DNA of 42,109 bases from an uncultured Curvivirga sp. (GTDB lineage: Bacteria; Pseudomonadota; Alphaproteobacteria; UBA8366; Aestuariispiraceae): positions 1 to 42,109 of the forward strand of contig CBFCZA010000001.1 in the NCBI GenBank assembly GCA_965602285.1, in the 5' to 3' direction. The notes under the pieces were generated by a model that had not been told where the DNA came from, did not search any database, and saw only the letters and a program-made list of their open reading frames with translations. Position 1 is the stretch's first letter. The number at the start of each line of letters is the position of its first letter. Of the stretch, positions 1 through 42,109 are shown in pieces. Made by a program: the position numbers and the translations under genes.

Positions 1-161
1 TTTTTTACTTTCAAGCCAAGCGTTTCATCACGCGTGTCTATGGCTTTTAAGGCGTTGGCAAACTGATTTTCCACAAGGCCACTCATTTGGCTTAGTAAGC
101 TAAGCAACTCGTCCAGATCTTCGTCATATGCTTTGACGATATGGTCATTTCCCATATTCAT
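1..161 (-). CDS. phoU: Phosphate signalling complex protein PhoU (5' part; runs off window start)
   Basis: Manual translation of the minus strand gives MNMGNDHIVKAYDEDLDELLSLLSQMSGLVENQFANALKAIDTRDETLG, a typical PhoU N-terminus. It lies directly downstream of pstB. The start could be 155 instead. Confidence 0.9.
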   Translation of the reverse strand, partial: MNMGNDHIVKAYDEDLDELLSLLSQMSGLVENQFANALKAIDTRDETLGLKVK

Positions 162-194
162 TTTCTATTCCAATCTTTAACTATAACTTATGAA

Positions 195-1034
195 TTAACC
201 AAATCGACCTGTGATATAGCCTTGTGTTCGTTCATCTTCAGGCTTCGTGAAAATTTTATCCGTTTCCCCAACTTCAACAAGATTTCCAAGGTGGAAGAAG
301 GCGGTGCGTTGGGATACACGGGCGGCTTGTTGCATTGAATGTGTTACAATGGCAATGGTGAAATTTTCACGTAGTTCATGGATTAATTCTTCGATTTTCG
401 CGGTTGCGATTGGATCTAATGCAGAACAAGGTTCATCCATCAAAATGATTTCGGGACGAACCGCAATTGCCCGAGCAATACAAAGGCGTTGTTGTTGCCC
501 ACCTGATAGGCCTGTCCCGGGTGAATCTAGACGGTCTTTCACTTCGTTCCAAAGACTTGCTTTACGAAGACTGGTTTCAACGACTTCTGCCAAATCAGAT
601 TTATGTTCAACGATACCATGGATACGCGGACCATAAGCCACATTGTCGAAAATAGATTTGGGAAACGGGTTGGGTTTTTGGAAAACCATACCAACACGGG
701 CGCGCAAATGAACGGGATCGACAGATTTTGCGAAGATATCATCACCATCCAAGGTGAAATTACCTGAAACCTTGCACGTAACTACAATATCATTCATTCG
801 GTTCAGGCAACGCAAAAAGGTAGATTTACCACAGCCCGATGGGCCAATTAATGCTGTGACCTCACGATCACGGATATCTAGATTTACATTGAACAAAGCC
901 TGTTTTTCACCATAAAATACATTCACATTCTTGCCTTGCATTTTAACTGCGCGACCAGAGTTTTCTACTGGAGTTTCTGCGGGGCTATTGATGATGGCTT
1001 TTGATTGTGTGTTTTTCATTTTCATTCCTGACAT
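195..1034 (-). CDS. pstB: Phosphate ABC transporter ATP-binding protein
   Basis: Walker [45 protein letters not shown]-terminal YITGRFG. Confidence 0.98.
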
Positions 1035-1088
1035 ATCATTCTGTCCTTCGGTTCAAACGTTCAATAATTTATTGTGGTTGGTTTTGGT

Positions 1089-2390
1089 TTACCAACGACG
1101 CTCAAATTTCTTACGAAGAAGAACTGCTGTTAAATTCATAAAAATTAAGAACCCTAATAGAACCATAATTGCAGCACTGGTACGTTCCATGAAGGCACGT
1201 TCTGGGCTGTCAGCCCATAAATAGATTTGTACAGGCAAGGCTGTAGCGGGATCTGTTGGTCCACCGGGAATATCTGCGATGAAGGCAACCATACCAATCA
1301 TCAATAAAGGTGCTGTTTCCCCTAAGGCTTGCGCCATTCCAATGATCGTACCCGTTAACATACCGGGCATAGCCAAAGGCAATACATGATGGGTAACCAC
1401 CTGAAGTCGACTGGCACCCATACCTAAGGCGGCTTCACGAATAGACGGTGGGACTGCCTTTAGGGCTGCACGCGAAGCAATGATAATGGTCGGTAATGTC
1501 ATCAACGTTAATACCATTCCACCGACGATCGGGGCGGAACGTGGAAGACCAAACCAATTCAGGAACAAAGCCAAGCCTAAAAGACCAAACACAATAGAAG
1601 GCACCGCAGCGAGGTTATTAATATTCACCTCAATAATATCCGTCCATTTATTTTTGGGCGCAAATTCTTCTAAATAAATTGCGGCGGCAACACCAATAGG
1701 GAATGAAAGAAACAGGGTTATAATTAAAGTCCAAAATGACCCAATAGCAGATCCTAAAATACCAGCTTGTTCTGGTTCGCGGCTATCTCCATTGCTAAAG
1801 AAACGCGTATTGAAACTGCTTTTTAAGTTCCCTTTTGCAATCAGTTGATCCACAAAACTGATGGTTAGGTCACTTACACGACGGTCACTTTCGGGAAGAT
1901 GCCTATCAATATATCCTTTTTGTAACATATCAATATCGTCTGAAGCCGCGGCCCATATCTGAATTTCTTGTCCGATAAGATCTGGGTTTTCAATGATTAG
2001 ATCACGCAATTCATATTGGGCACCACTACTGATAATTTTATAAAGCTGTTTCTTTTCTTTACGTTTAGTGACGTCTGGATACATATCACGCAAAGAAGAT
2101 TTAATCAGTTTACTGTAACTTATTTTCTTCAATTCACTTTCATTTGTGGAAGTGAAGATTTCTTCATCTAGCATCACCGTCAGTCGCAATTCTGTTTGCC
2201 AAAATGCAGAATAGCCTTTGGATATAATGCTGGTGAACAAAGTTGCTAAAAACATCATAGCAACGGCGATTGCGGCAATACCATACAGACGAAAACGGCG
2301 TTCTGCCGCATGGCGCTTTTTTAATCGTGCCGTCAATTGATCTTGCATAGTGATCGTTTCTTTGTTTGAAGAGGTAAGTGTATCAGTCAT
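1089..2390 (-). CDS. pstA: Phosphate ABC transporter permease PstA
   Basis: NLAAVPSIVFGLLG, REAALGMGA (EAA loop), ALGETAPL. The ATG at 2390 overlaps the pstC stop. Confidence 0.96.
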   Translation of the reverse strand: MTDTLTSSNKETITMQDQLTARLKKRHAAERRFRLYGIAAIAVAMMFLATLFTSIISKGYSAFWQTELRLTVMLDEEIFTSTNESELKKISYSKLIKSSLRDMYPDVTKRKEKKQLYKIISSGAQYELRDLIIENPDLIGQEIQIWAAASDDIDMLQKGYIDRHLPESDRRVSDLTISFVDQLIAKGNLKSSFNTRFFSNGDSREPEQAGILGSAIGSFWTLIITLFLSFPIGVAAAIYLEEFAPKNKWTDIIEVNINNLAAVPSIVFGLLGLALFLNWFGLPRSAPIVGGMVLTLMTLPTIIIASRAALKAVPPSIREAALGMGASRLQVVTHHVLPLAMPGMLTGTIIGMAQALGETAPLLMIGMVAFIADIPGGPTDPATALPVQIYLWADSPERAFMERTSAAIMVLLGFLIFMNLTAVLLRKKFERRW

Positions 2391-3759
2391 ATTGTTCACG
2401 ATATTTCCGAACGACGCGCAAGGCGACGATGTTAAGAAGAAGGGTAATAATGAAAAGCATCAAGCCCAGTGCAAAAGCGACTAATGTTTTAGGACTGTCG
2501 AATTCTTGATCGCCTACCAGTAATGTCACAATTTGAACGGTAACAGTTGTTACGGCTTGGAATGGATTTGCTGTTAGGTTGGCGGCAAGACCTGCTGCCA
2601 TTACAACAATCATTGTTTCCCCAATAGCCCGACTAACTGCCAGTAGTAAGGACCCAACAACCCCGGGCAATGCCGCAGGCAAAACGACGTTTTTAATGGT
2701 TTCAGACTTCGTGGCGCCAAGGCCATAAGATGCCTCGCGCAAGGTATTTGGAACCGAAGAAATGACATCATCGGAAAGAGAGGATACAAAAGGAATGATC
2801 ATAATCCCCATAACCAAACCAGCAGCCATCGCACTTTCACTTGAAATGCTTAGGCCAAAACTAACGCCACTGTCACGAAGATAGGGGGCAACGGTGAGAG
2901 CTGCAAAAAATCCATAAACAACGGTTGGAATGCCTGCTAAGATCTCAAGGGCAGGCTTAATGATAGCACGCAGTTTTGGGCCTGCATATTCCGCCATATA
3001 AATGGCAGAGAACAAACCAATAGGGGCGGCAACGGTCATAGCGATGAAACTGATCAATAACGTGCCAGCAAACACAGGAATAGCACCAAAAGCACCACTT
3101 GATCCAATTTGATCAGATCTAAGAGCTGTTTGGGGGCTCCATTCCATCCCAAATAAGAAATCTGTGATGGGCACTTTGGCAAAAAATCGACTGGTTTCAA
3201 AGATCAACGACAGAACAATTCCAATAGTGGTCAATACAGCGATACAGCTACAGACAAGTAGCAAAATCATGATAATTTTCTCGACTGCCTGACGCGCGCG
3301 GAAATCTGGATGTATTTTTCTGCGGGCAATTAAAAGCCCGATGATTGCAATTGCAATGATAATGACAAATGCCGAAAGTTCGCTGCTGGTTTTGAAGTTT
3401 TGATATGTTTCAACAGATTGTAGAATTGCTGGTGATACCTTGGTTAAATCCCCAAGGCCATTGGCTAGGTTTTTAATGTCATTATATATTAAACTCAATT
3501 GGTTTTGGCTAAGATCAGGGTTCGCCAAACTGATGGGGGATAATATATAATTCTGGGTGATGCTTGCCTCAAATAAAGACCAAATAACCCAACATAAAAA
3601 TGCAGGTATGGCTGTATAAAATACAGTGTAGACACCATAATATCCCGGTAATGATTGTATTTTTTGCGTAGCTTTAAGCAATGCTAAACGTTTTTTTCCA
3701 TTCTTAAATGCAAAGAAGCACATAAGAAGGATCACAAGGAGTAAGATGCTACCGATCAT
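2383..3759 (-). CDS. pstC: Phosphate ABC transporter permease PstC
   Basis: LEILAGIPTVVYG, REASYGLGAT, SRAIGETM. Start uncertain (ATG 3759 vs TTG 3795). Confidence 0.96.
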   Translation of the reverse strand: MIGSILLLVILLMCFFAFKNGKKRLALLKATQKIQSLPGYYGVYTVFYTAIPAFLCWVIWSLFEASITQNYILSPISLANPDLSQNQLSLIYNDIKNLANGLGDLTKVSPAILQSVETYQNFKTSSELSAFVIIIAIAIIGLLIARRKIHPDFRARQAVEKIIMILLLVCSCIAVLTTIGIVLSLIFETSRFFAKVPITDFLFGMEWSPQTALRSDQIGSSGAFGAIPVFAGTLLISFIAMTVAAPIGLFSAIYMAEYAGPKLRAIIKPALEILAGIPTVVYGFFAALTVAPYLRDSGVSFGLSISSESAMAAGLVMGIMIIPFVSSLSDDVISSVPNTLREASYGLGATKSETIKNVVLPAALPGVVGSLLLAVSRAIGETMIVVMAAGLAANLTANPFQAVTTVTVQIVTLLVGDQEFDSPKTLVAFALGLMLFIITLLLNIVALRVVRKYREQYD

Positions 3760-3801
3760 AATTCTGGTATCTATTCTATTAAAGTTAGGTTTCAAATATA
3801 C

Positions 3802-3840
3802 GAAGGGCGGGCCTTGCTAGATGCAAGAGCCCGCGTCTTC
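3802..3840 (-). other. Intercistronic stem-loop between pstS and pstC
   Basis: GC-rich imperfect inverted repeat gaagggcgggccttgc-tagat-gcaagagcccgcgtcttc with no U-tract. The position is typical of hairpins that stabilise binding-protein mRNA. Confidence 0.6.
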
Positions 3841-3859
3841 AAATGTCGTTTTATAGGAT

Positions 3860-4897
3860 TTACATAGAAAGGTTTGTTAGTCCCAATGTTGCGTTTTTAT
3901 AAGCCGCGCGCTCTTCTTCTGGCATAGGGATCAAACCACGGTCAGTTAAGTAACCTTCATCACCCCAAGTATCCTCATTGGTGAATTCTGATAGAAAGGC
4001 ATCAATTCCGGGAATAACGCCAACATGTGCTTTTTTCACATAGAAGTAGAGGGAACGAGAAACCCCATATTCACCATCGGCAATTGCCTCAAAAGTTGGT
4101 TCCACACCACCAACAAGTGAACCTTGGATTTTATCAGAATTTTGATCTAGGAATGAAAAGCCAAAGATACCAAAGGCATTTGGATTGGCTTCTAACTTTT
4201 GAACAATCAAGTTGTCATTTTCGCCGGCCTCTACAAAGGCACCATCTTCGCGAATGGAATGTGCAATTGTTTTGAAGGCTTTTTTGTCAGACTTGCGAAG
4301 GGCTTTAAGAACATCAATTTTCTTGGCACCACCTTCCATTGCCAATTCAACAAATGCATCACGGGTGCCAGAAGTCGGTGGCGGGCCTAGAACTTCGATT
4401 TTAACGTTTGGTAATGATTTATCAATTTCTGACCATTTCACATATGGGTTAGCTTTGAAGCCGCCATTGCCATCGGGGATTTCTTTCGCCAATGCCAAGA
4501 AAATTTGCTTCTTTGTAAGCTTAAGCTGTTCTGTGACTTTTGCATTGCCAATGACAATACCGTCATATCCAATTTTAACTTCTACGATGTTGGCTACACC
4601 ATTTGCAGCACAACGTTCAACTTCAGAAGATTTGATACGACGTGATGCGTTAGTAATATCAGGGTGTTGTACGCCAACACCTTCACAAAAAAGCTTTAAT
4701 CCGCCACCGGAGCCTGTAGATTCCACTACGGGTGTTTTGAAGTCTGTACTTTTCCCAAAGTTTTCTGCCACTGCTGTTGCAAAAGGGAAAACGGTAGAAG
4801 AGCCAACAATGCGAATTTGATCGCGTGCTTCTGCCATGCCTGCAAGTGCCATGATGCCAATTGCGGCGGCTGATAATGATTTAACCAGGTTTTTCAT
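3860..4897 (-). CDS. pstS: Phosphate ABC transporter substrate-binding protein
   Basis: Signal peptide (AEA|RDQ), IRIVGSSTVFP, VESTGSGGG, GPPPTSGTRDAF; first gene of the pst operon. Confidence 0.96.
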   Translation of the reverse strand: MKNLVKSLSAAAIGIMALAGMAEARDQIRIVGSSTVFPFATAVAENFGKSTDFKTPVVESTGSGGGLKLFCEGVGVQHPDITNASRRIKSSEVERCAANGVANIVEVKIGYDGIVIGNAKVTEQLKLTKKQIFLALAKEIPDGNGGFKANPYVKWSEIDKSLPNVKIEVLGPPPTSGTRDAFVELAMEGGAKKIDVLKALRKSDKKAFKTIAHSIREDGAFVEAGENDNLIVQKLEANPNAFGIFGFSFLDQNSDKIQGSLVGGVEPTFEAIADGEYGVSRSLYFYVKKAHVGVIPGIDAFLSEFTNEDTWGDEGYLTDRGLIPMPEEERAAYKNATLGLTNLSM

Positions 4898-5021
4898 CTT
4901 CTCTTACCTTGAACTATGGCCATATCCCATCCATTTCGGTGTGGTGATTTGTGGCCTATTAACATTCATAGATCAGATAGAGCCTTCTCCATCTGTCTAT
5001 GAGCTGTTTTAATCATGTTAT

Positions 5022-5061
5022 GCGACTCTTTTATTGTAGAAATGTTACAGTTTGATGAAAC
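5022..5061 (-). promoter_or_regulatory. Tandem Pho boxes (PhoB binding) upstream of pstS
   Basis: Minus strand reads GTTTCAT-CAAA-CTGTAAC-ATTT-CTACAAT-AAAA-GAGTCGC: 7-mers at an 11-bp period resembling CTGTCAT-N4, followed by a -10-like TAACAT (5020-5015). Confidence 0.8.
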
Positions 5062-5265
5062 GCTGCCAAAAATGTGAAAAAATGATATTTTTTTGTGAAA
5101 ATCATAATTTCGCCCATTTTTTATGCTAGTCATGACATAATCTGTTGAAACAATGATGTTCGTAGGATGGACGTTCAGGATGACGCACTATATATATTCA
5201 TTGAAATAAACACCCCATAAGAAAATATATCTTATGGCTGACATTTGGGTGACGGACCAAAAATA

Positions 5266-6774
5266 ATGAAAAGCAAAATAATCACGTTTCTAAAGAAGCG
5301 CCGCCAAATGTTGGATCGAATGGCAAAGCGGAAGCCTGCTTCCCTAAATGTTAGTGATCCTTTTTATGAGCTAGATGAAGAAATGCAAGCTGAGTTCCCA
5401 GAACTTGAGCGTTCTACAACATCCGCAGAACCCCACAAAGTGAAGGTTAAACCACCATCAGGTATAATGAAAATACGCGTGTTAGCTGTTGGAGCGTTGG
5501 CGGGTGCTGTTCTTATTTCATCCTTTGCAGGGTTGGGATTATGGACGGGAACCTTAGATGACCATTGGCCTGAACCGCCCGTTGTTCAACCTGCGCCTAT
5601 CGTTGCTGTTGTGGAGGATACTGAGCTTTCCTCTGTTGATACGGTTATTTTAGGAGAGATTACATCTGGTGATACATTGGCAAATATAATGACGGCCGCA
5701 GGAGCAAGTCGTAAAGACACCCATCTTGCAGCGACAAGTTTTAATAAAGTATTTTCTGCCCGAAAATTAAAGCCGGGGCAGAAAACATCTATTCGCCTTA
5801 TCGAAAATGAAAGCGGCTTGGTTTTGGATGAATTTGTCCTAGAGCCAGACCAGAAAAGAAAAGTAATTGCAAAACGCCAATCTGATGGATCGTTCCAAAC
5901 CATTGTTGAGGAAGTCCCATTAACAGAAAAACTGAAAGTTTCTGAAGGCATTATAGATAGTAGCCTTTATGTGGCTGCCACAGAAGCCAAGGTACCTTCG
6001 CGTATTCTAGCAGATTTGATTAATGTTTTTAGTTTCGATGTGGATTTCCAACGAGAAATTCAAAAAGGTGATGGCTTCGCCCTGATGTTTGAATCTTTAC
6101 AAGATGAATATGGCAATGAAGTTGATACGGGAGAAATCCTAGTTGCTGAAATGACTTTAAGTGGGGATTTGCATCGTTATTATCGCTATAAAGGAAATGG
6201 CGATTTTGCAGATTATTATGATGAAAAAGGGCAGTCTGTAAGAAAGGCTCTTTTACGTACGCCTGTTGATGGGGCGCGTATTTCATCTGGTTTTGGTAAA
6301 AGGAAGCATCCGATTCTTGGTTATACCAAACTTCATAAGGGAACTGATTTCGCAGCTCCCCGTGGTACCCCGATCTATGCAGCGGGTAACGGCGTGATCG
6401 AAGTCGCGGGCTGGAATGGTAGTTTTGGTAAATATGTACGTATTCGCCATACAGGAACTTATAAAACGGCCTATGCCCATATGCATCAAATTGCAAAAGG
6501 GGTTAGTAAAGGTAAGCGCGTTCGTCAAAGGCAGGTGATTGGTTATGTGGGGACGACAGGTCGTTCGACCGGAAGCCATTTGCATTTTGAAGTTCATAAG
6601 AACGGACGTCAAGTGAACCCACTTTCTGTTAAGCTTCCTACAGGAAAAAAGCTAAAAGGCAAAGAACTTGATGGGTTTAAAATTCATTTGGCTCAATTGG
6701 AAGAAAGTTACGGATCACAGAAGCATAGCCAAGCAAAAGCTGTTCCTATACGTGAAGCATCGTCACAAAATTAA
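5266..6774 (+). CDS. M23 family peptidoglycan DD-metalloendopeptidase (MepM/LytM-like)
   Basis: N-terminal TM segment, LysM-like GDTLANI, HKGTDF (HxxxD), YAHM, GRSTGSHLHFEV (HxH). Confidence 0.92.
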   Translation: MKSKIITFLKKRRQMLDRMAKRKPASLNVSDPFYELDEEMQAEFPELERSTTSAEPHKVKVKPPSGIMKIRVLAVGALAGAVLISSFAGLGLWTGTLDDHWPEPPVVQPAPIVAVVEDTELSSVDTVILGEITSGDTLANIMTAAGASRKDTHLAATSFNKVFSARKLKPGQKTSIRLIENESGLVLDEFVLEPDQKRKVIAKRQSDGSFQTIVEEVPLTEKLKVSEGIIDSSLYVAATEAKVPSRILADLINVFSFDVDFQREIQKGDGFALMFESLQDEYGNEVDTGEILVAEMTLSGDLHRYYRYKGNGDFADYYDEKGQSVRKALLRTPVDGARISSGFGKRKHPILGYTKLHKGTDFAAPRGTPIYAAGNGVIEVAGWNGSFGKYVRIRHTGTYKTAYAHMHQIAKGVSKGKRVRQRQVIGYVGTTGRSTGSHLHFEVHKNGRQVNPLSVKLPTGKKLKGKELDGFKIHLAQLEESYGSQKHSQAKAVPIREASSQN

Positions 6775-6787
6775 ACATGGATTGTTT

Positions 6788-7231
6788 TTAGGCTGCATCA
6801 GCGGGTTGTGTATTTGAAGGGATATAGTCTTGCGGCATCATGGTATCAAACATGGTGTAATGAAGGCTTTTGGCGATCATTTCTGCTTTCTTTTGAAAAC
6901 GCAAAGCAGCCTCTTCTTCAAAAACTTCTGTTGTTGATTGAAACCATAGTTTCAACCAACGTTCAAAAAACTCTGATTTTGCCTCATGAGCAAAGCGTGC
7001 ATGCACTTGATGTGGGCTGCCTTTATATTGGGCAGTACCATTCATAACAGAGGCCCAAAAACGATACATGTTGGCCAGATGGTCGCCCCATTTTTCTAAC
7101 CTATCCCCCCCAATATGGGCCTTGAATAATGGGCCAACTAAATCATCGTCTAGTATCTTACCATAGAAATGATCGATTAAACGTTTGATGGTAATATCAT
7201 TAATCTCTGTTTCAAGGTTATTACTAGACAT
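6788..7231 (-). CDS. Group III truncated (2/2) haemoglobin
   Basis: LIDHFYGKILDDDLVGPLF, WGDHLANMYRFW, YKGSPHQVH, FERWLKLW. Confidence 0.88.
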   Translation of the reverse strand: MSSNNLETEINDITIKRLIDHFYGKILDDDLVGPLFKAHIGGDRLEKWGDHLANMYRFWASVMNGTAQYKGSPHQVHARFAHEAKSEFFERWLKLWFQSTTEVFEEEAALRFQKKAEMIAKSLHYTMFDTMMPQDYIPSNTQPADAA

Positions 7232-7271
7232 CTATTCATCCATTTATTGTGATAATGGCGCTTTATAGCCC

Positions 7272-8087
7272 CTAGGCTATGGGTTTGGAAGCAAATATTT
7301 TAAGCCGTTTATATGGCCTTCTTCTGCCATTTTTCATATCTTCGATGGTTTGATAATAGCCATTGTCACGAATTTTATATTTGGTCCAAAAGGCAGAATT
7401 ACTTGCCGCTACCTTTTGATGGATTGCACGTGGGTTGGTGCTGTCTAATTTGGAACCATTCGCTTGTTGCCAGATGGTATCTAAATGATCCGGTGATTCT
7501 TTAACCAGATTAGGTAAGCAACCTAAATGAGTATGAAATTCAATGGCATCTTTATCAGGATAGTAAAAAGGGTAATAGACAGGGTGAATATTCCAGAAAT
7601 CTTTTTCATCTTGGAAGGCGATTTTAAATTTCGCACCACGATGGATCGCTTCTATAATTTTACTTTTATCTTGTTTAGGTTTGTCTTCCCAAACCTTTTC
7701 GAAATCATCATGGCAATGCCAGCGCAGTTCCGCATAATGCGCGGTAGTGAGAAGTAGGATAGAGGCAGTTGCGGATTTTTCAGTCAATTGCCCATCGCTA
7801 ATACGATAATTCATAAACATATCAATAGCATTGCAATATGCATAACCCGCAGTATGGGAAAGGGACGGACCAGCCACCCCTTGGGCATTACGATCCTGCC
7901 CCGCCCAAACCATTTTTTCACGAACAATGACATGAGGCAGTTGAACCGCCTCGATATAGGTGCCAAGACCCACAGTATCTTCATCAGATTCATTAGGGCG
8001 TAAATAAATAGAAACTGATTGGCCTTCTAAGACTTTATCTGCCAAATCATCAAATCTATTTCGGATAGCTTTGTTCGTATTAAACAT
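7272..8087 (-). CDS. Hypothetical protein (271 aa)
   Basis: Long ORF with an SD (AGGGG) before the ATG, co-oriented between the M14 peptidase and the globin; no motif recognised. Confidence 0.7.
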   Translation of the reverse strand: MFNTNKAIRNRFDDLADKVLEGQSVSIYLRPNESDEDTVGLGTYIEAVQLPHVIVREKMVWAGQDRNAQGVAGPSLSHTAGYAYCNAIDMFMNYRISDGQLTEKSATASILLLTTAHYAELRWHCHDDFEKVWEDKPKQDKSKIIEAIHRGAKFKIAFQDEKDFWNIHPVYYPFYYPDKDAIEFHTHLGCLPNLVKESPDHLDTIWQQANGSKLDSTNPRAIHQKVAASNSAFWTKYKIRDNGYYQTIEDMKNGRRRPYKRLKIFASKPIA

Positions 8088-8129
8088 GTTGCGCCCCTAT
8101 GAGTATTTCCCGTTCGTATGATTACTGCT

Positions 8130-9269
8130 TTATTTTTTAATATCCGCATGAATGGACCACAGTGCATCTAGGCAAGCTTGCCCTAATTTACGGCAACGTT
8201 CTGGGGACCACCCTAAGAAATGATCGGGAAGGTCATCATTATCTTTGAATGGCATTTCTAATGTCATGGTCAAAGCTTGATGGGTATTTTGGATATGTGA
8301 ACTTGCAATGGTCATATTTGCATTCCCCGGTTTCTTCGGGGGGTAGCCATGTTTCGATTGGAAGTCAGGTGTTGTATTGCATAAGGCTTGTTCGTATGAC
8401 TTACGCAGTTCTATTAAGTGTTCTGGGCAATCAGGTATCGCATCTGCATTTGCAATGAAGCAGTATGGGATGGCTTCGTCTCCATGAACATCAAGGCAAA
8501 AATCCAATCCAATTTCACGCATTTCTTGGTCGACCAAGAATACTTCAGGGCTACGTTCCATTGTAGGTGTTGCCCATTCGCGGTTAAGGTTGGCGCCTGC
8601 GGCATTCGTACGTAAATGACCACGACGTCCCCCATCAGGATTCATATTTGGCACCACATAGAATACGGCTTTCTCAAGAAGAGATTTACTTACTGGATCG
8701 CTATCATCTAGTAATCTACGTAACATACCTTCCATCCACCAACTTGCCATGGTTTCACCGGGATGTTGACGGCCGATGAACCAGAATTTAAGTTTATCTT
8801 GATCCCAATCGTCACCAATGATCAACATATCCATGTCTTGGCCGTCTAAAGTTTCGCCAAGAACTTCAACATTACAGGCTGGATGTAGCTGGCATTCTGC
8901 AACAAGGTCTTGTTGGCGATCGCGGGAATAAGGAGCAAAATAAGCAAAATAAACACTGTCGGCTTGGGGGATATGATGAACGGTCATGGTTTTACCGTCA
9001 AAATCTGTATCAACTTGGAACCATGTATCACGATCATACGAGGCACGTACTTTATAGTCTTGCCAGCCTTCTGGGTAGGCTGTGCCTTCCATGTCTTCAA
9101 ACTTCATGACAACTTGTTCGCCCTTAGCACCACTTAGACGGAAATGAAACCATTGGCGAAATTCATCACCTGCATCAAAAGGAATACGTAGGCGGATGTC
9201 GTCTGACGCCTCTGCGGAAATAACATCAATAGAACCTGAATCGAAATTTTTGCTGATGCGAATGCTCAT
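8130..9269 (-). CDS. M14-type cytosolic zinc carboxypeptidase
   Basis: N-terminal domain NFDSGSI...QWFHF, FAYFAPYS, RQHPGE (HxxE), NPDG, NLNR, DVHG, TLEMPF. Confidence 0.92.
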   Translation of the reverse strand: MSIRISKNFDSGSIDVISAEASDDIRLRIPFDAGDEFRQWFHFRLSGAKGEQVVMKFEDMEGTAYPEGWQDYKVRASYDRDTWFQVDTDFDGKTMTVHHIPQADSVYFAYFAPYSRDRQQDLVAECQLHPACNVEVLGETLDGQDMDMLIIGDDWDQDKLKFWFIGRQHPGETMASWWMEGMLRRLLDDSDPVSKSLLEKAVFYVVPNMNPDGGRRGHLRTNAAGANLNREWATPTMERSPEVFLVDQEMREIGLDFCLDVHGDEAIPYCFIANADAIPDCPEHLIELRKSYEQALCNTTPDFQSKHGYPPKKPGNANMTIASSHIQNTHQALTMTLEMPFKDNDDLPDHFLGWSPERCRKLGQACLDALWSIHADIKK

Positions 9270-9460
9270 TTTTATAATCCTTTAGGGTCAGCAGCTGATT
9301 TTTAAAAATAATACCAGCGGTTTATAAAATAGCCAAGCTTTGGTTTTCTGGTTGAGAGCTGTTTTTAAAAATGTTTTATATTTAAAATATGATTGATCTA
9401 ATCTGTGTAGGGGTATATTGCAACTATAAGTACTTACTATATTACCTAGGGAAAAAGAAT

Positions 9461-9886
9461 ATGGAAAAGGTTGGATCTGGCAGCCTTAAGGGAATTGATT
9501 TCAGTTCTTGCCTATATAAAAATCAAATAATTCATTATTTGAAAATCACTTCAAAGATTGGTTTTGAAGAACGTATACCAATGTATGAAGCCACATTAGC
9601 CTTAAATAAAGGGCCGTATTTTTTTTGTATTTTCGATAATAGCAATAGATTAGAAAATAACCTATCATTTGACGATTTAATGGTTTTCAATCGAATGATT
9701 TTGGACGCTGGCATTACCCACTATTACAGTGCGTCTGTCACTTTTGATGATCAATTTGGCAGCCTCATCAATTTAGCGACAGTAACGTCAAAATCTTTGG
9801 GTCTTTTCACCGAAATGGTTATTGAAAATGATGTCCAATCTGCAGAGAAATTCATCAAAGATACTATAGATAAAATTATGGATTAA
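9461..9886 (+). CDS. Hypothetical protein (weak resemblance to STAS/SEC14-like fold)
   Basis: AT-rich ORF with SD AGGGA before ATG 9461; the fold guess rests only on its alpha/beta pattern. Confidence 0.55.
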   Translation: MEKVGSGSLKGIDFSSCLYKNQIIHYLKITSKIGFEERIPMYEATLALNKGPYFFCIFDNSNRLENNLSFDDLMVFNRMILDAGITHYYSASVTFDDQFGSLINLATVTSKSLGLFTEMVIENDVQSAEKFIKDTIDKIMD

Positions 9887-9888
9887 AC

Positions 9889-9920
9889 CAAAACAATAGG
9901 GCGACCAAATGGCCGCCCTA
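9889..9920 (-). terminator. Rho-independent terminator of amt
   Basis: Minus strand TAGGGCGGCCA-TT-TGGTCGCCCTA followed by TTGTTTT. Confidence 0.75.
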
Positions 9921-9963
9921 AGTTGGAATATAGAAATTCGTCTATAGAGTAGTTTGAAAGTCC

Positions 9964-11214
9964 TTAACGACCTAACATCTCTGATTCAGGGTTGGCGCTG
10001 ATTTTATGGATCGATAGATCTGCACCATTGAACTCTTCTTCTGTGCTAAGACGAAGGCCCATAGATTTTTTCAAGATACCATAAACAACAAAGCCACCAA
10101 CTAGAGCAATGCTAACACCGATAAGACTGCCAACCAGTTGTGCCATGAAGCTAACACCACCGAGGCCACCTAAAGCTTCAAGACCGAAGATACCCGCAGC
10201 TATGCCGCCCCAAAGCCCACAAATTCCATGCAATGGCCATACACCTAAGACGTCATCAATTTTCAATTTATTCTGACAGATTGTGAAGAACCACACGAAG
10301 ATGGCACCCGCAACACCGCCAACAAAAAGGCTGCCTAATGGGTGCATGATGTCGGAACCTGCACAAACAGCAACTAAGCCAGCCAAGGCCCCGTTATGAA
10401 CAAAGCCCGGGTCGTTTCGACCAACCACAAGTGAACTTAAAATGCCGCCAACCATTGCCATCAAACTATTCATGGCAACAAGGCCAGATACGCCGTCTAG
10501 GGCTTGTGCGCTCATCACGTTAAAACCAAACCAACCAACACAAAGAATCCAACTGCCTAATGCAAGGAAGGGGATGCTGGACGGTGGAATACCGATCACT
10601 GCGCCATCTTTACGATAGCGACCATGTCGTGCGCCAAGCATGATAACGGCACCTAAGGCTAACCATCCGCCAAAGCCATGGACAACGATTGATCCTGCAA
10701 AGTCGTGAAAGCCGTAGCCGAAAGTGTTTTCCATCCATTCTTGGAAGTTAAAACTATTACCCCAAACCATGCCTTCAAATAAAGGATATAGGAAAGCAAC
10801 GATCACAGCAGTTGCAATCAGTTGAGGAAGGAACTTCATACGTTCTGCAATGCCGCCTGAAATAATAGCAGGAATAGCGGCTGCAAATGTTAGGAGGAAG
10901 AAGAATTTAACCAGATCATAACCACTGGTGGCAAAACTATAGGCTTCGTTTGATTCCGCACCCGTGAGGAATTTTGCACTTACGAAGAAGTCCACCCCAT
11001 AGGCTACGGTATAGCCAACAAAGAAATAGGCGATTGTTGAAACCGCGAAATCTACAAGGATTTTAACAAGTGCGTTTACTTGGTTCTTATGACGGACAGT
11101 TCCGACTTCCAAGAAAGCAAATCCTGAATGCATAAAGAAGACGAGGATGGCCCCTATCAATACAAAAAAGACGTCGGCCCCCTGAAGGGCCTGACCCAAT
11201 TGAGCTTGTTCCAT
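9964..11214 (-). CDS. amt: Ammonium transporter (Amt family)
   Basis: FFMHSGFAFLEVG, DFAGSIVVH, WFGFN, IDDVLGVWPLHG (twin-His); about 11 TM segments. Start 11214 (SD GGGA) or 11247. Confidence 0.96.
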   Translation of the reverse strand: MEQAQLGQALQGADVFFVLIGAILVFFMHSGFAFLEVGTVRHKNQVNALVKILVDFAVSTIAYFFVGYTVAYGVDFFVSAKFLTGAESNEAYSFATSGYDLVKFFFLLTFAAAIPAIISGGIAERMKFLPQLIATAVIVAFLYPLFEGMVWGNSFNFQEWMENTFGYGFHDFAGSIVVHGFGGWLALGAVIMLGARHGRYRKDGAVIGIPPSSIPFLALGSWILCVGWFGFNVMSAQALDGVSGLVAMNSLMAMVGGILSSLVVGRNDPGFVHNGALAGLVAVCAGSDIMHPLGSLFVGGVAGAIFVWFFTICQNKLKIDDVLGVWPLHGICGLWGGIAAGIFGLEALGGLGGVSFMAQLVGSLIGVSIALVGGFVVYGILKKSMGLRLSTEEEFNGADLSIHKISANPESEMLGR

Positions 11215-11273
11215 AACTATATTTCCCACGTGTATATTAATAGACATTTTTGTCTTTAGTTTGTCTGTTACAT

Positions 11274-11289
11274 TTCAAGGCGCGTGCCA
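11274..11289 (-). promoter_or_regulatory. Sigma54 -24/-12 promoter of amt
   Basis: Minus strand TGGCAC-GCGCC-TTGAA (consensus TGGCAC-N5-TTGCW, one mismatch at -12). Confidence 0.75.
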
Positions 11290-11307
11290 GTTGTTTGTAT
11301 TGTTATT

Positions 11308-11320
11308 TATCAATGATTTA
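11308..11320 (+). promoter_or_regulatory. IHF binding site
   Basis: TATCAATGATTTA is an exact match to WATCAA-N4-TTR and lies between the sigma54 promoter and the enhancer. Confidence 0.65.
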
Positions 11321-11351
11321 GTTGAGTGTGATGTTCTTGTATGATTTTTAA

Positions 11352-11400
11352 CGCCTTAATAATTAGCATTAAACAGACATGGTTGCCTATATAATGTGCA
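11352..11400. promoter_or_regulatory. Pair of NtrC-type enhancer sites
   Basis: CGCCTTAATAATTAGCA (11352-11368) and TGCCTATATAATGTGCA (11384-11400), both GC-N11-GC with AT-rich cores, 32 bp apart. Confidence 0.7.
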
Positions 11401-11546
11401 ATTAAAATACTGAATCAAATTATTATGATGTCTGTGAAGGCCTTTTCTTCCTTGGTAGAATAGTTTATTTGAACACATAATTAATGATAGAACGGCTGAT
11501 AAATGGGCGCTGATGATTGAAATTAAGCGCGATAGAGGAATTTGGA

Positions 11547-12734
11547 ATGTTTAAGACGCTTGATGATATGAATGTGAATGGTCAAACCGTATTGGTACGT
11601 GGGGATTTAAACGTACCTATGAAAGATGGTGTTGTCTCTGACAATACAAGAATCGTACGTTTGTTACCTACTATTCGTGATTTACAAAAAGCCGGTGCCC
11701 GCGTTGTTTTGTTAAGCCATTTTGGCCGCCCAAAAGGCAAAGTGGTTGCAGAGATGTCATTGAAAAGTATTCAAGCATCCGTTGCTGATGCTTTAGGTTG
11801 TGAAGTTGCATTTGTAGATGAAACTATTGGTGCTAAGGCTGAAAGCGCTGTTGCTGCCATGAAAGATGGTGATGTTCTACTGCTAGAAAACCTTAGATTC
11901 CACGCAGAAGAAGAGGCAAATGACGGAGCCTTTGCTGACAGTCTAGCCAAGCTTGGTGATATTTATGTGAATGATGCTTTTTCTGCGGCCCATCGTGCCC
12001 ATGCATCTACCGAAGCATTAGCAAAACGCTTGCCTGCGTTGGCTGGTCGAAATATGCAAAAAGAATTAGAAGCCTTAGATGCAGCATTAGGAAACCCATC
12101 TCATCCTGTTATGGCGATTGTTGGTGGAGCAAAAGTCTCTACAAAATTATCGGTATTAGGGCATTTAGTAGAAAAAGTAGACATGCTTGTGATTGGTGGC
12201 GGCATGGCTAATACATTCCTGCATGCTATGGGTACTGACATCGGCGCTAGCCTTTGTGAAAAAGATTTGAAAGCAACTGCGCTTGAAATCCTGGGCAAAG
12301 CAAATGATGCAAATTGCGAAATTTTATTGCCTGTAGATGGCGCTGTTGCTGAAGAGTTCAAAGCCGGTGCGGATATGGAAAATCGTCCGATTACTGCGGT
12401 TCATGACAAGGGTATGATCCTTGACCTTGGAACAGATAGTATCATCGCCTTAAATGCCAAGCTTGAAGAATGCAAAACACTTCTTTGGAATGGGCCGCTT
12501 GGGGCGTTTGAAATAGAACCATTTGATGCAGGTACGGTTTCAGTTGCTCAAAAGGCAGCGGCGCTCACGAAAGCTGGAAAGCTTGTTTCTATCGCTGGGG
12601 GTGGCGATACGGTTGCAGCGATGGCGCATGCAGGTGTTAGTGATGACTTGACCTACATATCAACAGCAGGCGGTGCATTCCTTGAATGGATGGAAGGTAA
12701 AGAACTTCCGGGTGTTGCTGCATTGATGGGTTGA
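11547..12734 (+). CDS. pgk: Phosphoglycerate kinase
   Basis: [51 protein letters not shown]; SD GAGGA. Confidence 0.98.
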
Positions 12735-12777
12735 TTGGATTTAAAATTAAGTTTCTGATTTATAGTATATCAATTTT

Positions 12778-12811
12778 GAGGGGTAGGAATTCATTTTTCT
12801 GCCCCTTATTT
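12778..12811 (+). terminator. Probable terminator hairpin after pgk
   Basis: gaggggtagga...tttctgcccctt followed by attt, between convergent genes. Confidence 0.55.
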
Positions 12812-12861
12812 GTATCTATTACGCGCATAAAATCTTATGCTTTAAGTTGTACGCGTACAGG

Positions 12862-13956
12862 TTATCTTTTCTTTGCAAGAACGATAATGCCTAAAACTTC
12901 AGATCCATATTCCCAACGCAAAGTCACGTTTTCTTTTTTGATAATGTCAAAGTTAGTTTTGGTAAGACAGGTGGTTACATAGTTTTCTGAATGGCTATAA
13001 CGACCGCTGGGATGTAATTCGAAATTGATGACATCTTTGCATTCTAAAGAGAAGGCTAAGTAACCATTTTCTTTTAGGGCATTATGAGAGGCGGCGAAAA
13101 TATCTTCTAAATCACCAAAATAGCAAAAAACATCGGCAGCAACACTTAGGTGATATTCTTTGGTGTGATCATTGAGAAAACTGGTTAGTTCTGCTTCTTC
13201 AAGAAGATCATACTCACCTCTTTCTTCTGCTTTTTCTAGCATGCCAGGGCTTAGGTCCACACCATCAAGACGCGATGCCCATGGTTTTAAAAGAGGGGCA
13301 CAAAGGCCGGTTCCACATCCCGCATCTAAAATAGATAGACTGTTATGTGGTGGCACTAATTCTTGTGCGATCAATTCTTGTAATAATGTTGGGGCTTGGT
13401 AGCCTAATTCTTTTAATTTTACTTCGAAATCTGGGGCGAAATCATTAAATACATCGGCGACATAGGCGTCATTTGCACGGCTAGGGGCCACAAGGCCAGC
13501 AACAGCGGCACCCATGTGTGCGGCATCCGGTTGGTCTGGAAATAGTGCTACCCAATCTTGTGCAATGGTTTTCGCTTTTTCAACATTCCCTGCGTGATGG
13601 AGATCGTACAAGGATTTCCCTAGATTTGAATGAGAAACCAAATCATCTGGATCAATATCAATGGCTTCTTTCAGGGTGTCGACGGCTAATTCAGCCTGAC
13701 TTAGTTCGTAGTAGGCAAGGCCTAACTTACAATTTTCTTCAAATTCATCAGGGTAGAGTTCTTTACTACGCCCTAGGCAATTTGCGGCTGTATCGTATTC
13801 ATCTTCTTGTATGGCGATTTCACCACGCCAATCAAGGGCCTCTTTAACTCTTGTATCCATATCAAGGATTTCATCATAAATAGCTTTGGCTGCGTCCAAA
13901 TCGCCGGTGCGATAGAAGTCCATTGCTTTTTCTAATTGAGCGATAAATTGTGCCAT
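12862..13956 (-). CDS. TPR-repeat + class I SAM-dependent methyltransferase
   Basis: N-terminal TPR helices; YVADVFNDFAPDFE, ILDAGCGTGLC, GVDLSPGML, AADVFCYFGDL, SGRYSHS. Confidence 0.88.
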   Translation of the reverse strand: MAQFIAQLEKAMDFYRTGDLDAAKAIYDEILDMDTRVKEALDWRGEIAIQEDEYDTAANCLGRSKELYPDEFEENCKLGLAYYELSQAELAVDTLKEAIDIDPDDLVSHSNLGKSLYDLHHAGNVEKAKTIAQDWVALFPDQPDAAHMGAAVAGLVAPSRANDAYVADVFNDFAPDFEVKLKELGYQAPTLLQELIAQELVPPHNSLSILDAGCGTGLCAPLLKPWASRLDGVDLSPGMLEKAEERGEYDLLEEAELTSFLNDHTKEYHLSVAADVFCYFGDLEDIFAASHNALKENGYLAFSLECKDVINFELHPSGRYSHSENYVTTCLTKTNFDIIKKENVTLRWEYGSEVLGIIVLAKKR

Positions 13957-14008
13957 AGGATGAAAATTCCTGTTGCTGTTCACACGACATTGGCGCAAAG
14001 TTGCGCAC

Positions 14009-14554
14009 ATGAGTAGTCCTAATGATCATATTAAAGGTGGCCCCCGCATTTTGGAAGTACCAAAAGGGGATTCTGTAGAGCGTCTTGTATGCCCTGAATG
14101 CAGTTTTATCAACTATGAAAACCCCCTCATCGTTGTCGGGGCGGTTGTTACATATGAAGATAAATTCCTTTTATGTCGTCGTGCTATTGAACCGCGGGTG
14201 GGTTTTTGGACGATGCCGGCGGGCTATATGGAGCTTTTAGAAACGCCTATGGCTGGGGCTGCACGTGAGGCTATGGAAGAAGCAAATGCCGATATTACCA
14301 TAGACAGTCTACTTGCGATTTATACAATTCCACGCCTTTCGCAAGTACAGATGATTTATCGTGCAGTCTTAGAAAAGCCTGAATTTTCAGCAGGAGAAGA
14401 AAGTTTAGAGGTCGCCCTATTTGATTGGGATGAAATTCCTTGGGACGAACTTGCCTTTCCTACCGTGCATTGGGCATTGAATCATTTCAATGAAGTGAAG
14501 GGGCAAGAAAGTTATGCCCCCTTTGGAAATGCTATAAACCTAAATACAGATTAA
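14009..14554 (+). CDS. NUDIX hydrolase with partial N-terminal zinc ribbon
   Basis: [15 protein letters not shown], Nudix box [28 protein letters not shown]. Confidence 0.92.
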
Positions 14555-15162
14555 TTTTCGGAATTATTCTCTGTTTCGTCCTTATCTTCTTCTATCATGT
14601 TTTTTGTCATGAAAGGAAGCTGGGTTGCAATGAATACTAATGTTAATCCCAATAATCCAAAGACTTTAAATGTTACCCAAAAATCAGTAGTTTGCGTGCG
14701 CCATACAATTTCATTCACGGCTGCACTGAATAGAAAAAAACAAACGAAGCGTATGGTAAGTGTGCGCCATGCTTGATCAAGCATGTTCATACTGCCACCA
14801 AATAAATGTTTCAACCAAACACGTTTTAAAAGCAATCCAATCGATAAAATCAGGGCAAATGCGGTTTGAATGATTGTAGGTTTCATTTTGATGAATGTAT
14901 CGTCATTCAACCAAATAGTAAGCCCGCCAAAGACACCAATAACGCTTGCAGTGACCAATGGCATTATGGGAACCCGTCGTACGATGATAAAGGATAAGGC
15001 GATGGCAAGGGCAGTCGTTCCCATGATAACCTTTGTCGCGAGCATCAGATCACTACTTTGCCAGTAAGTGATAAAAAAAGCCGCTAGTGGTCCGTAATCC
15101 ACAACCGTTTTTAACCATTTAGGCTCTTGATGTTTTGTGGCAGGTGTTTGGCTGTCTGACAT
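14551..15162 (-). CDS. ispZ: Intracellular septation protein A (YciB/IspZ)
   Basis: [42 protein letters not shown]. Confidence 0.93.
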
Positions 15163-15236
15163 AGTGGATCCTTAAATCGTAGAGATTATTTTTTGTTGAC
15201 CTCATTTTTAATGTCTATGTTAGTATGGGGCAAGGG

Positions 15237-16094
15237 TTAACTAAAATAGTTTAAACTGATGACCCCACATCCCACTATGGTGGAAGCGGCAATACGCCAA
15301 GGCCCGAAACTTTCTTTTAAAATAACCGTGCCTATGATGGCCGCAAGGATGACGGACGTTTCTCTTAGGGCAGAAACAGATGCCATGGCGCCCATACCTA
15401 GTGCCATAATGACCATGCCATATCCAAATTGTGCAGCAACTGCACCAAATAGAATATGTCTCCAATTATTCTTCACAAAGGCGATCTGCGTGGATCTTTT
15501 CTTATGTAAAATCCAAAAGATGAAAGGAATTCCTTCAAACGTCAAAAGCCATAAGATGAAAGAAAGGTCTACATCAGCGGCCCGTACACCCATGCCGTCG
15601 ACAACGGTGTAGGTTGCGATAAAAACCCCTGTTGCCATTGCAAAAAATATGGGTTTGCGATCGTCGCCCCTTGGTAAACCTTTTTCGAAAGTTAGCGCCA
15701 TAATCCCAATGCTGGATATGCTAATGGCGATATAGGCCCCGATTGAAAGCTTCTCTCCCGCAAAAAGGAAACTACCAAGGGCAACTAATAATGGGGCTAT
15801 CCCTCTAGCTATTGGATAAACTTTGCTTAAATCCCCTAATTTATATGAGGTCAGTAAAAGGGCAAAATAGGCATAATGAATGAATGTTGATAGGGAAAGG
15901 AAAAGCCAGGTTTCTTCATTAGGAAATGGAATGTCCAAGAAAAGGATACATAAGCCAGAAATAATTGAGCCAGTGATGCTCATATTCATGAATAGCATCC
16001 ATTTGTCCGCAGCAGATTTCACTAGAGCATTCCAGCTCGCATGTAAAACTGCTGCGCTTAGAACCATTCCAATTGCCATCATGCTTAATTCCAT
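15237..16094 (-). CDS. EamA/DMT family transporter
   Basis: AAVLHASWNALVK, GDLSKVYPIARG, YTVVDG, LRETSV; about 10 TM segments. Confidence 0.92.
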   Translation of the reverse strand: MELSMMAIGMVLSAAVLHASWNALVKSAADKWMLFMNMSITGSIISGLCILFLDIPFPNEETWLFLSLSTFIHYAYFALLLTSYKLGDLSKVYPIARGIAPLLVALGSFLFAGEKLSIGAYIAISISSIGIMALTFEKGLPRGDDRKPIFFAMATGVFIATYTVVDGMGVRAADVDLSFILWLLTFEGIPFIFWILHKKRSTQIAFVKNNWRHILFGAVAAQFGYGMVIMALGMGAMASVSALRETSVILAAIIGTVILKESFGPWRIAASTIVGCGVISLNYFS

Positions 16095-16267
16095 GATTAT
16101 CCCTCATATGAGTTTTTTTAATAAGATAAGGAGTTCTTGTTATTTCTTTCTATAGGAGAAGTAACAGAGATTTACCAAAATTAAAAAACCATAATACTCA
16201 TCAATAGATGAGTATTTGTTCATGGTGATGAAGGGGCTGGACCTAAACGATCGATTCGTTTTATAAT

Positions 16268-16534
16268 ATGAACATGAATGAAAGAAATACATCGATTAGA
16301 AACCCACAGTCTGGCTTTGTTCAGGCACCTGTTGCGCGCCCGAAAAGTGGCGGGGCGTTTCCTGATCCTGCGGGGCGCGTTCCTGAAACAGCAAGAAGAA
16401 CAGCGCCGACCCGTGATCCATATAATATCAGGGCTGCATTTGATCGATTGGCAAAACTATTATCACGCGATACAGAGGGGCAACCACAAGCTGGATTGCC
16501 ACCGCGTGGGTACTATTTAAATATTTTGGTCTAA
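16268..16534 (+). CDS. Small hypothetical protein (88 aa)
   Basis: Pro/Arg-rich N-terminal half, amphipathic helix, C-terminal RGYYLNILV; fills the gap upstream of the response regulator. Confidence 0.65.
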   Translation: MNMNERNTSIRNPQSGFVQAPVARPKSGGAFPDPAGRVPETARRTAPTRDPYNIRAAFDRLAKLLSRDTEGQPQAGLPPRGYYLNILV

Positions 16535-16694
16535 TTTCTATAGAATAATTCTTTTCAATCCCTTCCTTTGGCTGCTAAAGTCCTAAAGCGTTATACTTGA
16601 TTCCATCCAGTGTAATCGTCTTGGGAAATGAAGCCGCAATTGTTGTATCTGTTCGATATGGTTTGCGGGGCAAATAGGATAGAGTTTCAGTTTC

Positions 16695-17792
16695 ATGGCA
16701 CGTTATGATTTTAGTCGTTTATCAGTCTTAGTCGTAGAAGATAGTCTTTTTATGCGTACTCTTATAGTAGGAGTACTTCGCGCCTTGGGAATTGAGCGTA
16801 TCAGTACGGCTGAAAATGGTGAAGAAGCCATTTCAATTATGTCCCCTGCGATGAAAAAAGCAAAGGCAATGGGTGGTGTATCTGCAGTCGATCTGATTAT
16901 CTGTGATCATTTCATGCCAAAAGTTGATGGTACTATTTTCTTACATTATATACGCCGTCATGACCGTTCCCCAGATAGGTTCATCCCTTTTATCATGGTG
17001 TCGGCTGCGGCGGACCGTGAAATTATTGAAAAGGCACGTGACGCAGGGATGGATGAGTTTTTAGCCAAGCCGTTTTCTGCAACGATGCTTGCTGCACGTT
17101 TAACGGCCTGTGTTGAACGCCCAAGGCCTTATATTTATTGCCCTACATTCTTTGGACCTGATCGTCGCCGTCGTGCACGTTCTGTCATTGATGAACGCAG
17201 GGTTATTAAGGCGGATGAAAAAGAGGTTGTTCATTCTGGTAAAGATTTATCCTCTTTACAGAAAAGTAAAAAACGCGTTTGGGAAATTAGAAAGCCCCGT
17301 AACTTAAAGTCTAAGCTTGCGACTGGTTTTGGTGGTGATGACGATGAGCCTGCGTTTGATATGGCTTTGCTTGATGCAGCAGAGGGTAAAGTCAAAGATA
17401 TGGAATCGGATTATTCTGATTGGGTGGCTGATTCTATTGAGAAATTAACACAGGCGCATCATCGTGCTATCGAATTGATGGATGAACCTGTAGACCAAGC
17501 AGAACATATCGAAGTTATTCATAGCATTGCCTTAGAACTTCGTGGGCAAGGTGGTATCTTTGGATATCCTCTTATGACACAATTTGGTAAATCACTTTAT
17601 GATTGCACAGAAGCGGGTTCTAAAATTTCACCGCCCCTTCTTGATTTGATCAGTGCCCATATCGATCTTATTCGTGTGGTTATGACACAAAAAATCAAAG
17701 GTGATGGTGGTCGCACAGGCCAAGAATTGATCAATAGCTTGCGCGAGGCCCAAGACAAACATCAACAACTTGAAGAAGAAGCAGAAGTTTAA
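16695..17792 (+). CDS. Response regulator: receiver + Arg-rich FxGPDRR motif + Hpt-like C-terminal domain (Cle-like)
   Basis: VLVVEDS, LIICDHFMPKVDG, MVSA, LAKPF; FFGPDRRRR; C-terminal helical bundle ELRGQGGIFGYPLMT. Confidence 0.88.
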   Translation: MARYDFSRLSVLVVEDSLFMRTLIVGVLRALGIERISTAENGEEAISIMSPAMKKAKAMGGVSAVDLIICDHFMPKVDGTIFLHYIRRHDRSPDRFIPFIMVSAAADREIIEKARDAGMDEFLAKPFSATMLAARLTACVERPRPYIYCPTFFGPDRRRRARSVIDERRVIKADEKEVVHSGKDLSSLQKSKKRVWEIRKPRNLKSKLATGFGGDDDEPAFDMALLDAAEGKVKDMESDYSDWVADSIEKLTQAHHRAIELMDEPVDQAEHIEVIHSIALELRGQGGIFGYPLMTQFGKSLYDCTEAGSKISPPLLDLISAHIDLIRVVMTQKIKGDGGRTGQELINSLREAQDKHQQLEEEAEV

Positions 17793-17892
17793 GTATTTGA
17801 ACTTATGAACTTATTTACAAATTTTTTTGATTTTAATGTTGTTAGTTTGATGAGAGTTGCATCGAGTCAATAATTTTTAAAAAACTATAACC

Positions 17893-18813
17893 CTAATCCA
17901 GACCCATGAGGCTTCGTGCATAGGCGCGGGCCTCAAATGGCCGCATGTCATCGGCTTGTTCGCCAACGCCAATTACATGCACAGGCAATCCAAATTTCTC
18001 TGCTAGGGCAACAAGAACGCCACCTTTTGCGGTGCCATCTAATTTTGTGACCGCAAGGCCAGTGACCCCAACAGTATCCCGAAATACTTCGACTTGAGAA
18101 TGGGCGTTTTGACCAACGGTAGCATCTAGAACCATTATGGTGTCATGAGGGGCATCTGGTACTAGTTTCTTGATGACACGGATTACTTTTTCAAGCTCTG
18201 CCATAAGATCTTTTTTATTTTGAAGGCGACCTGCTGTATCAATGAGTAAAAGGTCTGCACCTTCTTTTTTAGCTTGTTCAATGGCATCAAATGCAAGTCC
18301 AGCTGCATCTGCGCCTGTATCACGTGCGATGACGTTGCATCCCGTACGTTCGCCCCAGATGCGTAATTGTTCGACCGCAGCTGCGCGGAAAGTATCACCC
18401 GCTGCTAACATAACCTTCAGGCCTGATTCAGAATGCAGTTTTGCGAGTTTACCAATTGTTGTTGTTTTGCCAGAACCATTGACGCCTACAACTAAAACAA
18501 TATGAGGGGCGTGGGATTTATTTATCTCTAATGGTTTTGCAACCGGTTCCAGTATAGTGGTGATCTCTTCAGAAAGGGCTGTGCGGACTTCTTCGTCCGT
18601 GACCTCTTTCTCAAAACGAGACTTTTTCAAGGCTGCTGCTAATTTCATTGCAGTTGCAGGGCCTAAGTCACCAGCAATAAGGACTTCTTCTAATTCCTCT
18701 ATTGCTTCTTGGTCCAGTTTACGTTTCGTAAAGACATCAGAAATGCCCGTAACAAGCTTACTGGAAGATTTAGAAAGGCCTGCTTTTAATTTGGAAAACC
18801 AACCACCGCTCAT
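17893..18813 (-). CDS. ftsY: SRP receptor FtsY
   Basis: GVNGSGKTTT, DTFRAAA, DTAGR, TKLDGTAKGG. Confidence 0.98.
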   Translation of the reverse strand: MSGGWFSKLKAGLSKSSSKLVTGISDVFTKRKLDQEAIEELEEVLIAGDLGPATAMKLAAALKKSRFEKEVTDEEVRTALSEEITTILEPVAKPLEINKSHAPHIVLVVGVNGSGKTTTIGKLAKLHSESGLKVMLAAGDTFRAAAVEQLRIWGERTGCNVIARDTGADAAGLAFDAIEQAKKEGADLLLIDTAGRLQNKKDLMAELEKVIRVIKKLVPDAPHDTIMVLDATVGQNAHSQVEVFRDTVGVTGLAVTKLDGTAKGGVLVALAEKFGLPVHVIGVGEQADDMRPFEARAYARSLMGLD

Positions 18814-18859
18814 GAATATACTCTCTTAAATTTTACGATCTGATCACTGGTACGTTAGC

Positions 18860-20209
18860 TTAGGCGGGTTCACCTGTAAGGATACCATCTTCTAACCCAG
18901 TGATTTTAACATTCATCAATGTGCCATCGGGTACATTACTCTTTAGCTTTACACAAGCAAACTGTTCATTTCGCCCTAAACCATTTCTTTCAAATAGGAC
19001 TTGGGCCGTTGGTCCTATGCAACTTTCTAAGAATTTCTGTTCAAGTTTTTTCCCGATTGCGCGTATCTTTTGTGCGCGTTCTTTGCGAATGGCCTTGGGG
19101 ACTTGATTTGGGATACGCGCCGCAGGTGTGCCGGGACGTTCAGAATAAGGAAATACATGTAGATAGATTAATCCGCATTCTTCTACCGCTTTCAACGTAT
19201 TTTCAAACATTTCGTCTGTTTCCGTTGGGAAGCCAGCAATTAAGTCCGCCCCAAAGACGATGTCTGGTCGTATTTCGCGAAGTCGTTTGCAAAGATCGAT
19301 GGCGTCTTGACGGCTGTGGCGTCGTTTCATCCTTTTCAAAATCATGTCGTCGCCAGCTTGTAAGGAAAGATGAAGATGAGGCATGAGGCGTGGTTCTTCC
19401 GCGATCACCTTAAATAAATCTTCGTCCATTTCGATGCAGTCGATGGATGATATACGTAGGCGCGGTAGGTTTGGAACGGCTTGTAAAAGGCGGCGTACCA
19501 TTTGCCCTAATGTTGGTTTCCCTGGAAGGTCTTCACCATAAGATGTGATATCAACACCCGTTAGGACAATTTCATTATATCCGTTTTCAGATAGGGATTG
19601 AACTTGGCGTACGACTTCACCCATAGGAACGGAACGGCTATTTCCCCGCCCAAATGGGATGATGCAAAAGGTGCAACGATGGTCACAACCGTTTTGCACT
19701 TGTACAAAAGCACGTGCACGCCCTTCAAAACCTGCGACCAGATGGTTTGCTGTTTCTTTGATAGACATGATGTCGTTCACTTGAACTTTTTCAGAGCCAT
19801 CGATGCCAAACGTATTTGGTGAAAAGCTTGCTTGTTCAAGTTTTTCCATATTGCCGATAACTTTATCGACTTCGGGCATGTCTGCAAACTGGGTGGCGTT
19901 TACTTGTGCCGCACATCCCGTCACAATGATTTTTGCATCAGGGTTCTCGCGGTGCGCACGCCGGATGGCCTGGCGAGCTTGGCGTTCTGCTTCTGAAGTG
20001 ACGGCGCATGTATTAAATATAATAGCATCCTCAAGGCCGGCTTTGCGGGCATTGTCGCGCATGACTTCAGATTCATAGGTGTTTAAGCGGCAGCCGAATG
20101 TCACAATATCTACATTGTCATTTTTGGTTTCTTCTTTTGGCGCCTGTAGAACAGGGTTGTCTGTGCCATTATCTGCTTCAGGTGGGCGATTTACGATTTT
20201 AGAAGACAT
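18860..20209 (-). CDS. mtaB: tRNA t6A37 methylthiotransferase
   Basis: TFGCRLNTYES, NTCAVT, radical SAM CDHRCTFC, HVFPYSERPGT; conserved dapF-mtaB-ftsY context. Confidence 0.95.
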   Translation of the reverse strand: MSSKIVNRPPEADNGTDNPVLQAPKEETKNDNVDIVTFGCRLNTYESEVMRDNARKAGLEDAIIFNTCAVTSEAERQARQAIRRAHRENPDAKIIVTGCAAQVNATQFADMPEVDKVIGNMEKLEQASFSPNTFGIDGSEKVQVNDIMSIKETANHLVAGFEGRARAFVQVQNGCDHRCTFCIIPFGRGNSRSVPMGEVVRQVQSLSENGYNEIVLTGVDITSYGEDLPGKPTLGQMVRRLLQAVPNLPRLRISSIDCIEMDEDLFKVIAEEPRLMPHLHLSLQAGDDMILKRMKRRHSRQDAIDLCKRLREIRPDIVFGADLIAGFPTETDEMFENTLKAVEECGLIYLHVFPYSERPGTPAARIPNQVPKAIRKERAQKIRAIGKKLEQKFLESCIGPTAQVLFERNGLGRNEQFACVKLKSNVPDGTLMNVKITGLEDGILTGEPA

Positions 20210-20211
20210 GC

Positions 20212-21039
20212 TTAAGCGCCTTCCATAGGGAAATTCCCTGTGAAAGAAGTGGCGACAGGGCCAGTCATAATAACGTGACCATTTTCTAAATAATTCATGG
20301 ACAATATGCCGCCATCCAGTTGAATATCCATTTTACGGGTATCGACGTAATTTGTAAGAACTGCGGCCACTGCAGCCGCACAGGCACCAGATCCGCAAGC
20401 CATCGTGATACCTGCACTTCTTTCCCAAACGCGCATACGAAGACTACCATCTGCATTGCGGCTGATGAATTCTACATTAGTACGTTCAGGAAAGGAGGGA
20501 TGATGTTCAGCAATAGGGCCAAGGTTCTCTAAATCGATAGCATTGGCATCTTCTACAAAGAACACGCAATGTGGATTGCCCATACCAACAGCCACAGCAC
20601 TTCCAAGTCCTTCAATATTCATTTCGATAGATTTAATATCCATGTGGCTCGAAAGTGGAATGTCTTGCCAATCAAGAATAGCTTCACCCATATCAACAGA
20701 ATAAAGGCCGTTTCCTTCATTTGCGCAATGCAAAAGGCCGCGCAATGTTTCTATGACTACCTGTTGTTTACCAGTTTCTTGGATCAATAATGAAGCGACA
20801 CAGCGAGTTGCATTTCCACAAGCCCCAGCTTCACTAGCATCTGGATTGTGGATGCGCATGAACAGATCGGCTTCGTTTGTGGGTGCTTTTTCAAGGATAA
20901 TAAATTGATCGCAACCGATGCCAAGGTGACGATCTGCCATTAGACGTATTTGGGATTCGTTCAACGCATATTTATGATCGCGATTATCAATCACGACAAA
21001 ATCATTTCCTAATCCATGCATTTTACGAAAGGCGACCAT
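20212..21039 (-). CDS. dapF: Diaminopimelate epimerase
   Basis: KMHGLGNDF, ACGNATRC, MGNPH, TNVEF, ACGSGACA. Confidence 0.97.
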   Translation of the reverse strand: MVAFRKMHGLGNDFVVIDNRDHKYALNESQIRLMADRHLGIGCDQFIILEKAPTNEADLFMRIHNPDASEAGACGNATRCVASLLIQETGKQQVVIETLRGLLHCANEGNGLYSVDMGEAILDWQDIPLSSHMDIKSIEMNIEGLGSAVAVGMGNPHCVFFVEDANAIDLENLGPIAEHHPSFPERTNVEFISRNADGSLRMRVWERSAGITMACGSGACAAAVAAVLTNYVDTRKMDIQLDGGILSMNYLENGHVIMTGPVATSFTGNFPMEGA

Positions 21040-21154
21040 TGTAAACTCATCTTCAAATTTGAAACTTTATAACTTATAGTCTCTTCTAACAGAAGATATA
21101 TTGAACTCAATCTTTAATTGCTTATTATGACTAGGTCCAAATTTTACCTAAGCT

Positions 21155-21916
21155 TTAAATATTTGTATAATAGAAATCTGCACCAATTTGATTGGTTACC
21201 TTATAACCTAAATCCTCAAGAAATTTTGAAATGAGGATGTCACCTTGAATGATTTCTATTTGTAGAAGACATTTATTTTCTGACAGTGTTTGCCTCATGC
21301 CTTCAAGAACATTCCATTCAAACCCTTCTACATCTATTTTCATGAGTATCATTTCGTTCTTTGCAGAGAAGATACCATCGATGGGGCGCAGTTGAACTTC
21401 GATGAGATTGGAATCTAGTCGATCTTGTTCACTATGAATGATTTCATAATTTTCAGCATCCTTAGCAATATGGGAATGGCCTGTATTGCCTTCTGATGCC
21501 ATTTGAAAGGATATCGTCGTTTCTTTGTAGCCAACTGCATGTTGATGAAGGGCTATTAGTTTGGTTAAGTCATTCATGGCCATATGCCCATAGAAATGGG
21601 CTATATTTCGGGGGTCACATTCAAAACTATGAACCTCAGGAATATTTGTTTGTTTAGCTATTATCATTGAATATAAGCCGAAATTTGCACCTATATCCAA
21701 GAATTTATCAAATGTGTGTTTTTGGGCTGCTTCTAGGAGATGGGCTATTTGTTCTTTTTCATAGGCACCTTCGACCCAAATGCGACGGTCGATATAATTT
21801 TTTGGGCATAAAAGGAACTCTGCCTCAAAAAAACGTTTTACCTTCCACTGGGTGGAACTTATTTTTTTGTAATAGAATCTATAAAGGCTTGTTTTTAATT
21901 TAGTTAAAAGGCCCAC
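21155..21916 (-). CDS. FkbM family methyltransferase
   Basis: FLDIGANFGLYS, HSFECDP, MKIDVEGFEWNVLEG. Confidence 0.92.
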   Translation of the reverse strand: MGLLTKLKTSLYRFYYKKISSTQWKVKRFFEAEFLLCPKNYIDRRIWVEGAYEKEQIAHLLEAAQKHTFDKFLDIGANFGLYSMIIAKQTNIPEVHSFECDPRNIAHFYGHMAMNDLTKLIALHQHAVGYKETTISFQMASEGNTGHSHIAKDAENYEIIHSEQDRLDSNLIEVQLRPIDGIFSAKNEMILMKIDVEGFEWNVLEGMRQTLSENKCLLQIEIIQGDILISKFLEDLGYKVTNQIGADFYYTNI

Positions 21917-21989
21917 AGTGCATCCCCATTCAAATTGTTACATTAAAAAGAATATACTGTGCTGCGGTTCGTTTTGAAAGATCTAGATA

Positions 21990-22559
21990 TCAGTGGTTAA
22001 TGAATTCAGAATTCGAAATGGCGCGAACAAGGTCTAATAAAGACTTTCGATCTTGGCGGCTTTCAATTTGGTGATAGTAACATACAAGATTTGTGGATTC
22101 TATGGTTTCTTTGGCTTCAGACTCAGCGGCCATGTTGGTGATGCCATTTGCCTCTTGGGATACGTTTGATTGCTCTCTGGCATTTTCGATTTCACTATAA
22201 AAAGCATCAATTGGTTGATTGACGGCATGTGATAAATAAAATAGCGCACTTGCGGAAATTCTATTTTCACCGATTTCATATTTGCGAATTTGTTTGAAAC
22301 TAACCCCAATCGCGTCGCCTATTTCTTTTTGTGTTAGGCTGGCCTTCTTCCTAAAATATCGTAATCTTTCACCAACTAAAGAATCAATGTCTTGTGCACG
22401 GCGTGGTCTTGCACGCCTATCATTGCTGCGTCGATCATTCGCACGACGGCTAAGGTCGCGTGCATCGATGTTTGTATTGGGAAAGCTTCCTTTTTCCGAT
22501 TCTTCTATGGAAAGATCGGTTGGTTTATTCAATGAAGAGTTTGAATTTTTTATTGCCAT
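21990..22559 (-). CDS. XRE-family HTH regulator with N-terminal Arg-pair repeats
   Basis: VGERLRYFR...LTQKEIGDAIGVSFKQIRKYEIGENRISAS; N-terminal RRANDRRSNDRRARPRRAQD. Confidence 0.88.
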   Translation of the reverse strand: MAIKNSNSSLNKPTDLSIEESEKGSFPNTNIDARDLSRRANDRRSNDRRARPRRAQDIDSLVGERLRYFRKKASLTQKEIGDAIGVSFKQIRKYEIGENRISASALFYLSHAVNQPIDAFYSEIENAREQSNVSQEANGITNMAAESEAKETIESTNLVCYYHQIESRQDRKSLLDLVRAISNSEFINH

Positions 22560-22726
22560 AAGGTAGTGCTAATCTATTAATGCAATCTAAAGTTATTAAT
22601 AAATACTACTAATAATAGCTGAAATCAATTTTAAAAACCAATTGTAGCAAAGTTTATTATTATGGTTTCGCATTTATAAGAGTTTGAATAGACTCTGTTC
22701 TTGGCTATTGAGTTTCTGTAGAACGC

Positions 22727-22755
22727 TTGACAGCCTTGGTATTGGGGCGTATAAA
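22727..22755 (+). promoter_or_regulatory. Sigma70 promoter of the ffh operon
   Basis: TTGACA-N17-TATAAA. Confidence 0.8.
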
Positions 22756-22790
22756 CCGCCCATCTAATCAAGCCGTAATTCAGGTCAATA

Positions 22791-22854
22791 TAGTCCTGTG
22801 GGGCAACGTCAGTCTGCGAGGGTTCGCACACTGGCGCTTTTTGCTATGGGGTTA
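22791..22854 (+). ncRNA. Structured ffh leader (candidate ffh cis-regulatory RNA motif)
   Basis: Long nested hairpin: tagtcctgtgg/ctatggggtta, gcaa/ttgc, cgtcagt/actggcg, tgcga-gggt-tcgca; lies between the promoter and the ffh start. Confidence 0.6.
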
Positions 22855-22918
22855 AGGCTTTGATTTTAAAGAAATATTCTTTTGCTGAAGAGTGAAGATA
22901 ACAAGGTTGAAAGCAAGT

Positions 22919-24289
22919 ATGTTTGATGCATTAAGTGGCCGTTTAGGCTCCGTATTTGAAGGTTTGAAGCGTCATGGTTCTTTAAAAGAGAGCCATGTGA
23001 ATGATGCAATGGGTGAAATTCGCCTTGCATTGCTTGAGGCTGACGTTGCACTTCCTGTTGTTAAAGGCTTCATCAAAGAAGTGAAAGAAAAGGCCCTTGG
23101 TGAATCGGTAACTAAATCTGTTACGCCGGGTCAGCAAGTTGTTAAGATCGTTCATGATGCGCTGGTTGATATGCTGGGCGCTGAAAGCCAAGGATTGAAT
23201 AGTTTAGGTGAGCCACCTATTGCCTTCATGATGGTTGGTTTGCAAGGTTCTGGTAAAACAACTTCTACAGCTAAGATCTCAAAACGACTGCAGGAAAAAG
23301 AGCGTAAGAAAGTTCTTATGGCATCTCTTGATGTTGCCCGTCCGGCAGCGCAAGAACAGTTACAGGTCCTTGGGGAGCAGGTCGGTGTTAAGACATTGCC
23401 GATTGTAGCAGGACAGCAGCCCGTTGATATTGCTAAGCGTGCGATGCAAGCAGCCAAATTAGGTGGCTTTGATATTGTGATGCTTGATACGGCTGGTCGT
23501 TTACATATTGATGAAAACTTGATGGATGAGGTCGCTGCGGTAAAAGCAGTAACAAACCCGCAAGAAATTTTATTGGTTGCAGATGCGATGACCGGTCAAG
23601 ATGCGGTGACTGTTGCTGATAGCTTTAACCAAAAAATGGGTCTTACAGGTATCGTCCTAACCCGTATTGATGGTGATGCACGCGGTGGTGCGGCCCTTTC
23701 AATGCGTAAGGTGACAGATTGTCCAATTAAGTTCCTTGGTACGGGTGAGAAGATGGAGGAGCTTGAAGAGTTCCATCCTGATCGTCTTGCGAATCGTATT
23801 TTAGGCATGGGCGATGTCGTATCGCTTGTTGAAAAAGCACAAGAATCTATTGATGAAGCAGAAGCAGAAGAGCTTGCTAAGAAGATGCAAAAAGGTCAAT
23901 TCGACCTTGATGATATGGCAAAGCAGTTGAAGCAAATGCGTAAGATGGGCGGCATTATGGGTATGATGCCGGGCGTCGGAAAAATTAAAAAGCAAATGGC
24001 ATCGTCGAATATCGATGACAAAGCGCTATTGCGTCAGGAAGCAATTATTTCTTCCATGACGAAAGCAGAAAGAAAGAACCCGAAACTCATCCATGCGAAA
24101 CGTAAGATTCGTATCGCATCGGGTTCCGGCACATCTGTTCAGGATGTTAACAAAATCCTGAAACAATATCAGATGATGGCGAAGATGATGAAAAAAGTTT
24201 CAAAGTTGGGAGAAAAAGGGCTCATGCGTTCGCTCGGCGGCATGCTCCCTCCCAATATGATGCCACCGGGAGGCGGTTTTCCGCGCTAA
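22919..24289 (+). CDS. ffh: Signal recognition particle protein Ffh
   Basis: MFDALS, ALLEADV, GLQGSGKTT, DTAGR, DGDARGG, RILGMGD, IISSMT, RIASGSG. Confidence 0.98.
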   Translation: MFDALSGRLGSVFEGLKRHGSLKESHVNDAMGEIRLALLEADVALPVVKGFIKEVKEKALGESVTKSVTPGQQVVKIVHDALVDMLGAESQGLNSLGEPPIAFMMVGLQGSGKTTSTAKISKRLQEKERKKVLMASLDVARPAAQEQLQVLGEQVGVKTLPIVAGQQPVDIAKRAMQAAKLGGFDIVMLDTAGRLHIDENLMDEVAAVKAVTNPQEILLVADAMTGQDAVTVADSFNQKMGLTGIVLTRIDGDARGGAALSMRKVTDCPIKFLGTGEKMEELEEFHPDRLANRILGMGDVVSLVEKAQESIDEAEAEELAKKMQKGQFDLDDMAKQLKQMRKMGGIMGMMPGVGKIKKQMASSNIDDKALLRQEAIISSMTKAERKNPKLIHAKRKIRIASGSGTSVQDVNKILKQYQMMAKMMKKVSKLGEKGLMRSLGGMLPPNMMPPGGGFPR

Positions 24290-24394
24290 GTGATTAGTGC
24301 AGACTACCAAGAACCTGTGACACACGCCGAGTATTTTGAGTAAGGCAATAAGTGAAATTCACTATTGTCAGTTTAATTAGAGAAAGAGAGATCC

Positions 24395-24802
24395 ATGAGC
24401 TTAAAAGTTCGTCTTGCACGTGGTGGAGCGAAGAAGCGTCCATACTACCGTATCGTAGTTGCTGATTCCCGTATGCCTCGTGATGGTCGTTACATTGAAA
24501 AGGTTGGTACATTCAACCCAATGTTACCTAAAGATCACGCTGATCGTATTGTACTTGACGTAGAACGCATCCAACATTGGATGTCTGTTGGCGCTCAACC
24601 TACAGATCGTGTTGCACGTTTTCTAAAAGCTGCTGATGTTATCGGCGAGCGTCGCATTCCGCGTCAAACTAAAAAAGCGGAACAAAGTGCTGCGACAGTA
24701 GAACGTCTTCGTGAAAAAGCAGAAAAAGCTGAAGCTGCTGCAGAAGCTGCTAAAGAAGCAGAAGCTGCTGCAAGTGACGCTGGTGAAGCTGCTGCTGAAT
24801 AA
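24395..24802 (+). CDS. rpsP: 30S ribosomal protein S16
   Basis: [32 protein letters not shown]; Ala/Glu-rich tail. Confidence 0.98.
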
Positions 24803-24904
24803 GCAATTGCTTTCAGTTTAGCTTTCTAAAGACAGTGACATATCCTTTTGCCCGTTAATATTGGGGTGGATAGGTCTTAATTGGAATGAACGGACGCTTA
24901 CGTT

Positions 24905-25486
24905 ATGGCGAAAGACACAGATAGACTCTGCTTAGGTGTGATCACCGGTGCCCATGGCATTCGCGGACAGGTTAAGGTAAAAAGCTTTACCGAAAACCCG
25001 AAGCAAATGACCAAATATGGCCCGTTGACTGATGTCTCTGGAAAGCATGTTTATACCTTGTCTGTATCCGGACAGGCCAAAGGCCTATTGATTGTAAATA
25101 TTGGTGAAGTAAAAGATCGAAATGAAGCGGAATTGCTGAAAGGCACCGAATTATTTATCGCACGAGATAACTTACCAAAGCCAAATGATGATGAATTTTA
25201 TCATGCGGATTTGATTGGTCTCAAAGCCTTGGAAGAGGATGGCGAAGAATATGGTGTTGTTAAAGGTCTGTTTGATTTTGGTGCAGGTGACATCATGGAA
25301 GTTCAACGTTGGGATGGGAAGTCAGTTATGCTGCCTTTCACTCTTGAAGTTGTTCCAACAGTTAATGTCGAAGCCGGACATATCATCGTAATCCCACCAA
25401 TTGAGGTGAGTGAGCGTGATGAAGAAGGCGGAGGCTTTGAAGGTGATGGCGATATGTTAAGTGGTAGCGAGGATACGGATGAGTGA
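24905..25486 (+). CDS. rimM: Ribosome maturation factor RimM
   Basis: [35 protein letters not shown]. Confidence 0.97.
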
Positions 25487-26204
25487 TCCGTCCCGAACTC
25501 CTTGGCATGCTTCCATGCTAACCCTTTTTCCGGAAATGTTTTCCGGTGCATTGGGAACGTCCATACCTGGACGTGCAATGGCAGCAGGCATTTGGGAATT
25601 AGAGACAGTTCAAATTCGTGATTTTTCTACCCATAAGCATAGCAGCGTGGATGAAGCCCCATTTGGTGGTGGTCCAGGTATGGTTATGCGCCCAGATGTG
25701 ATTGATGCGGTGATTGATGCTGTATCAGACAAACCGGGTCCACTTTTGTATATGAGCCCCCGTGGTGAAAGATTTACACAATCTTTAGCACAGGAGCTTT
25801 CAGAAGGACCCGGCGTTAAAATCTTATGTGGGCGTTATGAAGGTATTGATCAGCGTGTGTTTGATAAACACAATATTCGCGAAGTCAGCCTAGGCGATTT
25901 TATCCTCTCTGGAGGGGAACCCGCTGCCATAGCAATGTTGGATAGTATGGTGCGTTTATTGCCGGGAGCTCTTGGCGCTGATGCATCACTGGATGAAGAA
26001 AGCTTTACAAGTGGATTACTTGAATATCCGCATTACACCCGCCCCGCTAATTGGGACGGTCGTGACGTACCGGAAGTTTTGTTAAGTGGTCATCATGGAA
26101 AAATTCAGGCATGGCGCCTGGAGGAAGCCAAAAGGATAACCAAGGAACGACGACCGGACTTATGGTCCCAGTTTAATAAGCTGGATGCGGGACATGTGGA
26201 TTAA
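25479..26204 (+). CDS. trmD: tRNA (guanine37-N1)-methyltransferase
   Basis: [47 protein letters not shown]. Confidence 0.98.
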
Positions 26205-26271
26205 GAATTGAAAGGTGAGGTTTTGTTATAAGGCTTCATCGGGTTTGAAAACTCAAGAAAGGACTCGAACA

Positions 26272-26649
26272 ATGAATATTATCGAGCAACTCGAGAAAGA
26301 ACAACTGGACGCGCGCACACCTGAAGGCGGTGTTCCAGAATTTCAAGCGGGCGATACAGTCCGTGTGAACGTGAAAGTAGTAGAGGGCACGCGCGAACGT
26401 GTACAGGCTTTTGAAGGCGTGTGCATCGGTCGTAAAAACGCTGGTTTAAACTCTAACTTCACAGTTCGTAAATTATCTTACGGTGAAGGTGTGGAACGTG
26501 TATTCCCACTTTATAGCCCACGTATCGATTCAATTGAAGTAGTACGTTACGGTAAAGTGCGTCGCGCTAAATTGTATTATCTTCGTGGTCGTACAGGTAA
26601 AGCAGCGCGTATCGTTGAACGCCGCGTTACCAAGAAAGCTGACAAATAA
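26272..26649 (+). CDS. rplS: 50S ribosomal protein L19
   Basis: [32 protein letters not shown]; SD AGGA. Confidence 0.98.
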
Positions 26650-26690
26650 TCACTTTTAAGTGAGTCAGCTCTCATCGGGTCTTAAGGTAT

Positions 26691-26735
26691 GCGCGGTGCA
26701 CGTCAATTGATGTGCGCCGCGCGACCGATTGTTTT
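26691..26735 (+). terminator. GC-rich hairpin after rplS (probable terminator or processing stem)
   Basis: gcgcggtgcacgtc-aatt-gatgtgcgccgcgc, with ttgtttt a few nt downstream. Confidence 0.55.
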
Positions 26736-26939
26736 GGATGAATGGTTTATTTAAGCATTTTAATAAGTTTATCCTCATTGGAAAAACTGTTGTTGAAACT
26801 GTTTACTGGCTATTTTCATGCCTTTCCGTCATTTTAGGCTCGAATTAAATGATTATACCCAATGAATGATTGGTGTTATTGATCAGAATCTAGACAAAGC
26901 CGATGGTCTTTTGACCGTCCATATACTGGGAGAGAAACC

Positions 26940-28346
26940 ATGGGTACAGCCCGTACGCTCTTTGATAAAATCTGGGACAGCCACGTGGTGGCAACACAAG
27001 AAGATGGTACTAGCCTTCTCTATATTGACCGTCATATGGTGCATGAAGTAACAAGCCCGCAGGCATTTGAAGGTCTACGTAACTCTGGACGCAAAGTACG
27101 TGCGCCGGGTCAAACTTTGGCTGTTGCTGATCATAACGTCCCAACGACGGATCGTTCTAAAGGCATTGAAAATGACGAAAGTCGTATTCAAGTTGAGACA
27201 CTAGTTTCAAACGTAGACGAATTTGGCGTTCCCTATTTTCCAGTAGAAGATGTACGCCAAGGCGTGGTTCATATTGTTGGTCCAGAACAAGGTTTCACCC
27301 TTCCGGGTATGACCATTGTTTGTGGTGACAGCCATACGGCGACACATGGTGCCTTTGGTTCGTTGGCATTTGGTATTGGTACTTCTGAAGTTGAACATGT
27401 TCTGGCAACCCAAACATTGTTGCAAAAACCTGCTAAAAACATGCGAATCACTGTGAATGGTAAATTAGCACTGGGTTCAACTGCAAAAGACATCACAATG
27501 GCGATCATTGGTAAGATTGGTACTGCGGGCGGTACAGGTTTTGTGATCGAATATGCGGGTGATGCTATTATGGAATTGTCTATGGAAGGTCGTATGACCA
27601 TCTGTAATATGGCGATTGAAGGTGGCGCACGTGCCGGTATTATTGCCCCTGATCAAAAAACGTTTGATTATGTAAAAGGCCGTCCAATGTCACCTAAGGG
27701 TGCTGATTGGGAAAAGGCTGTGGCTTATTGGTCTACTCTTCCTTCTGATGAAGGTGCGGAATATGATGTAGAGCTCGAATTTGATGCTGCGGATATTGCA
27801 CCGGTTGTAACATGGGGTACAAGCCCTGAGGATGTTGTCTTTGTGACATCTGAAGTTCCAAATCCTGCTGACGAAGAAGACGCACATAAGGCTGCTGCGA
27901 TGGAACGTGCATTGGAATATATGGGTTTAACGGCTGGTACGCCAATGACCGACGTGGCTATTGATAAAGTATTCATCGGTTCTTGTACAAATGGACGTAT
28001 AGAAGATTTACGTGATGCTGCGAAAATTGCTGAAGGCAATAAAGTAGCTGCAAATGTTCATGCACTTGTTGTTCCGGGTTCTGGTTTGGTGAAAGTTCAA
28101 GCAGAAGAAGAAGGTTTGGATCAAATCTTCATCGCTGCTGGTTTTGACTGGCGCGAACCGGGTTGTTCAATGTGTCTGGCGATGAATGATGATAAGTTGA
28201 AAGCGGGAGAGCGTTGTGCATCAACATCTAACCGTAACTTTGAAGGTCGCCAAGGTAAAGGTGGGCGTACTCATTTGGTTAGTCCTGCAATGGCTGCGGC
28301 ATCTGCGATCAAAGGCAAATTGGCTGATGTGCGGGATTATATGTAA
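26940..28346 (+). CDS. leuC: 3-isopropylmalate dehydratase large subunit
   Basis: [49 protein letters not shown]. Confidence 0.98.
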
Positions 28347-28555
28347 TGAGTACTGCGTTAAATCTGTTGGAAGCGAATGCTGAAAATGATTGGTTAAGCG
28401 ATATGCTTGGTCAAGACGTATTCAGTAATGGTTGGGCCGTTGATATCCCGACTTATGCACCAGCAAATGATGATTATGTGATGAGTGACGTTGAAGCGGA
28501 ATTTGATGAGTTCCTTTCTTTCATCGTTGACTTTCAAGCTAGAAATAAAGGGTAA
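28346..28555 (+). CDS. Small acidic hypothetical protein (69 aa)
   Basis: TAATG overlap with the leuC stop; exactly fills the gap up to the leuD SD (GGGAG 28556-28560). Confidence 0.7.
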
Positions 28556-28568
28556 GGGAGATTTCCTT

Positions 28569-29189
28569 ATGGAAAAATTTACAACACTGACTGGTATTGC
28601 TGCTCCACTTGATTTGATTAATATCGATACTGATATGATCATCCCAAAACAGTTTTTGAAAACAATTCACCGCACAGGTTTGGGTAAAAACTTATTTGAT
28701 GAAATGCGTTTCAATAACGATGGTTCAGACAACAAAGATTTCGTTCTTAACAAAGAACCATTCACCGCAGCGCAAATTCTAGTTGCCGGTGATAACTTTG
28801 GGTGCGGATCGTCACGTGAACATGCGCCTTGGGCTTTGTTAGATTTCGGCATCCGTTGTGTGATCGCACCAAGTTTTGCTGACATTTTCTATAATAACTG
28901 TTTCAAAAATGGTATTTTACCTATCAAACTTCCACGTAAAGTCGTTGATAGTTTGATGGAAAAAGCGGATCGTGGTGGAAATGCTACTTTCACTATCAAT
29001 TTGGAAAATCAAACTGTTGTTGATCCAGATGGAACTGAACATAGCTTTGATGTGGACGAATTCCGTCGTCATTGTCTAATGAATGGCCTAGATGATATTG
29101 CTTTGACTTTACAAAAAGCAGAAAAAATTAAAGGTTACGAAGAAGGTCGCGCAAAAGATGCACCATGGGTATTTGGTGCTTCTGCTTAA
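28569..29189 (+). CDS. leuD: 3-isopropylmalate dehydratase small subunit
   Basis: [37 protein letters not shown]. Confidence 0.98.
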
Positions 29190-29217
29190 GTTTTTTCTTT
29201 GGCTTAGGTTTATGAAT

Positions 29218-29250
29218 AAAGGGTGTAGATTAAATTCTGTGCCCTTTTTT
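29218..29250 (+). terminator. Rho-independent terminator after leuD
   Basis: aaagggtgtaga-ttaaat-tctgtgccc followed by tttttt. Confidence 0.8.
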
Positions 29251-29476
29251 ATGACTCTATTATTCTTCTAGAATCCCAAAAACCGGACAATTTAACTTAT
29301 GCCTAATGGAATGAAGTGTTTTTATACACTTTTACTGGTCAAATAGGATGTATTTGTTTAAAAAAGCAGGAAATTCAGTAATAAAGACGTAATGTTTGGC
29401 TTATGGTCAAATCCCATTACGTTTCCATAGAGGGGAAACCCTAAAACAACTAAATAAGAAATGGAGTGTTGCTGTC

Positions 29477-30589
29477 ATGGCTTCCAATAAAACTCTTTTG
29501 ATGCTGCCAGGTGATGGCATTGGTCCTGAAGCTTGTCAACAAGTTCGCCGTGTAATTGATTGGATGGACAAACGTCGTTCTGTGTCTTTCGATATAAAAG
29601 AAGGCCTTGTTGGCGGTGCTTGTTATGATGTTCATAAAGAAGCAATCACAGACGAAACAATGGCTGATGCGATGAGTGTTGATGCTGTATTATTTGGTGC
29701 TGTTGGTGGCCCACAATATGATGATGTGCCACGCCATGCCCGCCCAGAAGCAGGCCTTCTTCGCCTACGTAAAGACATGGACCTTTTCGCGAACCTTCGC
29801 CCTGCAGTGACATTTGACGCATTATTGGATGCATCTACATTGAAACCTGAAGTTATCAAAGGTTTGGATCTGATGATCGTGCGTGAATTGACTTCTGGTG
29901 TTTATTTCGGGGAACCTCGTGGTATGCAAACCTATGAAGGCGAAGAACGCTGTATCGATACGCAAAGTTATACACGCGCAGAAATCGAACGTGTCGCAGC
30001 AGTTGCTTTTGATCTAGCCCGTAAACGTGACGGACGTGTTTCAAGCGCAGAAAAGTCTAACGTTATGGAAACGGGTGCTTTTTGGCGTAAAGTTGTGACA
30101 GAGCTTCACGAGAATGGTGGTTATAGTGATATTAAACTTGATCACATCTTGGCTGATAATTGTTCTATGCAGCTTGTTAAAAATCCAAAGCAATTTGACG
30201 TGATTGTAACCGATAACTTATTTGGTGATTTGCTTAGTGATACGGCTGCAATGGCAACCGGTTCTTTGGGTATGCTTCCAAGTGCTAGCCTTGGTGGTAT
30301 CGATGAGAATGGAAGTCGTAAAGCAATGTATGAACCAGTACATGGTTCTGCCCCTGATATTGCGGGTCATGATTTGGCTAATCCAAGTGCAACAATGTTA
30401 AGTTTCTCTATGTTGTTGCGTTATTCGTTCGATCTACAAGATGATGCGAATTTGATTGATACTGCCATTCAAAATGCAATGAATAGCGGTAAACGTACAG
30501 GCGACATCATGGCAGAAGGTTGTGAACAAGTTAGCTGTACTGGCTTTGGGGATGCAGTGTTATTAGAGCTTGATAAGCTTGCTGCATAA
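29477..30589 (+). CDS. leuB: 3-isopropylmalate dehydrogenase
   Basis: [48 protein letters not shown]; SD GGAG. Confidence 0.98.
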
Positions 30590-30612
30590 ATCCACCTAGG
30601 TGTAAGTATTTT

Positions 30613-30644
30613 AAAAGCCTCGTATCAGATACGAGGCTTTTTTT
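30613..30644. terminator. Bidirectional terminator between leuB and the convergent gene
   Basis: Perfect inverted repeat aaaagcctcgtatc-a-gatacgaggctttt with T-tracts on both strands. Confidence 0.88.
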
Positions 30645-30657
30645 ATCATCACCAAAA

Positions 30658-31617
30658 TTAGCTATTTAAGGATTGTGTCCGACGATACATGGGAATGCTA
30701 ATGTCAGTGCGTGGATAGGCAATAACACTAACCATAGGTGTTCCGGATTTATTACGATTTGGTAAAATCAATCGTTCATAATTTAACCATTGATCTTCTC
30801 TGTGATCAAATCGGACCAACGCACGAACATGCTGATAAATAGGTTGATCATTATTTAAAGATTCTACATAAGATTTGGTAGTACTGTGACTATAAAGGTC
30901 ATCTATAATATTGTCATCTAAGGGTTTATTGATGGCTTTGCGTCGCCATTCTTCACCCATTAAAGAGCTAATGTACGACTTGGTACCTAAATAGCTAACA
31001 TTAAACTTGCAGTCATTTTCATTTTCATAGGTATAACGTTGCAAGTAATCATCAATAAAGTGGTTGCCTGTCCTAGAAGAAGGTCCAGTTTCAAACTTAC
31101 CTTGCTTCCAAGCGTCAAGCGCAATTCTTATGGGGTTGGATGAGTTATTGAAATAACTATCCGGTGTATCGATAATAGGATGATTCTCAAAGAAAATACC
31201 ATTATCAGATCCTTTGTTCTTATGGCTTTGGATCTCTATGATACGCCTAATGGCATTATGTGGGTTTGTATGTATTTCTTTACACCAGCCGCCATCTAAA
31301 AAATAAAATGAGAAGCTTTTAAAACTATTTAATTCTTTTTTGAGATAATCCAGAAGGCTTGTCATCGCAAGGCTTGTAGTATTTTTATTGTCCCAAGTAA
31401 TGGAAACCTTATCGTTTGACGTTAGGTCTACTTGGATTAGTTTTAAATAACTGAAGGCTGTGTCATGGATATTTATATCTGGAAGTTCAGTTTCTTGGTC
31501 TTCACTGAGGTCATTCGCGCAAAATTTACCGGCTTTCCATTGTCCAGTATCAAGGATGTAAAACCGTTGTTCTTGCTGAGATTTATAGTAATAATTGTTG
31601 TGATAAATTAGTTTCAT
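30658..31617 (-). CDS. Hypothetical protein (319 aa), C-terminal PAS-like fold suspected
   Basis: AT-rich ORF with SD GGGGG; C-terminal QPIYQHVRA...WLNYERLILP resembles alphaproteobacterial PAS-like proteins. Confidence 0.65.
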   Translation of the reverse strand: MKLIYHNNYYYKSQQEQRFYILDTGQWKAGKFCANDLSEDQETELPDINIHDTAFSYLKLIQVDLTSNDKVSITWDNKNTTSLAMTSLLDYLKKELNSFKSFSFYFLDGGWCKEIHTNPHNAIRRIIEIQSHKNKGSDNGIFFENHPIIDTPDSYFNNSSNPIRIALDAWKQGKFETGPSSRTGNHFIDDYLQRYTYENENDCKFNVSYLGTKSYISSLMGEEWRRKAINKPLDDNIIDDLYSHSTTKSYVESLNNDQPIYQHVRALVRFDHREDQWLNYERLILPNRNKSGTPMVSVIAYPRTDISIPMYRRTQSLNS

Positions 31618-31674
31618 ATCATCCCCCCGGACATTTTTCTAAATTACGCCAAATAACTTAGATGAACTTTATCT

Positions 31675-31717
31675 ATTGCCATTTGACAAACAAAATTTGT
31701 GTTTGTCAAATGGCAAT
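31675..31717. repeat. 18-bp perfect inverted repeat with 7-nt spacer
   Basis: ATTGCCATTTGACAAACA-aaatttg-TGTTTGTCAAATGGCAAT. Confidence 0.9.
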
Positions 31718-31783
31718 TGGGGAATAATTTTTATTTTACCACTTATGGGTGATATGAATTAGTTAAGAGGTTTTCTTACGGTT

Positions 31784-32128
31784 TTAAATAGCACAGGCTT
31801 TAATAAGATTTAAAACTTGATTTCTAACATTATCATCTGGAATGGAATCGATACGTTTAGCAAGTTCGATTGTTCTGCGAGGTAATGTTTTTGCATTAGC
31901 TTCAGCTTCTGAATCTAAACCATCAAAGAAATATGTAATTGGTGTTTCAAGGGCGCTTGCGATATCCCAAAGGCGACTGGAACCAATACGGTTAGTTCCT
32001 TTTTCATATTTTTGAACTTGTTGAAAGCTTACGCCAAGGATTTTTCCAAGTTGTTCTTGGCTCATGCTTTTAGCAGCACGAGATTCACGGACTTTGCGAC
32101 CTACATGAATATCAGTGGGATGTGGCAT
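31784..32128 (-). CDS. XRE-family HTH regulator (PraR/PhrR-like alphaproteobacterial family)
   Basis: HPTDIHVGRKVR...MSQEQLG..LGVSFQQVQKYEKGTNRIGSSRL...YFFDGL; SD AGGAG. Confidence 0.93.
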   Translation of the reverse strand: MPHPTDIHVGRKVRESRAAKSMSQEQLGKILGVSFQQVQKYEKGTNRIGSSRLWDIASALETPITYFFDGLDSEAEANAKTLPRRTIELAKRIDSIPDDNVRNQVLNLIKACAI

Positions 32129-32444
32129 ATTAATATCTCCTAAGTATGTTATGTCTCTATCTTACAAAAGAAGTAGCCTTCCCCGACTGTGAAAACCAGT
32201 ATAGGTAGTTTTTCAGAGTTATTCAATTAAATTAGCATAAAATGAATAATGAAACGCAATTTTGAATAGCGTAGGTTGTAAATTTTACCGTTCGAATTAT
32301 GTGATGCGCTAGGCTCTGTGAGGGATATATGGAAAGAGCGTTGTCTGTTGAGGTTTTATCTCTTGATAAAATTGACGAATCACGGCTTTTATATGGTGCA
32401 ATCTACAAAGGAAGTTTGTGGGGGCTTATGGGTGAGGTGATCAA

Positions 32445-33209
32445 ATGGATGCGTCCGGCGCAATTCGAAAAATTAAAAGTCTGGAACCATCGATGAATAA
32501 GCGATCTGGAGACGGCATTTTAGAAGATGATAGTCTAGTTGAAGCTATTCGTGCGGTTACCAAGGTTCCTTCGCAACGTAAGGTTTCCTATGCTATTCCA
32601 TGTGCTTCGCAATTTCGCGATCAAGTAAGTGAATTGGCTGATCGTCGCAATGTTAATGTTGGTGATATCGCGCGTTCTGTGATGCTGACATTGCCGGAAA
32701 AAATCATTGAATCTATGGAAGATCCCGGCGAGCCGAATGTCGAGGACCGTGAGACTATCATTCTGAAGTCAGGACCAAGTGCTGGCAAACCATGGCGTAG
32801 GAAGCCGCGTTTGCAAGTTCGAATGCCTGCTGGTTATGATATGGTTGTGATCCGAAAAGCCCTTGCTTTGGCTCTTGAGCTGGATGGCGGCAAGATTAAT
32901 ATAAGTCTAGAAGATCCTTCTTTACCAACGCGTAAAGAGCAAGCTGATAAGGATCGTGAAAAGATCATACGATTGCATACAATTGTGACGGCCATGTCCT
33001 TTGAGCTTATTAAAGGTGGTGTGCAAACTCTAGAAGAAGCCTTATATGTATTAGGGTTTCCCCCTTCATCGCGCCCGAATATGAGTGACGTTAAGCAACG
33101 GTTTAGGTTGATGGCAACGATTCATCATCCTGATAGTGATCTTGGTGGGCATGAGAGAATGTCACAGTTAAATGATGCTGTTTCATTATTGCGCCGAACG
33201 TTACCATAG
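32445..33209 (+). CDS. J-domain (DnaJ-like) protein with N-terminal RHH-like region
   Basis: C-terminal ALYVLGF...VKQRFRLMATIHHPD...RMSQLNDAVSLL; SD GAGGTG. Confidence 0.82.
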   Translation: MDASGAIRKIKSLEPSMNKRSGDGILEDDSLVEAIRAVTKVPSQRKVSYAIPCASQFRDQVSELADRRNVNVGDIARSVMLTLPEKIIESMEDPGEPNVEDRETIILKSGPSAGKPWRRKPRLQVRMPAGYDMVVIRKALALALELDGGKINISLEDPSLPTRKEQADKDREKIIRLHTIVTAMSFELIKGGVQTLEEALYVLGFPPSSRPNMSDVKQRFRLMATIHHPDSDLGGHERMSQLNDAVSLLRRTLP

Positions 33210-33246
33210 GCTGAGAACAGAGGCTTGTTGGCAATATATGAAATAA

Positions 33247-33303
33247 ATATTGCAATATGCATAAAATATGCATAAATTGCACAAAATAACTAATTGTGCA
33301 TAA
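33247..33303. promoter_or_regulatory. Cluster of TGCA-core palindromes and repeats (candidate operators)
   Basis: ATATTGCAATAT (33247-33258), tandem ATATGCATAAA x2 (33255-33276), TGCACAA-N9-TTGTGCA (33278-33300). Confidence 0.6.
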
Positions 33304-33305
33304 AA

Positions 33306-34475
33306 ATGAAACATAGAATAAAACAAGCTCGTTTAAGAATGAATTTAAGTCAGCAGCAGTTGGCTGACAAGATAGATGTGTCTCATTCTACATTGAATCG
33401 GTGGGAAGCAGGCCATCGAGAGCCTAAACGTGACCATTTAGAAGCTTTGGCTTCGGCCTTATCTGTATCATTGGAATGGTTGATGTTGGGGAGGGTGGCT
33501 TCCCGGCAAACCTCATCTTCTATAGCAACAACGCCAATGCAGCGTCATCATGAAGCTATTTCAAAATCTGAAGCCCCCTATTATAATCCAGAAAACCCCC
33601 CTTCAGGGCAGGAGTCCGCCATGTTAAAACATCCATCAGAAGTTAATCCGGTTATTGCTTATCAAGGTGTGCCCGGTGCCTATTCGCATTTGGCATGTCG
33701 TGAAGCATTCCCCCATTTAGAACCATTGTCATGCTTAAGTTTTGAAGATGCATTTGAGGCAGTAGAGACGGGTAAGGCGGGTCTTGCTATGATACCGATT
33801 GAAAATAGTCTTGGCGGTCGGGTTGCTGATATTCATCATCTATTACCAGATTCCAATCTCTATATTATTGGAGAGCATTTTCAGCCTATAAACCATTGTT
33901 TGTTGGCACCAAAAGGTGCGGAATTAAGCAAGATTAAAGAAGCGCGAAGCCATACACAGGCTTTGGCCCAGTGTCGTGATACTTTGCGTGAATTGAAAGT
34001 TACACCTGTTAAACATGCGGATACAGCAGGGGCAGCCAAGGAAATTGCAGAATTAAATGATCCAACCATTGCGGCTGTTGCAAGTGGTTTGGCGGGCGAT
34101 ACCTATGGTCTAGATGTTTTGCGTCATCGCATTGAAGATAAAATCGGTAACGTGACACGGTTTATTGTTATGTCGCGTACACGTATCGAGCCTGACCCAC
34201 GTTCTGGTCCTTGTTTAACCAGTTTTGTATTTCAGGTCCGAAGTATTCCAGCAGCATTATATAAATCTATGGGTGGTTTCGCGACCAATGGTGTGAACTT
34301 TGTGAAGTTGGAAAGCTATATTTCTATCGCAGATGTGAACACAGCACGTTTCTATGCAGAAATCGAAGGCCATCCTGCTGATAAGGCTGTTGATAGAGCC
34401 TTTGAAGAACTTCAATTTTATACAACAAAAGTGAAAGTCTTGGGGACTTTTCCAAAGAATAATCCCAAAGACTAA
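33306..34475 (+). CDS. pheA: XRE-HTH / prephenate dehydratase in-frame fusion (PheA proper from internal ATG 33621)
   Basis: N-terminal RIKQARLRMNLSQQQLADKIDVSHSTLNRWEAG; PDT motifs IAYQGVPGAYSH, PIENSLGG, SHTQALAQC, NVTRF; ACT domain with KLES. Confidence 0.92.
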   Translation: MKHRIKQARLRMNLSQQQLADKIDVSHSTLNRWEAGHREPKRDHLEALASALSVSLEWLMLGRVASRQTSSSIATTPMQRHHEAISKSEAPYYNPENPPSGQESAMLKHPSEVNPVIAYQGVPGAYSHLACREAFPHLEPLSCLSFEDAFEAVETGKAGLAMIPIENSLGGRVADIHHLLPDSNLYIIGEHFQPINHCLLAPKGAELSKIKEARSHTQALAQCRDTLRELKVTPVKHADTAGAAKEIAELNDPTIAAVASGLAGDTYGLDVLRHRIEDKIGNVTRFIVMSRTRIEPDPRSGPCLTSFVFQVRSIPAALYKSMGGFATNGVNFVKLESYISIADVNTARFYAEIEGHPADKAVDRAFEELQFYTTKVKVLGTFPKNNPKD

Positions 34476-34481
34476 TTAATT

Positions 34482-35279
34482 TTAGACGCTGGCTATGTTC
34501 CGTTCTCTAAACTTTAAGAAGCTAGAGTAAACGAGAAGGTAGCTAGTTGCTGTCCCAAAAGATAATAACGTTCCAAAGGCTATGCCAAGCGAGCCATAGG
34601 ATAAATATACTGTGATGGTATAGACAACCAACGCCCCTAAGCCTGCAGGATAATTTTTAATCACCGTCAAAGCTTGGCCTTCGCCATATGTTAAATGCAA
34701 CAAGATTAAAAATGGTACCATTGTCACAGGGAAAGCTGCGAGCAAGCCAGACCAACTTGGCCCGATAAGAGATGCAAGACCTGTGATGACAAGGACAATA
34801 CTAGCTGCGGTCGCCCCCCGAATTAAAATAATTTTCAATGTGATTGTAACCGGCTTGTTTACGCGTACATTTTCGATTTTGCGAAAGAAAAAAGCAAAAA
34901 TAGGAATTGCGATAACGGGTACAAGTAGTGCACCAATCAAAGTATATTCTGGCATCCTTAAGATATATGAAGTGATCGCAAAGCAAAGGCATGAAAGTAA
35001 CGTTGCAATAAGGGCTGGTGGTTTTAAACCAGACCTTAAGCCAAGAAAATATCCACCTGCCAAGGCCATGGCTGCCACGAACCCGGGCAATGTGTAAAGT
35101 GCGGCTTGTGTCGCAAAATCAATACCGTTTTCAATGCCAATGAAAAACAGGGCAATGGCTGTACCTAGAGGGTAGCCCGCCATAATGCCGCCTGCGCGGG
35201 GGCTGACCCGTTCGGCGACAGCCGAAAGTGCTAAAACGGCAAGAATAGAAACTGCGATTTTCGCAAAAAATAATTCCAT
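34482..35279 (-). CDS. Uncharacterised polytopic membrane protein with internal duplication
   Basis: About 8-9 hydrophobic segments; repeated motif SPRAGGIMAGYPL / GPSWSGLLAAFPV. Confidence 0.8.
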   Translation of the reverse strand: MELFFAKIAVSILAVLALSAVAERVSPRAGGIMAGYPLGTAIALFFIGIENGIDFATQAALYTLPGFVAAMALAGGYFLGLRSGLKPPALIATLLSCLCFAITSYILRMPEYTLIGALLVPVIAIPIFAFFFRKIENVRVNKPVTITLKIILIRGATAASIVLVITGLASLIGPSWSGLLAAFPVTMVPFLILLHLTYGEGQALTVIKNYPAGLGALVVYTITVYLSYGSLGIAFGTLLSFGTATSYLLVYSSFLKFRERNIASV

Positions 35280-35291
35280 GGTAAATTCTCT

Positions 35292-36197
35292 TTATTTTTT
35301 ATTAAGCCAGTCAGACATTAAGACCCATGAAATGGAATCTTTGCGGGGTGTTTTTATGATATCAGATGCTTCACCTTCAATCAGGTCTTCACGTGTGAAC
35401 CATCTCGCATCTTCAATTTCTTTAGGATCGATGGTAATTTCTGTTGTTGTTGCTTTTGCGGTATAGCCCAGCATTAAGGAGGAAGGGAAAGGCCACGGTT
35501 GGGAAGAATGGTATTTGATGTCTGTGATATGCACGCCAACTTCTTCGAAGACTTCCCGTGCGACTGCTTGTTCCAAAGATTCTCCCGGTTCAACAAAACC
35601 GGCTAATGTTGAATACATGCCTTCTTTAAAATGTGGGCTTCGGCCCAATAAGGCGCGGCCTTGATCATCCTCAATTAACATAATGACAGCAGGGTCGGTA
35701 CGTGGGAAATGGTCTTTACCACAGGCTAGATTTAAGCAATGACGGCGATGACCCGCATCTTTATTTGCTGTTGGGCTTCCACATTTTCCACAAAATTGAT
35801 GATGTGCGTTCCAGTGGGTAATACCCCGGGCAAATGCCGCTAAGGCACCTTCTTCTGCGGACATGGCTGGCCCAACTTCGCGTAAGTCGAAAAATTCTCC
35901 ATAGCCACTAAGGGGTTCTTCTTCATGATGAGAAAGATCAATGGCAAAATGTGGTTGCCCTTGCATCATGCCTAAGAATGAAAGACCTTTTGCATCAATA
36001 AGAATCTCTTGGGCGATGTTATTTGGAAGTTCAGCTAATCGTGGCTCTTTGTCGGCATTGGCTATGAAGCTTTTCGCGCGCCACACAGGTAAAATTGTGG
36101 CCTCACCATTTTCAAGCATGGCAAGTATTTCAACATCGTCTGTTCGCAAGTGACCAGAGCGATCTAATTCTTGATTCACATAAAAGTTTTTCTTCAT
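35292..36197 (-). CDS. nudC: NAD(H) diphosphatase NudC
   Basis: Zinc finger FCGKCG...CLNLAC, FPRTDPAVI, Nudix box AGFVEPGESLEQAVAREVFEEVG, SQPWPFPSS. Confidence 0.96.
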   Translation of the reverse strand: MKKNFYVNQELDRSGHLRTDDVEILAMLENGEATILPVWRAKSFIANADKEPRLAELPNNIAQEILIDAKGLSFLGMMQGQPHFAIDLSHHEEEPLSGYGEFFDLREVGPAMSAEEGALAAFARGITHWNAHHQFCGKCGSPTANKDAGHRRHCLNLACGKDHFPRTDPAVIMLIEDDQGRALLGRSPHFKEGMYSTLAGFVEPGESLEQAVAREVFEEVGVHITDIKYHSSQPWPFPSSLMLGYTAKATTTEITIDPKEIEDARWFTREDLIEGEASDIIKTPRKDSISWVLMSDWLNKK

Positions 36198-36401
36198 AAC
36201 CGTGCATCCAATTCCTTTAGGCTTACATCAGAAGCCCGACACATAAGGTTGGATATCTAGCGTTATTATTTGTGGATTTGCAAGTGCTTCCATATGGAAT
36301 AGCTCTATTGATCCTAAGGATGAATAAACTCTATATGCAAAATTGCTATTTCTTTGTAAAATTCACTTGCGAATTTGTCTCTAACCCGTCATAAGGTCCG
36401 C

Positions 36402-36496
36402 GGAAGGTCGGTCGGACGAGTATCTCCGCCAACCCGGTCAGATCCGGAAGGAAGCAGCCGTAACGGAATTTTACACGGGTCGATCCGATCTTCCAC
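36402..36496 (+). ncRNA. ffs: Signal recognition particle RNA (4.5S)
   Basis: Domain IV core GGTCAGATCCGGAAGGAAGCAGCC; closing stem ggaaggtcgg/ccgatcttcc; upstream TTGCGA-N17-CATAAG; near dnaX. Confidence 0.95.
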
Positions 36497-36505
36497 TTTT
36501 AATTT

Positions 36506-36529
36506 GCTGATCATTTGATCGGCTTTTTT
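36506..36529 (+). terminator. Terminator of ffs
   Basis: gctgatca-tt-tgatcggc followed by tttttt. Confidence 0.8.
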
Positions 36530-36570
36530 ATGCCTTCAATAATAAAAGGCTTTATTCATTACGTCTCACA

Positions 36571-36599
36571 TTGACAGTTTCTATGCTAAACGATAAAGC
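36571..36599 (+). promoter_or_regulatory. Sigma70-type promoter of the nucleotide-sugar dehydrogenase
   Basis: TTGACA-N17-TAAAGC. Confidence 0.55.
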
Positions 36600-36646
36600 T
36601 TTCTTTTGAAAAATGAACGATATCACTTTATCTCAGGAATGTTTAA

Positions 36647-37900
36647 ATGATTGAAAATCCCTCAATTGCAGTTGTTGGTCTTGGCTATGTTGGGTTGCCC
36701 TTGGCAGCTGCCTTGTCGCGCCATTTTGAAACAATTGGGGTCGATATCAATCAGGCACGGGTACAAGAATTAAAAGAAGGTTTCGATCGTACAGGTGAAT
36801 TGGATGCTGCGGCCTTGGAGACAGCACCTTTAACCCTAACGCATGACTTGGGCGAAGCCGCGGGCAAGGATATCTATATTGTTACGGTTCCAACCCCTGT
36901 AGATACAGAAAACCAACCAGATTTGGGGGCGGTCAGAGGTGCTTCTAAATCTGTGGGTTCCATGATCCAAAAAGGAAGCATAGTTGTCTATGAAAGTACG
37001 GTCTATCCCGGTGTAACGGAAGATATTTGTGGCCCGATTTTAGAAGAAGTATCTGGATTAAAAGCAGGTGTGGATTTCTACCTTGGTTATTCTCCAGAAC
37101 GTATTAATCCCGGTGATAAAATTCATACGGTTGATAAAATTACTAAGGTTGTTGCAGGCCAAACAGAAGAGGTCGCGCAATTACTTTCACGGATCTATGG
37201 TTCCATGAATGGCGGCAATATTTATATTGCGAAAGACATAGCAACAGCCGAAGCATCCAAAGTCATTGAAAATGCACAACGTGATATCAATATCGCTTTT
37301 GTAAATGAAATCGCCTTGATTTTCGAACGTATGGGGCTTTCAGTTTACGACGTGTTAGATGCAGCACAAACCAAATGGAATTTCCTGCCTTTTATGCCGG
37401 GATTAGTTGGCGGACATTGCATTGGGGTTGATCCTTATTATCTTGCCCATGCCGCACAGAAAATTGGTATTGAACCGCATGTCATTCTATCTGGTCGTAA
37501 AATAAATGACACGATGGCGGATAGTATGGCGGAACGTATCCATGATATGTTGGCAGGGAAATCGAAAATATTAATGTTAGGTGTCACTTTTAAAGAAAAT
37601 GTACCTGATATTCGAAATTCCAAAGTAACGGACCTTATATCTGCCCTTAAATTACGTGGACATGATGTGGATATTTATGATCCTATCGCCGATAAAGATG
37701 AAACCCGCGAAGAATATGGTTTGGAATTAATCGAATCACCCGACAATCAATATGATGCGATTGTTGGTGCCGTGCCTCATGATATTTTTGATGATTTATC
37801 ATTGGCTGAATTGCTTAAAGATGGTGGCTTGGTCGCAGATATCAAAGGCATATGGCGTAATCGTCCGTTGCCAGACAATATCCGCCGTTGGAGCCTTTAG
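36647..37900 (+). CDS. Nucleotide-sugar dehydrogenase (UDP-HexNAc 6-dehydrogenase, TviB/WbpO/CapL-like)
   Basis: GLGYVGLP, VPTP, ESTVYPG, YSPERINPG, GLVGGHCIGVDPYYL, FKENVPDIRNS. Confidence 0.93.
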   Translation: MIENPSIAVVGLGYVGLPLAAALSRHFETIGVDINQARVQELKEGFDRTGELDAAALETAPLTLTHDLGEAAGKDIYIVTVPTPVDTENQPDLGAVRGASKSVGSMIQKGSIVVYESTVYPGVTEDICGPILEEVSGLKAGVDFYLGYSPERINPGDKIHTVDKITKVVAGQTEEVAQLLSRIYGSMNGGNIYIAKDIATAEASKVIENAQRDINIAFVNEIALIFERMGLSVYDVLDAAQTKWNFLPFMPGLVGGHCIGVDPYYLAHAAQKIGIEPHVILSGRKINDTMADSMAERIHDMLAGKSKILMLGVTFKENVPDIRNSKVTDLISALKLRGHDVDIYDPIADKDETREEYGLELIESPDNQYDAIVGAVPHDIFDDLSLAELLKDGGLVADIKGIWRNRPLPDNIRRWSL

Positions 37901-37958
37901 GTCCATAGGTCATTTTTTTTGATTTTGGATTAAAAACCGCGGGACAATTTGATGTGCT

Positions 37959-39830
37959 GTGGCTATGATCATGACTATGACTGAACAAGATCAAAAATCA
38001 AAAGAATATCGCGTCCTCGCCCGTAAATATCGCCCAGCCAATTTCGAAGATATGGTGGGGCAAGAGGCCTTGGTACGTACCCTTACCAATGCTATTCAAT
38101 CTGGCAGGATTGCGCAGGCCTTCGTGCTAACGGGTGTGCGCGGTGTAGGTAAAACCACAACCGCCCGAATTATCGCAAAGGCCCTTAACTGCCTTGGTCC
38201 TGATGGTAATGGTAATCCCACTGCTTCCCCTTGTGGGGTTTGTGATAATTGTATCGCCATTGCAGAAGATCGCCATGTTGATGTGCAGGAAATGGATGCA
38301 GCATCACGTACTGGTGTGGATGATATCCGTGAATTGATCGAAGGTGTGCGCTATAAACCTGTTGCAGCACGCTACAAAATATACATCCTCGATGAGGTTC
38401 ACATGCTTTCAAAAAATGCATTTAATGCATTGTTGAAAACATTAGAAGAACCACCAGAGCATGTGAAGTTTATTTTTGCGACCACCGAAATTCGTAAAGT
38501 CCCGATCACAGTCTTAAGTCGTTGTCAGCGTTTTGACCTTCGTCGTATTCCTGTAGAAAAGCTTGCGGGGCATTTTAAGAAAATTGCCGATAGCGAAGGT
38601 ATAACTATCGAAGATGATGCGGTGGCGATGGTGGCTCGTGCGGCTGATGGTTCTGCACGTGATGGTCTCTCTATTTTGGATCAGGCAATAGCCCTTTCCG
38701 ATGGGACTATTTCTGCACAACAATTACGCGACATGTTGGGTTTAGCAGATCGTGCACGCATTTTTGATTTATTTGACAGCATGATGCGCGGACAAGCAGC
38801 GGAAGCCTTGGATGGTCTTCGCGGTATGTATGATGAAGGCGCAGATCCCGTTGTGATCATGCAAGATTTGTTGGATGTTTGTTATTGGTTAACCCGTTTA
38901 AAATTAACGCCAGCATTGGCAAGCGAACCTTCGACACCGGATATTGAACGCACCACAGGTGTGGAGATGGCGACGAAGTTAAGTCAATCGATTTTGAGTC
39001 GTTCTTGGCAAATGTTACTAAAAGGGTTGCATGAAGTGATGGGGGCACCCAACGCAATGCAAGCAGCAGAAATGGTTGTCGTGCGTCTTATTCATGTGGC
39101 GGATATGCCAACACCGGGTGATTTAGTTAAGAAACTATCACAACAAGGCGCCGGTGGTGGAAATGCTGGTGCATCTGGTGGGCCTTCAGGACAAGCTGCA
39201 CCATCAGGAAATGGACAACAAGCACAAGGCGCAGGACAGATGATGCCTTCTGATGTGCCAAATGGGGGCGGACCTAACGGAGGTGGTCAGCCAACAGCAC
39301 GTTTGGCGGCGGTCGGTGGGCAAGCAATTGCACAACCTGCTATGGAAATGGCACCCGTACTTGAAGAATATATCCAACCTCAAAATAATAGTGCTCAAAA
39401 TACAGCATCTTCTTCGAAGGGTCCAAAGAGTTTTGTTGAGGCGGTTGAGTTATTTAGAACCCGTCGTGAAGCACTTCTTGTTACGCATCTAGAGAACAGC
39501 GTGCACTTGGTGCGCTTTAAGCCGGGGCATATAGAAATGCGTATCGCCGGTGTGGCACCAAAAGACATTCATGGAAAAGTTGCACAGTTCCTAACGAGTT
39601 GGACGGAAGAAAGATGGATGGTCACCCTCAGTAATGAGGAAGGAGAACCAACACTTGCATCCCAAAAACAACAAGCGCAGCAAAGTTTACAGGATCAAGC
39701 CGAATTTGACCCGTTGGTAAAGGCCGTGAAGAAAGCCTTTCCTGAAGCACGGATTAAACGGGTTATAGAACCTATCGTCGCGCCTATTGATACAAATATG
39801 GAAACAGAGTTAGAACCAGATATAGAATGA
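37959..39830 (+). CDS. dnaX: DNA polymerase III subunit gamma/tau
   Basis: LARKYRP, GVRGVGKTT, zinc motif C..PCGVCDNC, DAAS, DEVHML, SRC; exact start uncertain. Confidence 0.98.
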   Translation: MAMIMTMTEQDQKSKEYRVLARKYRPANFEDMVGQEALVRTLTNAIQSGRIAQAFVLTGVRGVGKTTTARIIAKALNCLGPDGNGNPTASPCGVCDNCIAIAEDRHVDVQEMDAASRTGVDDIRELIEGVRYKPVAARYKIYILDEVHMLSKNAFNALLKTLEEPPEHVKFIFATTEIRKVPITVLSRCQRFDLRRIPVEKLAGHFKKIADSEGITIEDDAVAMVARAADGSARDGLSILDQAIALSDGTISAQQLRDMLGLADRARIFDLFDSMMRGQAAEALDGLRGMYDEGADPVVIMQDLLDVCYWLTRLKLTPALASEPSTPDIERTTGVEMATKLSQSILSRSWQMLLKGLHEVMGAPNAMQAAEMVVVRLIHVADMPTPGDLVKKLSQQGAGGGNAGASGGPSGQAAPSGNGQQAQGAGQMMPSDVPNGGGPNGGGQPTARLAAVGGQAIAQPAMEMAPVLEEYIQPQNNSAQNTASSSKGPKSFVEAVELFRTRREALLVTHLENSVHLVRFKPGHIEMRIAGVAPKDIHGKVAQFLTSWTEERWMVTLSNEEGEPTLASQKQQAQQSLQDQAEFDPLVKAVKKAFPEARIKRVIEPIVAPIDTNMETELEPDIE

Positions 39831-39929
39831 TTTCTGGATTGATTTCGTCGTTTTAATTCCCATATTAACGGTACGAAATAATTCCATATTTGGATGAAGA
39901 AAAATTACTAATATAGAAATGAGGATTTC

Positions 39930-40253
39930 ATGCTGAAACTAGGTCAGATGATGAAGCAAGCCCAAGAAATGCAGGGCAAAATGGAAGAAATGCAACAGAA
40001 GCTTATGGCTCATGAAGTCGAAGGGCAATCTGGTGCTGGCCTTGTGAAGGTTACTTTAGACGGCAAGGGTACAATGAAATCCTTATCTATTGACCCTAGT
40101 TTGATGAATGAAGATGAGAAAGAGATCCTCGAAGATTTACTGATAGCAGCCCATAATGATGCCAAAGTAAAAGTAGAGAATTTCATTCAAGAAAAAACAC
40201 AAGATGCCATGGGTGGGTTACAATTGCCTGAAGGCTTCAAATTGCCATTTTGA
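39930..40253 (+). CDS. ybaB: YbaB/EbfC nucleoid-associated protein
   Basis: [32 protein letters not shown]; lies between dnaX and recR. Confidence 0.96.
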
Positions 40254-40303
40254 TTTAAGTATTCCTTTCCATATGTGAACGTCCCACCATTAAGGCCCTT
40301 TCT

Positions 40304-40906
40304 ATGAATGAAATAGATCAAGTCGTACAATTGCTATCGCGCTTGCCGGGGTTAGGGCCACGTTCAGCCAAAAGAGCCACATTACATCTGTTGCAAAAAC
40401 GTGAAAGTTTAATGCGCCCATTGGCAGATGCTATTTCACGGGCTGCCGATCATATTTTGGAATGCGGAAACTGTGGAAATTTAGATAGCCACGACCCTTG
40501 TCATATTTGTAGTGACCAACGCCGTGATGGGGCAACTATTTGTGTAGTAGAACAGGTTGCTGACCTTTGGGCGCTGGAGCGTACTGGCGCATTCAAAGGG
40601 CGTTATCACGTATTAGGTGGGGTTCTATCTGCTTTAGATGGTATTGGGCCGGAAGATTTAAAAATTGCCAGTCTTTTGGATAGAGTTAGTGATGAGACTA
40701 ATCCTGTGAAAGAAATTATCTTAGCAACAAATTTAACTGTGGATGGACAAACTACGGCCCATTATATTACAGAGAGAGTAAATGAGCTGCCGGTTGCGGT
40801 TTCTCGGTTAGCGCATGGCGTTCCCGTGGGGGGAGAGCTTGATTATTTGGATGATGGAACATTAAGTGCTGCGTTGAAAGCCCGAAATGACTTGAAAAAA
40901 TCTTAA
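40304..40906 (+). CDS. recR: Recombination mediator RecR
   Basis: [10 protein letters not shown]4 zinc finger, [25 protein letters not shown]. Confidence 0.98.
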
Positions 40907-40940
40907 TAATCTTAGGGTATTTAATTGAGTAAGGTAAGTT

Positions 40941-41660
40941 ATGATGAAAAAGCGCGTTTGGTTTATTTCCCAATTTGGTGACCCAGAACATTATGACATG
41001 ACTGTTTATCAGTCCTGCCCAAAAGGCGATGACGAAATTCATTGGATCAAACTTCAACTAGAAGAATTAGGTGTCTTAGACCAAATTGATTATCAAGGCG
41101 TACGTGTAGATCGTGGGGATGATCTTCCAGATATTAATGATGTGGATGCGGCTTTTTTGGGGGGCAGTTACCATTCAGTCCATGATGGTTTTGAATGGCA
41201 GTCAAAATTACAAAATTGGCTTGCTGCATATCATAAAGCTAACAAACCGCTATTTGGAATTTGTGGTGGACATCAGCAAATCGCAACATTTTTAGGATCG
41301 AACGTTGGTACAATTGAAACAGGTGTCATGGCAGGTAGTTTACCTGTGGATTTAACAGACGCGGGCAAAGAACATTTCTTATATAAAGACATCCCCGACG
41401 AAGGATTAAATTTCCATTTCGGAAATTATGAACATGTAGAAACTGCACCCGCAGGGGCAACTGTTCTTGCAACACGCCCTGAAATGCCTGCGATGGCAAT
41501 TGATTATGGAAATAGCTGGTACTCTGTTCAGTATCACCCAGAGGCAACTCGTGAGATGTTTCATGCAAGTTGGAGTAAATCAGACCCAACAAAGTGCGAT
41601 AATTACTATGAACTGCCCCATGCACCAAAAATGCTAAAGAACTTTATCGAAAATATTTAA
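40941..41660 (+). CDS. Type 1 glutamine amidotransferase domain protein
   Basis: GGSYHSVHD, nucleophile LFGICGGHQ, VQYHPE. Confidence 0.9.
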   Translation: MMKKRVWFISQFGDPEHYDMTVYQSCPKGDDEIHWIKLQLEELGVLDQIDYQGVRVDRGDDLPDINDVDAAFLGGSYHSVHDGFEWQSKLQNWLAAYHKANKPLFGICGGHQQIATFLGSNVGTIETGVMAGSLPVDLTDAGKEHFLYKDIPDEGLNFHFGNYEHVETAPAGATVLATRPEMPAMAIDYGNSWYSVQYHPEATREMFHASWSKSDPTKCDNYYELPHAPKMLKNFIENI

Positions 41661-42109
41661 TCTTCGTTAGTCTGTTCTAATTTTGGAAGCTCTGCGACGT
41701 CGTTAGTACTTTTGATGCTGATTTTCTTTTTGACTTTTAATCCAAGGTCTTTAAGCTTTTCTGCGCGCCCAATAAGATTGCCACTTCCCGTGCTGAGCTT
41801 TTTAAACGATTCATCTAAGGCTTTTTGTGATAGGCCAAGTTGTTTGTCGACTTTATTTAATTCGTCGATGAAGCCACTAAACTTATCGTACAAATTTCCG
41901 CCTTGGCGGGCGATCTCTTCTGCATTTTCCATTTGTCGTTCTGTGCGCCATAGGTGCTCTATGGTTCGCAACACCATCATGATGGTAGATGGGCTGGCGA
42001 TACCTATATTATTTTGTAGCGCTTGCTGGGCAAGGTTTGGATCCATCTCTAGTGCAAGCATCAGTGCAGATTCCAACGGTACAAACATAACCACGAAATC
42101 GGGGCTATG
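41657..42109 (-). CDS. rmuC: DNA recombination protein RmuC (3' part; runs off window end)
   Basis: SPDFVVMFVPLES, ASPST, WRTERQMENAEEIA, LYDKF, GSGNL. Confidence 0.93.
   Translation of the reverse strand, partial: HSPDFVVMFVPLESALMLALEMDPNLAQQALQNNIGIASPSTIMMVLRTIEHLWRTERQMENAEEIARQGGNLYDKFSGFIDELNKVDKQLGLSQKALDESFKKLSTGSGNLIGRAEKLKDLGLKVKKKISIKSTNDVAELPKLEQTNED

What the first reader, a model, noticed from the sequence alone, without database searches (positions are those of the whole stretch)
33306..34475. XRE DNA-binding domain fused in frame to prephenate dehydratase: candidate phenylalanine-sensing enzyme-regulator
Seen: one uninterrupted ORF encodes a complete XRE/Cro-like HTH (about 62 aa), a linker of about 43 aa, and a full PheA (PDT domain with NVTRF plus ACT domain). 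Established: PheA ACT domains bind Phe allosterically, and the usual PheA fusion partner is chorismate mutase, not an HTH. Enzyme-regulator fusions such as PutA, BirA and NadR exist, but I do not know of an XRE-PheA. Inference: the dimeric, Phe-responsive enzyme could serve as the sensing and dimerisation module for the HTH, giving Phe-dependent transcriptional control. This is the strongest candidate for an undescribed system in the window.
Basis: partly seen in the sequence, partly recalled or inferred. Interest (0 to 1): 0.85.

Follow-up and report, generated by a model that had tools for sequence, protein, structure and literature searches.

The report
Phenylalanine enzyme that represses own gene
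In a group of alphaproteobacteria the phenylalanine-making enzyme prephenate dehydratase carries a conserved, fused DNA-binding domain, and a DNA palindrome that changes along with that domain sits at the gene's predicted promoter, so the enzyme likely represses its own gene, possibly in response to phenylalanine.

Summary
The fusion is real. An XRE helix-turn-helix, a disordered linker and an intact prephenate dehydratase share one frame in 24 of 25 other genomes of this family, in 6 of 6 from two neighbouring families, and in 82 of the best 120 protein clusters. Linker length varies, no split form was found, and the HTH is under purifying selection. It is the genome's only PDT. A 17-bp palindrome (33267-33283) overlaps the predicted -10 box. 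A matrix built only from relatives ranks it first in the genome. The palindrome is absent before 76 unfused genes and changes with the recognition helix (His: GTGCA; Gln: ATGCG), though kinship partly confounds this. No wider regulon was found, so control is of its own gene. An internal ribosome-binding site and ATG (33621), kept in 20 of 33 loci, probably yields a short enzyme-only form as well. Phenylalanine sensing is untested; the floppy linker argues against rigid allostery. This is a new variant of the enzyme-repressor fusions (BirA, NadR, RbkR; architecture of BzdR); my paper searches found no description. This scan noted the same system on another genome (e1-5242437).

The parts
33306..34475 (+). 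XRE-HTH::prephenate dehydratase fusion gene, 389 aa
33306..33491 (+). XRE/434-repressor-like HTH, residues 1-62; recognition helix HSTLNRWE
   Evidence: HTH_3; 434 and P22 repressor hits; five helices, pLDDT above 90; dN below dS
33492..33620 (+). variable, predicted disordered linker
   Evidence: pLDDT under 50 at residues 66-95 and 97-105; 24-60 codons in relatives
33610..33623 (+). internal Shine-Dalgarno (AGGAG) and ATG at 33621; predicted start of a 284-aa enzyme-only form
   Evidence: sequence
33621..34475 (+). PDT catalytic domain (TRF at 284-286) and ACT domain
33267..33283 (.). predicted operator, 6-5-6 palindrome centred on the candidate -10 box
33256..33274 (.). second, overlapping perfect 7-5-7 palindrome in the promoter spacer (possible second site)
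33250..33278 (+). candidate sigma-70 promoter (-35 at 33250-33255, -10 at 33273-33278); tentative
   Evidence: own script; below the threshold of the consensus scan, which did not list it

Best explanation
The gene encodes a prephenate dehydratase fused to an XRE DNA-binding domain, which likely binds a palindrome at its own predicted promoter and represses its own transcription, with phenylalanine likely acting as co-repressor through the ACT domain. Shown: the fusion, its conservation, selection on the HTH, intact catalytic and ACT motifs, sole PDT copy, the palindrome and its link to the HTH. Inferred: the enzyme dimer holds two HTHs together over the two half-sites; binding blocks RNA polymerase (here the site covers the candidate -10 box). 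Least certain: Phe bound at the ACT dimer interface would tighten the dimer and so the repression; the linker is long, variable and disordered, so coupling through dimer strength is more likely than a rigid lever. In many lineages a weak or leaderless first start would make little full-length regulator, while the internal SD-led ATG would make short enzyme from the same mRNA. My odds: binds own promoter 0.9; represses 0.8; all steps including Phe 0.5.
For: In-frame fusion in 24 of 25 other family genomes, 5 of 5 in family f2, 1 of 1 in f5; 82 of best 120 clusters fused, TRF-type motif in 82 of 82. HTH dN below dS in 11 of 11 measurable pairs. One PDT in G000 and in 4 of 5 genomes searched by family; the fifth has a weak second hit. 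A matrix from six sites of four relatives ranks 33267-33283 first of 33 sites above 13 bits in 3.07 Mb. No site reaches 13 bits before any of 76 unfused genes. Leave-one-genus-out assignment of promoter to helix class: His class 6 of 6, Gln-NR class 6 of 8, 19 of 25 overall. Sites lie inside the candidate core promoter in three genera and just upstream of -35 in others. ACT motif matches unfused relatives; closest structure is a Phe complex; a related PDT is a dimer with Phe at the ACT interface (PMC8192741, passages). 13 of 33 loci lack an SD-led internal start, so there the full-length protein would be the enzyme.
Against: No binding, expression or ligand data. Helix class and kinship are confounded: the AU test does not reject one clade for the His-type genes (p 0.198). 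The palindrome is weak or unclear in the QP and Q.AR classes (several correct calls have z under 1) and untestable in the one-genus Q.AL class. The genome-wide margin is small (19.0 against 18.4 bits). Promoters are predicted only. In about ten loci the site lies upstream of -35, where activation is possible. The disordered linker gives no route for allostery.
Confidence: 0.5

Rival explanations
1. Ligand-blind self-repression: the fusion caps its own copy number, and Phe acts only on catalysis.
For: Linker is 24-60 codons, fast-evolving and disordered; only one target found.
Against: A separate XRE gene would do this equally, yet the fusion is never split in 129 locus rows, which suggests the enzyme part matters (for dimerisation at least).
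Confidence: 0.2
2. The signal is the substrate: prephenate (or arogenate) in the catalytic cleft loosens DNA binding and induces the gene, as shikimate does for the synthetic BzdR-shikimate kinase chimera.
For: The catalytic domain has the periplasmic-binding fold also used by LysR effector domains (weak fold hits); chimera precedent (PMC3602430, passages).
Against: In that paper catalytic turnover prevented induction in vivo; the catalytic motif here is intact.
Confidence: 0.1
3. The protein activates its own leaderless transcript from a site next to -35, like lambda cI at PRM (recalled), or does both depending on site.
For: Site centred 12-15 nt upstream of the first -35 base in 10 loci; leaderless-like first start in 17 of 33 (no chance control).
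Against: In this window and in two other genera the site lies inside the core promoter; positive feedback on an end-product-inhibited enzyme has no clear use.
Confidence: 0.12
4. Effectively two proteins: the short PheA does the chemistry and the long form is a minor product with another role (or an XRE gene that lost its stop).
For: Strong internal SD-ATG in 17 of 18 linker ATGs against 35 of 183 control ATGs; databases also list short forms.
Against: 13 of 33 loci lack the internal start; frame kept through many linker indels; no relative has the stop.
Confidence: 0.07
5. Assembly or frame artefact.
For: The genome is fragmented (493 contigs).
Against: The same fusion is in independent assemblies, including cultured species.
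Confidence: 0.01

Closest known systems
Trigger enzymes with a fused DNA-binding domain: BirA, NadR, PutA, archaeal RbkR (PMC5397151, passages)
   Same: [quoted passage not shown]
   Different: Enzyme is prephenate dehydratase with its own allosteric ACT domain; only target found is its own gene; internal start would give an enzyme-only form; none of it tested at the bench.
BzdR of Azoarcus sp. CIB (PMC3602430, abstract, introduction and passages)
   Same: XRE HTH, linker, aromatic-pathway enzyme fold.
   Different: BzdR's domain is shikimate-kinase-like and has lost activity, dimerises through its N-terminal domain and controls a catabolic operon; here the enzyme looks intact and is the sole PDT. 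That paper found loss of catalysis essential; this protein would be a natural case that kept it.
Monofunctional alphaproteobacterial prephenate dehydratase (PRK11899; structures 6VH5, GqqA 7AM0)
   Same: 50% identity in the structural alignment to 6VH5, same fold, TRF and ACT motifs.
   Different: No HTH and no palindrome before the 76 unfused genes examined.

Membership tests
Trigger enzyme (enzyme-repressor fusion) | DNA-binding domain and enzyme in one chain | tested here: met
Trigger enzyme (enzyme-repressor fusion) | enzyme activity retained | tested here: inconclusive
   motifs intact, above equivalog cut-off, sole copy; activity not measured
Trigger enzyme (enzyme-repressor fusion) | binds an operator at genes of its own pathway | tested here: inconclusive
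   predicted operator at own gene only; binding not measured
Trigger enzyme (enzyme-repressor fusion) | metabolite changes DNA binding | not testable with these tools
   needs a binding assay
BzdR family | N-terminal XRE HTH plus linker | tested here: met
BzdR family | shikimate-kinase-like effector domain | tested here: not met
   C-terminal part is PDT; PRK08154 scores 19.7 against cut-off 204
Prephenate dehydratase PRK11899 | score above curated cut-off; TRF motif | tested here: met
   407.7 against 359; T284, R285 invariant in 37 rows
Prephenate dehydratase PRK11899 | Phe-binding ACT domain | tested here: inconclusive
   fold and motif present; Pfam ACT not hit; binding not measured
Bifunctional P-protein (chorismate mutase/PDT) | chorismate mutase domain | tested here: not met
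   no CM hit; PRK10622 155 against 577

The most novel reading that the evidence does not exclude
A one-gene phenylalanine thermostat: one mRNA yields a scarce full-length enzyme-repressor from a leaderless or weak start and an abundant enzyme-only form from an internal start; Phe at the ACT domain sets repression, mixed dimers of long and short forms could titrate it, and helix and operator have co-evolved into several specificities, giving a natural recognition-code series.
Probability: 0.3. Interest if true: 0.85.

Novelty: new variant of a known kind. Interest (0 to 1): 0.72.

Why it matters
It would add transcriptional self-control by the enzyme itself to the textbook ways of regulating pheA (feedback inhibition, attenuation; own knowledge). 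It would be a natural, catalytically intact stage of the enzyme-to-regulator path that was rebuilt synthetically for BzdR. Databases name these proteins only 'prephenate dehydratase', so the regulator is hidden. The helix/operator variants give testable specificity swaps, and a Phe-responsive repressor would be a useful biosensor part.

Tried and rejected
Wider regulon: none. In G000 the core pattern has 6 perfect matches, no more than with other spacers (2-6); in five His-type genomes 7 of 11 pattern sites are at pheA (pattern derived from these sites, so this shows only rarity elsewhere) and the other 4 lie at unrelated genes. Internal promoter for the short form: a TTCAAA-16-TATAAT match at 33560-33587 is not conserved; linker scores do not exceed coding controls. 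First motif run picked coding sequence of the upstream gene in one class and was redone on intergenic DNA. First neighbour classification was unreliable, redone by tblastn. Independence of the f5 His-type gene and single versus multiple origin: neither one-clade hypothesis rejected (p 0.198 and 0.209); the careful tree did not finish, quick tree used. Homodimer prediction gave no verdict. No sequencing run was listed. Paper searches for this fusion listed 0-2 papers each, none on it by title or abstract start; subscription papers are not covered and no supplements were read.

Full report
Observation. window:33306-34475 is one frame of 389 aa with HTH_3 at 5-59 and PDT at 117-292, above the cut-off of the alphaproteobacterial prephenate dehydratase equivalog. 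The AlphaFold model has two confident parts joined by about 40 residues of pLDDT under 50. The enzyme part matches a Phe-bound PDT structure at rmsd 1.9 A over 274 columns; the HTH resembles phage 434 and P22 repressors. Named relatives at 57-77% identity include Curvivirga, Hwanghaeella, Pacificispira and Marivibrio.

Conservation. Of the 30 best loci from 41 genomes, 29 carry the fusion in frame. With two more genomes the count is 24 of 25 other genomes of the family, 5 of 5 in f2 and 1 of 1 in f5. In the other three families of the order 42 genomes matched; 41 have open frames of 324 aa or less, and the 16 I cut out, including the one long frame, have no HTH. Among 129 locus rows (some genomes twice) 50 are fused; none of the 79 unfused has an HTH within 900 nt upstream (two had less DNA), so no split form was seen. 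A profile search gave 82 fused among the best 120 clusters, linkers 15-60 aa in the 79 parsed. Four far more divergent fusions turned up among 16 proteins picked from the 150 best representatives. Linkers take 19 lengths in 33 loci; HTH dN is below dS in all 11 measurable pairs of 12, highest ratio about 0.6. The fused gene is the only PDT in G000 (91% complete) and in three of four relatives; the fourth has a weak second hit.

Operator. Upstream of His-helix genes (HST.NR) lies TGTGCA-N5-TGCACA; upstream of QST.NR genes TATGCG-N5-CGMATA. Models trained without the test genus put 19 of 25 promoters in the right class of five: 6 of 6 His, 6 of 8 Q.NR, 2 of 4 Q.AR, 5 of 7 QP, several of the last with negligible z-scores; 8 rows of a one-genus class could not be tested. 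The window's site is reached by 1 of 200 shuffles. A matrix from relatives alone ranks it first in the genome, narrowly. None of 76 unfused upstream regions reaches 13 bits; the best, 10.5 bits, is the one family member that lacks the HTH and nests among His-type genes, possibly a decayed site. His with G and Gln with A fits the Gln-adenine contact of 434 repressor (recalled). Caveat: classes follow kinship; the f5 His-type gene falls outside the family clade in quick trees (support 93) but one His clade is not rejected.

Geometry and targets. In the window the site is centred on a candidate -10 box; in two other genera it lies between -35 and -10; in 10 loci it is centred 12-15 nt upstream of -35 (25 of 33 loci got a promoter call). 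The downstream gene is convergent, and no shared second target was found, so the predicted target is the gene itself. A kdsB-like gene (name recalled from its motif, not tested) precedes 46 of 76 unfused and 8 of 33 fused genes; a J-domain-like gene precedes 24 of 33 fused. This suggests an XRE module with promoter and operator entered between kdsB and pheA (inference).

Two starts. AGGAG precedes the in-frame ATG at 33621. Linker ATGs have a good SD in 17 of 18 loci against 35 of 183 ATGs inside the enzyme; unfused starts have one in only 17 of 72. An SD-led internal start is present in 20 of 33 loci; the first start looks leaderless in 17 and SD-led in 7 (the leaderless pattern has no chance control). 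No internal promoter is conserved. Where the internal start is missing (13 loci) the full-length protein would have to be the enzyme. Where present it may be an ancestral start kept for making short enzyme.

Mechanism. Best reading: enzyme-repressor of its own gene, dimerised through PDT/ACT, with Phe as likely co-repressor (0.5 for all steps; 0.8 for self-repression). TRF is the known catalytic triad and the ACT motifs mediate Phe feedback (PMC13217925, passages); a related PDT is a dimer with Phe at the ACT interface (PMC8192741, passages). The ACT motif equals that of unfused relatives except position 333 (Thr in 62 of 73 unfused, Ile/Val/Leu in 35 of 38 fused; Thr in 14 of 77 fused clusters). 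Rivals: ligand-blind dosage control, substrate sensing, activation.

Known systems. It works like BirA, NadR, PutA and RbkR (PMC5397151, passages) and is built like BzdR (PMC3602430, first fifth and passages), but is not a BzdR member. Six targeted searches found no paper on this fusion. Two other notes report XRE fusions to other enzymes (unchecked). Verdict: real, new variant of a known kind, interest 0.72.

Noticed in passing
window 32445-33209 (+): 254-aa gene with a weak C-terminal DnaJ match (E 0.011) and no other family; a relative lies directly upstream in 24 of 33 fused loci and in the family's unfused member.
   Followed up: partly
L023/L060 (G006), upstream of pheA: Family member that lacks the HTH but keeps a weak His-type palindrome (10.5 bits), perhaps a relic after loss of the HTH.
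   Followed up: partly
window 31784-32128 (-): A second, stand-alone XRE gene of 114 aa near the fusion.
   Followed up: no
window 30658-31617 (-): 319-aa ORF with no Pfam match even at E 1, between the leucine genes and the XRE gene.
   Followed up: no
window 33278-33300: A further inverted repeat made of two operator-like half-sites with a 9-nt spacer, just before the start codon.
   Followed up: no
L004 and L005 upstream regions: Two operators exactly 38 bp apart in two different genera.
   Followed up: no
proteins P0008, P0013, P0014, P0030: Divergent XRE-PDT fusions (40-48% identity), one of 608 aa with a very long Asn/Ser-rich linker; no genomic context seen.
   Followed up: partly
proteins P0151 and P0060: Other PDT fusions: with DAHP synthase, and with prephenate dehydrogenase.
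   Followed up: no
L039:1501-1517: One-mismatch operator-like site upstream of a gene that reads like a formate dehydrogenase subunit in one relative; not shared by others.
   Followed up: partly
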